From Truepera sp. (lineage in GTDB: Bacteria > Deinococcota > Deinococci > Deinococcales > Trueperaceae), in assembly GCA_965218435.1 (NCBI GenBank), contig CBDCKW010000009.1:32001-96000 (forward strand): 64,000 nt of DNA, read 5' to 3'. A program made the translations under genes and the position numbers. The notes below the pieces were generated by a model. It saw only the letters and a list, made by a program, of their open reading frames with translations. It was not told where the DNA came from and made no database searches. Positions 1 through 64,000 of this stretch are shown here, piece after piece. Each line of letters opens with the position of its first letter. Position 1 is the stretch's first letter.

Positions 1-621
1 GCTCAAACACGCCCCCAGCTCGGGAACCGTGGACAAAACCCGCAGGCGCAAGAGATTTTGCAAACAGCTTGCACCGTTTCTGACCGTGACACCAACGAGC
101 CGCAGCGCGAGGGCCGCGTGTGGGACGAAGAATACGCCCAGAGACGCGCCTATCGGGAGGTGCTCCCGGCGTTTTTTGCGGCTGTACCGCTAGAGCGCGA
201 CGCCAAGCTCCTAATGCCGGTCGAGGGCGTGACGGTCAGTCAGGTCGCCGATACCTGGGGCGCAGCCCGCAGCGAAGGGCGCACGCACGAAGGCACCGAC
301 ATCTTTGCCGCTACCGGAACGCCTATCTATTCGGCGACGCCCGGCTACGTCTACCGTATCGGCACCAACCCGTACGGCGGCAACGTCATCACGGTGGTCG
401 GTGGCGCAGGGGTGCGTTACTACTACGCGCACCTCTCAGCCTTTGCCGAAACGCTCACAGAGGGGCAATACGTTATGACCGACACGGTGCTCGGTTACGT
501 CGGCAATACCGGTAACGCTAGGACGACCCCGCCGCACCTGCATTTCGGGGTCTACACCGGCCCTTTAGATACGTGCGACTGGGAAGCGGAAAATCCGTAC
601 TCGCTGCTGGTGGATAGATGA
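1..621 (+). CDS. M23 family metallopeptidase (5' end outside window)
   Basis: HEGTD (HxxxD), YYYAHL and PHLHF (HxH) motifs; frame is open back to base 1. Confidence 0.9.
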   Translation, partial: AQTRPQLGNRGQNPQAQEILQTACTVSDRDTNEPQREGRVWDEEYAQRRAYREVLPAFFAAVPLERDAKLLMPVEGVTVSQVADTWGAARSEGRTHEGTDIFAATGTPIYSATPGYVYRIGTNPYGGNVITVVGGAGVRYYYAHLSAFAETLTEGQYVMTDTVLGYVGNTGNARTTPPHLHFGVYTGPLDTCDWEAENPYSLLVDR

Positions 622-1433
622 TGCAGACGGGCCTCGAGTGGGCCAGGTTTTGGCTCCGGGGCGGGGTCGAGCATCTTCACGCACGTTATGTGACGCATTC
701 TTTTGCACCCCATACGCACGCGGGCTACGTCATCGCCGTCGTTGAAGGTGGTGTCCAAGCGTTTCGTTACCGTGGGGCCAGCCACCACGCGCTGCCCGAA
801 CACCTCATCTTTATTAATCCCGGCGAAGTCCATACCGGCTACGCTAAAACTGACGCGGGCTGGTGTTACCGGCCCCTTTATCCGGCTGTAGAGACGGTCG
901 CGGACGCAGTACAGGCCGTTTCCGGCACCAAGCGCGTCCCTTATTTTCCCCAAGCCGTCGTGTCTGATCCTGACCTGGCCGCGCGGGTACGGCGTTATCA
1001 TCAGCTTTCAGAATATGAAGGTGAGCTGGCGCGTGAAGCGGCGTTTTTAGAGCTTATCTCGTGCGCGGTGACGCGTCACGCCGACGTTTCTTTGCGTCCT
1101 CGCACCGTCGCTGAGGAATCCGGGGCAGTGCAACAGGTGCGGGCATATCTCGAGACCTACGCCAGCACCAACGTCACGCTCGCAGACCTCGCTGAGCTTA
1201 CCGGCCTCAGCCCTTACGCGGTGCTGCGGGCGTTTCGCCGCCAGACCGGACTGACGCCGCAAACGTATCAGTTACAGCGTCGGATAGAAAGGGCTAAAGA
1301 ACGGTTGCAGAGCGGAGTGGCGATTGCCGAGGTTGCCAGCGAAACAGGCTTTTTTGATCAAAGTCATCTGACCAGGCATTTCAAACGCATCGTCGGCGTC
1401 ACGCCGAAGCAGTTCGCTCGAGGCACTGCCTAG
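618..1433 (+). CDS. AraC family transcriptional regulator
   Basis: N-terminal cupin (FAPHTH, PGEVH) and C-terminal HTH GFFDQSHLTRHFKR; sits upstream of azlC/azlD. Confidence 0.93.
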   Translation: MMQTGLEWARFWLRGGVEHLHARYVTHSFAPHTHAGYVIAVVEGGVQAFRYRGASHHALPEHLIFINPGEVHTGYAKTDAGWCYRPLYPAVETVADAVQAVSGTKRVPYFPQAVVSDPDLAARVRRYHQLSEYEGELAREAAFLELISCAVTRHADVSLRPRTVAEESGAVQQVRAYLETYASTNVTLADLAELTGLSPYAVLRAFRRQTGLTPQTYQLQRRIERAKERLQSGVAIAEVASETGFFDQSHLTRHFKRIVGVTPKQFARGTA

Positions 1434-1501
1434 AGCACTGCAGCCAAGGTCGGCGCAATTTCATCCTAGAAACTTTCTTCCGCGCGTCGTAGCCTAAACT
1501 T

Positions 1502-2164
1502 ATGACAAACTTTTGGCGCGGCTTCGGTGCGCTGATGCCGCTTTGGTTGGGCCTGATTCCGTTTGGCGCAGCCTACGCGGTATCAGCAAGGGCGGCAGGA
1601 CTAACCCTGTTTGAAACGCAGCTGATGAGCCTGATTGTGTTGTCGGGTGGGGCGCAGTTTAGCGCGGCGGGGTTGTTTGCCGTAAACGCCTCGCCCTTGA
1701 CGATTGTCGCTACGACGTTCTTAATTAACGCGCGGCATCTACTTTACGGGGTCTCGCTCGGTCAGCTGCTTCCATTTGGCCTGCGCGAACGTTTTTTGGC
1801 GGCGCACCTCCTGACTGACGAAGCTTACGGGGTGACGCTCTCGAACCCACTTCGCTCAGTCAGCTTTTTTATGGGGGCGGGCTCGAGCCTCTACCTCATC
1901 TGGAACCTGAGCACGCTGGCTGGGGCGCTGCTGAGTGATCTCGTTCCTGACCCGGCGGCGCTCGGGCTTGACTTTATCTTTCCCCTAGCATTTTTGGCGC
2001 TCTTAATTCCACTCCTTAAGGGCTGGCCGACGCTTACCGTGGCAGTTTTCTCCGGTCTTTTGGCACTCGCCGCGTCACAGGTTGTCAATACCGGTTTGGC
2101 GGTTTTGCTGGTAGGCATTTTGGGACCGCTTTTGGGCGCTTCCTTAACCCGGACTAGAGCGTGA
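1502..2164 (+). CDS. azlC: AzlC family branched-chain amino acid exporter
   Basis: SGGAQF, INARHLLY and LTDEAY motifs; hydrophobic. Confidence 0.9.
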   Translation: MTNFWRGFGALMPLWLGLIPFGAAYAVSARAAGLTLFETQLMSLIVLSGGAQFSAAGLFAVNASPLTIVATTFLINARHLLYGVSLGQLLPFGLRERFLAAHLLTDEAYGVTLSNPLRSVSFFMGAGSSLYLIWNLSTLAGALLSDLVPDPAALGLDFIFPLAFLALLIPLLKGWPTLTVAVFSGLLALAASQVVNTGLAVLLVGILGPLLGASLTRTRA

Positions 2165-2448
2165 CGCTGCTAACGATTTTACTAATGGCCGCTGTAACTT
2201 ACGGGCCGCGGCTGGTCGGCTTGTCGCTCGCCAAGGCCACTCTGCCCACTTTTTGGACAAGGTTTTTGCAGTTTGTCCCGGTTGCGGTCTTTGCCGCGCT
2301 CGTCGTTCCGGCCTTGCCGAAAGCCGGAGAAACTCCCGTCCGGCTTATTGCGGCGGGCGTTGCGGCACTGGTGCTCTGGCGTGTGCGGTCGTTATGGCTT
2401 GGGCTTTTGGTTGGGATGGCGGTCTTTTGGGGGTTACGGGCGTTTTAG
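2161..2448 (+). CDS. azlD: AzlD family small membrane subunit
   Basis: MAAVTYGPR...FVPVAVFAALV; overlaps the azlC stop. Confidence 0.85.
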   Translation: MTLLTILLMAAVTYGPRLVGLSLAKATLPTFWTRFLQFVPVAVFAALVVPALPKAGETPVRLIAAGVAALVLWRVRSLWLGLLVGMAVFWGLRAF

Positions 2449-2458
2449 CTCGAGCACC

Positions 2459-3277
2459 TTAACCAACGCTTACAGCTTTTAAGGCCACAAAGAGCGGAAT
2501 ATCCAACGTCTCTTTTTTCGTCGTTTTCTCTACGTTCGGGTCAGGGAGTTCGTCTAAACGCTCGAGTAAAAATCCCAACTCACTCAGCGTATTGATGTAC
2601 TCACTCAGGGGCCGGTGAAAGCTCATCGTCGTGCCCGACGCCCGCGCCGACACCTCGGCGTAAGCTTTCATCGGGACGCCCCGTGGGGTCAGATACGAGT
2701 CTACGCGCCGGTACGTCAGCTTCCGCCCCGGGTCGAAGCCCCAGCCACTCTGCCGCGGGACTCGGAACGCCGGGTGCAGCATAAAGATCACGATACGCGC
2801 CGCTGGTTTAAGCGCCCACGCTGCCGCTGCCAGCACCTCACTTAGCGGGTCCATATCCTGAATGCTGAGCATAAACACGGCAACGTCAGCACTGCCCGCT
2901 TGTATTTCGGGTAGTGAACTGAGCTTACGCACGTCTCCCACGATAAATTCTGGGGCAAACTGCGCTTTACCTTTAGCGTTCTCCCCGTGATGTTTGCGGG
3001 CAAGCTGGACAAGCGTCCGGCTGCCGTCTAAGCCTTGATACCGCGCACCTCTCTTAAGCACATGCGGCGCTAAGACACCCTGACCGCACCCCAAATCGAG
3101 GAGCAGTTCGCCGGGTTTAGGGTCGGCGAGTTCCATCACTTCGGGGATAGCGACAGCCCGGTGGTACAAGCTGCCCTTTTTACCGACCCAGCCGTTGTAC
3201 CACTTGGCCACCGGGTCCCAGTGCGTCTGACGCTGAAGTTTGGGTTTAAGCGTTTTCTTGCTTGGTTTGGTCGTCAA
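2459..3277 (-). CDS. class I SAM-dependent methyltransferase
   Basis: LDLGCGQG motif I; FHRPLSEY C-terminal motif. Confidence 0.88.
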   Translation of the reverse strand: MTTKPSKKTLKPKLQRQTHWDPVAKWYNGWVGKKGSLYHRAVAIPEVMELADPKPGELLLDLGCGQGVLAPHVLKRGARYQGLDGSRTLVQLARKHHGENAKGKAQFAPEFIVGDVRKLSSLPEIQAGSADVAVFMLSIQDMDPLSEVLAAAAWALKPAARIVIFMLHPAFRVPRQSGWGFDPGRKLTYRRVDSYLTPRGVPMKAYAEVSARASGTTMSFHRPLSEYINTLSELGFLLERLDELPDPNVEKTTKKETLDIPLFVALKAVSVG

Positions 3278-3367
3278 AAAAACCTCGTGAGTCAGCCATA
3301 AAGTGGAAGCCAGCGTATCACGAGGGACAATTTACGGTGGTAGTGAGGAGCCGTATATGCTAAGCAG

Positions 3368-3889
3368 ATGGCTGAGCGGAGTGAAGTCTTGTTTATCGGC
3401 GGACGTTCGGGCGTGGGGAAGACTAGGGTGGCGCTCGAGCTCCACCACCAACTCTCCGCGCAACGGGTCAAGCACTGCGTTATTGAAGGCGACAATCTCG
3501 ACCAAGCGTACCCGCCGCCGTGGGAGCATGGGCACAAGCTAGCAGAGCAAAACTTGGCGGCGATGTGGACAAACTACCGCGCACTGGGGTATCGCCGCGT
3601 CATCTACACGAATACCGTGAGCGTCCTCGAGACCGCAGGTTTAAGTGCTGCAATGGGGGACGCCCCTATTGTCAAAGCTGTGTTGCTGCAAGCGTCCGAC
3701 AGCACGGTAAAGAGAAGACTCGAGCTGCGCGAATCGGCTGCCACCCTGCAATCTCATTTGAAAAGGAGCCGGTTGCGGGCGGCTGAACTGGGGCAATACG
3801 CTCCACCTTGGGTGTGGCGAATTGATACCGATGGTAAAGACAGCCCCGCGGTTGCAGAGGAGATTTTGGGGCTGCTCGGCTGGACGTAG
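3368..3889 (+). CDS. small P-loop nucleotide kinase-like protein
   Basis: Walker A GGRSGVGKT and IEGD; TATGCT 6 nt before ATG. Confidence 0.75.
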   Translation: MAERSEVLFIGGRSGVGKTRVALELHHQLSAQRVKHCVIEGDNLDQAYPPPWEHGHKLAEQNLAAMWTNYRALGYRRVIYTNTVSVLETAGLSAAMGDAPIVKAVLLQASDSTVKRRLELRESAATLQSHLKRSRLRAAELGQYAPPWVWRIDTDGKDSPAVAEEILGLLGWT

Positions 3890-3910
3890 CTTATATTTCT
3901 AAGAAAGGGC

Positions 3911-3939
3911 TTGACATTTTCACCTTACTCAGCTAGGCT
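3911..3939 (+). promoter_or_regulatory. sigma70-type promoter for the leader/ABC operon
   Basis: TTGACA (3911-3916), 17-nt spacer, TAGGCT (3934-3939). Confidence 0.75.
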
Positions 3940-3983
3940 CATGAAGCCTACTAGAGGCGACCTCAGAAAGGGAGCGGTGCAAC

Positions 3984-4097
3984 ATGAAACAATTTTTCGC
4001 TGACAAGACCAGCATCATCCTCACCGCTTTTACCCGTGTGCTCGGCGACATTGGTGACAATGTACCGCTTGCACAGGAGAGGTCTGCCCAGACGTAG
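3984..4097 (+). CDS. putative 37-aa leader peptide MKQFFADKTSIILTAFTRVLGDIGDNVPLAQERSAQT
   Basis: purine-rich SD (GAAAGGGAG) upstream of ATG; lies between promoter and terminator; absent from the ORF track. Confidence 0.65.
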   Translation: MKQFFADKTSIILTAFTRVLGDIGDNVPLAQERSAQT

Positions 4098-4115
4098 CCG
4101 TTTAGTAAATACTCG

Positions 4116-4154
4116 AGGCCGTGGGAGACCCAACCGTCCCCACGGCCTTTTTTT
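4116..4154 (+). terminator. intrinsic terminator within the operon leader (attenuator)
   Basis: stem AGGCCGTGGG/CCCACGGCCT with inner GAC/GTC, followed by T7. Confidence 0.85.
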
Positions 4155-4222
4155 GCTCTCTCACCTCGGAGCGTGCCTAGGGGACAACTTGCGGAAAGAG
4201 GATGACCCTTTAGGAACGCACC

Positions 4223-4375
4223 ATGCCGAGCACACTACAAACCATAGACCAAGCTACCCTCACGTTGCTTACCCACTATTTTTCTAGCCTCGAGTCCTCG
4301 GCCGCGTCTTCCGTAAAAAGGCTGAAGCGCGATCTCAGCACCTTCCTTACACTGCATCTGTCTGGAGATTTATGA
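4223..4375 (+). CDS. putative 50-aa small ORF coupled to the ABC gene
   Basis: AGGA SD, ATG at 4223; TGA overlaps the ABC start as ATGA. Confidence 0.35.
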   Translation: MPSTLQTIDQATLTLLTHYFSSLESSAASSVKRLKRDLSTFLTLHLSGDL

Positions 4376-6156
4376 TTCCGCTGGCCCGCTACGCCAAACT
4401 TTTAGGCCACTATCTGCGCCCGCAGTGGCGCACTGCCGCGCTGATGGCAACGCTGTTACTCGTCAGCATCGGCTTACAGCTCTTAGTACCGCAGATTTTA
4501 CGGTTTTTTATTGATACGGCTAGGGCTGGCGGGAGCTTGGAGTCATTAACTCGAGCCGCCCTCCTCTTTTTGGGTGTTGCGGTCGTGACGCAGCTTCTCA
4601 GTGCTGCCGCCACTTACTACGCTGCCGACGTCGGGTGGACGGCCACCAACGCCATGCGTGAAGACCTAGCACGGCACTGCCTGGAGCTCGATATGAGCTT
4701 TCACACGGCCCGCACCCCCGGCGAACTGATCGAACGCATTGACGGTGACGTCACGGCGTTATCGAACTTCTTTTCACAGTTTTCGGTACGCGTTTTTGGC
4801 GGGGCACTGATGCTCATCGGAATTTTGGTGATTTTGTGGCTCGAGAGTCCCCCGGTTGGTATCGCCCTGACGGGGTTTACCCTCACGGTTTTCGTCGCCC
4901 TCTTTCTAACCCGGAACGTTGCTGTCGCTGCTACCAAAGACGAACGCGAGTCGAGCGCCCAACTTTTCGGCTTTGTCGAAGAGCGTTTGGCCGGTCTTGA
5001 CGACCTCCGCGCGAACGGCGGTGGCGCTTACGCCATGCAGAGTTTTACCCATGTCGCCCGTAACTTTTTCTCTCGGGGCCGCCGCGCCTGGATGAAGCGG
5101 TCGTCGGTGTGGATGCTCTCTTACGGGATGTTTACGGTGGGCGACCTGATTACTTTAGGCGCAGCGATCTACCTCTTTCAGCAGGGCAGCATCACGCTGG
5201 GAACGGCGTACTTGTTTTTTCAGTACATGCTGATGTTAGAAGAACCCATCGAGCAGATTACGCAGCAGATGCAAGAGTTGCAAAAAGCTGGAGCAGGCAT
5301 TGGGCGGATTGACGAACTCTTTGCGCTTCAAAGTGAGTTGCCGAGGGGAAAAGACACGGCGTTACCGAGTGGTGCGTTGCCCCTTAGTTTTGAACATTTG
5401 GGCTTTGCCTACGGCGATAAACGCATCTTGGACGACGTGAGCTTTCGCTTGGAAGCTGGCAAGGTTTTAGGTCTGCTGGGCCGCACGGGAAGTGGGAAGA
5501 CGACCCTGACTCGGTTAATCTTCAGGCTTTATGACCCGACTTCAGGCAGCGTCAAGCTCGGCGGGGTAGACACGCGAGACGCTCTCCCCGAATCGTTACG
5601 TGAACGCGTCGGCATGGTTACCCAAGAGGTGCAGCTCTTTCACGCGTCGGTACGCGACAACCTGACTTTCTTTAGCAGTGATATTTCAGACGAGCGCATC
5701 ACCGCGGTTTTACGGGACCTCGGGTTGGGAACTTGGTTGGGTGGGCTCGAGCACGGCTTAGACACGATGCTGGCCGCAAGTGGCGGCGGGCTTTCGGCGG
5801 GACAGGCGCAGCTACTCGCGTTCGCCCGCGTGTTTCTCAAAGACCCCGGTTTGGTCATCCTGGATGAACCCTCGTCTCGCCTCGACCCGGCAACCGAAAA
5901 GCTTTTAGAACGCGCGGTAGACAAACTTTTACGGAGCCGCACGGCAATCATCATCGCGCACCGTTTAGAAACCGTCCGGCGTGCCGACGATATCCTCATC
6001 TTGCAAGACGGACACATTTTGGAACACGGCGCACGTCAGGCGTTGGTGCGCTCAGATTCGCACTTTGCGCGGCTCTTAAAAGCCGGGGGGCAGTCCGACT
6101 TGGACGACCCGGAATTGGAAGAGGCGCTCGAGGATACCCTTAAGGAACCCGCATGA
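4372..6156 (+). CDS. ABC exporter half-transporter (TMD+NBD), subunit 1
   Basis: N-terminal TMD; GRTGSGKT, LSAGQ, ILDE, AHR. Confidence 0.95.
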   Translation: MIPLARYAKLLGHYLRPQWRTAALMATLLLVSIGLQLLVPQILRFFIDTARAGGSLESLTRAALLFLGVAVVTQLLSAAATYYAADVGWTATNAMREDLARHCLELDMSFHTARTPGELIERIDGDVTALSNFFSQFSVRVFGGALMLIGILVILWLESPPVGIALTGFTLTVFVALFLTRNVAVAATKDERESSAQLFGFVEERLAGLDDLRANGGGAYAMQSFTHVARNFFSRGRRAWMKRSSVWMLSYGMFTVGDLITLGAAIYLFQQGSITLGTAYLFFQYMLMLEEPIEQITQQMQELQKAGAGIGRIDELFALQSELPRGKDTALPSGALPLSFEHLGFAYGDKRILDDVSFRLEAGKVLGLLGRTGSGKTTLTRLIFRLYDPTSGSVKLGGVDTRDALPESLRERVGMVTQEVQLFHASVRDNLTFFSSDISDERITAVLRDLGLGTWLGGLEHGLDTMLAASGGGLSAGQAQLLAFARVFLKDPGLVILDEPSSRLDPATEKLLERAVDKLLRSRTAIIIAHRLETVRRADDILILQDGHILEHGARQALVRSDSHFARLLKAGGQSDLDDPELEEALEDTLKEPA

Positions 6157-6755
6157 GCAAGTTGCATCTTAAAACAGAACGTCTGGTCATCCGCGAGTTT
6201 GTAGAGGAAGACTGGCAGGACATCGCGGAAAAACGTACTCAGGCAGAGGTCGCACGTTACGAGCCTTGGGATACGACCAGCTGGGCCGAGCGGGAAAGGG
6301 TCGTTGGGCGCATCCGGGAGCAGCGTGCGCTCACCTTCGATATGTTCGGCAAGTACACAGAGTTCGCCGCCGTGCTAGGGGACAAGGCCATCGGCAGCGT
6401 CGGCGTCAAGCGCCTGAGCGACGTCCATCAGGACGCTGAGGTGGGCTGGGTCTTTGGCGCTCTTTATTGGGGTCAAGGCTACGCCACCGAAGCTGCACGC
6501 GCCCTGATGGACTGGAGCTTTCGGACACTCGAGCTGCACCGCATCACCGCCGTATGCGACGCCCGCAACGTCCCCTCGTACCGGCTTATGGAACGCCTCG
6601 GGATGCGGCGAGAAGCTCACCACGTCAAGAGCTACTTCTCGAAAGGGGAGTGGACAGATGACCTCGTGTACGCCGTCCTCAAAGACGAATGGCTGCACCG
6701 TCCGCCGCCCCGCTACACCGTTCTCGCGCCGGTACACCATGAGGAACCCGTATGA
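6153..6755 (+). CDS. GNAT acetyltransferase, RimJ/RimL-like
   Basis: [26 protein letters not shown]. Confidence 0.9.
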
Positions 6756-8548
6756 CCACCCAAACAGCAACCACTTCACCTACCTGGACGACGCTGCGTT
6801 ACATGCGCCGCCTCGTCTCGTATCGCCCCGGCTTGTTCGCCGTCAATCTCATCTTGTGGGGCGTCGTTCACCTTTTACCGGTGCTGTTTCCGGTGCTGAT
6901 TGCACAACTGCTCGACGGTTTAGAGGGCAAAGCCGCGTTTGGCTGGAGCCCCTGGACGTTTCTGATCTTGCTGACGGCGCTCAACGTCGGGCGTATCGGC
7001 GTGTTTATTCCGGCGATCTACGTGTGGGCGACGCTCTGGTACGAGTCGGGGCTCTTGCTGCGGCGTAACCTGATCAACTATTTGACTCGCGCACCCGGCT
7101 CACGCGTCTTGCCCGATTCGCCCTCAGAGGCGGTCAGCCGCTTTCGTGATGATGTAGACGAGGTGTCGCTGCTCGTTGAGACCTGGGTGGACTCGAGCGG
7201 TCTCATCTTGTCGGCGCTCGTGTCGTTTGTGATCATGTACCGCGTCAGTCCGGTAGTCACGCTGGCAGTTGCCGCGCCGCTACTACTAATGCTCGTTTTG
7301 ACGCGGGGGTTTACCGAACGCATCCGCCGCTACCGCCGCCGCAGCCGCGAGGCGACGGGGCGCGTGACGAGTTTTATCGGTGAGACGTTTGCGGCGGTGC
7401 AGGCCGTAAAAGTGGCAGGCCGTGAAGCGCCCATCACTGAGCACTTTCGCAGCCTGAACCGGACGCGGCGGCAAGCAGCCCTTAAAGACACGCTCTTGAC
7501 CGAGTTTTTACGGGGAGCGAACGCGAATATGACGAATATCGGGACCGGCATCGTGTTGCTCTTATCGGCACGGGCGATGCTTGGGGGTGGCTTTTCCATC
7601 GGCGACTTCGCCTTGTTCGCCTTTTATCTGCCGCGCCTCACGAGCATTATGGCGTTTGCCGGAGACATGATGGCGCAGCATAAACGCGCCGGGGTGTCGT
7701 TCGAGCGGATGACGCGGCTGTTGCAAGACGCACCGCCGGAAACGCTCGTCGAGCACGCACCGCTGCACCTCCGAGGCGATGTGCCCGAAGTCGTTGCGCC
7801 GCCGCCCGTGGCGGGGGAGAGGTTGGAGAAGCTCGAGCTTCGTAACTTAAGCTTTCACTATCCTGGTACCCGAAACGGCGTGACGGACATTAGTTTTAGC
7901 CTAAACCGTGATTCATTTACGGTTGTCACCGGGCGTATCGGGAGCGGGAAGACGACCCTACTCCGCACCCTGATGGGCCTCGTGCCCAAAGATTCCGGTG
8001 AGATTTTGTGGAACAGCGAACCTGTTAAAGACCCGGCCTCGTGGTTTGTCCCGCCGAGGAGCGCCTACACTGCACAGGTACCGCGCCTCTTCTCGGATTC
8101 GCTCCGGCAAAATATCCTGATGGGGCGTGTGGGTGAAGACGCTGCACTGGACGACGTAGTGGACTTGGCCGTGATGACCCACGATGTGCGGGGGCTCGAG
8201 CTGGGTCTCGACACCCTCGTCGGCACACGCGGCGTCAAACTTTCGGGCGGACAGGTACAGCGTTCCTCAGCTGCCCGGATGTTTTTACGCGGGGCCGACC
8301 TCTTGATCTTCGATGACCTCTCCTCAGCCCTCGATGTGGAAACCGAAGCGCGGCTCTGGCAACAGCTTTTTGCCAAACAGCAGGTGACGTGCCTCGTCGT
8401 CTCTCACCGTCGCGCCGCCTTAAGACGCGCCGACCACATCATCGTTTTGCAAGATGGGCGCGTTGAAGCTGAAGGGACGTTGGATGAGCTGTTGGAGACA
8501 TCAAAGGAGATGCAGCGGCTCTGGGCGGAGGAGGTCACAGCTTCATGA
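6752..8548 (+). CDS. ABC exporter half-transporter (TMD+NBD), subunit 2 with degenerate Walker B
   Basis: [18 protein letters not shown] (E to D), SHR. Confidence 0.95.
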
Positions 8549-9114
8549 ATCTGAGAAATACTGCTTCAGTGACGATTCGGCCTGCAACATTAGAGGACGC
8601 TGCTGGTCTCGGCATAGTACAGCTCGACAGCTGGCACACGACTGACGGTGCGCACATCAAACCTCAAAGTTGGTGGGCGCAGTTCTCCTACCCGCAACGC
8701 GCGGAAGCGTGGCGCACGTTACTCACATCAGACCGCCCCGTGCTTGTCCTAACTGCTGAAATTGAGGGTGACGTAATCGGGTTTGCCTGGTGTGAGCGCA
8801 ACAGTGGCGAGTTCACAACGTTCGAGGCAGAACTGAGCGCCATTCATCTGCTGCCCTCAGTACGCGGACAGGGAGTAGGACGGAAACTGATGCGCGAAAC
8901 TGCGCGGAACCTTGATAATCTAGGATTTCATTCGCTCCTTCTTTGGACGGGCTTGCTCAACAAGCGAGCGCAAGCGTTTTATCAAAAGCTTAACGGCACG
9001 CTTTTAGGTGAGAAGTCTACCAACCTCGGTGATTTCTCTTTCGCTGAGGTGGCCTATGGCTGGTCAGACCTCGAGTTGCTTGTAACAGCGTCTTCAAAGA
9101 TAAGCTCGTCTTGA
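8545..9114 (+). CDS. GNAT family N-acetyltransferase
   Basis: [26 protein letters not shown]. Confidence 0.88.
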
Positions 9115-9175
9115 ATAAAGCAACGAGCAGTGAGTGGGTAAACCTAGGTACGTCAAGCTGAAGAAAGGATGATCC

Positions 9176-9892
9176 GTGGACAAAACTATTTCTACCACAA
9201 CACGACCGCGCTGGCTTTTTGACGAATTTCAAGATTTTGGCTGGTCGGACATAAAAGAGATTGAGGCATATGACGAGAAATCAGGGGTCAACCCCGAACT
9301 CGAGCGTAAACGCCTGCTAGAGCTGGGAGTTGCAGAAGGCCATACACTTATTGACTTTGGCTGCGGTACGGGCGCGTTGGCTCTGGAAGCTGCGAAACTC
9401 TGCAAAAAAGTTATCGCCGTGGATGTGTCAGCAGCGATGCTCGCCTACACGAAACGTAAAGCCGAACCGCTCGGTCTAGCTAACATTGACTATGTACAGC
9501 AGGGATTTTTGACCTATCAGCATCGGGGTAAGCCTGTAGATTTTGTGTTCACGCAGCGAACCCTACATCATCTTCCCGATTTCTGGAAAGTGCAGGCGCT
9601 TCAGCATATGGCAGACGTGCTTAAACCTGGCGGCACGATGTTCGTCAGAGATATTTTGTTCTCGTTCGAGCCGCATGAAACTGATGACGCGGTAGAAGCT
9701 TGGGTCAGCAGCCGTCCCGCCAACAGTTTCCCGCGTGAGTTTTTTGAATACGACATCCGCGAGGAGTACATCACTTTTACCTGGCTGTTTGAGGCAATGT
9801 TAGAACGCGTCGGCTTTGACATCAAGGGAGTGTCGTACGGTGACTATCAGGCTTATGCTAAATACGTTTGTGTGGAAAGAAGCGATGGGTAA
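9176..9892 (+). CDS. class I SAM-dependent methyltransferase
   Basis: IDFGCGTG, VDVS, LHHLPDFWK, LKPGG. Confidence 0.9.
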   Translation: MDKTISTTTRPRWLFDEFQDFGWSDIKEIEAYDEKSGVNPELERKRLLELGVAEGHTLIDFGCGTGALALEAAKLCKKVIAVDVSAAMLAYTKRKAEPLGLANIDYVQQGFLTYQHRGKPVDFVFTQRTLHHLPDFWKVQALQHMADVLKPGGTMFVRDILFSFEPHETDDAVEAWVSSRPANSFPREFFEYDIREEYITFTWLFEAMLERVGFDIKGVSYGDYQAYAKYVCVERSDG

Positions 9893-9898
9893 AAAAGT

Positions 9899-9932
9899 AA
9901 CGAGCAGTGAGGTTTAGTCCCTACTGCTCGTT
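9899..9932. terminator. hairpin between convergent genes
   Basis: AACGAGCAGT/ACTGCTCGTT inverted repeat, with an A-tract on the left. Confidence 0.65.
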
Positions 9933-9947
9933 GTCATAAGTGCCTCT

Positions 9948-10871
9948 CTATTTGCGCACGCGCACGCCCTGTTTTTCATCCCACTGAAGAATCTTGTCAC
10001 TCTTCGGGAGCGGCGCTTCGGGTACTTGACCTACCGAAACACCCTCGCGCCAGTCTGCCGGACAAATAGCAATGTAACGGGCATAGCCGCCCAAACCACC
10101 TTTGAATTTGGGAAAACCGATATTGATTAGGCATCCGGTCGCGGGTACTTTATCGAGATTTGCTACACCTTCGGCCTGGGCGTAGCCGTGGTGCATCAGC
10201 CAATCTTCGCCCTCGAGCGTGGGCGTCGCGTCGGTATCCAAGGGTTCGTGACCGTGAAAGAGGATATGGCGCTGCTGATGCAAGAATTTCAAGGCAGGCA
10301 GGGATACACCGGGGAAGACTGTCTGAGTCGCAAGCGCAGGGTCGGGCCACGCTTTGGACCAGTCCGAGCGCACCATCACCACCGATCCTTCAGGAATCCT
10401 GCCGTTTTTGCGCTCCCACTGCTTGATGTCGGCAACTTTTAGGCTGTAACCTGGGTTTTTACTGACTTGAGGGACAATCGAGATAACTACCAGCGGACGC
10501 ACGGCGTAGGTTGCGGGCAACTCATCTATAGCCGGGTACTCCGGTGCCCAGTGCGCGGGTGGGTCGAGCTGAGTACCGTACTGGTCGGTACTAAGTTGGT
10601 ACTGCGTCGCCTCAAAACCGTCTTTGTCGTAGCGGTAAGGCTGTCCCGTCTCCGGGTTGACGGTCGGCCCGAATTCGGCGGGGCCAAATCCCTTCCACAC
10701 GGGAATCGAGGGCGTCAGGGTATGCGTGAGGTCAATATATTTAGCGGTTCTAAGTGCCTGGTTATAGACCGACCAGAGCCCCGGTGCGTTGGTCGGGGGT
10801 GCAGCGACGGCAACTTGAAGTAGTATGACGACGCCTAGAGCAGCAAGCATAGGTAAGGGTGCTTTGGTCAT
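9948..10871 (-). CDS. exported cyclase family (kynurenine formamidase-like) protein
   Basis: signal-peptide-like N-terminus; YIDLTH, GTQLDPPAH, E..ANL. Confidence 0.8.
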   Translation of the reverse strand: MTKAPLPMLAALGVVILLQVAVAAPPTNAPGLWSVYNQALRTAKYIDLTHTLTPSIPVWKGFGPAEFGPTVNPETGQPYRYDKDGFEATQYQLSTDQYGTQLDPPAHWAPEYPAIDELPATYAVRPLVVISIVPQVSKNPGYSLKVADIKQWERKNGRIPEGSVVMVRSDWSKAWPDPALATQTVFPGVSLPALKFLHQQRHILFHGHEPLDTDATPTLEGEDWLMHHGYAQAEGVANLDKVPATGCLINIGFPKFKGGLGGYARYIAICPADWREGVSVGQVPEAPLPKSDKILQWDEKQGVRVRK

Positions 10872-10924
10872 AAGGTCCTTTCAACGCCTCTAAATATCTG
10901 TGTTGTCCTCTTTAGTTCCAGCTT

Positions 10925-12169
10925 TTACGGCATCGGATAGTCTGCCGTCAGCGCCTTGACCTCACCCCGAATCACTGCCGCGTCTTCACCCTTCAGCGTC
11001 CGGTCAATCAGGTCGGCAATCTGTGACATCATTTCTTCGGTAAAGCCCCTCGTCGTCAGTGCGGGTGTCCCGATACGAACGCCCGAAGTCACAAACGGCG
11101 AACGGGTGTCGAACGGTACGGTATTTTTGTTGACGGTAATCCCCGCCGCGTCGAGCAAGTTCTGCGCCTTTTTGCCGCTGATGTCTTGTGCGGTTAAATC
11201 CACCAAAAAGTTATGGTTGTCGGTTCCGCCCGAGACGATGCGGTAACCCTTAGTCGTAAGCGCCCCCGCTAGCGCCTGCGCATTCTTAACAATCTGCTGC
11301 GCGTAGACCTTGAATTCAGGTTGCAACGCCTCGAAAAAAGCGACGGCTTTACCGGCGATGACGTGCTCCAAAGGCCCTCCCTGCGAGCCGGGAAAGATCA
11401 TCTTGTCAATGCGTTTGCCGAGGTCTTCATCGTTTGATAAGATGATGGCGCTGCGCGGCCCCCGTAAACTTTTGTGCGTTGTCGTCATGACCACATGCGC
11501 GTGCGGAAAGGGGCTCGGATGAACGCCGCCCGCGACCAAGCCGGAGATGTGCGAGATGTCGGCGAGCAGGGTTGCGCCTACCGTATCGGCGATGTCACGG
11601 AATTTGGCGAAGTCAATGGTGCGGCTGTAGGCCGTTGCCCCGCAGATGATGAGTTTGGGGCGGTGTTCTTTGGCAAGTTCCAGCGCCCCGTCGTAATCAA
11701 TCCGCTCGGTTTCTTTGTCCACTTTGTACGACACGACGTTGTAAAGGATGCCCGACAGGTTGACCGGGCTGCCGTGCGTCAGGTGCCCGCCGTGCGAGAG
11801 GTCGAGGCCCATAATGGTGTCACCGGGCTCGAGCAAAGTGTGGTAAATGACATGGTTGGCCGTCGAACCCGAATGCGGTTGCACGTTGGCCCAGCTGCAG
11901 CCAAACAGCTCTTTGGCCCGTTCAATGGCGAGCGTTTCAACTTCGTCTACGACTTCACAACCGCCGTAGTAGCGTTTGCCGGGGTAGCCCTCGGCGTATT
12001 TGTTCGTCAGGACGCTGCCGACGGCTTCCATCACCTCGGGTGAGGTAAAGTTTTCCGACGCGATCAGCTCTAAACCGTCGCGTTCACGCTCGAACTCACG
12101 CTCGATAAGCTCAAAAATCTTGTCGTCACGCTTGCTGGTGTTCATTTTGCGAGGGGCCGTGGTTGTCAT
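10925..12169 (-). CDS. glyA: serine hydroxymethyltransferase
   Basis: [32 protein letters not shown]; start placed at ATG 12169 after TGcTATACT. Confidence 0.97.
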
Positions 12170-12197
12170 GCGGTGAGTATAGCAAGCTTTGCCGGGT

Positions 12198-12701
12198 TTA
12201 ATCGCCCCAGACAACCCCTGCCAATTTACCGGCTTCATAGTGCGCGACGCCTAGCCCCACAAAACCATGTTGTGGGGCTCGAGCTACATCTTTGACGAGT
12301 TCGGGCAGCACGTGCGCCGTCGTTTCGATGACGTCTAAGGCCGCAAAATCCTCCGGTAAAACCCAGCTGAGTGTTCCTTCGGTACAGTCCGGCAGCGTGT
12401 AGTGCTTCAAGTCCGCCGTAAAGTAAAAGAGCACGGTCAGCGGTTCGCCGGGGCGGTTGTGGGTCAGCATTCGCCGTAAAGTGAGGTGCTTTACGTCGTC
12501 TTCTTCCAAGCCCGTTTCTTCGGTAAGTTCGCGCAAAACTGAGCCGCGCAGGTCACCGAGTTCATCCGGTTCGACGCGTCCGCCCACGCCGGTGTAACGG
12601 TTCGGTTGCAAACGTTTTTTTGCGGAGCGTTTGAGCAAGAGCCATTTGCCGTCAAACAGCAAAAAGAGCGTGGTGTAGTGTATGGCGGCGTTACTCGGCA
12701 C
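12198..12701 (-). CDS. NUDIX hydrolase
   Basis: GGRVEPDE...RELTEETG Nudix box; likely GTG start overlapping the upstream stop. Confidence 0.85.
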
Positions 12702-13215
12702 GGCTCGAGATGTCCTGAACGAACGTGTGTTTGCCGTCCGTATAGGCTTCGCGGTCTTTAGGGAAATGTTTAGCAAGCTGTTCTTTTAATGTCTGGTACT
12801 TAGCCGCTGTTTCGGGATGTGTTCTTAAATAATCTCTGAAAAAGATCATCTCGTGCCACTGCGTATGGGTGCGCTCCAACATATGCAAGTGATGCGTCCG
12901 GTTGTCGTCTGGGCCTTTAACGAAATAGTGTCTGCGAGGAATACCGTGTTCACCACGAAAGGTGTAGCCGAGTGCTTCTAAAGGTTCAACGAACGTAAAC
13001 GCGGCGTCAAAGTCCTCTACGCCGACGCCGATATCTAAAATTGGCTTGGCTTGGAGGCCGGGAACGGCGGTGCTACCGATATGCTCAATAACGGCGTCAT
13101 CGCCTAAAACAGTTTTCAACCGTAAACGTTCCGCTTCAAACAGTTCGGTCCACACCTCGTTGTGGGGCTCGAGCCTGACAGTGTATCGTCCCAGACCAAG
13201 GGGTTCTTTCGCCAC
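12691..13215 (-). CDS. GrpB family protein
   Basis: HIGSTAVPGL.AKPILDI, FRDYLR, Y..LK, YT.GK. Confidence 0.9.
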   Translation of the reverse strand: MAKEPLGLGRYTVRLEPHNEVWTELFEAERLRLKTVLGDDAVIEHIGSTAVPGLQAKPILDIGVGVEDFDAAFTFVEPLEALGYTFRGEHGIPRRHYFVKGPDDNRTHHLHMLERTHTQWHEMIFFRDYLRTHPETAAKYQTLKEQLAKHFPKDREAYTDGKHTFVQDISSRAE

Positions 13216-13230
13216 GGCCTATCGTAACGT

Positions 13231-14205
13231 ATGGATTACGTCAATTTAGGCAACACCGGCCTCAAAGTCTCACGTATCTGCCTCGGCATGATGTCTTACG
13301 GCACCCCCGAATGGCGCGACTGGGTTTTGAATGAGGACGACAGCCGACCCTTTATCCAGCGGGCGTTAGAACTCGGCCTCAACTTCTTCGATACCGCCGA
13401 CGTGTACTCGCAAGGGGTCAGCGAAGAGATTACCGGACGCGCCCTTAAAGACTTCGCTCGCCGTGATGAGATTGTCATAGCCACCAAAGTCTTCGGTGCG
13501 ATGGGGGAGAAACCGAACCAACAGGGCTTATCACGTAAACACATCCTGGACGCGTGTGACGCGTCGCTTAAACGCCTCGGCACCGATTATATTGACCTCT
13601 ACCAGATTCACCGCTTCGACCCCGAGACGCCCATCGAAGAGGCGCTTTCGGCGCTTGACGAGTTGGTGCGTTCGGGCCGCGTGCGTTATCTAGGCGCGAG
13701 CAGCATGTTCGCCTACCAGTTTGCGCAGATGCTCTACACCGCTGACCTCGGCGGCCTGCACCGGTTTGTCAGTATGCAAAACCACTACAACCTCATCTAC
13801 CGTGAGGAAGAGCGTGAGATGTTGCCTTTATGCGAGAGTGAAGGCGTCGGGGTGATTCCGTGGAGTCCGCTGGCTAGAGGCTACCTGACCCGGAGACCGA
13901 GTGAAAAGGGTGCGACGACGCGCGGTAAGTCGGACGGGATGGCGCGGGATTGGTACGACCAAGAGAGCGACGACGCGGTAGCTGAAGCGGTCGTAACGCT
14001 TGCTGAAGAACGGGGCGACGCGCCCGCGCAGGTGGCGCTGGCGTGGCTTCTCCATCAGCCCGTGGTGACTGCGCCGATTATCGGGGCGACCAAGATGAAG
14101 CACTTGGAAGATGCGGTCAAGGCGACTGAACTGTCTTTATCGGAGGATGAAATAGCGGGGCTCGAGCGACCTTACCAACCCCATCCGGTCAAGGGGCACG
14201 GCTGA
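13231..14205 (+). CDS. aldo/keto reductase
   Basis: LGNTGLKVSRICLG, FDTADVY, TDYIDLYQIH, WSPLARG. Confidence 0.95.
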   Translation: MDYVNLGNTGLKVSRICLGMMSYGTPEWRDWVLNEDDSRPFIQRALELGLNFFDTADVYSQGVSEEITGRALKDFARRDEIVIATKVFGAMGEKPNQQGLSRKHILDACDASLKRLGTDYIDLYQIHRFDPETPIEEALSALDELVRSGRVRYLGASSMFAYQFAQMLYTADLGGLHRFVSMQNHYNLIYREEEREMLPLCESEGVGVIPWSPLARGYLTRRPSEKGATTRGKSDGMARDWYDQESDDAVAEAVVTLAEERGDAPAQVALAWLLHQPVVTAPIIGATKMKHLEDAVKATELSLSEDEIAGLERPYQPHPVKGHG

Positions 14206-14232
14206 CGTGTTTCTACGCTGCAATATTCGCTG

Positions 14233-14874
14233 ATGGAACCTCAGCACCTCGCTGAACTCCACCCGACGCTCTACCACATGGCGGACGTGCGCAACTGGGC
14301 CAGTATTCAGCGTTACGGCCTGCTGAGTATCAGTGCGCTTTTAGACCAGTACGACGTTTCCGGCGTGCGGCGAGACGCGCTCGAGTCGGCCCGTCGCCCG
14401 GTTACGGTTCCGCTTGTCTCCGAAGGCAAGACGGTTTATGTCCGTGATCAGCACCCGCTCGACCCGGCTGCGTTAGAGGCGTGTTTAGATGACTTGTCAC
14501 CCGAAGCGTGGTACCGCCTGCTCAACGCCCGCGTCTTTTTTTGGCCCACGCGTGAGCGTTTAGAGCGGATGCTCAAAGCGTATGGACGGAGTGAACAAAC
14601 TGTCTTCGAGGTTGATACACGTGCGTTACTCGGGCGCTACGCCCCCGAAGTTGAGCTTTCACATATCAACTCCGGCTACGCGAGCAAGCGTTATCCCCCG
14701 GCTAGACGAGGCCCAAAAACGTTTGTACCACTGCTTAGTTATACCTACTCAGCACGAAACAAGATCGCTGAGGTGACCGTCCCTTATGCCGTACCCAACA
14801 TTTTCGACGTTACAAAGCGTGTTGTGCTCGAGCAGCCGGGGCAGGAGAACCGTACGCTTTGGCAACGCGCCTAA
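14233..14874 (+). CDS. conserved hypothetical protein, DarT/ART-like (DUF7002-like)
   Basis: LYHMA..NW.SI...GLLS N-terminus, RVFFW, C-terminal AEVTV...VP; family named from motif recall. Confidence 0.6.
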   Translation: MEPQHLAELHPTLYHMADVRNWASIQRYGLLSISALLDQYDVSGVRRDALESARRPVTVPLVSEGKTVYVRDQHPLDPAALEACLDDLSPEAWYRLLNARVFFWPTRERLERMLKAYGRSEQTVFEVDTRALLGRYAPEVELSHINSGYASKRYPPARRGPKTFVPLLSYTYSARNKIAEVTVPYAVPNIFDVTKRVVLEQPGQENRTLWQRA

Positions 14875-14876
14875 AC

Positions 14877-16772
14877 TCAGGCAGCAATATCGTCTATGAG
14901 AGACCCACTGATATACGTTTTAAGTTGCCGCCGAATGGTGCTGTGGTCGGATACGAGCGCGGCTTCTTGCAGGTTTTTCACCGTGCGGTCAAGGGCCTCG
15001 AGCTCTAAGGGTGAAGGCTTGGCAACAAAAATCTTTTCGTGCGCCGTCGCGCCGCCCTTTTCTTCATTGGTCATCAGCTCTTCATAGAGCTTTTCACCGG
15101 GGCGAATCCCCGAGTAGGCAATCTGAATGTCCACGTCGGGTTCAAAACCGGAAAGTTTGATCAGGTCCCTGGCCAAGTCAACGATACGAACCGGCTCGCC
15201 CATATCGAGGATGTAAATCTCACTGTTGCGGCCCTGTCCGGCGGCCTGCATCACCAGCTGCGAGGCTTCGGGAATCGTCATAAAGTAGCGCGTCATCTCG
15301 GGATGGGTCACGGTCACCGGCCCACCTGATAAAATCTGCTGCTTAAAGACCGGAATGACGCTGCCCCGGCTGCCTAAAACATTCCCAAACCGGACCGAGA
15401 CGAACTTTTGTTCCGGCTGGGCTCGGAGCGACGCGCTCTGCACAATCTGCTCGATCACGCGCTTTGACGCGCCCATCACCGAGGTGGGGTTCACAGCTTT
15501 ATCCGTTGAGATATTGACGAAATGCGAAATCCCGTATTTGAGCGATAAGGTGACCAAATTGCGCGATCCGATGATGTTGTTAAAGACCGCTTCTTCGGGG
15601 TTGAGCTCCATCAGCGGGACGTGCTTGTGCGCCGCTGCGTGAAAGACGACCTGCGGCCCGTAACGGCGAAACACGTAGTCGAGCCGGACGATATTTTGCA
15701 CGTTGGCGATCACGCTGTGATACGGAATATCGGGCCAATCACGGTCGAGCTCGCGCTCCAAGGTGTAGATGCTATTTTCGCCGCGGCCAAATAAAATCAG
15801 CTCTTTGGGCCGAAACCGGCAGATTTGCCGGACCAACTCGGAGCCGATTGAACCTCCTGCGCCGGTGACCATGACGACTTTATCGGTGATGTAGTTGGAA
15901 ATCGCGGTGCTGTCGAGTTCAATCGGGGGGCGGCGGAGCAGGTCTTCGATCTGCACTTCGCGGATCCGGTTGATGCCGACCTGACCGCTTAACAGTTCGT
16001 AGACACCGGGCATAATGCGGTACTTAAGGCCCGCTTTGGCCCCTTCGATACGGCCGACGATCTGACGAACGACCCGGCCATCTGACGAGGGTAAAGCAAT
16101 CAGTACCTCGTCAACCTTGTGGTGCTGCACGATCCGGTTGATATTGGCGATCGCACCCAAAACCGGGACGGTAGCGATGCGGTATCCGAGCTTTTTAGGG
16201 TCATCGTCTAAAAAACCGACGGGCCTAAGGCCCATTTCGGGGTGCCGGAGCATCTCGCGGACGATCAGCGTCCCGGCTTCGCCCGCGCCAATCACCAGCA
16301 CTGCTTTGCGCCGCTCCTCGCCCCCGGGTTGACCCAACCGGGCCTCGTGACGAAAACGCGCAGCGGCCCGGACACCCGACATGATAAATAAGGTGAGCAG
16401 GCCGTCTAAGAGGGCAACCGAACGGGGAATCCCGGTCACCGGGCCAAACCAGAGCAGCAGGGCGCTGCCGATTATAGCGACGCTCGAGACCATCCTTAAA
16501 AGGTTGCCCACGTCACGAAACGCCAGCCGCGACCAGCTGCGGCGGTAGAGACTAAAAAGATAAGCCGCGCCCGCTTTAAGGCTAAAGAGCCCAAGGGTGG
16601 CAATGATGACGGCGCTCCACGAAGCGCCGGGAAAGTTCCAATCGTACTTGACCAAAAAGGCGAGAGGCGTCGAGACAAGCCAGCCGAGCGCGTCGATGAC
16701 GACCTTGTTACGAGCAAAATGACTCGGTTCTCCCCACGGGTTTTTTTCGTGTATCTTTTCGTTAGGCGGCAC
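14877..16772 (-). CDS. nucleoside-diphosphate sugar dehydratase/epimerase (CapD/PglF-like)
   Basis: N-terminal TMs; GAGEAG, TGAGGSIGSEL, HAAAHKHVP, ISTDKAV, RFGNVLGS; GTG start after GAGGGAG. Confidence 0.93.
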   Translation of the reverse strand: MPPNEKIHEKNPWGEPSHFARNKVVIDALGWLVSTPLAFLVKYDWNFPGASWSAVIIATLGLFSLKAGAAYLFSLYRRSWSRLAFRDVGNLLRMVSSVAIIGSALLLWFGPVTGIPRSVALLDGLLTLFIMSGVRAAARFRHEARLGQPGGEERRKAVLVIGAGEAGTLIVREMLRHPEMGLRPVGFLDDDPKKLGYRIATVPVLGAIANINRIVQHHKVDEVLIALPSSDGRVVRQIVGRIEGAKAGLKYRIMPGVYELLSGQVGINRIREVQIEDLLRRPPIELDSTAISNYITDKVVMVTGAGGSIGSELVRQICRFRPKELILFGRGENSIYTLERELDRDWPDIPYHSVIANVQNIVRLDYVFRRYGPQVVFHAAAHKHVPLMELNPEEAVFNNIIGSRNLVTLSLKYGISHFVNISTDKAVNPTSVMGASKRVIEQIVQSASLRAQPEQKFVSVRFGNVLGSRGSVIPVFKQQILSGGPVTVTHPEMTRYFMTIPEASQLVMQAAGQGRNSEIYILDMGEPVRIVDLARDLIKLSGFEPDVDIQIAYSGIRPGEKLYEELMTNEEKGGATAHEKIFVAKPSPLELEALDRTVKNLQEAALVSDHSTIRRQLKTYISGSLIDDIAA

Positions 16773-17172
16773 GGTTCTCCCTCGTGGCCGGTTTTGCCCG
16801 GCGTGGGACAGCTCTACTGTAACGCATCGGGCCACGCACCGGGTAGGGGCGCGTCAGCGGGTGCCGAGCGGTTGGGCGAGTTGACGAGACAGCTTGCGCT
16901 AGCTGAGGTAGTACCATAAAACCCTTCGTAAATGTCAGCTACCCGTTAGCGCAGCGTCTTTGCAGTTTAGCGGCGACAGCCCGCCGGACGCTGTGACGCC
17001 TGACGCGCTCCAGCGTCCTAGTTAAACCCCCGACAGCTCAGACTTTTGGGTGTACGCTGACACTTCGCACGTGTGTTTCAGCATGTTTCACATATGTTTA
17101 TAGCGTGTTTGTAGCAGTCACGCCACCTTTGCGGTGTGGTAAAAAGGACGCTGATACGCGTTGGGAGAGGGT

Positions 17173-18231
17173 ATGAACACGCTACTGACGAGCGCCGGTA
17201 GGCGAAGCGAGTTGGTCGAGTACTTTCAAAAAGCGTTGCGTCGGCGCACGGACGGTCCAGGGGACAGCCGTGTGTTTGCTGCCGCTGCGCGTATAGGCGC
17301 ACCGGCACTGCAAGAAGCAGACGACGCAGTGATCGTGCCGCCGGTCGGTGACGTTCACTATATAAACGCGCTGCTCGAGTTCGTCCAAGAGGCGCAGATC
17401 GGCTTGCTCGTCCCCTTGAGCGTTTACGAACTGCCCTATCTGGCCGCCGCTCGAGACCGTTTTGCCGAGGTCGGAACACAGGTCGTGATCTCGTCGCCGG
17501 AAGTTATCCTGCGCTGCGCCGACAAATGGCAGACCTACACTTTTTTACGCGCACAAGGGCTTCGTACTCCTAAAACGTACCTCGCGCCCTCCGAAGCACT
17601 AAAGGCGCTGGCAGCGGGTAAACTCAGTTTTCCGCTGGTCCTTAAACCGCGCTGGGGAGCGGGGTCTGTGGGACTCGAGTTTCCTGACAACGAAGCCGAA
17701 TTAGAGCTGGGCTACGATCTCCTAACGCGCCGCCTCGCCCGCACGACCTTAGCCGGTCCCGTAGTGCTTGACGCGCCGGTAAAAGGCTCACTACCAGCTG
17801 AGCAGACCGTTTTAATCCAAGAGTTTGTTGTCGGTGACGAGTACAGTTTAGAGGTAGTCAACGACCTCTCAGGCCGCTACGTTACGACCTTGGCTGCTCA
17901 AAAACTGTCCCTCTGGGGCGGCGAAACAGCCGGTGCCGTCACTGTCACAGACGAACGCTTAGCTGCGCTGGGCCAAATCCTCGCTCAGGCATTGGGACAT
18001 ACCGGCCCACTGGCGTGTGACGTCTTTTTGGGGGCAGACGGCGCGAGTGTGGTAGAACTTAACGCCTGTCTGGGGAGCAGCTATCCTTTTGTCCACGTCG
18101 CCGGAGCCGACCTGCCGGCTGCGCTACTCGCGTGGGCAGGGGGTGAAACGCCCGACCCGGCGTGGCTCCGCGCCGAGGCCGGAGTGAGCTCGGTGCGCTC
18201 GAGTCGGCTACTGCTCGTCTCTCAGCGTTAA
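17173..18231 (+). CDS. ATP-grasp domain protein (divergent paralogue of 32660-33622)
   Basis: TSAGRR, DKW.TY, KPRWG.GS, IQEF, ELN. Confidence 0.8.
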   Translation: MNTLLTSAGRRSELVEYFQKALRRRTDGPGDSRVFAAAARIGAPALQEADDAVIVPPVGDVHYINALLEFVQEAQIGLLVPLSVYELPYLAAARDRFAEVGTQVVISSPEVILRCADKWQTYTFLRAQGLRTPKTYLAPSEALKALAAGKLSFPLVLKPRWGAGSVGLEFPDNEAELELGYDLLTRRLARTTLAGPVVLDAPVKGSLPAEQTVLIQEFVVGDEYSLEVVNDLSGRYVTTLAAQKLSLWGGETAGAVTVTDERLAALGQILAQALGHTGPLACDVFLGADGASVVELNACLGSSYPFVHVAGADLPAALLAWAGGETPDPAWLRAEAGVSSVRSSRLLLVSQR

Positions 18232-18246
18232 GGCTACAACTTGACC

Positions 18247-19878
18247 CTAGAACCGTTCTTGTTTGGAACGGTCGCTCCGTCCGTTAGGGGCGACGCGGCC
18301 CCCCCGAGCTGCAGGTGCCGCGCCGAGGAGTTGTGGTGGTCCCGCCCGTTCTGCCGCGAGGTCGTCACGGTTATAGCGGTAGCTCGGGCGGGCGCTGCTG
18401 CGGCCCACAAAGGTTGCGGCGATACCGAAGATGCGGACGCCGCTCCGGTTCAGGCGCTCGACGGTCTCCTCGAGCCCTTGCGGGTCGGTACTTTCCAAGC
18501 TCGCCACAAGCACCGTCCCGGTGCAAAGAGGCGCAATCGTCAGAGTGTCGGCGACGTCCAAAAGTGGCGCAGAGTCCACCACGATCACGTCGTAATCTTG
18601 TTTCCAACTCGCCAGACAGTCGGGAAACCCGGCGCTTAAAAGTTCGGTCGGGTCGTGCGCGGCCCGAAACGTCGGGATGATGTCGAGCGTTTGGGTTAAA
18701 TTGACCCCGACGTGCGCTGCTTCATACGCGCCGTGTGGGTTCTCGAGGTGCGTCCGGAGCGGCATATGGCGTTTGTCGTCTAAGTTGTATTCACGGGCGA
18801 TTACCGGTTGGCGCAGGTCGGCGTCAACGAGCAGCGTGCGGTAGTTCGCGCGGGTAAAACTCTCGGCGAGGCTCAGTGCGACGCTCGATTTGCCTTCGCT
18901 GTGACTCGGACTCGTGACCAAAATGACTTTGGGGTGAACGTTTTGGGTACTTAAGAGCAGGTTGGTACGCAAGTAGCCCGACGCTTCGCGGGGCAAACGC
19001 CGCGTCTTTTTGGCAAGTTTGGGAAACTCGGCCAAGATAGGTTGACCGGTCATCGCGGCGAGGTCGTCAACGCTGCGCACTTTGGTATCGAGCAGATTGC
19101 GCAAGAGCAAGATGCCGTAAGCGAGCAAAAAGCCTAAAATACCGGCAATCGTCGCGTCAAACTGCGGTTTGGGTGCGACCGGATTAACCGGTACCGACGC
19201 CCGCTGGATAAACTCGAGCCGACTCCGGGCAGTTCCGGCAGCAGCTTCGGTATTCTCGCGGTTGGTCTGCTGCTTCACCAAGGTGTTTTGCAACTGGCCC
19301 AACTCACCGGGACCGGCCCCGGCCGCTTCACTTTGGCTGATTTTTCTTTGGGTTTCGGCGATGGCGCGGTCGGACTGCGTAACGATGCTGCGCATGAGAG
19401 TTTCGGCGCGTTGCCGGTCCCAATCGATCAGGGCTACGGCCAGGGCGTCGAGTGTGGCCGCAACCTTTTCAGGCTCCGAACCACGAAACGCCAAGGTAAT
19501 TTCGCTGCTGCTGTCCCTAGACCCTGGGTCTGCCGAGACGTGGTAGCGGTTGCGCGTACTGTCGACTCGGGTCGGGGTGACCTCGAGCCCGAGCCGGGTG
19601 AGCGCCGAGCCGATAACCTCTTGACTTTTTGCGGCGGTTTCGTAAGAGGTCGGATTAATTGGCGGTGCCATAACGATCGGGACGTCAACGCCGGGTAAGC
19701 TGCCGTCGCTGAGGGTGGCAAGTAAAACCGCGTCGGTCGTATAGGTCGGCGCTCGTGAGCTGCTGACAAAGTAAGCGACGCCCGCACCGATGGCCGCGAG
19801 TACCACGGCTAAGAGGAGCCCACGGCGTAAAAACCGGAAAACGTCCCCTAAACTCACACTGAGGTCTTGTTGCATCAT
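18247..19878 (-). CDS. Wzc/CpsCD-like chain-length regulator and tyrosine autokinase
   Basis: two TMs flanking a coiled coil; EGKS Walker A, LLVDADLR, VDSAP. Confidence 0.88.
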   Translation of the reverse strand: MMQQDLSVSLGDVFRFLRRGLLLAVVLAAIGAGVAYFVSSSRAPTYTTDAVLLATLSDGSLPGVDVPIVMAPPINPTSYETAAKSQEVIGSALTRLGLEVTPTRVDSTRNRYHVSADPGSRDSSSEITLAFRGSEPEKVAATLDALAVALIDWDRQRAETLMRSIVTQSDRAIAETQRKISQSEAAGAGPGELGQLQNTLVKQQTNRENTEAAAGTARSRLEFIQRASVPVNPVAPKPQFDATIAGILGFLLAYGILLLRNLLDTKVRSVDDLAAMTGQPILAEFPKLAKKTRRLPREASGYLRTNLLLSTQNVHPKVILVTSPSHSEGKSSVALSLAESFTRANYRTLLVDADLRQPVIAREYNLDDKRHMPLRTHLENPHGAYEAAHVGVNLTQTLDIIPTFRAAHDPTELLSAGFPDCLASWKQDYDVIVVDSAPLLDVADTLTIAPLCTGTVLVASLESTDPQGLEETVERLNRSGVRIFGIAATFVGRSSARPSYRYNRDDLAAERAGPPQLLGAAPAARGGRVAPNGRSDRSKQERF

Positions 19879-20308
19879 GTTCCTATCCGTTTCACCGGGT
19901 CATCACCTGGTCAGGGTTGGACTGGGTTGGACTGGGTTGATCTGTGGCCCAGGCGCTGACGCCCGGTCGCTAGTGTCACTCTAGCAGATACGGTTTGCCG
20001 CCCCCCAAGCACGGTTCACACATGGCGAAGTTTATCACCGGGTTTGGTGTTAAGTAGGCGGAATTTAGGCAACACTGCGCTCTACTAGGCTTCCAAACTC
20101 AGCTCGAGAGGTTAGCAGCAGTTCACAGAGAAGAGTCTGACATTTAGAAGTCAGTGCTTACAAAAGCAAATGGCGCTGCTCACGTATTCGGAACGTAACG
20201 ACAAAAAGGTCAACCTAGCGCGAGTAAAAAGCTGACGTTTTGCAGGACAGCTCTGTTCTATCTAAGAGCGTGACAAGCATCGGCAAAGAAACCTCACAGT
20301 CCAGGGTG

Positions 20309-21235
20309 TTACGGCGTTTTCCCGCTGTTTGTCCTTATAAGCTCCGCTAGCCACCGGGCACCCTCGGCAAGTTGGAGCGGCGTCATCTGCGGCTCTTTGG
20401 CAAACCAGGTCCGCTGCCGTTTGGCGTAACGCCACGTTGCTTGGGTAACTTGCTCTATCATTTGCGACGTGTCCAGCACATCCGCCTCGAGAAACGCTCG
20501 CACTTCTTTATAACCGATGGCTTGGAGCGCGGTGGTGGCTTTTGGATAGCGCCCGAGCAGCCTCTCGACCTCTGCGACCAAGCCCGCTTGAAACATCGTT
20601 TGGGTGCGGCGAGTGATGGCCGCCCCCAGCGCCCCCGACTCAAGCTCGAGCCGCCGTTTGCTGTACCGGTAACGCGGCTTGGTCAGAGGGAACGTCGTCG
20701 GTGAGCGCCCGCTGCGCTCCCAGACCTCGAGCGCCCGAACCACTCTTCTGGGGTTACGCTGCGCCCGCCGCGCGTCCTCCGGGCTGAGCCGGGAGAGTTC
20801 AGCCTCAAGCGCGTCCAGGCCACCTTGCTCGAGGCGGTGCCACAGCGCCGCTTGCACCGCCTCGTCAGGAGCCGGGGTGGTCGGCAAGCCTTGGGTCAGG
20901 GCGCGAATATAAAAGCCGGTACCGCCGACCACCAGTGGCAACCGCCCCCGCGCTAAAACCTCACCGATAGCCCTTTCTGCTAACGTCACATACCGTGCGA
21001 CGCTAAACGCTTCATCGGGATAGACGACGTCGATCAGGTGATGCGGTACCCGAGCCCGCTCCTCACGGGTTGGTTTGGCGGTACCGACGTCCAGCTCGCG
21101 GTAGACCATCATGGCGTCGGCAGAGACGAGCTCGAGCCCGAACCTTTGGGCCAACGTGAGCGCGAGCACACTTTTACCGCTCGCCGTCGCACCGCCTAAA
21201 ACCGGGATAATAGGGTCAGCCGAACTTACAGGCAT
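20309..21235 (-). CDS. miaA: tRNA dimethylallyltransferase
   Basis: GATASGKS, SAD.M.VY..LDVGTAKP, GGTGFY, YAKRQ.TW. Confidence 0.95.
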   Translation of the reverse strand: MPVSSADPIIPVLGGATASGKSVLALTLAQRFGLELVSADAMMVYRELDVGTAKPTREERARVPHHLIDVVYPDEAFSVARYVTLAERAIGEVLARGRLPLVVGGTGFYIRALTQGLPTTPAPDEAVQAALWHRLEQGGLDALEAELSRLSPEDARRAQRNPRRVVRALEVWERSGRSPTTFPLTKPRYRYSKRRLELESGALGAAITRRTQTMFQAGLVAEVERLLGRYPKATTALQAIGYKEVRAFLEADVLDTSQMIEQVTQATWRYAKRQRTWFAKEPQMTPLQLAEGARWLAELIRTNSGKTP

Positions 21236-21300
21236 ATAATTCCGTAGCTGCATGTACCAACGCCGCAAAGAGGCAAAAAAGGGCGTGTTAAGCTCCCGTT

Positions 21301-21708
21301 ATGGAGTTGGATAAACGCGATAATGCACCGGAAGGGACGCAACAAGAGACGCAGCGCGACCTGCAGAGCCTGCTTATCTTGCGCGACCGGGTAAGCGAGC
21401 TGGCGGCTGGGGTTGCGCCCCGCAGCCTCGAGCTCAAGCTCGACTTGCTCGACGTGGGTGAAGCGTACCGGCTGATTGTAGACCTGCCGGGTGTCGCCCA
21501 AGACGACCTCGAGATTGCCCTGCACGGACGGCAGCTCACCATCGCGGGCCTGCGCGACATGAACGCAGGTGAGCAGACGTTTGTCGTACGCGAACGCGCG
21601 GGCGGCCACTTTCAGCGGACGCTCGAGCTGCCCAGCGACGTTCACTACGAAGCGAGTAGCGCCCACTTGCGCGAAGGGTTGCTGATCCTTCATCTGCCCA
21701 AAGTCTAA
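21301..21708 (+). CDS. Hsp20/alpha-crystallin small heat-shock protein
   Basis: DLPGV, ER..G.F.R...LP, G.L...LPK. Confidence 0.9.
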   Translation: MELDKRDNAPEGTQQETQRDLQSLLILRDRVSELAAGVAPRSLELKLDLLDVGEAYRLIVDLPGVAQDDLEIALHGRQLTIAGLRDMNAGEQTFVVRERAGGHFQRTLELPSDVHYEASSAHLREGLLILHLPKV

Positions 21709-21840
21709 GCTTTTTCGTCCAGGTTCTTTTGTCATTAGCAGTTAAAGGCGCAACCCTAATCAAGGCAACTGGTTTGGGTTGGCTCGCGCCAACTTGAAAC
21801 GTGATAGTAAAGCAGTATCCGGTACGCATGTTTTGAGCTG

Positions 21841-21875
21841 AAATCCCGTCGGCCTCGGTAAGGCCGACGGGATTT
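21841..21875. terminator. perfect 15-bp hairpin between convergent genes
   Basis: AAATCCCGTCGGCCT-cggta-AGGCCGACGGGATTT. Confidence 0.75.
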
Positions 21876-21906
21876 GCGTTCAGTCGGGATAAAAACGGCT
21901 GCCCTT

Positions 21907-22920
21907 TTAGTAGGTACTCCCGTCGCCTGTAACGGGGTCGACTTCGTTCGTAGAGGTGCCGGAAGCGTTGGTTCCAGAGCCGTTACCCGTGGTGCTGTCG
22001 CTACCGGTACTTGAAGCCGAACTATTGTCGCCGCCGAAGCTGCCCAAACTCGGGAGCGTCGCGTCCTTGCCGCCGGTATCGAGCGTAAAGGTTCCCTGAA
22101 CCCCGGAGGTGACGACGACATCGTTGCTGTCTAAGTCGTATTCGATCACTTCGCCCTCAACTCTACCGTCGGCGTTACGGCTCCAGGCCGGATTACCGCG
22201 CAGCACGGCAAACCCGGCCTCTTCGTCAAGCTCCAACGTTTCTGCGCCGCTGGTGCGCCCGTCGGACTCGACCTTGACCTTGCCCTTAAGCATCTGCGTA
22301 TCGTCGTCAACGTTAAACGACAGCCGTGAAGACGACGCCGTAAGTGCCGGGGAGTCGCCCGAGGCGCGTCTTGAAAGACTGACCGGCCCGACCATCTCCC
22401 CGACGCCGCGGCTGTTTTCGTAGAGCAGTGACGTGCCCTCGGTGGTGGTGCGCCCTTTTAAAATGGTCACCTTTTCGCTCTTTTCGCGTTTGAGGTTTTG
22501 CGGGCAGAGCGTCTCTTCATTGCGACCGAGCGACCCGCCAAAAAAGCTGAGGACAGCCTTGTCCTGTGCGTCCGCGCCCCCCTCTTTAGGTTGGGTACGG
22601 AGGACGATGCTCGAGCGTATCCGCGTGTTATCCACTTTGGTGTCAATACGTTTGGGATTTGGCGCGTAGTAGAACGACAGGTTTTCGTTTTTACGGCACT
22701 CGCTCCCGCCACGCGTCACCGAAATGCCGCCCTCGGCGTCGGTGGCGGTCTGCTGTACGGTGATCGGGCGGTCGTCGCGTTTAAGTTCAAACGACGGCAA
22801 GTTGGCGTCTAGGTTGGCGGTAGCAGCAGGCGTGGCAGGCGGCGGGGCGGCGGTCTGGGCCACCCCGACCCCGACACCGAGTAGTCCCGCGCCCAACCAG
22901 AGCATCACGCGCCGCTTCAC
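21907..22920 (-). CDS. exported LptA/OstA-like beta-jellyroll protein
   Basis: signal peptide; L.GNP..., G..IEYDL; Ser/Gly/Thr-rich tail; GTG start inferred. Confidence 0.65.
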   Translation of the reverse strand: MKRRVMLWLGAGLLGVGVGVAQTAAPPPATPAATANLDANLPSFELKRDDRPITVQQTATDAEGGISVTRGGSECRKNENLSFYYAPNPKRIDTKVDNTRIRSSIVLRTQPKEGGADAQDKAVLSFFGGSLGRNEETLCPQNLKREKSEKVTILKGRTTTEGTSLLYENSRGVGEMVGPVSLSRRASGDSPALTASSSRLSFNVDDDTQMLKGKVKVESDGRTSGAETLELDEEAGFAVLRGNPAWSRNADGRVEGEVIEYDLDSNDVVVTSGVQGTFTLDTGGKDATLPSLGSFGGDNSSASSTGSDSTTGNGSGTNASGTSTNEVDPVTGDGSTY

Positions 22921-22927
22921 CGTAGTC

Positions 22928-23974
22928 TTACTGCGCCTTGGCGGTTTCGCTCGAGAGGCTAAACTGCGCCGTATCAAAGCTCGGCGTCGGGTCGCTCAGC
23001 TGCTGCACCGCGTTAATGTCGGTGCGCTGCTCGATCCGTGCGCCGCGAATCGTCGAGCCGAACGCGGCGTCAACCGAGACCGCCGGATTGCCGATCACTT
23101 CAGCTCTCGAGGCCGTGTCGTCGTAGTAAAGCGTGGTACCGGTCGTCGTGTTGTCTCCGTCTATAATCGCAACGTTGCCGGTCGCGAGCAGCACATCGGT
23201 ATCGGTCAGGGCGCGAATCTCGTCGGCGGTAATCGTCAAGAAGGTGCCGTCATCGTTTTTACGCCGCGCCACCGCTTGACCCGTCTGATTGCTCAGCACC
23301 GCCAAATCGCGTCCCTCTTCAAAGATCAGTTCGTCCGCCTGGGCGTCTTGTGCGCCGTTCACGAGCGTGACGTTCCCTTGGCTGGTGCTCGTATCGGTAT
23401 CGACGTCAAAGGTCACCTTGTCGGTACCGATGTTGACCACGTTGTCCCCTTTTTTAGCAGGTTGCACGACAATCGCGGTCTTTTGGGGCATCACGCCGCG
23501 TCCCGTTTGTTCGCTATAGGTCAGTGCCGAGCCGGTTGCAGTCAACCGTCCCCGTTCAACCCGGACACCGCCGGTAAAGCTCGCCTCGCGCTCCCCTTCT
23601 GCCTCGGCGATCAGCACGCCTTTGGGCGCACGCAGCTCGCCGCGTTGCGCGAATATCTCGAGGTTTGAGACTTTAGCCTCGAGCCCGTCTTTTTTGGGGT
23701 GCTCGTAGATATAGGGGCCGTAACGCAGATCGGGGCTGTTCCTCGTCCCGCCGTCGTAAGTAATGGTGATAATGCGCTGGCCCGGTTTAGATACCGGTTG
23801 TGCTTGCGTATTCTCTGCCGCTGCGCCGCCCGACTGCGTGTTTTCGGTCTGAGTGTCTGCCCCGGCACCTGTCTGGGTACCGCCCGACGCGGTTTGGGCC
23901 GAAGCGGTTCCAACGAGTAAAAGAGCGGCTAATGTAAGTTTAGACAAGTTTTTGGATTTGGATAACGTGGGCAT
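22928..23974 (-). CDS. exported LptA/OstA-like beta-jellyroll protein
   Basis: signal peptide; repeated F.GGV.V, A.GNV.I, LYYDD...A...GNP motifs. Confidence 0.7.
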   Translation of the reverse strand: MPTLSKSKNLSKLTLAALLLVGTASAQTASGGTQTGAGADTQTENTQSGGAAAENTQAQPVSKPGQRIITITYDGGTRNSPDLRYGPYIYEHPKKDGLEAKVSNLEIFAQRGELRAPKGVLIAEAEGEREASFTGGVRVERGRLTATGSALTYSEQTGRGVMPQKTAIVVQPAKKGDNVVNIGTDKVTFDVDTDTSTSQGNVTLVNGAQDAQADELIFEEGRDLAVLSNQTGQAVARRKNDDGTFLTITADEIRALTDTDVLLATGNVAIIDGDNTTTGTTLYYDDTASRAEVIGNPAVSVDAAFGSTIRGARIEQRTDINAVQQLSDPTPSFDTAQFSLSSETAKAQ

Positions 23975-23995
23975 AAAACTCCTCAGGTTCTGGGC

Positions 23996-24553
23996 TTAGT
24001 TGGCGGTATCTCTAAAACTGTCTTTGTTGCGGGTACCTTCGCCCCCGGTTTGAACATCAGTAAGGTCAAAATTCATGCTCAGATTTCTAGACGTGCTGAT
24101 GTCTTCTCCCGTTTCGTCAGTGATACTAATAGCTGGCGCGATAAATCTGCCTTGTTCTTGATCTAAACGCACCGGATCACCGTTTTGTGCCCGCATGTCG
24201 AGTGTCCAGCCCACATCGGGGATGTAGACCTCGAGCCCCTGCCCCCGGAGGTTTTCTTGGGCGTCAATGACCAACCGCTTTGAAGCCAAAGTAAAGTCGG
24301 TTTTGCCGCCGACGGTCCGCTCCGCGTCTTTGATGTCGTGTAAAACGGTCTCTTGTACGTCGGGCTCGTAATCAACTTGCGCGGCAGCAAAATGCCACAC
24401 AGCCTTGGGGTCGGCCTGCGGGTAGAGCGTTACGCGCGCGTCTGCAAGTGCAATCGTCCCGCCCGGCGTCACCTGCTTCCGCTGCGGGAGCAGCGACAGT
24501 ACGACGAGGACGACGACCGTAAGGCTGAGCGCGAAAAGGGCAAGCCGGAACAC
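23996..24553 (-). CDS. single-TM beta-rich protein, LptC-like
   Basis: N-terminal TM then W.F.A....Y pattern; lies upstream of two OstA-like genes. Confidence 0.5.
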   Translation of the reverse strand: MFRLALFALSLTVVVLVVLSLLPQRKQVTPGGTIALADARVTLYPQADPKAVWHFAAAQVDYEPDVQETVLHDIKDAERTVGGKTDFTLASKRLVIDAQENLRGQGLEVYIPDVGWTLDMRAQNGDPVRLDQEQGRFIAPAISITDETGEDISTSRNLSMNFDLTDVQTGGEGTRNKDSFRDTAN

Positions 24554-24657
24554 GGTTTTAATCTATCAGCCCATTGCCGTGAGAAGCGTGACGAAATCGT
24601 CAAGGTGACGACACCTAAACCGAGCGTTCAACTTAAATGCTCGGGCGAAGGGGCCTG

Positions 24658-24666
24658 TGCTATACT
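24658..24666 (+). promoter_or_regulatory. extended -10 promoter of sigA
   Basis: TGcTATACT about 155 nt upstream of the GTG start. Confidence 0.6.
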
Positions 24667-24820
24667 CCTACGTTAGCGAAGTAGCGGCCAGCTGGTTTGC
24701 GGTGAGCACCTCTAAGACCCGGCCTCAATTTGGGTTTTGTCTGAAATATCCGGCAGCTCAGACGTACCGAGCCGCCCCTATCTGTTTTGTTTTATCCACC
24801 TTCTGCCTACTGGAGGCAAA

Positions 24821-26164
24821 GTGACTGAAGCCAATGTTAAGGTTAAATCCCCCAAAAAAACACCTGTCAAAAAGGGGCTCAAGCCCACAAAAAGCGAAGT
24901 GCCCGTCAGTGGTCCTGTGTGGCGCTCTGCGCCGCAGATTCAAAAGCTCTTTGAAACCGGCAAACGCGAAGGCTCACTCAACTCCGAAGAGATTACTGCG
25001 GCGCTCAACCAGGCGGTCGAGTCGCTGAACTTAGATAGTGCGAGCGACGACTTTGAAACCCTGATCGGGCTGTTAGGGGCACAAGGCATTGAAATCGCTG
25101 ACTTAGCCGACGACGAAGTGATTGACGAAGATGAGTTTGACGGTGTTGCCGAGCTCGAGGACGCCGAGGATGACGACGGCGAGCTGAGCCGTGACCGCGA
25201 AGAGATGGAAGCGCGCGCCGAGGCGATGGCCGGGAGCCGCTTATCAACCAACGACCCGGTGCGGCAGTACTTGCACGAAATCGGCCGCGTCAGCTTACTG
25301 ACGCTCGAGGAAGAAATCTCACTCGCGCGGCGGATTGAAGAGGGTGAAGCGGCGCAAAAACGCTTGGCTGAAGAGGGCGAAGGACTGCCCGAACGGACCC
25401 AACGCGGTCTTAGGCGCGTTGAAGAAGACGGCGACATGGCGCGGCAACACCTGATCGAAGCGAACTTGCGCCTCGTCGTTTCGATTGCCAAAAAGTACAC
25501 CGGACGCGGCCTGTCATTTTTAGACCTCATCCAAGAGGGTAATCAGGGCCTTATTCGAGCCGTGGAAAAGTTTGAATACCGCCGCCGCTACAAGTTCTCC
25601 ACCTACGCGACCTGGTGGATTCGCCAAGCAATCAACCGCGCCATCGCCGACCAAGCCCGCACGATTCGTATCCCCGTACATATGGTCGAAACCATCAATA
25701 AACTGACCCGCACCGCGCGGCAGTTGCAGCAAGAACTCTCGCGTGAACCGACCTACGAAGAGGTCGCCGACGCGATGGGGCCGGGGTGGAACGCTGAAAA
25801 GGTCGAAGAGGTCTTCAAGGTCTCGCAGGAGCCGGTGTCGTTAGAAACCCCTATCGGGGACGAAAAAGACTCGTTTTACGGCGACTTTATCCCCGACGAT
25901 AACGTCGAATCACCAGTTGACCAGGCGAGCAAAACGCTCCTCAGCGAAGAACTCGAAAAAGCCTTGGATAAACTGACTGAACGCGAGTCGATGGTCCTGA
26001 AGTTTCGCAAAGGTCTTGTTGACGGGCGCGAACACACCTTAGAGGAGGTCGGCGCACACTTTGGCGTGACGCGTGAGCGGATTCGGCAGATTGAAAACAA
26101 GGCGCTCCGCAAACTCAAATATCACGAGTCGCGGACGCGGAAACTGCGCGACTTTTTAGATTAA
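24821..26164 (+). CDS. rpoD: primary RNA polymerase sigma factor
   Basis: [46 protein letters not shown] after GGAGG. Confidence 0.97.
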
Positions 26165-26174
26165 GAGGATGAGC

Positions 26175-26217
26175 AAACGAGCCATGAGCGAAGCTAAAAC
26201 TCATGGCTCGTTTTTTT
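26175..26217 (+). terminator. intrinsic terminator of rpoD
   Basis: AAACGAGCCATGAG/CTCATGGCTCGTTT plus T-tract. Confidence 0.85.
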
Positions 26218-26962
26218 ATTGCACAGGCCCTAGCAGGCGCTCTCGCAACTTTTGCTGTACTTCTTGGCCGAGTCCACACGCCTCTAAATAATCTTCGACA
26301 CCGCCGTACCGCTCAAGGTGAGAAAGTGCTCCGAGAATCGCTTCGGGTTTGGACGTTAGCTGTTCTGCTAGACGCGCACGTTCTTCAGGATCGGCTTTCT
26401 CAGTAAGCATTTCTCTATAACGCTCAGCTAAGTAACGGTCACTAAGCGCATAATCTGCTGTAATATCGGCGTCTGCTACGCCTACTAAGTTCAGGGCCAG
26501 AGCTGCGATAAGTCCGGTACGGTCTTTTCCTGAATGACAATGAAAGACCACCGCACCTACAGGAGCCGTAGCTATAGCTGTTAGAATCTCACCGACGTTT
26601 TTTTGAAAATGCCGCAACATGATCCGGTACATCTCGGTTAAAGTAGGCGCTGCGTTGACAAGCGCAATAGCTTCCGTATCGGTTTCGTTCAGCAGCGGGA
26701 GGTTCAGGTAACGCAGACCAGCATCTGCACAGCGTGCAAAAGGGTTCGCCTCGAGGTCGAGTTCGTAAGGCGACCGCAAATCAATAATGGTTGAAACACC
26801 GGTTTCTCGAACAGCCTGCTGACCAGCGGCGGTAAGGCGTGCCAAGTTGTCTGAACGAATCAAGCTGTTAGTGCGCGTAAAACGACCATTCGCGGCGGCG
26901 TATCCGCCCAGCTCGCGTACATTTAGACACCCATTCCAAAAGAGGCGTCGGGATGAGTTCAC
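26216..26962 (-). CDS. tyrosine/dual-specificity phosphatase family protein
   Basis: NVRELGG, IDLRS, HCHSGKDRTG P-loop, DYALS. Confidence 0.9.
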   Translation of the reverse strand: MNSSRRLFWNGCLNVRELGGYAAANGRFTRTNSLIRSDNLARLTAAGQQAVRETGVSTIIDLRSPYELDLEANPFARCADAGLRYLNLPLLNETDTEAIALVNAAPTLTEMYRIMLRHFQKNVGEILTAIATAPVGAVVFHCHSGKDRTGLIAALALNLVGVADADITADYALSDRYLAERYREMLTEKADPEERARLAEQLTSKPEAILGALSHLERYGGVEDYLEACGLGQEVQQKLRERLLGPVQ

Positions 26963-26986
26963 AATAACTGTCTGTATTTGAACACT

Positions 26987-28165
26987 TTATTTGCCGTATT
27001 TGGTTCGGCGCTCGAGCCACTTGAGCAAACTCGAGGCTACGAGCGTCACCGCGATGTAGAGCAGCGCGACGGTATTAAACGGCGGAAATACCTGAAAATT
27101 GGCGGCTTGATACTCACGGGCGAGCTGGGTTAGTTCGCGTACCCCTAAAACGGAGAGCAGCGACGAGTCTTTAAGCATGGCGATAAACTCGTTGCCGAGG
27201 GGCGGCGTCACGATGCGCAGGGCCTGCGGCAAGACGACGAAACGGGCGGTTTGTGCGCCTGAAAGCCCTAATGTGCGAGCGGCTTCACGCTGGCCGTGCG
27301 GGACGGCTTCGATGCCTGCGCGAAAGATTTCAGCCAGGTACGCGGCGTAACCGAGGGCAATCGCCACGACCCCACGCATTAAAATCGGCATATTGATAAA
27401 GCCGCCGGTCGCGTCCCGGAGTGCGCCCTGGAGGGGAAAGCCGACGTAGAGGATAATCACGAGCATCGGGATGCCGCGAATCATATCGATATAGAGTTCG
27501 GCGAAGATTCGGAGTGGATGCTCAAAGCTCCACCAGCCGGCGGCGCTCAGCATCGCCACTAGCACGGCGAGCACGGCGGTTAAGAGAGCCGGGTTCCGCG
27601 CGCCTGAAGGGAGAAAGTCGGTTTGCCAGAGCGTCCCTGCAGCTTGCGGCACCTGCGCGGTGGGGATAAAGGCGGCGCTGACGGTACCGGATTTAAGCCC
27701 TGCAAGCGCGTCAGCTACAGAGCTGTACGAGCGCACCGACATTCCGTCGCCACCGTAAGCCCCGGACTGAATCTGTTTGGAAACGCGGGAAGGCGTGCCC
27801 TCGAGAATCGCCACACGTCCGCTGGTGTCCCCGATGAGTGTGTAGTCAGCGGTCGGCCTCGTAAAGAAGAAGACGCTGGCAAGCGCCGCTAACAGTGCAA
27901 AAAGACCAAAACGCAGGTTCGTCCAGCGGCTACATTTGAGGAGCAGCAGTCCGGCTAGACCCAGACCTAATAAGAGGGCCGTGACGTAGGCGAGGATCGT
28001 CACGATGGCTGTGACGCCGACACCGGGGACGATGTAGCGGAGCGCCCGCTGATAGTCCGGCGCAGTGACGAACAGATAAATGACAAAGGGCAGCGCACTT
28101 AAGAGAACTAGGGTGCTGGGACCTAAACCGCTACGCTGGGTTGGGGTAGGCGCAGGTTTAGTCAC
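26987..28165 (-). CDS. polar amino acid ABC transporter permease with an inserted extracytoplasmic domain
   Basis: RGIP.LV, AEIFRAG, GQREAA..LG, KDSSL; soluble insert between TM segments. Confidence 0.88.
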   Translation of the reverse strand: MTKPAPTPTQRSGLGPSTLVLLSALPFVIYLFVTAPDYQRALRYIVPGVGVTAIVTILAYVTALLLGLGLAGLLLLKCSRWTNLRFGLFALLAALASVFFFTRPTADYTLIGDTSGRVAILEGTPSRVSKQIQSGAYGGDGMSVRSYSSVADALAGLKSGTVSAAFIPTAQVPQAAGTLWQTDFLPSGARNPALLTAVLAVLVAMLSAAGWWSFEHPLRIFAELYIDMIRGIPMLVIILYVGFPLQGALRDATGGFINMPILMRGVVAIALGYAAYLAEIFRAGIEAVPHGQREAARTLGLSGAQTARFVVLPQALRIVTPPLGNEFIAMLKDSSLLSVLGVRELTQLAREYQAANFQVFPPFNTVALLYIAVTLVASSLLKWLERRTKYGK

Positions 28166-28273
28166 AGGGTGCGCCCACAGCAGCCTGAACAAACGCAAAC
28201 CTGGAAAACGTAGACAAGCACAACCCGAAACGTAAAAAGCCCGGTAAAACCGGGCCAAGGCAAAACGTCGTCA

Positions 28274-29026
28274 CTACTGTTTAACAGCCAGCCATTTGGT
28301 TCTGAGTTTCTCCAAGGTGCCGTCGGCTTTAATCTCGGCGAGCCCGGTGTTGAGGGCGTCTACGAGTGGGTCGCCCTCTTGCACGACGAAGCCGAGGTCG
28401 GTCCCGGATTCTACGTTATCAATGCTGACGGTAAGTTGACCGGCGTACTGCTCGACAAACGCGTCCGCTGAGGTACCGTCAATTTCAACGCCGTCTACGT
28501 CACCGTTTAAGAGTGCCTGCACCGCCGTGTTGAAATTGTCGTACAACCGGAGCCGGTCGCGTCCGACAAGTTTTTCAGCGGTGACGGCGTTCGTCGTGCC
28601 GGTCTGTGCTCCTAAAATCAGGTCGCCACCGGTAAAATCTTCTAAGGTCAGGTCGCGGTCTGCAACCCGTACGGCAATCGCTTCGGTGACCGCGAGGTAG
28701 GGGTCGGTAAAGTCTACAATTTGGTCGCGTTCGGGAGTAATCGACACGCCCGAGGCCACCATATCGAACTCGCCATTGGCGAGGGCCGGAAAAATGCCGT
28801 CCCAGGCGGTCGTTTTGAACTGAGCGACGCAGTTGACTTTCTTACAGATGGCGTTCATCACGTCTATATCGAAACCGACAGCCTTACCCTGTTGGTTGAT
28901 CGTTTCAAACGGGGGATAGGTGGTGTCTGAGCCGATGACGAGCGTCCGGCCCCCCAGATCAGCTGAACCGCTCTGGGCAAAAGCGAAGGGTGTGAGTAAG
29001 AGCGCGACGAGCAAAATGTATTTCAT
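28274..29026 (-). CDS. polar amino acid ABC transporter substrate-binding protein
   Basis: YPPFE, GFDID, WDGIF, ITPER, GTT; AAGGAG SD. Confidence 0.92.
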   Translation of the reverse strand: MKYILLVALLLTPFAFAQSGSADLGGRTLVIGSDTTYPPFETINQQGKAVGFDIDVMNAICKKVNCVAQFKTTAWDGIFPALANGEFDMVASGVSITPERDQIVDFTDPYLAVTEAIAVRVADRDLTLEDFTGGDLILGAQTGTTNAVTAEKLVGRDRLRLYDNFNTAVQALLNGDVDGVEIDGTSADAFVEQYAGQLTVSIDNVESGTDLGFVVQEGDPLVDALNTGLAEIKADGTLEKLRTKWLAVKQ

Positions 29027-29343
29027 GGAAGCTCCTTTAGGGCGTGTTTGAGTCGAGGTCATACACGATTATAGACCGTAAGCCGTTCAAGTGTAAGGGG
29101 AACTCTTGACGACGAGAAAAATGTCGGGGGCAACCAGTAGCAATAAGCTCGAGACCAAATCAGCTCATTATGGTTGGGCCGACTTTGTGTCAATAAGGGG
29201 CGTTCGTACCGGCTCAAAGACGGGGGTTTGTTATGCTCAGGCGTGTCTAGGCGTACTTGTCAGATCACCCCTGTCAAGCGAACTGTCAAGTAAACGCGCC
29301 GAGCTATCTAAGTGACCCATAGTGTGCCGCCTCAAAAGAGCCG

Positions 29344-31461
29344 GTGGCAATTGAAGGTGAGATGACCTATTCGTTTGATGTTTTTGATACCTGTATCGTC
29401 CGAACCTGTGCGCGGCCCGCTGACCTCTTTTACCTACTTGCTGATGATTTACTCCGGCATAGCGGGCAGCCCTACGGCCGCGAAGAGGTCGGTGAACTCG
29501 CCTCGCTGCGCGTTTCAGCAGAGAAGCGGGCACATAAAACGGCCAAAGACGGGGGGCGGGCAGACATCACGCTCGCTGACATTTATCACGAGTTAGACCT
29601 CGAGGGTTGGGAGTTTTCAGCGCCAGAGATGAGAGACGCTGAGGTGAGGCTCGAGCTCGCCGCCATGCGCCCGGTGGTGCCGATTCGTCAACGCATCAAA
29701 GCGTTACAACGGGCCGGTGAACGCGTTTTGTTCGTCTCAGATATGTATCTGCCGCATGAGGTGGTGCGGGAGATGCTCGTGCGCTGCGGCTACTGTGTGC
29801 CGGACGGCACGCTCTACGTGTCGAACGAAGTGGGCGCGACCAAACGCGCGGGGAGTTTATTTCGTCACGTGCTCGAAAAAGAAAACTTAACTGCCCGTGA
29901 CCTGACGCACTGCGGCGACGGGGTAGAGAGCGACTTTTTGGGGGCGCGTAAAGCGGGGGTGCGGACCGAACTCTTTACCGGCACCCAGCTCAACCGTCTT
30001 GAACGGGCGATGCTCACCGTGCCGAGCCGGTCGCCGTGGGTGACTTCACAGCTCGCCGGGATTTCGCGAGTGACGCGTTTAAGCGTCCATGAAGATGCCA
30101 GCGATGTGCTCGCTGGGGGTGTCGAGATCGCCTCGAGCGTCGTCGCGCCGCTCTTGGTCGGGTTTGTGTCGTGGGTGTTGCAAGACGCCAAAGCGCAGGG
30201 GCTAGAACGACTTTATTTTGTCGCCCGTGACGGTCAGGTATTGCACAAGATTGCCCAAGCACTCAAACCTGAACTCGAGGTACGTTACCTCTACGGTTCC
30301 CGGCAGGCGTGGTACATCCCTTCGGCGTTTACGGTCAGCCGCGTAGAACTCGAGTTTGTCCTCATGACCGGGCAGTCGTCCGCGCCGCGCCACAACCTCA
30401 AACGGGTGAACCTCATGCCGGAGGCGCTTAGCGGCCCCTTAAAGAAGCACGGCTTTCCCGAAGGGACGTGGGACACGCAGCTTTCGGGTGAAGCCGCCGA
30501 GCGGTTCTGGGCATTTTTGGAAGACCCTGAGGTCGCGCCGCAGGTGCTGGCGCAGGCAGAACAGGCTAGGGAGGCGGCTGTAGCCTACTTTGAGCAAGAA
30601 GGTCTCTTAAAAGACGACCGTTGGGCGCTCGTTGACGTGGGTTGGACGCTCCGCACGCAAGGGTCGCTGCACAAGATTTTGGCCTCGGCGGGGCAACCGC
30701 ACACGCTCGGCTACTACTTAGGCATCTCCAGAACGCGCTTCTCGTCACGTGCCTATGGTCAAGGACGGGCTTACCTGTTAGAAGAGGCCGAGAATGAAGC
30801 ACTGGCCCCGGTTCGCACGCTGTTTGAAAATAAAGGGCTGATTGACCAGGTGTTTACGATGGCCGACCACGGCAGTACGGGCCGTTATGCTCGTGTCAAT
30901 GGCAAGATGGAACCGGTGCTCTCTAAATTGCCGCAGCACCCTAAACGCGAGGCATTTTTGCGTACCGTCCATGAACTGGTGACCCGGTTCGCTGAAGAAC
31001 TGGCGCAGAGTCCGGCCAAAGACGCCGAACCCGAACTCCGGGCCTGTGCGCGGCTGGTGACCGGGATGTTGATTGCGCAGCCGACCCGGGCCGAAGCGCG
31101 GGCGCTCGCCTGGGCACCCATCAGCGACGACCCCAACGAACTCCGGGCCGCTCCGCTCGCTAAACCGCTCTCCGCCGGTGACCTGTTCGGGATTGGGCGG
31201 GATGTGGTAGGGCGGGTAAGGAAACTCCGCTCGACACGTTCTGAAACAGCTGAAAATAAAACCGTCCCGCCGCTCTTTTATAAGGATTTGTCGTGGGGTT
31301 TTTCGTGGCTCGAGGGCTCGGTCGCCCTTTCGGGTCCGCTCGCTAAACTCGCCTTGCAGGGGTTTCGGACGTTGCAGTACGTCAACCGTGAGAAAAAGGT
31401 GCTCGCTGCTAAACCCGTCACCGTGTGGCAACGCCTGAGACGGCTGGGGCGGCACTGGTGA
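29344..31461 (+). CDS. large HAD-family hydrolase of the polysaccharide-locus type
   Basis: SFDVFDT, SDMYL, H.GD...SD, FVARDG, VDVGW; start may be ATG 29362. Confidence 0.82.
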   Translation: MAIEGEMTYSFDVFDTCIVRTCARPADLFYLLADDLLRHSGQPYGREEVGELASLRVSAEKRAHKTAKDGGRADITLADIYHELDLEGWEFSAPEMRDAEVRLELAAMRPVVPIRQRIKALQRAGERVLFVSDMYLPHEVVREMLVRCGYCVPDGTLYVSNEVGATKRAGSLFRHVLEKENLTARDLTHCGDGVESDFLGARKAGVRTELFTGTQLNRLERAMLTVPSRSPWVTSQLAGISRVTRLSVHEDASDVLAGGVEIASSVVAPLLVGFVSWVLQDAKAQGLERLYFVARDGQVLHKIAQALKPELEVRYLYGSRQAWYIPSAFTVSRVELEFVLMTGQSSAPRHNLKRVNLMPEALSGPLKKHGFPEGTWDTQLSGEAAERFWAFLEDPEVAPQVLAQAEQAREAAVAYFEQEGLLKDDRWALVDVGWTLRTQGSLHKILASAGQPHTLGYYLGISRTRFSSRAYGQGRAYLLEEAENEALAPVRTLFENKGLIDQVFTMADHGSTGRYARVNGKMEPVLSKLPQHPKREAFLRTVHELVTRFAEELAQSPAKDAEPELRACARLVTGMLIAQPTRAEARALAWAPISDDPNELRAAPLAKPLSAGDLFGIGRDVVGRVRKLRSTRSETAENKTVPPLFYKDLSWGFSWLEGSVALSGPLAKLALQGFRTLQYVNREKKVLAAKPVTVWQRLRRLGRHW

Positions 31462-31468
31462 TTAAGCT

Positions 31469-32569
31469 GTGACGAAACGCGTGCTCTTTCTCTTGATGGG
31501 GCTGTACCAAAACGGCGCGGTCCTGAGCACCCTGACGACGATGCGTTACCTCGACCGGACGAAGTACACGCCGGAGCTGTTTGTGTTGGAGCCCGGTGAA
31601 GCGTGGCCGGAGCTGCTGGAAGGTACCCCGGTGACCTATGGCCTAAAGCTGGGTGAATCGGTTAGGACGCGTGCGCCGCAGGTTTTGGTACGGCTCTGGC
31701 ACGCGCTGCGGCGCTCGGACATTTTGGTCGGCGGTTTAGAGATGACCCCAACCTTTCTAGCGGTAATGCTCGGTAAGCTGACGGGCAAACCGTCGGTGGG
31801 CTTCGTTCGTAACTCGCTGCCCGAACTCTTAGAAAGCTTGCCGAACCGCTACCTGACACTTACGAAACGCTTCTATCCGGAGCTGGCCCGAGTGGTAGCG
31901 ATCTCGAGCGGCATTCAAACGAGTGTCGAAAAGCTCGTTCCCACACTTAAAGGGCGGGTGCGAACCGTTTATATTCCCCTCGAGCTGGACAAGGTAAAAC
32001 AGCGTGCTTTAGAGAGGCTGCCGGAAACTGCGCCTAAAGAACCGTACCTCGTGGCGGTCGGGCGGCTCGAGCCGCAAAAAGGGTTTGACCTGCTGTTACG
32101 TGCCTACGCGGACTTGCGCACGCGCGGTGTAAGTGAGCCGCTTGTTATCGTCGGTGAAGGTAGAGACAAAAAGATGTTGCGAGAGCTGGCCCAAACTTTA
32201 GGGGTGAGCGAGCACGTCGTTTTTGCTGGGTTTCAGGCGAATCCGTACCCGTGGCTGGCCGGGGCTGAGGTGTTCGTCTCGAGTTCACGGTTTGAGGGGT
32301 TTTGCCGGGTGATTGCCGAGGCGCTCGCCGTCGGGACACCGGTTGTCTCGACCGATTGCCCGAGCGGGCCTGCCGAGGTGTTGGAAAACGGCGAAGCGGG
32401 CGTTCTCGTCCCCAATGAAGATATATCCGCCCTGGCTGACAGCATCTATCAGCTGCTGCACGACAGGGCGTTAAGGGACAAATTACGTGCTTACGGGCCG
32501 GTAAGGGCCGAAGCGTTCTCCCCGGCCGCTACGGTGCGGGCGTTTGAGGATGTTTTAAGTGAGCTATAA
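31469..32569 (+). CDS. glycosyltransferase family 4
   Basis: GRLEPQKG, SRFEGF...AEA, DCPSGP. Confidence 0.93.
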   Translation: MTKRVLFLLMGLYQNGAVLSTLTTMRYLDRTKYTPELFVLEPGEAWPELLEGTPVTYGLKLGESVRTRAPQVLVRLWHALRRSDILVGGLEMTPTFLAVMLGKLTGKPSVGFVRNSLPELLESLPNRYLTLTKRFYPELARVVAISSGIQTSVEKLVPTLKGRVRTVYIPLELDKVKQRALERLPETAPKEPYLVAVGRLEPQKGFDLLLRAYADLRTRGVSEPLVIVGEGRDKKMLRELAQTLGVSEHVVFAGFQANPYPWLAGAEVFVSSSRFEGFCRVIAEALAVGTPVVSTDCPSGPAEVLENGEAGVLVPNEDISALADSIYQLLHDRALRDKLRAYGPVRAEAFSPAATVRAFEDVLSEL

Positions 32570-32659
32570 AGCAGAGTTTTTGGGCGCAGAACTTACAAGC
32601 AAGGTGCGGCAACGTTTTCTTCAGCGTTTTTTTATAAGTAAGACAACTAGGAGAGACCA

Positions 32660-33622
32660 ATGAACGTTCTCGTTACCAGTGCAGGTAGGCGGGTCTCGCT
32701 CGTCCAGGCGTTTGCCAAAGCCGCAGAAGCACGTGGTGGGCAGGTTTTTGCCGGTGATGCGAGCGGTCTGGCCCCAGCACTTTACAAAGCGGACGGTGCG
32801 TTTCGGCTGCCGCCGGTCAAAAGTGAAGCGTATATTCCCGACCTGCTCTCGCTCGTCCGGGCGCATGATATCAGTCTGATCGTGCCGACGATTGACACCG
32901 AGTTAGAGGTGTTGGCGGATAACATTCAGACGTTTGCTGAGGTGGGCTGCCGGGTGCTCGTCTCGAGCCCTGCCTTTGTTGCCCTGAGCGGCGATAAATG
33001 GCTGACGCAGCGGGCGTTTGCGGCGCACGGCGTAGACGTGCCGCAAGGATGGACAGTGGACGAACTAGCAGGGGCTGCGCTACCCAAACAGCTTTTTATC
33101 AAGCCACGCGATGGGTCCTCGAGCCGGGATATCTACCGCGCCACGCCTGAAACCCTGACGAGCGTTCTGGCCCGTGTCCCCAACGCGATTGTGCAAGAAG
33201 AGTTGACCGGCCCCGAAATCACGATTGACGCCCTCATAGATCTTGACGGCAAGCCGCTTCACTACGTCCCGCGCATCCGCATCCGCACGCTCGCGGGCGA
33301 GTCCATCCAGGGTGTCACCATTGCCGATGATGACCTTCGGGGTTGGTTGACGCGGCTTTTAGGCGTCGCGGCCGAGCTTGGCGCACGCGGCCCCATCACC
33401 TTGCAGGCGTTTTTAACGGCGCGTGGTCCGGTTTTGATTGAGGTCAATCCGCGTTTTGGCGGCGGCTTTCCGCTCGCCTACGCTGCAGGTGGCCATTATC
33501 CGGACTGGCTGTTGGCGCTGCTTAGCGGTGAAGCCCTCGAGCCCCGCCTCGGCGCGTATACGGTTGGGCTTTATATGACCCGTTACAACGTCGAGCACTT
33601 TACCACCGAGCCGCTCTGGTGA
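32660..33622 (+). CDS. ATP-grasp domain protein (polysaccharide-locus type)
   Basis: TSAGRRV, DKW, KPRDGSSS, EVNPRFGGG. Confidence 0.88.
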   Translation: MNVLVTSAGRRVSLVQAFAKAAEARGGQVFAGDASGLAPALYKADGAFRLPPVKSEAYIPDLLSLVRAHDISLIVPTIDTELEVLADNIQTFAEVGCRVLVSSPAFVALSGDKWLTQRAFAAHGVDVPQGWTVDELAGAALPKQLFIKPRDGSSSRDIYRATPETLTSVLARVPNAIVQEELTGPEITIDALIDLDGKPLHYVPRIRIRTLAGESIQGVTIADDDLRGWLTRLLGVAAELGARGPITLQAFLTARGPVLIEVNPRFGGGFPLAYAAGGHYPDWLLALLSGEALEPRLGAYTVGLYMTRYNVEHFTTEPLW

Positions 33623-34314
33623 ACCGAGCTAAACCCGAGCTGGGCGTCGTCTTTGACCTTGACGACACGCTCTATTTGGAGCGCGACTATGTGCGGAGCG
33701 GTTTTCGAGCCGTCGCTGAAACGGCTGCGCAAGGTACAAGCGTCTGTTCAGAGGAAGCGTTCAGCTTTTTGTGGAATGAGTTTACGGCGGGGGTGCGGGG
33801 CTCGAGCTTTGACGCCCTGCTCACGCGTTACCCGGAACTCGCCCAACAGGTAGACGTACCGGCGCTCGTCCGCTGCTACCGCGAGCACGCACCTGACATC
33901 ACCTACTTGCCCGGTATGAGAGAGCTGTTAGAAGAACTCAAAGCAGGTGTGCCGCTCGCTGTTATTTCAGACGGGCCGCTTGTCAGCCAAGCCGCGAAAG
34001 CCAAAGCCCTCAACGTCTCCCTTTACGCTGACCCGGTAGTCCTGACCGACGCTTGGGGACAGGATTTTTGGAAACCGCACGTGCGCGCGTTCGAGCACGT
34101 TGCGGCGGCGTTCGGCCTCCCGCCTGAACAGCTCGTCTATATCGGGGATAACCCTACCAAAGACTTTCACGCGCCGACCGCGCTCGGCTGGCGGAGCGTA
34201 CGTTTACGGCTCCCAGGACAGGTTCGTGAGGCGCTGCCGCACGACGAGACGCCGCCGACCAAAGAAGTTGGGTCGGTTGCCGCTTTACGCAGCTATCTGC
34301 TGGACTTACTTTAG
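33619..34314 (+). CDS. HAD family hydrolase
   Basis: FDLDDTLY, KP, YIGDNPTKDF. Confidence 0.92.
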   Translation: MNRAKPELGVVFDLDDTLYLERDYVRSGFRAVAETAAQGTSVCSEEAFSFLWNEFTAGVRGSSFDALLTRYPELAQQVDVPALVRCYREHAPDITYLPGMRELLEELKAGVPLAVISDGPLVSQAAKAKALNVSLYADPVVLTDAWGQDFWKPHVRAFEHVAAAFGLPPEQLVYIGDNPTKDFHAPTALGWRSVRLRLPGQVREALPHDETPPTKEVGSVAALRSYLLDLL

Positions 34315-34646
34315 AGTTCGCGCAAATCTTCCATCAGCTGCCAGCCGACGCCGGGGGGAGTGGTCTCGAGCTTCTCTTGCAACACTTCGGCCAGCCACGG
34401 CGTGATACCTTCAGGGTTTTCACTCGAGCGCGTCAGCGCCGTAAACTGAAAGATGTGCTGCGTCGCGGCGAGCGTCCCGTCGTCAAAAAAGGCAAACGGT
34501 GGCCGCACCTCGTCCCAGAGCAGATGAACCTCGTTTCCCAGCGTCCGGGGCAAGTAGTCTGCCAGGTCAATGTCAGCATCTTTCGGATACCAGATGTAGC
34601 CTTGTAAAAGTCGAACGGGCCCCCTTTTGTCTTCAGCCTCGTTCAC
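34311..34646 (-). CDS. DUF3208-like Deinococcota protein
   Basis: RLLQGYIW, LLWDE..PPFAFF.DGT, P.GVGW. Confidence 0.7.
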   Translation of the reverse strand: MNEAEDKRGPVRLLQGYIWYPKDADIDLADYLPRTLGNEVHLLWDEVRPPFAFFDDGTLAATQHIFQFTALTRSSENPEGITPWLAEVLQEKLETTPPGVGWQLMEDLREL

Positions 34647-35251
34647 GGTAAAGGCAGGTCGGGTAAAAGGTTTTGCCAGCCAGCAGCAAAGCCGTCGTAG
34701 GACGTAAGCAGCAACCCTTTGTACCCGAGCGCCTCACACGCCGCGATATTGTCAGGATTATCGTCAACAAAGACCGTTTCTTCCGGGGGACGCCCAAGCA
34801 CCGCCGAGAGCGCGGCAAAGGCCCTGGGGTCGGGTTTACGGACCTCGAGCTCGTTGGAAAAAACGAAGTGCTCAACCCTTGCCAGCCGTGGGTCGTCTCT
34901 TACCTGGTCACAAAGCACCGGAACGTTATTCGACAACATGCCGACGGTATAGCGTTCGGGGATGCTCCTGAGCAGGTCATACATCTTTTGCCGGTCACGT
35001 ACTGAACCCAAAAATGTCGCTTGAAACTCTTCTGCTCCCAAAGAGACGCCGGTCTCTCCCAGAAAACGTGCAGTAAAGGTCTTAAAGTCGAATGCGCCTG
35101 CCTCGAAGTGCTCCATCAGCGGAAAGTAAACTCTAGCGATGTCGGCTTCGGCGGTATGAGTACGCGCAGCTAGGTTGCGGACAGCTGAAGAGTCAAAGGT
35201 GCCTTCAGTAAAAATGCCGCCCCAATCGAAGGCGATAGCGGAGATGGTCAT
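34643..35251 (-). CDS. HAD family phosphatase
   Basis: FDWGG, LSN, KPD, FVDD...N. Confidence 0.88.
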   Translation of the reverse strand: MTISAIAFDWGGIFTEGTFDSSAVRNLAARTHTAEADIARVYFPLMEHFEAGAFDFKTFTARFLGETGVSLGAEEFQATFLGSVRDRQKMYDLLRSIPERYTVGMLSNNVPVLCDQVRDDPRLARVEHFVFSNELEVRKPDPRAFAALSAVLGRPPEETVFVDDNPDNIAACEALGYKGLLLTSYDGFAAGWQNLLPDLPLP

Positions 35252-35299
35252 CCTTCAAAATACCCCATGAAGGTCTGGGGCGTGGCCTGACTGAGTTAG

Positions 35300-35986
35300 T
35301 TAGAGCGTCACGCTCTCTAAAATGAACTGTGTACCTTCTCGTCTAATCTCCATCGCAAAGTCAAACTGGTCAATTTTGAGCGCACACCCCAAGTCCGCAA
35401 GCGGAAACGCGCTGAGGTTGTCGTCAAGAAACTTGCGGCTGGCTGGTGCTTAATAAACTCGCTCGGTAACCTCAGCACAATTTACCGGGTGGTTTAATAT
35501 CAAAGTTTCTAAGAGGTCACCACAAACAGTATCTTCAACACCGTGCCCTAATCCGTTTACGCCCGTTTCGACGAGGCACAACTCGTCTACCTCAAACCGG
35601 TTTAGGTACTCGACTGTAGCACTGGCATTGCCTAGACCTGTGACCAAAATGCGCTTGGCGTGGCGCGACCTGACGACACCTTGTGTCCCTGCCGAGGTCC
35701 TTTGAACGAGCGTTAAACCATGCAGGTCTTTACCTATCAACTCGGAAGGAGAGTTGGAAAAATCAAAACCCTCAATGGGTAGGCCGCCTGTTTCTCCAAG
35801 TAAAAGAAGGTCAGGGTTTTTTAGCTTAAGCGCAAAAGCTTTTTCGACCTTTGAGACTAAGATAATCTTCTTGGCACCCGCTGCAAACGCATAAGCAGCG
35901 GTGGTGAACGCTCTTAAAACGTCAATAACGACAACCGTGCCTGTCGCTGAGGCGCAAGTCTCGAGGGTTGCCCGGCTAATTTTCAC
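35300..35986 (-). pseudogene. comB: 2-phosphosulfolactate phosphatase (ComB family) with an internal stop
   Basis: IDVLRAFTT, GE..G, NSP, T.AGT; TAA at 35450-35452 followed by 49 in-frame ComB-like codons to a stop at 35300. Confidence 0.8.
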
Positions 35987-36027
35987 AACTAATTTTCGCA
36001 AAGGTTCAGCTGTCAAAAAGCTGACCG

Positions 36028-36825
36028 CTAGGCTCGAGCCCGCCTGCGGTAGCGTGCTCCGCTCTCTTTTTTGTACCACTCAAAAAAGATCACGATAAAA
36101 GGGAGCCCGAAGGCGACGAGTCCACCTAGCTTCATCAGCGCCCCGCCCATCGTCTGATCCATCCGTGCGTCGCCAAACAAAACATGAGGGGAGTTCGCGT
36201 AGGTCGGGTAGAGCGAATGGTCGGCAAAGGTTACGGCGGCAAAAACCGGCAGCTGTGCGATAGGGAGTAAAAAGAGGTACACGAGCGCCCCGGCATATGG
36301 AAGTCTCGGCAACTCAGGCAGTGGGCTTAAGAGCGGCCACCACAGCAGCAGCGCAGTCAAGAGAAACAAGACGTGTTCGGTGTGGTGGACAAAAGAATGG
36401 GTCAGCGCACCCTCATAGATCACCGGCAGATGCCAGAGTGAAAAAAAGAGGCTGAAAACCACAAACGCTATAACCGGTCGCGTCAGGACTTTAACCACAG
36501 GTTTAATGTGGGGTTGCAGCAAAACCGGGCGTAACAGCCAAGCGGGAAGACCGCGTAGGAGCAAAATCGGCACCACGTAGGCGAGTAGCATGTGCTGCAG
36601 CATATGGGCGCTAAACGAATACAGCTCGGAGAGGTCGTGCAAGGGTGAGCCGTCGGTAAGGTAAAGCAGCACAATCGCACCGTAAAAATAGCACGCTTGA
36701 CGACGCGGAAACGCCGTACCCGGCGCGTAACGGGTGCGGAGCGGACCGGTCAGCAAAAAATACACGAGCGCCAGCGTGACGAGTCCACCGATGAGCACGG
36801 GGTCGAGCAGCCAGCGCCCGGTCAT
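36028..36825 (-). CDS. ctaG: caa3-type oxidase assembly factor
   Basis: FSAHMLQH, WHLP, H.TEH, DQ..GG..MK. Confidence 0.88.
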   Translation of the reverse strand: MTGRWLLDPVLIGGLVTLALVYFLLTGPLRTRYAPGTAFPRRQACYFYGAIVLLYLTDGSPLHDLSELYSFSAHMLQHMLLAYVVPILLLRGLPAWLLRPVLLQPHIKPVVKVLTRPVIAFVVFSLFFSLWHLPVIYEGALTHSFVHHTEHVLFLLTALLLWWPLLSPLPELPRLPYAGALVYLFLLPIAQLPVFAAVTFADHSLYPTYANSPHVLFGDARMDQTMGGALMKLGGLVAFGLPFIVIFFEWYKKESGARYRRRARA

Positions 36826-37985
36826 TACTTTAAGTTCAAGGTCTGCCGGAGTTGGTAAACCTGTTGCGAGCTAAGGTTATCCGCACGTTGTGATTTGATG
36901 CCGTCAGCGGTAAAAGCCGGATAATCGGCGGGCATCGCGTCGGCGTTGCCCCAAGTGCTGAGGACATAGTCGAGGACGTTGGCAATGTCATCGTCTGAAA
37001 GTTGTGACCACGCAGGCATCACACCGTTATAGGTTTGACCTGAAACGTTGATCTCGCCCTGCAAGCCGTAGAGCAAAAGCTTTTCCATGTACTCGTGGCC
37101 ACCTTGGGCGTTGGCCACCTCGGGCGCGTGACCGACGAGCGGCGGAAACGCACCAGCGACGCCTTTGCCGGTCGTCTGGTGGCAGGTAGCGCAGTTGCCG
37201 GTAAAAATCTTTTCACCCGCGCTGGTATCGGCGTCGGCTAGGAGCGGACCGCCGACGTTACCACTTGCAGCGGGGGTGGCGGTCTTCGTATTGGCTTGGG
37301 TACTCGCCTGCGTGGGTTGGTTCGCGGCTTGTTGCGCTGCCGGTTGTTGGGCAAAGGGATTGGGTAGAGTCACGGCGGCGGGCGGCGCAGCGAGCGGAAT
37401 CCCGCCCGCCGTTTTTTTGGCTTGATAGATTTGAGTTGCCGATATCTTTGCGGGGCCGCCACTCGCTTCGATACTCATCCCTGCCTGAAGCTGATCTTGT
37501 GGCGTGAGGTTAAGTACCTGAACGTCGAGCGTCTTCGGGGCCGGGTACTCAGAACGGTGTGCGAGCGACGGTTCATTGCCGGTATCGTGTTCTTCAGTCT
37601 GTTGTTGCAGCTCTCCTTGCGGGGTTTGGGCCGCTGCCACACTCCGCACGGTAAAGAGCGCAGAAAGGGCGAGCAGCGTGCCGGTGGCAATCACCATGCC
37701 GGAGGTAAAAAAGCCGGTGAAGGTGCGGTCGTCTTGTTTCAAATGCATAAAAAACATTACCACCATGACAAACTTGACAACTGAAAGGCCGATTAACAAT
37801 GCGAGGATTGCGCCGCTACTAAGACTTGCAAACCAGGTATGTTGATGCGCGACGAGTGCGAATTCAACATAGGTAATCGCGCCTAAAACGAGTGCGATAA
37901 AGACGTAGAACAGGACGCTCGAGCCCTCATGCTTGTTGTGCGCGTCATCGTGCTGAGCTTGATCGTTTTCGGTATTTTTGGCCAT
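36825..37985 (-). CDS. cytochrome c oxidase subunit IV fused to a c552-like cytochrome c
   Basis: KF..V..FFMHL subunit IV motif with 3 TMs; Q/A/P-rich linker; CATCH and GVM heme c domain. Confidence 0.85.
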   Translation of the reverse strand: MAKNTENDQAQHDDAHNKHEGSSVLFYVFIALVLGAITYVEFALVAHQHTWFASLSSGAILALLIGLSVVKFVMVVMFFMHLKQDDRTFTGFFTSGMVIATGTLLALSALFTVRSVAAAQTPQGELQQQTEEHDTGNEPSLAHRSEYPAPKTLDVQVLNLTPQDQLQAGMSIEASGGPAKISATQIYQAKKTAGGIPLAAPPAAVTLPNPFAQQPAAQQAANQPTQASTQANTKTATPAASGNVGGPLLADADTSAGEKIFTGNCATCHQTTGKGVAGAFPPLVGHAPEVANAQGGHEYMEKLLLYGLQGEINVSGQTYNGVMPAWSQLSDDDIANVLDYVLSTWGNADAMPADYPAFTADGIKSQRADNLSSQQVYQLRQTLNLK

Positions 37986-38124
37986 AAAACTTAGCTGTAA
38001 CTCCTAGTTCTCAAGATAACGCAAGTATCCGCTCGGAATGTGGGTGATAAGCCGATGAAACCTCTGCTAAGGGCGTTTCCGACCAGCTCCGAACGAAGTG
38101 AGACAGACTTTGACACCTGCTATC

Positions 38125-38769
38125 CTAGATAAATTCGGTCAGATATACGGCCGTAAAAATCACGATCCAAACGATGTCAACGAAGTGCCAGTAGAGTCCG
38201 GCAATTTCTAAACTCAGGGCGTCGCGTTCAGTCATCGGGCGCACGTAAGACAAGATCAGTAGCGACAGCAGCCAGAGCACCCCGACGGTAACGTGAACGC
38301 CGTGCGTCCCGGTCAGCGTAAAGAAGGTGCTACCGAACAGATTTTGCTGCAGCGTTAAACCTTCGTGGACAAAGTGGCGGAACTCGTAGACCTGAAACCC
38401 TAAAAAAATCGCACCGAAAAATGCGACCCCGAACGTCCACAAGCGAAATTGCGGGATGTCACCCAAGCGAATAGCGTGAAGGGCTAAAACCATCAAAAAG
38501 CTCGACATCAAGAGGACAAAGGTGCTTAAGGTCGTGAGCGGAATGTCGAGCACCTCGGTAGGGAAGGGTCCGACCAGGCTACGCCCCTCGTAGACTAAAT
38601 AGGTGCCGATCAGCGCCGCAAAAAACATACAATCGGACGCCAAAAAGAGCCACATCAACAGTTTGCGGTCGGCCAGCGGGGTGCTGCGGTGTTCGGCGTG
38701 ATCGTCGCCCGGTGCCTGTATAGGTGCTTGCGTGGACGCCTGTGGTTGAGTCTGTGCCCGACTACTCAT
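38125..38769 (-). CDS. ctaE: cytochrome c oxidase subunit III (short form)
   Basis: WLFLASD, LTGTHGVHV, LYWHFVD. Confidence 0.92.
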   Translation of the reverse strand: MSSRAQTQPQASTQAPIQAPGDDHAEHRSTPLADRKLLMWLFLASDCMFFAALIGTYLVYEGRSLVGPFPTEVLDIPLTTLSTFVLLMSSFLMVLALHAIRLGDIPQFRLWTFGVAFFGAIFLGFQVYEFRHFVHEGLTLQQNLFGSTFFTLTGTHGVHVTVGVLWLLSLLILSYVRPMTERDALSLEIAGLYWHFVDIVWIVIFTAVYLTEFI

Positions 38770-40741
38770 GGTTCCCTGCCAGTGACTGCGCCGGTTTGAT
38801 AGACGCGAGGCCGGTGCTGCGGCGCTGATTCGGACGCAGCCGCAGGTAGTGACCACCGACGCCTTCAAACGCCCAGGCGTAAAAGCATAAAGCGATCAGG
38901 GCGACGCTCAAGCTGCCCAGTACCCAGTTGTGATAGACCGCCGACATCCCGCCGACAAACAGCCCAACTGAAGCCAAGAAGGGAAACCACGACTGGCCGG
39001 GGATATGGATGAACTCGTCTTCGTCGTCAGCGGCGTTTTGATAGGTCGGTTCATCGTCGGTGCTCTGCGAGAGGTCGTCGCGTTTCTCTAAAAGTTCCGG
39101 GTGTTTGGCGTACCAGAGGGGGTCACGGTCCTTGACAATCGGCAGGTCACCGAAGTCGTAGTGCGGGGGCGGCGATGAGATGCTCCACTCGAGCGTCCGC
39201 CCATCCCACGGATCATCCCCGGCTTCTTTGCCGCTGCGCAGGTCACGTAAGAGGCTGAAGATAAAGAGCAACACGCCTATTCCCAGGATCAGCGCGCCGA
39301 TAGACGAGAGCAAGTTGTAAAAGCCCCAACCCAGCCCCACATCGTAGGTCTGGACGCGGCGCGGCATCCCTAACAGTCCTAAAAAGTGCTGCGGAAAAAA
39401 GACCAAGTGAAAGCCGCCGACAACAAAGCCAAACACCCATTTGCCGAGCCGCTCGTTGAGGAATCGGCCCGTCATTTTCGGGAACCAGTAGTAAATCCCG
39501 GCAAAAAATGACAAGAGTGCGCCGCCGCCCATCACGTAGTGAAAGTGCGCGACGACGAAGTAAGAGTCCGACGCCTGCTGATCAAAAGGCGGCACGGCGA
39601 CCATGATGCCGGTAATCCCGCCGAGCGTAAAGGTCACCAAAAAGGCGGTCGCAAAGAGCATCGAAGTGGTAAACCAAATACGTCCGGCCCACATCGTAGC
39701 GAGCCAGTTAAAAATCTTGACGCCGGTCGGAATGGCGATCACAAAGCTGGCAACCGAAAAAACCGAGTTCGCCATCGGTCCCATCCCGGTCGTAAACATG
39801 TGGTGGCTCCACACCGCAAAGCCCATAAAGCCGATGAAAATTCCGGCCAAGACGACCATCGGATAACCGAACAAAGGCTTGCGTGAAAACGTCGGAATGA
39901 CCTCTGAAATGATGCCGAAGGCGGGTAAAATCACGATGTAGACCTCCGGATGACCGAAAATCCAAAAGAGGTGTTGCCACAAAATCGGCAACCCGCCGCC
40001 TTCGGGGTTAAAAAAGAGCGTCCCGAACGAGCGGTCCATAATGACCTCGAAGAGCGCAATCGTCAGAGGCGGAAAGGCGAAGATCACCAAAAATGCGGTG
40101 ACGAGCATCATCCACGGGAAGAGGGGCATCCGCATCATGCTCATCCCTGGCGCACGCATGTTGATAATCGTGACGATCAGGTTCATCGCGGTGACGAGCG
40201 TCCCAATCCCGCTGATGAGCAGCCCGACCATGTAGAAGTCAATCCCTTGACCGGGGTTATACGCAGCTTGAGTCATCGGCGCGTAGGCGAACCACCCGGC
40301 GTTGGGTGCGCCGCCCAAAAGGAAGCTCGAGTAAAAGATCAAGCCGCCCGCCAGATACGCCCAGTAGCCAAACGCGTTGAGTCTGGGGAACGCTAGGTCT
40401 CTCGCACCGATTTGCAGCGGCACAAAATAGTTGGCAAACGCCGTGCCAAGCGGCATAATCGCCAAAAATACCATTGTCACGCCGTGAACGGTAAAGAGCT
40501 GATTGTAAAAGTCGGGGGTGACCAGCTGTTGGTTCGGCGCGGCGAGTTGGGCGCGGATGACGGCGGCCTCGATGCTGCCGAGCAAAAAGAAGCTGAACGT
40601 CGTGACGAAATAAAGAATCCCCAACCGTTTGTGGTCGACAGTTGTGAGCCAACTCCACAACCCGGTTTCCCAGGTCGGGCGTTTAAGGAGTGCCCGGGTT
40701 TCGGGCGCGCTATGGGGGATGGGTTGTCTACCAATGGCCAT
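38762..40741 (-). CDS. ctaD: cytochrome c oxidase subunit I (A1 type)
   Basis: TVDHK, GHPEVY, WSHHMF, AHFHY, GMPRR. Confidence 0.97.
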   Translation of the reverse strand: MAIGRQPIPHSAPETRALLKRPTWETGLWSWLTTVDHKRLGILYFVTTFSFFLLGSIEAAVIRAQLAAPNQQLVTPDFYNQLFTVHGVTMVFLAIMPLGTAFANYFVPLQIGARDLAFPRLNAFGYWAYLAGGLIFYSSFLLGGAPNAGWFAYAPMTQAAYNPGQGIDFYMVGLLISGIGTLVTAMNLIVTIINMRAPGMSMMRMPLFPWMMLVTAFLVIFAFPPLTIALFEVIMDRSFGTLFFNPEGGGLPILWQHLFWIFGHPEVYIVILPAFGIISEVIPTFSRKPLFGYPMVVLAGIFIGFMGFAVWSHHMFTTGMGPMANSVFSVASFVIAIPTGVKIFNWLATMWAGRIWFTTSMLFATAFLVTFTLGGITGIMVAVPPFDQQASDSYFVVAHFHYVMGGGALLSFFAGIYYWFPKMTGRFLNERLGKWVFGFVVGGFHLVFFPQHFLGLLGMPRRVQTYDVGLGWGFYNLLSSIGALILGIGVLLFIFSLLRDLRSGKEAGDDPWDGRTLEWSISSPPPHYDFGDLPIVKDRDPLWYAKHPELLEKRDDLSQSTDDEPTYQNAADDEDEFIHIPGQSWFPFLASVGLFVGGMSAVYHNWVLGSLSVALIALCFYAWAFEGVGGHYLRLRPNQRRSTGLASIKPAQSLAGNHE

Positions 40742-40743
40742 CG

Positions 40744-41835
40744 TTACCTCCCGGCCTGAACGCTCGCGGTGAGTTCAGAAGACTTCCCCAAACTCTCTAG
40801 ATAAGCGACCAGAGCGGCAATTTCTTCGTCACGGTTGGGATCGTCGGCAGCCCACAGCGTGGGCATATAGTTGCCGGGTTTAACGGCTTGTGGATTCTGA
40901 AGCCAGTGAGTCAGGTTTTTAGGCGTGTTCTCGAGTACGCCCGCTGCGAGTGAGGTGCGAATCCCTAGATTGGTCAAGTTAGGCGCTTTTTCACCGTAGG
41001 CATAGCCTTGAACGGCGTGACAGTTCGCGCAGCCTTTGGTCTTAAATAGGGCTTGACCGGCGGCAAGCTGCTGATCGGCAGGTTGGGCCTGAACTTGCGT
41101 CGCCGCGTTCGGCTTAAAGAGCGAAACCCAGTTCTTAAAGTCGGCCTCGTCACTGGCGACGACCCGAAACCGCATATAGGCGTGCGCACCTAAACACAGC
41201 TCGGCGCACTGCCCGCGGTAGAGCCCCGCTTGGTCGGCCTCGAGCCAGAGCTGATTGGCCTGGTTGGGGATCAGGTCGCGTTTCCCGGCGATTCTCGGGA
41301 CCCAAAACGAGTGCAACACGTCGCCGGAACGGAGGTTTAAGACGACGCGCCGCCCGGTTGGGATATGCAGTTCGTTGGCGGTGGTAATCCCGAGTTCAGG
41401 ATAGTCGAACTTCCACCACCACTGATACCCCGTGACGTTGACCACGAGGTCTTTTTGCGTGGGGGTAACGCGGCTTTCTTGCCGAAAGATCATACCGACC
41501 GTCGGCACACCGATGATGATCAAAATAATAGCCGGTGCGACGGTCCAGGTCGCTTCTAACCACGCCACCCCGTGAATCTGGTCGGGCACCGAGCCGTCAT
41601 CGTCACCCCGCCGCCGATACTTGACGATGGCGTAGACCAGGGCGGCGCTTACAACTGCAAAGACGACCACGCCCATCCAAAAGATAAAGGCCAGCAGACT
41701 CTCTTGCGCCTGCGCGACCGGGCCGACCGTATCGAAGATAGACTGGGGGCCGTCGAGCGAACAGCCACCTAGAAGTCCTAAAAGCCCCAAACTCAAAAAA
41801 CGCGTAAGCCGAGGCAGTCGTTGGCGGTTATCCAC
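40744..41835 (-). CDS. ctaC: cytochrome c oxidase subunit II with fused cytochrome c (caa3 type), lipoprotein
   Basis: LLGGC lipobox; DVLHSF, CAELCLGAHAYM CuA site; CANCH. Confidence 0.95.
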   Translation of the reverse strand: MDNRQRLPRLTRFLSLGLLGLLGGCSLDGPQSIFDTVGPVAQAQESLLAFIFWMGVVVFAVVSAALVYAIVKYRRRGDDDGSVPDQIHGVAWLEATWTVAPAIILIIIGVPTVGMIFRQESRVTPTQKDLVVNVTGYQWWWKFDYPELGITTANELHIPTGRRVVLNLRSGDVLHSFWVPRIAGKRDLIPNQANQLWLEADQAGLYRGQCAELCLGAHAYMRFRVVASDEADFKNWVSLFKPNAATQVQAQPADQQLAAGQALFKTKGCANCHAVQGYAYGEKAPNLTNLGIRTSLAAGVLENTPKNLTHWLQNPQAVKPGNYMPTLWAADDPNRDEEIAALVAYLESLGKSSELTASVQAGR

Positions 41836-41865
41836 GTCTGTTATCCACGTCTGCTACCCACGTAC
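41827..41865. repeat. 13-bp tandem repeat x3 across the ctaC start
   Basis: GTTATCCACGTCT GTTATCCACGTCT GCTACCCACGTAC. Confidence 0.85.
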
Positions 41866-41980
41866 ACCCTCCTACATCTAAAACGTAAACTCAATCTAGC
41901 ATTTTCTTAAAAGCGTTGGCTAGAGCACACTTGCCGGGTCACGTTTGGCTGGAACCGAGCTGTAAAAACGTAGTCGGCTT

Positions 41981-43468
41981 TTACGACGTGCCCCGGTAGC
42001 TTACCGCTTCGGCGAGGTGCGCTTCGCTTAACTTCGCCTCACCCCCGAGGTCGGCAATGGTTCTGGCGACGCGTAAAAGCCGGTCGAAACCGCGTCCGGA
42101 CAAGGCCAGCTGTTTGGCCACGGCTTGAGCAAAGGCACCGGCGCTGGGTGAGAGCGCCGCGTGTTCGCGGAGCGCCGTACCGCCAAGTTCGGCGTTGGGG
42201 ACACCCTGGCGGGCTACCGCGCACGAGCGTGCCGCCTCGACCCTGGCCTGCACGACGCCACTGGCTTCACCAAGCGGGGCGTGCAGGAGTTCGTCGGGGG
42301 AGAGGCGCGGCACGCCTAGGCGCAGGTCAATCCGGTCTAAAAGCGGCCCGCTGAGGCGTTCGCGGTAACGTTGACGGAGTGTCGGCGAACACGTGCAGGG
42401 CTTTTGCGCGTCGCCGTAAAAGCCGCACGGACACGGGTTTTGTGACGCCACAAGCATAAAGCGGGCCGGGAAGGTGAGGGCGGCGCGGGCGCGGCTGATC
42501 GTGACCACGCCGTCCTCGAGCGGTTGCCGTAAAACTTCTAAAACGCGCCTCGAGAACTCCGGGAACTCGTCCATAAAGAGCACGCCCCGGTGTGCCAACG
42601 ACACTTCGCCCGGTCGCGGGATATTGCCACCGCCGATCAGCCCTGCGTCCGAAACGGTGTGGTGCGGGCTCCGAAAGGGTGGGTGCTGGATGAGGCCACC
42701 TTGTAAAGTTCCAGCGCTCGAGTGAATCCGGGTCACCTCGGTCGCTTCACCGCGCGTCAGGTGCGGCATCACCCCCGGTAAGCGCCGTGCCAGCATGGTT
42801 TTGCCCGATCCGGGCGGCCCGCTGAGCAGCAAGTTGTGCGCTCCGGCGGCGGCGATTTCTAACGCACGTTTGGCCGCGCTCTGCCCCTTGATGTCGGCTA
42901 AATCCAAAAAATCTTTGGGAACTGCTGCGGCTTCAGGGACCGTCGGCGTAAGCTCTTCGCGCCCCTGCAAAAAAGCGACGGTCTGCTCGAGCGTCTCCGG
43001 CGCGTAAACCTCCAAACCTTCAATCGCCGCCGCCTCTTGCGCATTCTCAGGTGCGACGATCAGCCGCTCGATTCCGGCCTGCGCCGCGTAGAGTGCGACG
43101 TTGATGACGCCGCGCACGGGCCGGAGTGCGCCGTCTAACGCGAGCTCACCGACGATTAAAGTGCGCTCTAAGGCCCGCTCTTGGATCACCCCTTGTGCGA
43201 GCAAAATCGCCAGCGCAATCGGCAGGTCAAACGCCGGGCCTTCTTTGCGAACGTCCGCCGGGGCTAAATTGACGACGATCCGCGTCGCGGGAAAGGGCAA
43301 GCCCGTATTACGAATCGCCGAACGGACCCGTTCGCGCGACTCTTGCACAGCGGCGTCGGGCAGGCCGACGATCATCATCCCCGGCAGGCCGCCCGCCACA
43401 TCAACTTCGATCTCGACGGCGTAGGCGTCTACGCCTAAAAGCGCGGCGGCGGTTAGTTTGGCAAACAC
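41981..43468 (-). CDS. comM: YifB/ComM family Mg-chelatase-like AAA ATPase
   Basis: [37 protein letters not shown]. Confidence 0.92.
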
Positions 43469-43510
43469 GCCTCCAGTCTAGGTGAAGCTGCCGCCGCGCG
43501 AGATGAAAAA

Positions 43511-44350
43511 CTAGGCAGGATAGGCGTAAAACCCGTAGGTGCCGGGGCCGACGTGCGCGGCGATGACCGCGCCGATCTCATAGGTACCGCCGTCACGGTA
43601 CTCGAGCCCACTCTTCTTCAGCTCCTGGCGCAAAACTTCGACGGCGGACAGGTCTTGAATATGCAAAAAATAGACGAACGGTGTCCCCTTGTCAGCGAGA
43701 CCTTTAAGGTCGCCTAGCATCGTCTGGAGGGCTTTTTTGGTGCCGCGTACCCGCCCGACGGGTTCGACGCGCCCGTCAACGACCGACAAGATCGGTTTGA
43801 TATTGAGCAAGCTGCCGAGCAGCGCGTTGGCTCCGCCGATCCGCCCGTTTTTCTTGAGGTAGTCGAGGTTGCCGACCGTAAACCGGAGCATCGCCTGGGC
43901 GCGGATGTGCGTCAGCTCGTCCAAGATGGTGGCAATTTCAGCCCCTTGGTCACGCAACTCGGCGGCCCGTTTGAGCATCATGGCGATGCCTAGACTCGCG
44001 GCTAACGAGTCGAAGACATGAACCGGTACCGAAACTTCGTCAGCGGCGACGCTCGCCGACTGGTACGTCCCGGAGAGCTGGCTCGAGATCGTCACACATA
44101 AAATCTCGGTCGCGCCCCGCGTCACGGCCGCTTCAAACGCGCCCGTAAAATCTTGTGGGCTCGGCTGGCTGGTGCTGGGAATGGCGGCACCCGCAGCGAC
44201 GCCCGCAACAATGTCGTGCGGGTTGATCTCGAGCCAATCTTTGTAGACCTCACCCTTAAAATTGACGTAGAGCGGCACCCGGTAAATCTTGAGCTCGTTT
44301 AACTCAGCCTCGGGCAAATCGCAGGTCGAGTCGGTAATGATGGCGAGCAT
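43511..44350 (-). CDS. DegV family fatty-acid-binding protein
   Basis: IITDSTCDL, TSQP, SS.LSGTY, GRI, HVGPG. Confidence 0.93.
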   Translation of the reverse strand: MLAIITDSTCDLPEAELNELKIYRVPLYVNFKGEVYKDWLEINPHDIVAGVAAGAAIPSTSQPSPQDFTGAFEAAVTRGATEILCVTISSQLSGTYQSASVAADEVSVPVHVFDSLAASLGIAMMLKRAAELRDQGAEIATILDELTHIRAQAMLRFTVGNLDYLKKNGRIGGANALLGSLLNIKPILSVVDGRVEPVGRVRGTKKALQTMLGDLKGLADKGTPFVYFLHIQDLSAVEVLRQELKKSGLEYRDGGTYEIGAVIAAHVGPGTYGFYAYPA

Positions 44351-44436
44351 AGGCCCTCCTCGTAAATAGATGTCCCTTACGATACCCCAAAACGCGCTTT
44401 AGCTAGCACACGTTCTGAGCGTCTAAAATGTAGCGT

Positions 44437-44715
44437 ATGAAATGGGCGGGTTATTACGAGGGTGTGGTGCTGGCACTTTTGCACGCGCTGGCCGCTTGGC
44501 TGACGCTTGTCGCCGGGTTTGCCTTCGTAGTCCGGCAGACCGGGATGCCGGGCAGCATCTTGGTCGTCGCGCTCTTTATCTCGTTGCCGATTTTGCTTCA
44601 GGGGATGTTGGCGCTGGTGTTTGGCCGCTACCGACGGGTTCCGGCGCTCGGCTGGATTGTGACGGGGATGCTCGAGGGCGTAGGCGTCGTCTTTTTGCTG
44701 TTTTTGTTGTTCTAG
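44437..44715 (+). CDS. small 3-TM hypothetical membrane protein
   Basis: three hydrophobic segments; TAAAAT 7 nt before ATG. Confidence 0.6.
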   Translation: MKWAGYYEGVVLALLHALAAWLTLVAGFAFVVRQTGMPGSILVVALFISLPILLQGMLALVFGRYRRVPALGWIVTGMLEGVGVVFLLFLLF

Positions 44716-44862
44716 TCTGGGTCGTGCTGAGATTTGCCTTGGTCATCACATTCTGAGTACGTGAGAGCCGCTGTTTTCTCAACCGCGTCGGTAACTTCTC
44801 AATTCTCCATTCTGAATTCTTAAGCTACATAGCATGACTTTATAACGTCAATAAAAACTCAG

Positions 44863-45396
44863 CTACGCCTTGCGCTCCCATAACAGCAGCGTTCCTTCCC
44901 CGTCAGATTTCTGCCCCACCTGCTCAAAACCTGTTTTTTGCAACACCCGAACCGAGGCGTGATTGGTCTCGAGACATTCCGCCGTTACCACCCTCACACT
45001 GGGTTGCTCGAGCAGCCACCTGACGAGTGCGCCGACGATTTCCGTGGTGTACCCGCGTCCCCGAGCTTCTGGAATAAGGCTGTAGCCGATTTCGATAAGA
45101 CCGTTTTCGTCCGGTTTGCCCTTACACCCGAGCTGCCCAACTGCTGTCAGTGCCCCGCGCTCGACGAGTGTACCGTCCCAAGGTTCATCGTCCGGGTTCG
45201 CTTCTAATTGCTCGATCAACCGGGGAAAGATAACGAGCGCGTCTCCCGGCCACGCGGCTGGAAAGGTCACGGTCTCGGGGCCACTCGCTAACGGTAGCTC
45301 CGCGGTAAAGGTGTCGCCCTGCTCGAGCCTTCCCTTCAGCACGTCTAACGGGGTAGCCACCAGCACAAGCCGCTGAGTCTCGAGATAAAACCTCAC
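44863..45396 (-). CDS. GNAT acetyltransferase, RimJ/RimL-like
   Basis: EIGY...RGRGY, N.AS.RVL.K.GF; GTGA overlap with the upstream gene. Confidence 0.88.
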   Translation of the reverse strand: MRFYLETQRLVLVATPLDVLKGRLEQGDTFTAELPLASGPETVTFPAAWPGDALVIFPRLIEQLEANPDDEPWDGTLVERGALTAVGQLGCKGKPDENGLIEIGYSLIPEARGRGYTTEIVGALVRWLLEQPSVRVVTAECLETNHASVRVLQKTGFEQVGQKSDGEGTLLLWERKA

Positions 45397-45731
45397 GCTG
45401 GGTCTGGGCGTTGGGGCAGTTTGTTGCGGCAGTTTGTACAATACGCTTGTTCAGGCACCCGCTCTTTACAACTCGGGCAGATGATTGAATTACGAATCAC
45501 CGCCCGCACACCCATCTCTTTAAGCTCAGCGGCGATGAGCACCGCGTCTTCTTCACTCACGTCGGTGACGCTCAGCTCAATATCGTCGGCAAACGCTGAG
45601 ACGATGTAGCTGCCGCGCACATAAGGTTGGGTATGGTCTCCCCGGTTTGCGGCACTGACCGCCGTGCTTACGTCGCGGAAATACTGCCATAAAGGATGGT
45701 CGTTCACACGCCAGGGTAACTCGAGCGTCAC
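45393..45731 (-). CDS. hypothetical protein with a C-terminal zinc ribbon
   Basis: CPSC...YCTNC. Confidence 0.65.
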   Translation of the reverse strand: MTLELPWRVNDHPLWQYFRDVSTAVSAANRGDHTQPYVRGSYIVSAFADDIELSVTDVSEEDAVLIAAELKEMGVRAVIRNSIICPSCKERVPEQAYCTNCRNKLPQRPDPA

Positions 45732-45746
45732 TTACAGGTGAGCAGA

Positions 45747-46745
45747 TTAAAAAACGTCTTTACTTTGTTCCAACCATAAAGCTTGTGTAGGCACAAAGCT
45801 GCCGACACGGTACTCGTCTATGCCAAACGCTTTAAGTATCTGCATAGCGTCATGCTCCTCTTCATCGGATACTTTATCTTTCCACTTTTGCACGAGGCGT
45901 CGGCGCTTACTCTCACTTGGGGGCTCACCGAGTAGCTGTTTTGTCTCCTTGTCTGACTTATTTTTAACGCCCGACGCCTTATCCAGCAGCTCGAGCGCAC
46001 GCTGTTTGTCCGGAAGCATAAGTTTTTCGGCTAGATATTCGACGACCGGTTCAGGTTGCAAAACCAGCTGTTCGTAACTGAGAACTGCCCAGTCGGGCTG
46101 TCTATCGCGTAAAGGCAGGGCGTTTTGAAAGCACCAGTCAAGAACACCTTTTTGAAGTTTAGAGCCCTCACGGATAATTGCCGCTGCTAGGTTGAGCTGG
46201 GTGCTGGTAAAGCGTCGGCTGAAGTCGCTGTTAAGGTACGCTTCAAGCCGCGGGAACTCCTTGCGGGACAACGTGACCGCAATAGGATGACGAACAAAAA
46301 AAACGATTTTTCCTCCGAAGGTGTCTCGAAACCAGTTCAACCGGTCTTCGCCCCCATGGAGGATTTTGAATACGATCCGCCGCGTAACGGGCTTATAGTA
46401 GCGGTTTAACCAGGGTGCAGGTTCAGCTGTGTGTATTTTGTTCGAGCAGTACCCCTCGACGTAGCACTGTACTAGTGGCAGGAAACTGTCGCTCTGCAGC
46501 TTTTCCCAAGTGTCTATCCCCAGATGCCTCCGCACAAGAGGTACCCGGAGGTCGAAAGGTTCATTAACCGCCTTAAAACCTGGTTGACTCCAAATCAGTT
46601 CCATCAGCCAGGTCGAACCGCTGCGCGGAGTTGTAAACAAAAACACGTGAGGAAGATTTCCGGGTCGATGAACTGAGGTAAAACTTCGGATAATGTTATA
46701 GAGGTTGTATTTTACCGGTTGAGGAATAGCCTTTTTCAGTATCAT
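45747..46745 (-). CDS. sulfotransferase family protein
   Basis: PRSGSTWL 5'-PSB loop, VRHP 3'-PB motif, YE.LV..P. Confidence 0.85.
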   Translation of the reverse strand: MILKKAIPQPVKYNLYNIIRSFTSVHRPGNLPHVFLFTTPRSGSTWLMELIWSQPGFKAVNEPFDLRVPLVRRHLGIDTWEKLQSDSFLPLVQCYVEGYCSNKIHTAEPAPWLNRYYKPVTRRIVFKILHGGEDRLNWFRDTFGGKIVFFVRHPIAVTLSRKEFPRLEAYLNSDFSRRFTSTQLNLAAAIIREGSKLQKGVLDWCFQNALPLRDRQPDWAVLSYEQLVLQPEPVVEYLAEKLMLPDKQRALELLDKASGVKNKSDKETKQLLGEPPSESKRRRLVQKWKDKVSDEEEHDAMQILKAFGIDEYRVGSFVPTQALWLEQSKDVF

Positions 46746-47045
46746 ACTAAAACTATGACGTAAATCACTCGCTTTGACTAGTTAGTGTGTCACAGAACAA
46801 ACCGAACCTGCTCTAAATTAAAGGGTAGCAAGTTAAGCCCCAACCTTAATGCGGTAAAAGACAACGGAAAGCGAAGCTTCACAGCGGAATCCAAGCTCGA
46901 GGGCATGGATAAAAGCATGATAGATACTGCCTGCTATAGGGGACGGTTATTCGCGCTTATGAGTACCGCGAGCTGCCCATAAGCGCCGTATAGCGCACCC
47001 CCCGGCGAGGGGCTCGAGCCGCGCCATCTACCGGTACGCGTGGTT

Positions 47046-47969
47046 CTAGGCTTTGCCTGCTGTTTCCATCAGTTCAAACTTCTCGGCGACAACCTGCGCC
47101 ATATAGTCGCGGCCTAAAGCCAAGATTTTACGTGGGTCAAACTCTTCGGGCGTATTGAACAGGGTTTCACGCAGCCCCAGCGTAAACGCCAAGCGGAGGT
47201 CGGTATCCACGTTGACTTTCGCAACACCTGTGGAGAGTACCTGCCGGATATCGTCATCATGTATTCCCGCCGGGTCACCGATATCCGCGCCTGTCGCCCG
47301 AAGCTTGTCAATCAGGTAGTGCGGCACACCCGACGACCCGTGCATCACCAGCGGAACAGCTAAACGTTCAGAAAGCTGACGAATCCGCCCGTGGTCAATG
47401 TACGGGCGGCCCTTGCCCTTGTACGCGCCATGCGAGGTGCCGATGGCAACGGCGAGGTAGTCTACCCCGGTTTCCTCGACAAACAGCTCGGCTTCGTCCG
47501 GGTCGGTCAAAAAGGCGTCTCTGGCCGAAACGTTGACGTCATCTTCAATCCCGCCCAAACGCCCTAACTCAGCCTCGACGGAGACCCCGACGGCGTGTGC
47601 GGCCTCTACGCACTTAAGCGTCTCGGCGATGTTTTCGTCTAATGGATGGTGTGACGCGTCAATCATCACACTCGTAAACCCGGCCCGAAGTGCCTGCATG
47701 ACCTTGACGTAATCCGCGCCGTGGTCGAGGTGTAGAGCTACCGGAACCGACACGTGACTCGCCATCTCACGGACCAACATAGCGAGGGTGTCGCCGCCAG
47801 CGTAGCGGCGGGCGCTGTCTGAAACCTGCACGATCACAGGGGCACGTAACCGCTCGGCGGTGTCTAAAATGGCCTGGGTCGTCTCGAGGTTGCTGGTGTT
47901 AAAGCTCGGCACAGCGTAACCGCCGTTTTTCGCTTTGTCTAAAATCTCTTTTCCGATGACTAAAGGCAT
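47046..47969 (-). CDS. fba: class II fructose-1,6-bisphosphate aldolase
   Basis: LHLDHG, MIDASH, EAELG, IGTSHGAYK, HGSSG, KVNVDTD. Confidence 0.95.
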   Translation of the reverse strand: MPLVIGKEILDKAKNGGYAVPSFNTSNLETTQAILDTAERLRAPVIVQVSDSARRYAGGDTLAMLVREMASHVSVPVALHLDHGADYVKVMQALRAGFTSVMIDASHHPLDENIAETLKCVEAAHAVGVSVEAELGRLGGIEDDVNVSARDAFLTDPDEAELFVEETGVDYLAVAIGTSHGAYKGKGRPYIDHGRIRQLSERLAVPLVMHGSSGVPHYLIDKLRATGADIGDPAGIHDDDIRQVLSTGVAKVNVDTDLRLAFTLGLRETLFNTPEEFDPRKILALGRDYMAQVVAEKFELMETAGKA

Positions 47970-47996
47970 AGGTCTCCTGGTTCTTACAAAGCTGAA

Positions 47997-48665
47997 CTAG
48001 CTTTCGCTGCGTAGGGCCGCGAAGTTATCTTTGATAGGCCGTCCGTTATAAATGGCGCTGCCGACGACCACGATGTCCGCACCCGCCGCGCCGACCAGAG
48101 AAATGTTATCAGCTTTAACGCCGCCGTCAACCTCGAGCACACACCCCGGATTTACGGCGTCGCGCATCTCCTTAAGCCTTTTTAACCGCTCAGTGGTACC
48201 GGGGATATAGCTCTGACCGCCAAAACCAGGATTCACGCTCAAAACGAGTACCAGGTCAAGCTCGGCTAAAAAAGGCTCGAGCACGACGAGCGGTGTACCA
48301 GGATTGAGGGCCAAGCCCACTTTTTTACCCTGTTCTTTGACCTTTTGAACCGCGCGGTAAGGGTGTTTGGTCGCCTCGTAGTGAACGATAATAAGGTCCG
48401 ACCCGGCCTCGGCAAACATCGCTACATACTGCTCGGGTTCATCAATCATCAGGTGAATGTGCAGCGGCAACCCGGTCGCCCGCCGCACCGCCGCCACGAT
48501 ACTCGGCCCAAAGCTGATATTCGGAACGAAGTTGCCGTCCATTACATCTAAGTGAAAGAGCTCAGCGCCCGCCGCTTCAGCCTCTCTAATCTGCGCCGCC
48601 AAATGCCCGAAGTCGGCGGTTAGGATTGACGGGGCAATCTTAGGCAGCGTTTTAGGTGCAAGCAT
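47997..48665 (-). CDS. rpe: ribulose-phosphate 3-epimerase
   Basis: APSIL, HLDVMDG.FVPN, VNPGFGGQ, VDGG. Confidence 0.96.
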   Translation of the reverse strand: MLAPKTLPKIAPSILTADFGHLAAQIREAEAAGAELFHLDVMDGNFVPNISFGPSIVAAVRRATGLPLHIHLMIDEPEQYVAMFAEAGSDLIIVHYEATKHPYRAVQKVKEQGKKVGLALNPGTPLVVLEPFLAELDLVLVLSVNPGFGGQSYIPGTTERLKRLKEMRDAVNPGCVLEVDGGVKADNISLVGAAGADIVVVGSAIYNGRPIKDNFAALRSES

Positions 48666-48783
48666 AAATTCCTGTCGAATAGCTCATCGTTTTATCTTAC
48701 CTTTACGGTTCATTTTATGGCTCCCGGGCGCTTCTGCTGTTCTCGTAACAGGCCCAAACCGGCGCGGGCTCTAAACTAGCCTG

Positions 48784-49722
48784 ATGAGTGCTATAGAGTC
48801 CGTAAAATCCAAGATGTTAGACGCGTTCGTCGGTCACACGCCGGTCGTAAAACTCCAAAAGGTCGTGACACCCGAAATGGCTGAGGTGTGGGTCAAGCTC
48901 GAGGGTCAAAACCCGGCAGGCTCGATCAAAGACCGCACCGCGCTGGGGATGATCTTAGACGCCGAAGAACGCGGCATCCTGACCCCCGGCAGCGGGCAAA
49001 CCATCGTCGAACCCACCAGCGGCAACACCGGTATCGGCCTGTCATTCATCTCTTCAATTCGCGGTTACCGCTGCGTCATCGTCTTGCCCGACACGATGAG
49101 CGAAGAGCGCAAACGGACGCTCGAGGCTTACGGTGCGGAACTCGTCTTTACCCCCGGCGAACAGCGGATGCAGGGCGCGATCCCCAAAGCGCAAGAGATT
49201 GCTGAAGCGACGGGCGCGTGGCTGCCCAACCAGTTTGAGAACCCGGCGAACCCGCGCTACCACCACCGCGTCACCGGGCCGGAATTATGGACGCAGCTGC
49301 AGGGCCGGATTGACGCCTTTGTCTGGGCGTCAGGGACGGGCGGCAGCATCAGCGGGGTGGGGCGTTACTTCAAGGAGCAGAATCCGAACATCAAAGTTTA
49401 CGCCGTCGAACCTGCGCGGAGCGCCGTGATTAACGGCCACGAGCGCGGCCAGCACAAGTTTCAGGGGATGGGGCCGGGGTTTATTCCGGGCAACCTGGAC
49501 GTTGACCTGTTAGACGGCGCAATCATGGCGTGGGAAGAGGACGCCTTTCCGCTCGTGCGGCGGCTGGCGCGTGAAGAGGGCATTTTCGTCGGGATGAGCA
49601 GCGGCGCGACGATTTGGGCGGCGTTGGGGAAGGCCAAAGAACTCGGCCCTGGTAAGGTCGTGGTGTGTATCGCGGCGGATACGGGGGCGCGGTATATGAG
49701 TACGGAGCTGTTTTCCGAATAG
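48784..49722 (+). CDS. cysK: cysteine synthase A
   Basis: NPAGSIKDR, EPTSGNTG, GTGG, QGMG. Confidence 0.94.
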   Translation: MSAIESVKSKMLDAFVGHTPVVKLQKVVTPEMAEVWVKLEGQNPAGSIKDRTALGMILDAEERGILTPGSGQTIVEPTSGNTGIGLSFISSIRGYRCVIVLPDTMSEERKRTLEAYGAELVFTPGEQRMQGAIPKAQEIAEATGAWLPNQFENPANPRYHHRVTGPELWTQLQGRIDAFVWASGTGGSISGVGRYFKEQNPNIKVYAVEPARSAVINGHERGQHKFQGMGPGFIPGNLDVDLLDGAIMAWEEDAFPLVRRLAREEGIFVGMSSGATIWAALGKAKELGPGKVVVCIAADTGARYMSTELFSE

Positions 49723-49738
49723 AGTTACTAACGTACAA

Positions 49739-49756
49739 CCGACTTGAAAAAGTCGG
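49739..49756 (+). terminator. hairpin after cysK
   Basis: CCGACTT-gaaa-AAGTCGG. Confidence 0.5.
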
Positions 49757-49988
49757 ATGGTTTTCGGAGACTTGAAACGTTACTGGCTTAGAGGCTAACG
49801 GGTGCCCATTACCTGGGCTGATAAATGAGCCAAGAACGCTGAGGAGTATCATCCTACAGTTTTAGATTGGACGTACTTATTCGTGTTCAAATTACAACGC
49901 GAACAGCTGGAATAACCTTGACATTTACCTCCTAAACTCAGCTCGAGGCTGAGACAGCCCAACCGAACTGGCATACTTAGGAGGCTTT

Positions 49989-51494
49989 ATGAAGGTTTTA
50001 ACGGTGGTAAGTGGGCTGCTTTTGGCAACTGCGCCGCTCGCTTCGGCGCAGACCGGAACATTCCCAACCATGCCGCTCACCCACAAACTCGCACCTTTTA
50101 TCATGACGCACGCGTTTGCGCAAAAGGTCGGGGCGACCGCCGAGTGGCGCAAGATGGAAGGGCTCGCGCTCGACGAAAAAAATCACAAGCTCTATCTGGC
50201 GATCAGCGATATCGGCGAAGGGATGGCCGACGGTGAGGGTGACATCGCCCTTGAAGCCAACCCTTGCGGCGCAGTCTACGTCGCCGACCTAGATGCGGAC
50301 TTTAATATCACCTCGTATAAGCCTTTAGTAGTTGGCGGGCCTTACGACGAAGCGGCGGCGGCCAACAGCTGTGCGTTAGCTGGGATTGCCAGCCCTGACA
50401 ACTTAGCCGTTGACGCGCAGGGCCGGGTGTGGATCGGCGAAGACACCAGTTACCACACCAACAACATGCTCTGGGTCTACGACCCGAAAACCGAAGCACT
50501 CAAGCGTTTTGCCACAGTACCTTTAGGTGCTGAAGTCACGGGTCTGGCCGTAACCCCGACCGGTACGGTCTTTATGAACGTTCAACACCCCGACCCCAGA
50601 AACGTCTATCCCTTTAACCGTGGGGTGATCGGCGTGGTCACCGGATTTAACGCTTCAGCTGACGATTTCAGCGCACTACAAGTTCCTCAAAACGATGCTC
50701 AAAAGCAGGCCCAAGTAGCAGCGGGTTCATATCAGGTGATCGGCCGTGTGGGTGACCCGCTCGTCGCCGACTCCGGTAAGACGAGCGGCAGCGGTTTGGG
50801 CGAAATTACGACGGTTTCAAACCGGCAGCTGGCGTTTTGCAACAATCCCGACGGTAACGTCTTTTTGAGCAATAACAGTGCCGGGACCGAAGGCTATTTG
50901 TACACCAATTTGGAGTGTCAACCCGGCGGCGTCAGCAAGCTCTATATTCGCCGCGGTAATAGCGGCACGTGGCAGACGCTCGAGGGCGAACAGGTCAACT
51001 TTGCCAGCGTCAACGGGACCTGGAACAACTGTAATGCCAAGGTTACTCCGTGGGGAACGGACCTAAGCGGTGAAGAGTATCCGGCAGAATCAGCTGACGA
51101 CTGGGACGGCGGGTCAGCTATGGCTGCTTATCTAGGCCACGCGGCGAACCCTTACGACTACGGCTACCTGATCGAACTCAACCCTCAAGAAGGTATCGGG
51201 ACTGAAGTTGCCAAGCACTATGCGATGGGGCGTATCAGCGCTGAACACGGTCTGGTCATGCCCGACTCGCGCACGACCTATATGGGCGATGACGGCACCG
51301 ACCGGGTGCTTTACAAGTTCGTCGCCGACGAAGCGGGAGACCTGGACGCGGGTACCCTTTATGCCGCTAAGGTCGCGCAACAGAAAGACGGTTCTTTTAA
51401 CCTCAAGTGGCTTAAACTCGGTCACGGCGTCAGTGACGAGATTTACGCGGGGATTCGCAAACTTGACACGCAGCTCGAGGCGGCAAGCAACTAG
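49989..51494 (+). CDS. phoX: PhoX (DUF839) family alkaline phosphatase, circularly permuted
   Basis: all PhoX motif blocks present with the two halves in swapped order; Sec-like signal peptide; AGGAGG SD. Confidence 0.82.
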   Translation: MKVLTVVSGLLLATAPLASAQTGTFPTMPLTHKLAPFIMTHAFAQKVGATAEWRKMEGLALDEKNHKLYLAISDIGEGMADGEGDIALEANPCGAVYVADLDADFNITSYKPLVVGGPYDEAAAANSCALAGIASPDNLAVDAQGRVWIGEDTSYHTNNMLWVYDPKTEALKRFATVPLGAEVTGLAVTPTGTVFMNVQHPDPRNVYPFNRGVIGVVTGFNASADDFSALQVPQNDAQKQAQVAAGSYQVIGRVGDPLVADSGKTSGSGLGEITTVSNRQLAFCNNPDGNVFLSNNSAGTEGYLYTNLECQPGGVSKLYIRRGNSGTWQTLEGEQVNFASVNGTWNNCNAKVTPWGTDLSGEEYPAESADDWDGGSAMAAYLGHAANPYDYGYLIELNPQEGIGTEVAKHYAMGRISAEHGLVMPDSRTTYMGDDGTDRVLYKFVADEAGDLDAGTLYAAKVAQQKDGSFNLKWLKLGHGVSDEIYAGIRKLDTQLEAASN

Positions 51495-51534
51495 ACCCAG
51501 ACAACTAGACCCCAGAAAGCCTTACCCAATAACC

Positions 51535-51564
51535 AAACGCGGAGTGTCAAAGCTCCGCGTTTTT
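51535..51564. terminator. intrinsic terminator between convergent genes
   Basis: AAACGCGGAG/CTCCGCGTTT plus T-tract. Confidence 0.8.
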
Positions 51565-51602
51565 ATGGTTTTGGTTAGAGAGGTGGAGCTCTCAAGCTTG
51601 CC

Positions 51603-52067
51603 TCAACTCACGGCTTTTTTCACGAGCGCACCGATTTGCTCCTCTACGGCGGCGGTCAATTCCTTTAACGCAAAGGCAGTCGGCCACATGTCGCCTTCGT
51701 CGAGGTTCGCTTGGTCACTGAAGCCGAGCGTCGCGTACCTGGTGTTGAACTTTTGCGCGCTCTGAAAGTGGCACACCACCTTGCCGTCCTTGGTATACGC
51801 GGGCATGCCGTACCAGGTTTTTGGCGTGAGGTCTGGTGCGCTGGCTTTAATGAGGGCGTGGAGCCGCGTAGCTATCGCGCGATCCGCTTCCTTCATCGCA
51901 GTGATCGCCTCGAGCACGGCACTTTCCCCAGCCTCGCGGTCTTTGTTGGCGCGAGCTTCTGCCTTGAGCTCTTTAGCGCGCTCTTTCATCGCGGCCCGTT
52001 CGTCGTCTGTAAATCCCTCGGACTTTTTGCTAGTCGCGTTGGTGCTTTTGGTGGACTGCTTGGTCAT
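51603..52067 (-). CDS. DUF1801 domain protein
   Basis: [37 protein letters not shown]. Confidence 0.85.
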
Positions 52068-52705
52068 GCGATTCTCCCTTCTTGTTTTATGGTCTGATTG
52101 GATTTTCTTGTGGCCGTTCGGGGCAGCTTGTCGGGAAGGATGTTCCCTAATACGCGGCTTGCCGGTCGGAGCGCCCACGAAATGACGATGAGCACGAGCA
52201 GGTGCAGCGCGTTGATAACGTGAAACATGGGGGAACCAAAGCCCGCTGGAATGGGAACGCCGTCAATCACGGTGACCACCAGCCAGGAGACAAACGCCCC
52301 CGTCATGTTGAAGACAAGACCTGCGTACGCCCATTCTTTGAGCCTGGGAAAACGAGGAACGACGATAGCTACCGCTCCGAGCATCTTGCACACGCCGATG
52401 ATATAGACGAAGTAAAGCGGGTAGCCAAGGATTGCGACGACCGTCTTGATGCCGATGCTCGAAAACTGCAGACCCATAGCTGCGTCAAGCACTTCCGCTA
52501 GGCCGCCGTAGAACAGTGCCAGCGCGACGTAGCCGGTGATGCCCCAATAGGCAATCCTCATTACCCTGGTAAGAACTCCCCTCGAACTGCCTTTGCTTTT
52601 CCCATCCGCCTTTAGTTCTTGGTTACGTGTTTTCATTGCCGCTTCCTCCGCATCCATGAATTCCTTGCTCTGCGTGCTCCTCTGTGCAGATATCCTCTCA
52701 GCCAT
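52064..52705 (-). CDS. DoxX-like membrane protein with a DUF1801-like N-terminal extension
   Basis: [21 protein letters not shown]. Confidence 0.8.
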
Positions 52706-53126
52706 TGCGACGCACCTCCTGAATGCGGACGAGGTTGCCTGCAGGATCGCGGAAGGCGCAGTCGCGAACGCCGTATGGCTGCTCGGTCGGCTCCTGGACG
52801 ACCTCAGCGTCGCCCGCCTGTATCCGCTCGAAAGTACTGTCAAGGTCGGGGGTGGCCAGGATGAGGCTGGCATAACTGCCTTTAGCCATCATCTCCGCGA
52901 CCGTGCGGCGCTCGTCGTCGGTGAGGCCGGGGGTGGCTTCTGGTGGATATAAGACGACGGAAGTGCCGGGCTGACCCTTCGGGCCGACGGTGAGCCAGCG
53001 CATCCCCTCATAGCCGACGTCGTTGCGAACCTCGAAACCAAGCGTGTCGCGGTAGAAAGCTAGCGCCGCGTCAGGGTCATTTTGCGGCAAAAACGTGTTG
53101 TGGATGGTGATGTCCATGGTGGTCAT
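52698..53126 (-). CDS. VOC/glyoxalase family protein
   Basis: FYRDTLGFEV, EQPYGVRDCAFRDPAGN. Confidence 0.92.
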   Translation of the reverse strand: MTTMDITIHNTFLPQNDPDAALAFYRDTLGFEVRNDVGYEGMRWLTVGPKGQPGTSVVLYPPEATPGLTDDERRTVAEMMAKGSYASLILATPDLDSTFERIQAGDAEVVQEPTEQPYGVRDCAFRDPAGNLVRIQEVRRNG

Positions 53127-53165
53127 GCTCCTTTCGTATGGCGATGGCCATGAACATCATTCTAG

Positions 53166-53603
53166 CTACAGCTTAGGAACCTTCGCTTCTTGATTCCTGA
53201 TCGGTCGGGTTACCTGTTTGGCCACACACGCTGGCATCCCTACTGTTTCATGCGCGGCCTGTTGCCGATAAACGCTCGGCGCCACCCCGACCAGCTCGGT
53301 AAAGCGGGTGCTGAAGGTACCCAGCGACTGACAGCCGACCTCGAAACAAACGTCGGTGACGCTTCTGTCGCCCCGGCGCAAGAGTGCCATCGCTCTCTCA
53401 ATGCGCCGTGTCATCAGATAGCTGTACGGCGATTCGCCGTAGGCGAGCCGGAACTGGCGGCTGAGGTGCCCGGCGGACATGTGTGCGGCGCGGGCGAGCG
53501 CCTCGACGTCAAGCGGCTGGGCGTACTCCCGGTCGATGCGGTCGCGGACGCGGCGGAGCCGTACGAGGTCGTGCAGGTGCGGCGCTGCGGGTTTGTTGGT
53601 CAT
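53166..53603 (-). CDS. single-domain AraC family regulator
   Basis: DREYAQPLDV, RRIERA, VGC.SLGTFS. Confidence 0.9.
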   Translation of the reverse strand: MTNKPAAPHLHDLVRLRRVRDRIDREYAQPLDVEALARAAHMSAGHLSRQFRLAYGESPYSYLMTRRIERAMALLRRGDRSVTDVCFEVGCQSLGTFSTRFTELVGVAPSVYRQQAAHETVGMPACVAKQVTRPIRNQEAKVPKL

Positions 53604-53685
53604 GGGCGCTGATTTTATCATGAAGAGCTAGTAGCGCTCAGGTGGGTGAAAAGCATTTTGGTATACCTTCATCTGCGTACGAGAA

Positions 53686-53775
53686 ACCTAACGCCGTTGC
53701 TCCTCGGCCACCAACCTACGATAGGCTGCCGTCGCTACGCTCAAGGTGTGGCGAAGGCTAACACGGTATTTAGGC
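53686..53775 (+). mobile_element. degenerate integron attC-like site (solitary)
   Basis: starts ACCTAAC (RYYYAAC), ends TTTAGGC (one mismatch to GTTRRRY); 90 bp with imperfect dyad symmetry. Confidence 0.4.
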
Positions 53776-53868
53776 GCAACAATGGCGTTAATTGATCTGC
53801 GCTCGAGCTCGTAGCACAGTCGTGACGTTGCAGCGTGGCGCGTAGCAAGGGCCTCATGTTACTTAGCC

Positions 53869-55101
53869 TTACTCTACCCGCCTAAACACCAGCGCCGCGT
53901 TCTGCCCCCCAAACGCAAAATTGGTCGAGAGCACATACTCCGCCTGCACCTCCCGCGCACACCCCGGAATATAGTCGAGGTCGCACTCAGGGTCGGAGTC
54001 TTCATAGTTACGGGTCGGCGGCAAAAAGCCTTCTTTTAAGACCTGCGCACAGGCAATTGCTTCAACGCCGCCCGCCGCGCCCAACATATGCCCGGTCATG
54101 GACTTTGTGGACGAAACCGGTGGAACGTTCTCTTTGCCGCCAAAAACCGTTTTATAGGCGAGCGTTTCGTTCAGGTCGTTGATAGGTGTGCTGGTACCGT
54201 GCGCGTTGATGTAGTCAATTTGCTCAGCCGAGACGCCCGCAGATTTGAGCGCCCAGTTGATACAGCGCACCGCGCCCGCGCCGCCCGGAGCCGAGGCGGT
54301 GATGTGATAGGCGTCGGCGGAGGTCGCGCAACCGATGATTTCGGCGTAGATAGTCGCGCCCCGAGCCTTTGCACGCTCAAACTCCTCCAAGACTAAAATC
54401 CCGGCCCCTTCACCCGCGACAAAGCCGTCTCTTGACGCCGTAAACGGGCGTGAGGCGGTCTCGGGCGAGTCGTTCCGGGTTGAAAGCGCCTTCATGACAG
54501 CAAAGCCGCCGATCCCCATCGGCGTGACGCACGCTTCGCTGCCGCCGGTGACCATGATCTCAGCCTCGCCGCGCTGAATGATGTGGTAAGCGTCGCCGAT
54601 AGCGCCTGAACCGGTGGCGCAGGCTGTGACAACGGTGCTCGAGGGGCCCTGCAACCCGTAACGCATCGAGACCTGACCCGAAGCCATATTCGCAATCATC
54701 ATCGGGATAAAAAAGGGGCTCATCCGCATCGGCGAGCGTTCAAAACGGATTTTCGACTGCTGTTCCCAGGTATCTAAGCCGCCGATGCCGCTCCCGATAC
54801 AGGTACCGGTGTGCTCGCCAGCTACGTCGTCTTCGCTCAGTCCGGCGTCTTGTAGCGCCAAAGACGCGCCGACAAGTGCGAGCTGCACAAAGCGGTCGAG
54901 GCGTTTGGCCTCTTTGCGTTCGATGTAATCAGAAAGCTCAACGTCAACTTCACCGGCAATCTGAACCGACAGGTCGGACGCGTCGAAGCGGGTAATTTTG
55001 CGGATGCCGTTTTTACCCTCTTTTTGGGCTTCTAAAAAAGCCTCTGTTCCCACGCCGATCGGCGTGACAGGACCGAGGCCGGTAATCACAACTCGTTTCA
55101 T
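53869..55101 (-). CDS. fabF: beta-ketoacyl-ACP synthase II
   Basis: TACATG, NAHGTST, KSMTGH, FAFGG.N. Confidence 0.96.
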   Translation of the reverse strand: MKRVVITGLGPVTPIGVGTEAFLEAQKEGKNGIRKITRFDASDLSVQIAGEVDVELSDYIERKEAKRLDRFVQLALVGASLALQDAGLSEDDVAGEHTGTCIGSGIGGLDTWEQQSKIRFERSPMRMSPFFIPMMIANMASGQVSMRYGLQGPSSTVVTACATGSGAIGDAYHIIQRGEAEIMVTGGSEACVTPMGIGGFAVMKALSTRNDSPETASRPFTASRDGFVAGEGAGILVLEEFERAKARGATIYAEIIGCATSADAYHITASAPGGAGAVRCINWALKSAGVSAEQIDYINAHGTSTPINDLNETLAYKTVFGGKENVPPVSSTKSMTGHMLGAAGGVEAIACAQVLKEGFLPPTRNYEDSDPECDLDYIPGCAREVQAEYVLSTNFAFGGQNAALVFRRVE

Positions 55102-55200
55102 CCCTCTAATTTACCCTATCGCGTCTAAACTGTCGTGTTTGCCCCTGCCTGGTATTAAGTCTTTAGCAGCGCAACACGCTAAAGCTGCTGGCCATAAGCT

Positions 55201-55238
55201 GTTACGGCGCAGCTCTATTTAAGAGGCTGCGCCGTAAC
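55201..55238. terminator. 13-bp hairpin between acpP and fabF
   Basis: GTTACGGCGCAGC/GCTGCGCCGTAAC. Confidence 0.65.
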
Positions 55239-55306
55239 GTATTTTCACTAGCATCTATCTCAAAAGTGGCTTTTGAGACGACTTCTACTGTGTTTAACTG
55301 CTGTAG

Positions 55307-55546
55307 TTACTTTTGGGCCGAGATAAAGTTGACGGCGTCGCCGACGGTGCGGATGCCTTCGGCTTCTTCATCGCTGATTTCGATACCGAATTCGTCCTCG
55401 AGCCCCATAATCAGCTCTACGACGTCGAGCGAGTCTGCGCCCAAGTCGTCAACAAATGATGCCTCTTCGGTGACGTCACCAGCGTCGGCGTCGAGTTTGT
55501 CGGCGGCAACTTCTTTGATCTTGGCTAAAATTTCACTTCTGTCCAT
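55307..55546 (-). CDS. acpP: acyl carrier protein
   Basis: [11 protein letters not shown]. Confidence 0.97.
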
Positions 55547-55641
55547 AACGGTCCTCCGAGTTAGGTCTCAAAACACTGGATTCTAACATAAGGGGTAGCT
55601 GCCCAAATTCTAGCATAGGTCTACGTCCCCTTAGCACCGCC

Positions 55642-56397
55642 CTAATGTAATACCATCCCGCCGTCTACCGTCAAGGTCTGGCCGTTGATATAAGACGCGC
55701 CCTCCGAAGCAAAAAAAGCGACGGCGGCGGCTACTTCGTTGGGGTAACCAAAACGGTTGGCGGCAATTCTCAAGAGAAAATTGTGCTTGAGTTGCTCGGA
55801 CAAGTTTTCAGTCATGTCTGATTCGATAAAGCCCGGAGCTACGGCGTTGACGGTAATGCCTTTAGCCCCGTACTCTTGCGCGAGCGCCTTGGTCAGCCCG
55901 ATAAGCCCCGCTTTTGACGCGACGTAGTTGGCTTGTCCGGGGTTGCCGTTAAGCGCGACGACTGACGAGATATTGATAATCCGGCCCCACTTATTTGAGA
56001 GCATCCCGCGCAGCGCAGTTTTAGACAAGATAAAGGCGCTCGTCAGGTTCGTATCTATAACAGCGTGCCAGTCGCTGCTTTTGAGGCGCAGCGCGAGGCC
56101 GTCTTTAGTAATGCCCGCATTATTGACCAAGATGTCCAAACTGCCGAAGTGCTCCTGAACCGCCTTGATGAGCCCTACACACGCGTCTTCTTGGGAAATG
56201 TCAGCCTGAAACACAGCGGCTTCTCCGGCACCCGTGCTGATTTCATCGGCCACGGCTTTAGCCGCCTCTGTCGAGCCGCCATAGTGAACCGCGACTCTGT
56301 AACCGAGCTGACCGAACCATAGGGCAACGGCGCGGCCGAGGCCCCGGCTCGAGCCCGTGACCAACACGACTTTAGCTTGGGTATTCGGTGTACTCAA
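55642..56397 (-). CDS. fabG: 3-oxoacyl-ACP reductase
   Basis: TGSSRGLG, NNAGIT, YVASK. Confidence 0.95.
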   Translation of the reverse strand: MSTPNTQAKVVLVTGSSRGLGRAVALWFGQLGYRVAVHYGGSTEAAKAVADEISTGAGEAAVFQADISQEDACVGLIKAVQEHFGSLDILVNNAGITKDGLALRLKSSDWHAVIDTNLTSAFILSKTALRGMLSNKWGRIINISSVVALNGNPGQANYVASKAGLIGLTKALAQEYGAKGITVNAVAPGFIESDMTENLSEQLKHNFLLRIAANRFGYPNEVAAAVAFFASEGASYINGQTLTVDGGMVLH

Positions 56398-57308
56398 AGG
56401 GCCTCCTCTAAACTTTTCATATCCGTTATCGCCAGGGCCGGAATCCCCTTAAGCGTGCGCTTGACTAAACCTGATAAAACGTTGCCAGAGCCGAACTCGA
56501 GAAACTCGGTGACGCCTAGAGCTTGTAGCCGCTCCAGCGTTTCGACCCAGCGAACCGGCGCGGTCACCTGCTGCTCTAACAGGCTCGGTGCGTCGGCAAT
56601 ATTATCCAAAACAGCTGCCGTCACATTACAGACAATCGGCGTTTGCGGCGGACTAAACGTTACCGCCTGCAGGTCGTGAGCTAACTTCTCCGCCGCCGGA
56701 CGCATCAAGCTGCAGTGAAAAGGTGCCGAGACGCTTAGCATAACCGTCCTTGCGCCCTCCCCTTTAAGCCGCTCAGCCGCCGCCTCGACTGCCCCTGCGT
56801 CACCTGAAATCACGGTCTGCTCAGGCGCGTTGAGGTTGGCGACGTCAACGACTTGTCCCGTCTCTGCTGCCGTCTCTGCGCAGACTCGCTCGACGTGAGT
56901 ACGGCCGGTTTTAAGAATAGCGGCCATCGCTCCCCGACCGCTCGGTACGGCCTCTTGCATATACCGACCGCGTTTATGGACAAGCTGCACGGCGTCCTCT
57001 AACGCCAGCGACCCCGCGACGACGTGCGCCGTAAACTCTCCGAGACTGTGACCTGCCAGATACGCCGGAGCTTCACCCCCTGCCTCACGGTACGCCGCAA
57101 ACGCCGCCGCGCCCGCTGCGACGAGCGCCGGTTGCTGATTGGCCGTCAGCTTGAGTTTGTCTTCAGGGCCGCGCCACATCAGCTCTAAAAGCCCCGGTAA
57201 GGCAGCTTCAGCCCTGTCCAGCACAGCTTTGGCGGCGGCGTTCCGGTAGAGCTCAGAGGCCATGCCGACGACCTGCGAGTTTTGGCCGGGAAAAAGGGCG
57301 GCGATCAC
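56394..57308 (-). CDS. fabD: malonyl-CoA:ACP transacylase
   Basis: FPGQ, GHSLGE, SAPFHC. Confidence 0.95.
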   Translation of the reverse strand: MIAALFPGQNSQVVGMASELYRNAAAKAVLDRAEAALPGLLELMWRGPEDKLKLTANQQPALVAAGAAAFAAYREAGGEAPAYLAGHSLGEFTAHVVAGSLALEDAVQLVHKRGRYMQEAVPSGRGAMAAILKTGRTHVERVCAETAAETGQVVDVANLNAPEQTVISGDAGAVEAAAERLKGEGARTVMLSVSAPFHCSLMRPAAEKLAHDLQAVTFSPPQTPIVCNVTAAVLDNIADAPSLLEQQVTAPVRWVETLERLQALGVTEFLEFGSGNVLSGLVKRTLKGIPALAITDMKSLEEAL

Positions 57309-58294
57309 GCGCCACTCCCCCAGGTCAAAACGGTCGCTGCCCAGGTCAGACCGGCCCCGAACGCGACCAAGAGCAGCTGGTCGCCCTCGGCGATGCGGCC
57401 CGACTCGAGCCCCGTTTTAAGCGCCAGCGGAATACTCGCCGTCGAATTATTCCCGTACTTATCTACCGTGACGATAACCCGTTCCGGCGGTAGTCCCAGC
57501 CGCTCGCGCGCCGCCTCGATAATCCGCAAATTGGCCTGGTGCGGGACGAATAAGCTGATGTCGGCGGGCGTCAAGCCTGCTTCGGACACAGCTTGAACAG
57601 TTGCGGTATCCATGACCCGCACCGCAAACTTAAAGACCTCGCGCCCGTTCATGTAGAGGTTGTCGGACAGGGGCGCACCGTTCGGCAAACAAGGTGCAAC
57701 CGCTTTGCGGCTCAGGTGGGACGCCCCGGATCCATCGGTTCCCAGGACAAACGAGCGAAACCCGAAAGGTTCCGGTACAGCCTCGACGATGGCGGCCCCG
57801 GCTCCGTCGCCGAAGAGTACCGCCGTCGAACGGTCGTTCCAGTCAACGATTTTACTCAGCGCCTCCGCGCCGATGGCTAAAACCTTTTTTAGCTTGCCCG
57901 ATTCAACGTAACCCTGCGCGACCGAGAGCGCGTAGAGCCAGCCCGGACACGCAGCCAAGAGGTCAAACGCTCCGGCTCTCAAGTTGAAATGGTCTTGCAC
58001 CAGCGCCGCGGTCGAGGGGAAAAGTGCGTCGGGCGTGTTCGTGGCAACAATCACCAGCTCCACGCCGTCTAACACGCGTTCACCGTGCCGCGCTACGAGG
58101 TCCTCGACGCTTCGGGTCGCCAGTTGCGAGGTGAACTCGCCTTCGGCGGCGATATGCCGGGTTTTGATGCCGGTGCGCTCGGTAATCCAAGCGTCGCTGG
58201 TGTCCATCATCTTTTCTAAATCGGCGTTGGTCAACACGCGTTCGGGCGCGTAGGCCCCGAGTGCGCTGATACCTGCACGTATAGGTACGCTCAT
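57305..58294 (-). CDS. fabH: beta-ketoacyl-ACP synthase III
   Basis: AAC, FGDGAGA, PHQAN, GN.S.AS. Confidence 0.96.
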   Translation of the reverse strand: MSVPIRAGISALGAYAPERVLTNADLEKMMDTSDAWITERTGIKTRHIAAEGEFTSQLATRSVEDLVARHGERVLDGVELVIVATNTPDALFPSTAALVQDHFNLRAGAFDLLAACPGWLYALSVAQGYVESGKLKKVLAIGAEALSKIVDWNDRSTAVLFGDGAGAAIVEAVPEPFGFRSFVLGTDGSGASHLSRKAVAPCLPNGAPLSDNLYMNGREVFKFAVRVMDTATVQAVSEAGLTPADISLFVPHQANLRIIEAARERLGLPPERVIVTVDKYGNNSTASIPLALKTGLESGRIAEGDQLLLVAFGAGLTWAATVLTWGSGA

Positions 58295-58326
58295 GGCAGT
58301 ATGCTCGTCTCAATAAGTAAATCCAT

Positions 58327-58351
58327 AAAAAAAGGCTGCTTCATTGCAGCC
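58327..58351 (-). terminator. intrinsic terminator after rpmF
   Basis: GGCTGC/GCAGCC stem with T7 on the minus strand. Confidence 0.7.
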
Positions 58352-58409
58352 CTACTCTAACGCTAAACGTCGCTGAGATGTCTTGCTGAGGTTTTTGAGG
58401 GTGAAAAAA

Positions 58410-58598
58410 CTACGCTTCGATGTCCAAAACTTGACGACCGGCGTAGTAGCCGCAGTGTGGGCAGACGATGTGTGAAGGTTTAAGTTCGCGGCACTGCGAG
58501 CAGGCGACGAGGGTCGGGGCGGAGAGCGCGTCGTGAGCGCGTCGTGAATCGCGCGATGAGCTCGAGGTGCGCTTTTTCGGAACGGGGTGCTTAGCCAT
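58410..58598 (-). CDS. rpmF: 50S ribosomal protein L32
   Basis: HPVPKKRTS, CSQC...H.VCPHCGYY. Confidence 0.96.
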   Translation of the reverse strand: MAKHPVPKKRTSSSSRDSRRAHDALSAPTLVACSQCRELKPSHIVCPHCGYYAGRQVLDIEA

Positions 58599-58624
58599 AA
58601 AAACTCCTTAGCTTCTATCTAAAT

Positions 58625-59197
58625 CTACTGTGTATACAGTTCGATATCTTTAAGCGATTCAAACGGGGAAGGCTTACGCTGCTCAGCTTGAACCGGCGCG
58701 GCGTGCTCGGGATGGTCGTTAAGGTTTACGCCGTCGAGCGACAAACCGCGGCACTCCTCTTTACAAAGAACCGTCAGGGGCGATTCTATCGCAAATGCCT
58801 GCACGAGGAGCGGGGCAAAGTCTACGGTAGGCTGCGAAAAGACGAGTACGTCGTCTTCGTCATCGTTCTCGAGCAGCCTCAGTACCTCGCCACCTTTTCT
58901 GGGCTGGTACACCATCGGATAGATGAGGGTGCTGCGTACATTCGTCTCGACTTCGGTCAAGCAGCGGCGACACTCTTGTATGGCCGGTCCGGACACGCTT
59001 CCGGTCAAGATGTAATCGTCGCCGCCTGTGGCGCGTATCGTCAGGTCCCAGTGGAGCGGTCCGGCGACGCGCAACCCGTCAGCCTCGAGCAGTTCCGCAC
59101 TCGGCAGCAGCTCCCCTTCACCGTAAACCTCTTCACCCAGTTCAGGATCGAGTTTAAGGAGCGTGGCTAAATTGAGCGTGGCGTCTTGTTGCGACAT
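58625..59197 (-). CDS. yceD: DUF177/YceD family protein
   Basis: CRRCL, LC.EEC.GL, PF..L; upstream of rpmF. Confidence 0.88.
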   Translation of the reverse strand: MSQQDATLNLATLLKLDPELGEEVYGEGELLPSAELLEADGLRVAGPLHWDLTIRATGGDDYILTGSVSGPAIQECRRCLTEVETNVRSTLIYPMVYQPRKGGEVLRLLENDDEDDVLVFSQPTVDFAPLLVQAFAIESPLTVLCKEECRGLSLDGVNLNDHPEHAAPVQAEQRKPSPFESLKDIELYTQ

Positions 59198-59344
59198 CTC
59201 TCAAGAATATAGCTCACGCTGCCAGCCAGTCAAGGCGAGGTGGACAAAAAAGGCGAGGAATTGAGAAGACAGAATACGGGAGGGAGAATAAACCAGTACC
59301 CCGGATATTCTCCCTTCTGTGTTCTCTATTCTTGTTCTACCCGC

Positions 59345-60418
59345 TTACGTCCAGTAGAGCACTCGAGCCTCTGGAAACCGCACGGCAAGTTCCGTTTCAA
59401 AAAACGTCCGCAACTCGCTCATCACCTCTTTGGTATAGACGTATTTAAGGCCGCCGAACTTGTTGCGTTTGACGCTCCGCTCCGACTCGTCCATCTCGAG
59501 GCTTGAGTTTGGATACCAGCCTTCTAAAACTTCTTTAGAGCCGGGCGTAAAGCGGTGACTGATAAGTTCAAAGGTGAGGTCGTAGGGGAGCGTCAGGGTC
59601 GTCTCGAGCTCGTCTAATAACGCAGTGTAGTGCTCCTGCCAGCCTTCAAGCGGCATAATCGGCGCAATCACGGCACCTACCGGGTAGCCGTCTTGCGCAA
59701 GTTTGCGGAGTCCGTCAATCCGCGCCGAAACCGGGGCGGTGCCGCCCTCGAGCCGTTTGCTGACGGGGTCGGCGTTAACTGAAACCCTTGCCCGCGTCCG
59801 GCCGTGGTGCGGCAGCCCCAAAAGCGGCTCTACGGCGCTGAACTTACTCACCCAGCGGAGCTGCGCATTGTCACGGGTCCCAAAGTAGCGCACACACTCG
59901 GATAAGCTGCCGGTCAGGTGCTCTAAAGAAAGCGGATCGGTATAGCATGACGCCTCGAAAGTGGTGAGCTGACCTGGTTTTTCATAAGCCGCGAGCGCCC
60001 CTAGGACTTCGGGCAGGTTCGCATACACGCGGGTAATCGGTGGTCCTGAAAGTGAACCTGCGAGGTAGCAGTATTGACAGTGCGCCGGGCAGCCCTTCGC
60101 CAGGTGAAACTGCCAGTCCGCCGAGGGCGGAATCGGTTGGAGTTTAAGCATACTCGGGGGCGCATTGACGACAGCTAGGGTGCTCTTGGCCAAACGGTAC
60201 GTCTCACGGTCATCTTTGCCTTTAAGGGGTGGCAAGCGGTTGCTGCTGAGCTGCGTAACCTCCAGACCAAGTGCCGTGACGCGTTCTAAAATCTGCTGAC
60301 CGAAGGGCTGCTCTAAGGCGTCGGCGGTAAAAAAGATACGCTTGGGTTTCCACAATTTTTGTTTGGTTTCAGGCTTGGCTTGGTCCGCAGGTTTGGCTGA
60401 GAGCGTGGCAGAAAGCAT
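59345..60418 (-). CDS. spore photoproduct lyase family radical SAM protein
   Basis: GCPAHCQYCYL, FEASCYTD, IAPI, HRFT..SK, KYVY. Confidence 0.85.
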   Translation of the reverse strand: MLSATLSAKPADQAKPETKQKLWKPKRIFFTADALEQPFGQQILERVTALGLEVTQLSSNRLPPLKGKDDRETYRLAKSTLAVVNAPPSMLKLQPIPPSADWQFHLAKGCPAHCQYCYLAGSLSGPPITRVYANLPEVLGALAAYEKPGQLTTFEASCYTDPLSLEHLTGSLSECVRYFGTRDNAQLRWVSKFSAVEPLLGLPHHGRTRARVSVNADPVSKRLEGGTAPVSARIDGLRKLAQDGYPVGAVIAPIMPLEGWQEHYTALLDELETTLTLPYDLTFELISHRFTPGSKEVLEGWYPNSSLEMDESERSVKRNKFGGLKYVYTKEVMSELRTFFETELAVRFPEARVLYWT

Positions 60419-60942
60419 AGGCTCCTTTGGTAAAACTGTGAATGTGTCTGTAGCTTTTAGGATGTGAAATGGGCTTGACTACCGTGTCCTGCTAATATGT
60501 ATAGTTTAGCTTTTTAGGCCCGGAAAGAAACCCCAATAGATTACATTTTTACCGTCCAGCAGAGCTTTTAGAGAGGTTTTGGTCATGCTGGTCAACGCTC
60601 TCAAACATCTAGGATTCCAGTGTAGATGGGCGGGCTTAAGAGGAGACGCAGCTCAGGTTTCCTTACGAATTCTTTACAAGCCAACGCTAAAGCCAGGAGG
60701 TGCATAAGTAGTAAAAGTAGCAAGCCACTACTTCTAACGGCGCTAGCGGGTGTATTTGTAGAGAGACTCGAGTGTTGCCCTAACTACTAAATCTTGCGGC
60801 GGTTTGTTAGGGTGGGACGCGCTAACTGAACAGTGAGTTGGTTTAGCCCGAGTTACGGGGTCAATTGTCACGCCCAAGGACGCACAACTAGGGGCGGCTC
60901 TCGGACTTTTACGATGAGAGCTCCAGGGGAAAAGGGGACGAT

Positions 60943-62289
60943 ATGTCGAAGGCCAAGCGGTTGTTTCGTTTACTTAAGCTAGGTATGGGTTTAGTTGGGA
61001 GCGGGGCACTGTTTGTCGCTACTGCGTCTCAGCCCGTCACCGTCAGCGGCGACTTAAACGTCTCCGGGTTTAGTTTGCCCGACGAAATTGCCAGCGTCCG
61101 CGTAGACACGTTCAAAAAGACGTATCCCGAGGTGAACCTCAACTTACCTGAAGGGTCTTTGGACGCGCAGCAATTTTTAACGGCGGTGGCGAGCCGTAAT
61201 GTGCCGGACGTGATTTACCTGAGCCGTGAAGACCTCAGTACCTACGCGACGCGCGGCGCGATTGAACCGTTAGACGAGTGCATCAACACGCAGGGGATTG
61301 ATACGAGTCAGTACCGCACCTTAGCGATGAACCAGGTGACGCTGGACGGTCAGGTTTACGGGATTCCCGAGTTTTATACGGTTACCGCGCTTATCTTGTC
61401 GGACAAAGCGTTTGCTGATGTGGGGCTCTCACCGAGCAACTTTACGACGAGCGACTGGGACAAGCTCTCACAACTTAACAAGCAGCTGACGCGCGACCAA
61501 AACGGCAAGCTGACGCGGATCGGGTTCGACCCCAAACTCCCGGAGTTTTTTCCGCTCTGGGTCAAAGCGAACGGCAGCCAGCTCTTATCAGACGATGGCC
61601 GCACGGCGATGCTCAACACGCCCGAGGCAGTTGAGGCGCTCACCTATACGCTGGGGCTTCATGACGCAGCCGGGGGCCGTCAGGACTTTATGGCCTTTCG
61701 CGACACCTGGGACTTTTTCGGCGCACAAAATGAACTCGTTGCCGATCAGCTCGCCGCGTTTCCGATGGAGCAGTGGTACTTTAACGTCTTAGCCGAAGCG
61801 TCGCCCGACCTGAAGATAACCGTCAAAGCGTTCTCTGATCGCCAAGGGAACCCCCTCACCTACGCGTCGGGTAATACCTGGGCGATTCCGCGCGGCGCAA
61901 AAAATCCCGAGGCGGCGTGCGCCTTTATGAAGACGATGACGGCTCCTGCCACGTGGCTGGCAGCGGCGAAGGCCCGCGCGAAAGCTCGCGCCGCTGACGA
62001 CCAAATTTTTACCGGTGTCTTTACCGGTAACCGCGTCGCAGACGAGCAAATCTTTAGTGAGGTGTACAAACCGAGTGGGAAGGGACCGTTTGACAACGCC
62101 GTTAAGGTCGCCCTCGAGGTTCAAGACAAAGCGTTTGCGACACCCTCGAACCCTGCCGGAGCTGAGTTCAAACAAGCCTGGACCGACGGGGTGAACCGGG
62201 CGCTAAACGGCGAGCAAGACCCGCAGGCGGCGCTCGACCAGGCGCAAAGGGAGGCGCAAGCGGCACTCGACGACGCCTGGAGCCGCTAA
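60943..62289 (+). CDS. sugar ABC transporter substrate-binding protein
   Basis: signal peptide; PDV, DGQVYGIP, WAIP...KNPEAA. Confidence 0.9.
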   Translation: MSKAKRLFRLLKLGMGLVGSGALFVATASQPVTVSGDLNVSGFSLPDEIASVRVDTFKKTYPEVNLNLPEGSLDAQQFLTAVASRNVPDVIYLSREDLSTYATRGAIEPLDECINTQGIDTSQYRTLAMNQVTLDGQVYGIPEFYTVTALILSDKAFADVGLSPSNFTTSDWDKLSQLNKQLTRDQNGKLTRIGFDPKLPEFFPLWVKANGSQLLSDDGRTAMLNTPEAVEALTYTLGLHDAAGGRQDFMAFRDTWDFFGAQNELVADQLAAFPMEQWYFNVLAEASPDLKITVKAFSDRQGNPLTYASGNTWAIPRGAKNPEAACAFMKTMTAPATWLAAAKARAKARAADDQIFTGVFTGNRVADEQIFSEVYKPSGKGPFDNAVKVALEVQDKAFATPSNPAGAEFKQAWTDGVNRALNGEQDPQAALDQAQREAQAALDDAWSR

Positions 62290-62290
62290 C

Positions 62291-63229
62291 GTGAGCCAAG
62301 CCCGCACCGGGCATCCCGCTAGACAACCTCGGCGTGGAGGCTTAAAACGCACTGAAGCCAGGGCTGCGTTCGGCTTTCTCTCGCCTTGGATCATCGGCTT
62401 CGTTGTTTTTACGGCGCTGCCGATGATCGCCAGCTTGGTGTTGTCATTTACCGACTACGACGTGTTGCGGCCGCCGCGCTTCGTCGGCTTCGAGAACTAC
62501 CAACAGCTCGTGCAAGACCCCCGTTTACGGCAGAGCATCCTTAACACCTTTTTTTACGTCGCGCTCCACGTGCCGCTCTCGACTGCCGTGGCGCTCGGGC
62601 TGGCGCTGCTCTTAAACCGCGTGGTACGCGCCGCTGACTTTTTCCGCACCGTTTTTTATCTACCTTCGATTACGCCGGGCGTGGCGGTCGGTGCGCTCTG
62701 GCTCTGGCTCTTAAACCCGCGGATTGGACTGATCAACCGGGGGCTCGAGTTCTTCGGTATTCCCGGCCCCGGTTGGACGACCGACCCCATGTGGATCAAA
62801 CCCGGTATCGTCTTGATGAGCTTGTGGTCAGTCGGTGGCACCGTCATTATCTACTACGCAGCCCTGCGTAACGTTCCGAATGAGCTCTACGAAGCGGCGC
62901 GGATTGAGGGGGCCAGGGCGTGGCAAGAGTTTCGTTTTGTGACCCTGCCACTGATTAGCGGCGCGGTCTTTTTTACCCTGATCGTCAACACCATCTCGTC
63001 GCTACAGATTTTCGCCGAAGTCTACACGATGTTTTTTGGGCAGATGAATTCAGGCGCGGCTGAAAATGCGGCGCTCTTTTATGTGATCTACCTCTTTAGG
63101 CAAGCGTTTGAGTTTTTACATATCGGCTACGCCTCGGCGATGGCGTGGTTGCTGTTTGCGATTACCCTGATCTTGACCCTGATTCAGCTGCGCGTCAGCA
63201 AACGCTGGGTCTACTACGAAGGGCGCTAA
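62291..63229 (+). CDS. sugar ABC transporter permease
   Basis: FVGFENY, LYEAARIEGA EAA loop, GYASAMAW. Confidence 0.93.
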   Translation: MSQARTGHPARQPRRGGLKRTEARAAFGFLSPWIIGFVVFTALPMIASLVLSFTDYDVLRPPRFVGFENYQQLVQDPRLRQSILNTFFYVALHVPLSTAVALGLALLLNRVVRAADFFRTVFYLPSITPGVAVGALWLWLLNPRIGLINRGLEFFGIPGPGWTTDPMWIKPGIVLMSLWSVGGTVIIYYAALRNVPNELYEAARIEGARAWQEFRFVTLPLISGAVFFTLIVNTISSLQIFAEVYTMFFGQMNSGAAENAALFYVIYLFRQAFEFLHIGYASAMAWLLFAITLILTLIQLRVSKRWVYYEGR

Positions 63230-63245
63230 AGGATGAGGAGCTGCG

Positions 63246-64000
63246 ATGGTTAGTCGGCAAGAGACGGTTTCAGTCCCCACTCGAGAAGCGGGCCAGCCAA
63301 GCTCTAAGCTCACCGCTGACCGCGTGATCTTTTTCATCTTACTTATCGGTTGTACGGTGCTCTTTCTCGCGCCTTTGGCGTGGCTGGTCAGTGCGTCATT
63401 GAAAACTCGGGCTGAAGTGTTCAGCTCGGCGTGGCTCCCCAACCCTGTCGCCTGGAGCAACTACGCGCGGATTTGGGACGCCGCGCCTATCTTGCAGTGG
63501 CTGAAAAACAGCTTGCTGGTCGGTGTGTTAGCGGCGGTGTCGGTTACGTTCAGCAGCGCACTGGTCGCCTTCGGCTTTGCCAACTTCCGTTTTCGGGGCC
63601 GCGACGCGCTCTTTGGGCTCGTCTTGGCGACGATGATGCTACCGGGCGCGGTGACGATGATTCCAACCTTTTTAATCTGGGATAGACTCGGCGCGGTCAA
63701 TACCCTGACGCCGCTCTGGGCCGGTAACTTGTTCGGCTCGGCGTTTTATATCTTCTTGTTGCGCCAGTTTTACTTAAGTTTGCCGCGCGAACTGTTTGAA
63801 GCGGCCCGCATTGACGGTGCCAGCTATCTGCAAGCGTGGTGGCGTGTCGCGCTGCCGCTCACGCGTTCGGCACTGATCGTCGTTTTCATTTTTGAGTTTA
63901 AGGCGAGCTGGACCGACCTGCTGCGGCCCCTGATTTACCTCTACGACAACGCGCTCTTTACGATGCCTCGGGGCGTCAAGGCGATTGTTGACCGCTTTGG
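63246..64000 (+). CDS. sugar ABC transporter permease (runs off the window end)
   Basis: GAGGAG SD, ATG 63246; LPRELFEAARIDGA EAA loop; not in the ORF track because it has no stop in the window. Confidence 0.88.
   Translation, partial: MVSRQETVSVPTREAGQPSSKLTADRVIFFILLIGCTVLFLAPLAWLVSASLKTRAEVFSSAWLPNPVAWSNYARIWDAAPILQWLKNSLLVGVLAAVSVTFSSALVAFGFANFRFRGRDALFGLVLATMMLPGAVTMIPTFLIWDRLGAVNTLTPLWAGNLFGSAFYIFLLRQFYLSLPRELFEAARIDGASYLQAWWRVALPLTRSALIVVFIFEFKASWTDLLRPLIYLYDNALFTMPRGVKAIVDRF

Follow-up and report, generated by a model that had tools for sequence, protein, structure and literature searches.

Organization of the exporter locus

The window, a 64,000-nucleotide stretch of a Truepera sp. 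contig (CBDCKW010000009.1), carries a pair of type IV ABC exporter genes preceded by a leader (3911–4154) with a promoter, an upstream ORF (uORF) and an intrinsic terminator (Table 1). The bacterial structures nearest to subunit 1 are 7ocy_B, TM_0288, and Sav1866, and the closest named homologues belong to Truepera and Trueperaceae (80–91% identity). Neither member of the ABC pair attains a cut-off of the named families shown. A degenerate Walker B motif in one subunit is typical of heterodimeric exporters. The initial annotation took an ABC exporter/GNAT/methyltransferase operon as the target of the leader; of this, the ABC pair is constant among the 10 relatives compared, whereas the two GNATs and the methyltransferase are lineage-specific additions (counts in Table 1). 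A 21-nt direct repeat at 9114–9134 and 9891–9911 flanks the methyltransferase gene and suggests a recent insertion; the second copy of the repeat also forms one side of a hairpin (9899–9932) with a U-tract serving a convergent cyclase gene. Directly 5′ of the leader lies a small AAA/kinase-like gene (3368–3889), which is common to the closest relatives only.

Table 1. Features of the leader and of the genes behind it, with positions in the window.
Feature	Position	Strand	Remarks
σ70-type promoter, TTGACA-17-TAGGCT	3911–3939	+	−35 TTGACA 3911–3916, 17-nt spacer, −10 TAGGCT 3934–3939 (from sequence)
Small 5′ hairpin	3946–3958	+	Predicted; takes up strand 1 once the antiterminator forms; in the ribosome-masked fold of 6/6 same-genus leaders
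Strand 1, anti-antiterminator	3956–3964	+	Pairs with 4079–4088; in MFE and centroid folds
uORF Shine-Dalgarno (SD)	3969–3979 (AGGGAG 3969–3974)	+	Predicted to pair with 4022–4031 in the untranslated leader
uORF, 37 codons	3984–4097	+	Position conserved; sequence and length (19–87 aa across the family) not conserved
Strand 2, switch strand, conserved core GGTCTGCC	4079–4094	+	Partner is strand 1 or 3; lies under a ribosome terminating at the uORF stop
Intrinsic terminator	4116–4154	+	Strand 3, 4116–4130; strand 4, 4136–4148; T7, 4148–4154; hairpin 4116–4148, −26.6 kcal/mol
Small hairpin directly 3′ of the U-tract	4155–4172	+	Sequence kept in 6/6 same-genus loci; local hairpin in 3/6 MFE folds
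Second small ORF, 50 aa	4223–4375	+	Stop overlaps the ABC start; ORF in 6/6 same-genus loci, overlap in 5/6; weak C-terminal similarity
Type IV ABC exporter subunit 1	4372–6156	+	ABC_membrane and ABC_tran; consensus Walker B; below all NCBIfam cut-offs shown
RimJ/RimL-type GNAT (GNAT1)	6153–6755	+	PF13302; between the two ABC genes; in 1/10 relatives
Type IV ABC exporter subunit 2	6752–8548	+	Walker B LIFDD, degenerate site; after subunit 1 in 10/10 relatives
GNAT (GNAT2)	8545–9114	+	PF00583; in 0/10 relatives
Class I SAM methyltransferase	9176–9892	+	21-nt direct repeat on both sides; in 0/10 relatives; operon membership uncertain

The SD, uORF, and GC-rich terminator lie where they had been placed initially. 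The promoter is also present, the −10 box agreeing with TATAAT at only 3/6 positions; transcription is predicted to start at ∼3946. The terminator stem begins 18 nt past the uORF stop, and 222 nt separate the terminator from the ABC start. A simple promoter and terminator scan listed neither the promoter nor the terminator of the leader, and no promoter-like site in 4155–4371. Folding of the 225-nt leader gave z = −4.7, with 0/200 shuffles as stable. When all 615 promoter-like sites of the genome were filtered for an SD-led uORF and a terminator, two passed: the window leader and an ilvB-like leader. A second copy of the window leader, described below (L110), escaped this filter. Elsewhere in the genome (G000:C9 from 1024901, + strand), a promoter, a 38-codon uORF rich in Ile, Leu, and Val, and a terminator precede a gene whose start resembles, by eye, acetolactate synthase; this is likely a classical ilv attenuator.

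Competing helices in the window leader

All 11 antiterminator pairs proposed in the initial annotation (4081–4094 with 4120–4130) are standard pairs. The anti-antiterminator at 3956–3964 had been overlooked, and with it the leader has three helices (1:2, 2:3, and 3:4) that are mutually exclusive by sequence. Helix 1:2 has a duplex energy of −15.9 kcal/mol, against about −14.5 to −14.7 kcal/mol for helix 2:3; a relaxed version of helix 2:3 reaches −18.6 kcal/mol in folds from which the 3′ arm of the terminator is absent. Of 200 ordinary initiation regions, 96% give a weaker duplex than 1:2. Taken alone, the 2:3 duplex of the window is not above chance (p = 0.125; 12.5% of shuffles do as well), and it is matched by 6 of 43 ordinary gene-end terminators of the same genome.

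Folding simulations with a ribosome placed along the uORF gave a 2:3 probability of 0.77–0.99 with the P-site on codons 1–27 and of at most 0.11 from codon 29 onward. This agrees with the earlier proposal that a ribosome at the stop masks 4081–4097 and that one stalled sooner allows helix 2:3, and the suggested fold with the end of the uORF masked lost the helix as proposed. With no ribosome the probability was 0.55, and with the start masked 0.49; by a looser measure the two values were 0.78 and 0.89. Strand 1 of the window lies at −28 to −20 relative to the start codon, and masking the start leaves the fold balance unshifted by the stricter measure. On full-length RNA the terminator is the preferred fold (probability 1.0 for the window); of 30 leaders, 27 keep this preference even when the start is masked. 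Because the terminator wins on full-length RNA, the switch must be kinetic.

Conservation in Trueperaceae

A homologue of subunit 1 was found in 25 of 41 genomes. Of 18 Trueperaceae genomes that carry the exporter, 16 have the leader architecture. Upstream regions of the orthologous ABC pairs were aligned, a check that the initial annotation had called for, and both the position of the uORF and the core were conserved in the relatives. Fifteen loci (L001–L014 and L025; L026 duplicates L007) have a promoter, a uORF of 19–87 codons with its stop 15–32 nt ahead of the terminator, and the conserved core at the end of the uORF. The promoter follows the pattern TTGAC plus TAnnnT in 14 of the 15.

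A covariance model (R1) was built from these 15 leaders. Among 24 other Trueperaceae genomes, it matched 15 of the 17 that carry the exporter and none of the seven that lack it; 14 of these 15 genomes match by construction, the independent one being G006, whose match (L126) lies ahead of the exporter. The independent matches as a whole (L035–L038, L040, L044, L126, and L137–L139) are every one ahead of the same exporter. Matches L111, L112, L128, and L130 were dismissed as ordinary terminators or coding sequence.

The model also located a second copy of the leader in the window's own genome (L110, G000:C9:506779–506859, − strand, 41 bits), where blastn and tblastn searches with the window leader gave no match. 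L110, which lies ahead of an APH-family phosphotransferase gene, has a promoter of its own; its uORF is 48 codons long and ends in ERSADF.

The leader is absent ahead of ABC homologues L015–L024 and the paralogues L027 and L028. Two of these homologues, L016 and L019, carry a different leader ahead of the ABC gene, with a 9–10-codon uORF and a hairpin lacking a U-tract. The paralogous pair L027/L028 (G000:C2:46750 and C5:181484; 50% identity) has an exact 14-nt copy of the terminator 5′ arm upstream, without the rest of the leader. Contig C2 of this genome is ∼99% identical to part of C5 over ∼51 kb and is probably an assembly duplicate of it.

Members in Chloroflexota and their downstream genes

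Most homologues of the exporter from outside Deinococcota (among L041–L108) lack the leader, and a minority in Chloroflexota have the same design (L041, L049, L053/54, L056/57, L059, L080, L089, L095, L096, and L107). A second model (R2) was prepared from 29 sequences using terminator pairs only, with no 2:3 pairs. It matched 64 of 151 genomes, at 84 places, in the class of G173 (Chloroflexota; Ardenticatenaceae), which we take to be Anaerolineae, and 24 of 151 genomes sampled from Chloroflexota at large. In Deinococcota 20 of 151 genomes were matched, including 7 of 12 other Trueperaceae genomes. Among the Deinococcota matches are also three leaders of genus g26 (L167–L169), divergent in sequence and with a TTGCGG promoter, ahead of tandem GNAT genes or a RIO1 kinase gene; 9 of 12 weak matches outside Trueperaceae were dismissed as ordinary terminators or coding sequence. 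Of five further genomes searched, four gave no match (Paenibacillus, Acidimicrobiia, Bacillota, and Acidobacteria) and the fifth gave two weak matches. Rather than being confined to one locus, the window leader belongs to a family with members in two phyla.

Of the 84 places in the Chloroflexota class, 69 were examined, leaving out the seed, one partial match, and the 13 weakest. A promoter was seen in 64 of these (28 of 29 and 36 of 40), and a promoter with an SD-led uORF in 31 of the 40. The leader precedes a gene for efflux, ABC-F, GNAT, or HflX in 61 of the 69 matches: 41 efflux genes (11 type IV exporters, 6 ABC-2 permeases, 21 single ABC ATPases, and 3 MFS transporters), 11 GNATs, 8 two-NBD ABC-F-like genes, and 1 HflX gene, with L244 as a family member ahead of hflX. 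Four further genes fall in other classes (two HAD, one RIO1, and one AsnA), and four have no family. All four ABC-F proteins checked score above the NF000355 cut-off (ribosomal protection-like); the one ATPase and the one MFS protein checked are nearest to DrrA and to TetA(P)/Tet(40), respectively, each below the cut-off. Up to three copies of the leader occur per genome, directly ahead of effector genes and often 50–150 nt from their starts.

Covariation and folding across the family

The terminator is well supported by covariation, with 97% of cells paired and 34 double changes against 9.7 in shuffles. For the antiterminator, pair counts were not above shuffles in the 15-sequence alignment and were marginal with 29 sequences. 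In an alignment of 99 matches, 78% of cells were paired and 48 double changes were counted against 28.9, with 0/500 shuffles as high; registers slid along the same alignment paired in 29–61% of cells. These 99 matches, from 100 of ∼110 loci, were aligned to R2, which was fitted to the terminator only; relatedness was uncontrolled, and the model selects similar sequences. When antiterminator partners were swapped among rows, 0/2000 swaps did as well overall, and 175/2000 within the 22 Trueperaceae rows, which is not significant. By duplex energy, 2:3 beat shuffles at p ≤ 0.05 in 9 of 30 leaders, and 29 of the 30 lay below the median of 43 ordinary terminators.

Before strand 3 exists, the partner of strand 2 is the uORF initiation region (−16 to +15) in 60 of 88 leaders and a site further upstream in another 7; in 43 of the 88 the leader's own 1:2 duplex exceeds 95% of ordinary initiation regions. 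In the window's genus, strand 1 is located 20–28 nt 5′ of the AUG, and the SD has a helix of its own. That strand 1 is the SD or start region of the uORF itself in most members points to sensitivity to stalling at the initiation stage, as judged from predicted pairing. In simulations a terminating ribosome removes helix 2:3 in 84 of 88 leaders, and with a ribosome on the start codon its probability increases in 37 and decreases in 2. Without a ribosome, the median 2:3 probability was 0.67 in 69 Chloroflexota leaders. Helix 2:3 was low at every ribosome position simulated in L006, L011, and L110, and 5 of 30 leaders passed a strict three-state criterion.

Constraint on the uORF core

The uORF peptide of the window, with the C terminus ERSAQT, has no match to a Pfam family. 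A RiPP precursor was dismissed, as both a conserved peptide and a Pfam family are absent. In Trueperaceae the core is GAG AGG TCT GCC (E-R-S-A); the Chloroflexota version, AGT GCG CCY (S-A-P), is read in a frame shifted by one base. The third codon positions of the core hardly vary, with the Ser, Ala, and Pro codons almost without synonymous change, and Ala gives way to Val or Met where pairing is kept; fixed third positions together with Ala changes that preserve pairing indicate that the RNA sets the sequence of the core. Within each lineage, the reading frame of the core is nonetheless fixed (17 of 19 and 58 of 70), spelling R-S-A or R-S-A-P, and of the alternative frames, 27 of 38 and 56 of 138 contain a stop close by. 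For these codon counts, the automatic anchor misplaced the core in many rows and failed in four, and frames were counted on alignment A3. An arrest peptide of the RAPP, RGPP, or RAGP type was rejected: the window has RSAQ, and the RSAP of its relatives is not among the arrest motifs in the available part of PMC12992588.

Probable ribosome-controlled attenuation and its alternatives

The leader is probably a ribosome-controlled transcription attenuator, under which the exporter operon would be expressed only when a ribosome stalls within the 37-codon uORF, for instance in the presence of ribosome-targeting antibiotics. In untranslated RNA, strands 1 and 2 would fold together and the terminator would form; it would form as well when a ribosome completes the uORF and sits over strand 2. 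Were the ribosome instead to stall on the start or anywhere within roughly codons 1–27, strand 2 would be free to capture strand 3 before strand 4 is made, and RNA polymerase would read through.

Given that helix 2:3 already reaches 0.55–0.78 without a ribosome in the window and that full-length RNA favors the terminator, the fate of the untranslated RNA is uncertain, and it is this fate that separates the attenuator above from a whiB7-type one. The latter would sense any drop in uORF translation (starvation, slow growth, or recovery from radiation or desiccation); only a terminating ribosome would enforce termination, helix 1:2 would be incidental, and the untranslated leader would read through. 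We regard this as unlikely. It would account for the helix 2:3 favored without a ribosome in many leaders, for uORFs as long and variable as in whiB7, and for the few targets that are not resistance-like (HAD, RIO1, and AsnA), but it leaves unexplained the placement of strand 1 on the initiation region in most leaders, where it beats ordinary initiation regions, and helix 1:2 can form co-transcriptionally before strand 3 exists.

It is very improbable that the leader is a riboswitch or the target of an antiterminator protein, binding a small molecule or a protein with the uORF incidental to its function. Such a role would fit a core more conserved in its nucleotides than in its peptide. It sits poorly with the spacing between strands 1 and 2, which ranges from 19 to 87 codons with no conserved structure between them, and with the retention in most members of an SD-led uORF whose stop falls just past strand 2; moreover, no Rfam family matched at the gathering score when window positions 3000–5000 and 10 loci were searched (best E value, 0.81).

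Still less probable is that the leader is a separate gene for a small protein or sRNA, ended by its own terminator, and that a different promoter drives the exporter. The strength of the terminator and the 222 nt that follow it, with room for a second ORF, could suit such a gene; against it, the peptide sequence is not conserved, the antiterminator covaries, the scan listed no promoter-like site between terminator and exporter, and the element recurs directly 5′ of many unrelated gene classes.

Least probable of all is an amino acid-sensing attenuator (trp or ilv type) or a programmed arrest peptide, to which Ile enrichment in the uORFs (1.8–1.9-fold over gene N termini) and the lineage-fixed frame of the core could be ascribed, since a run of control codons is absent, the targets are not biosynthetic, the two phyla read the core in frames one base apart, the core changes as the RNA pairing rather than the peptide would dictate, and its motif is not a listed arrest motif.

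Relation to described leaders

The ribosome-controlled attenuator was compared with described systems, of which the initial annotation had named bmrB. A uORF-coupled attenuator accords with the conservation, the covariation, and the downstream gene classes, and bmrB-bmrCD of Bacillus subtilis likewise places a heterodimeric ABC exporter under leader-ORF attenuation, there induced by ribosome-targeting drugs (PMC4191407 and bioRxiv 2025.01.13.632840, available portions). The bmrB terminator, however, lies within its ORF, whereas here the stop is at 4097 and the stem starts at 4116, so that vmlR, rli80, and whiB7 are the closest architectures (PMC4191407, available portion).

In the vmlR leader of B. 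subtilis, as described in the available part of PMC9226507, a 3-codon uORF lies in a local hairpin with its SD inside the anti-antiterminator, and stalling frees the antiterminator. By architecture, the present leaders share with it a uORF, an antiterminator that excludes an intrinsic terminator, and ABC-F targets (8 of 69 here); they differ in their uORFs of 19–87 codons, a long-range helix 1:2, and a stop codon that also places the ribosome over the antiterminator strand (PMC9226507, same part). The rli80-hflXr leader of Listeria monocytogenes is also a three-helix switch with a uORF, and L244 here precedes hflX; the rli80 ORF, though, is 14 aa long and contains an RLR macrolide motif, which has no conserved counterpart here (PMC6310831, available part). 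With whiB7/wblC the family shares a long, sequence-variable uORF and, by prediction here, a terminator favored by complete translation of that uORF; its target classes resemble the WhiB7-type resistance set, but the whiB7 leader controls one transcription factor, whereas here copies of the RNA lie directly ahead of effector genes (PMC10274678 and PMC11550727, available portions). The amino acid-sensing class (trpL and ilv types) was set aside, as neither clustered control codons nor a biosynthetic target was seen.

As had been supposed, a search of the literature yielded no described equivalent in Deinococcota: the available part of PMC4007540 lists 14 Deinococcus leader peptides, all for amino acid and tRNA-synthetase genes. 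No paper on the window leader appeared among those listed by the literature searches; the available part of PMC13613805 reports predicted terminators ahead of many resistance genes, and its supplements could hold members. Attenuators of this kind vary freely in sequence (PMC5314783, available part).

The mechanism class itself is not new; what stands out is that one RNA family recurs, in two phyla, ahead of many classes of resistance-like genes. The antibiotic-sensing attenuators known so far belong to Bacillota and Actinomycetota, where each is the leader of a particular gene. A wider reading, which we offer tentatively and find nearly as easy to accept as to doubt, is that a single portable attenuator family, common to Deinococcota and Chloroflexota, has been copied ahead of exporters, ABC-F, HflX, GNAT, and APH- and RIO1-type kinase genes to make up an antibiotic-stress regulon free of any transcription factor. 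The model might then flag candidate resistance genes of uncultured bacteria from soil and sludge, and the frame-locked R-S-A(-P) core may in addition pause the ribosome on the switch strand. If so, a single sequence-conserved leader ahead of at least seven gene classes would extend antibiotic-sensing attenuation to Deinococcota, and it would serve as a sequence tag for candidate intrinsic-resistance genes (the uncharacterized ABC pair, GNATs, and kinases) in environmental bacteria.

Elements downstream of the terminator

The second small ORF of the window (4223–4375) is likely to be coupled translationally to the ABC gene, and together with the hairpin at 4155–4172 it may possibly form a second, translational layer of regulation. 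In several Chloroflexota leaders (L053, L080, L089, L095, L096, L107, L172, L173, and L235), a second, similar terminator follows the first.
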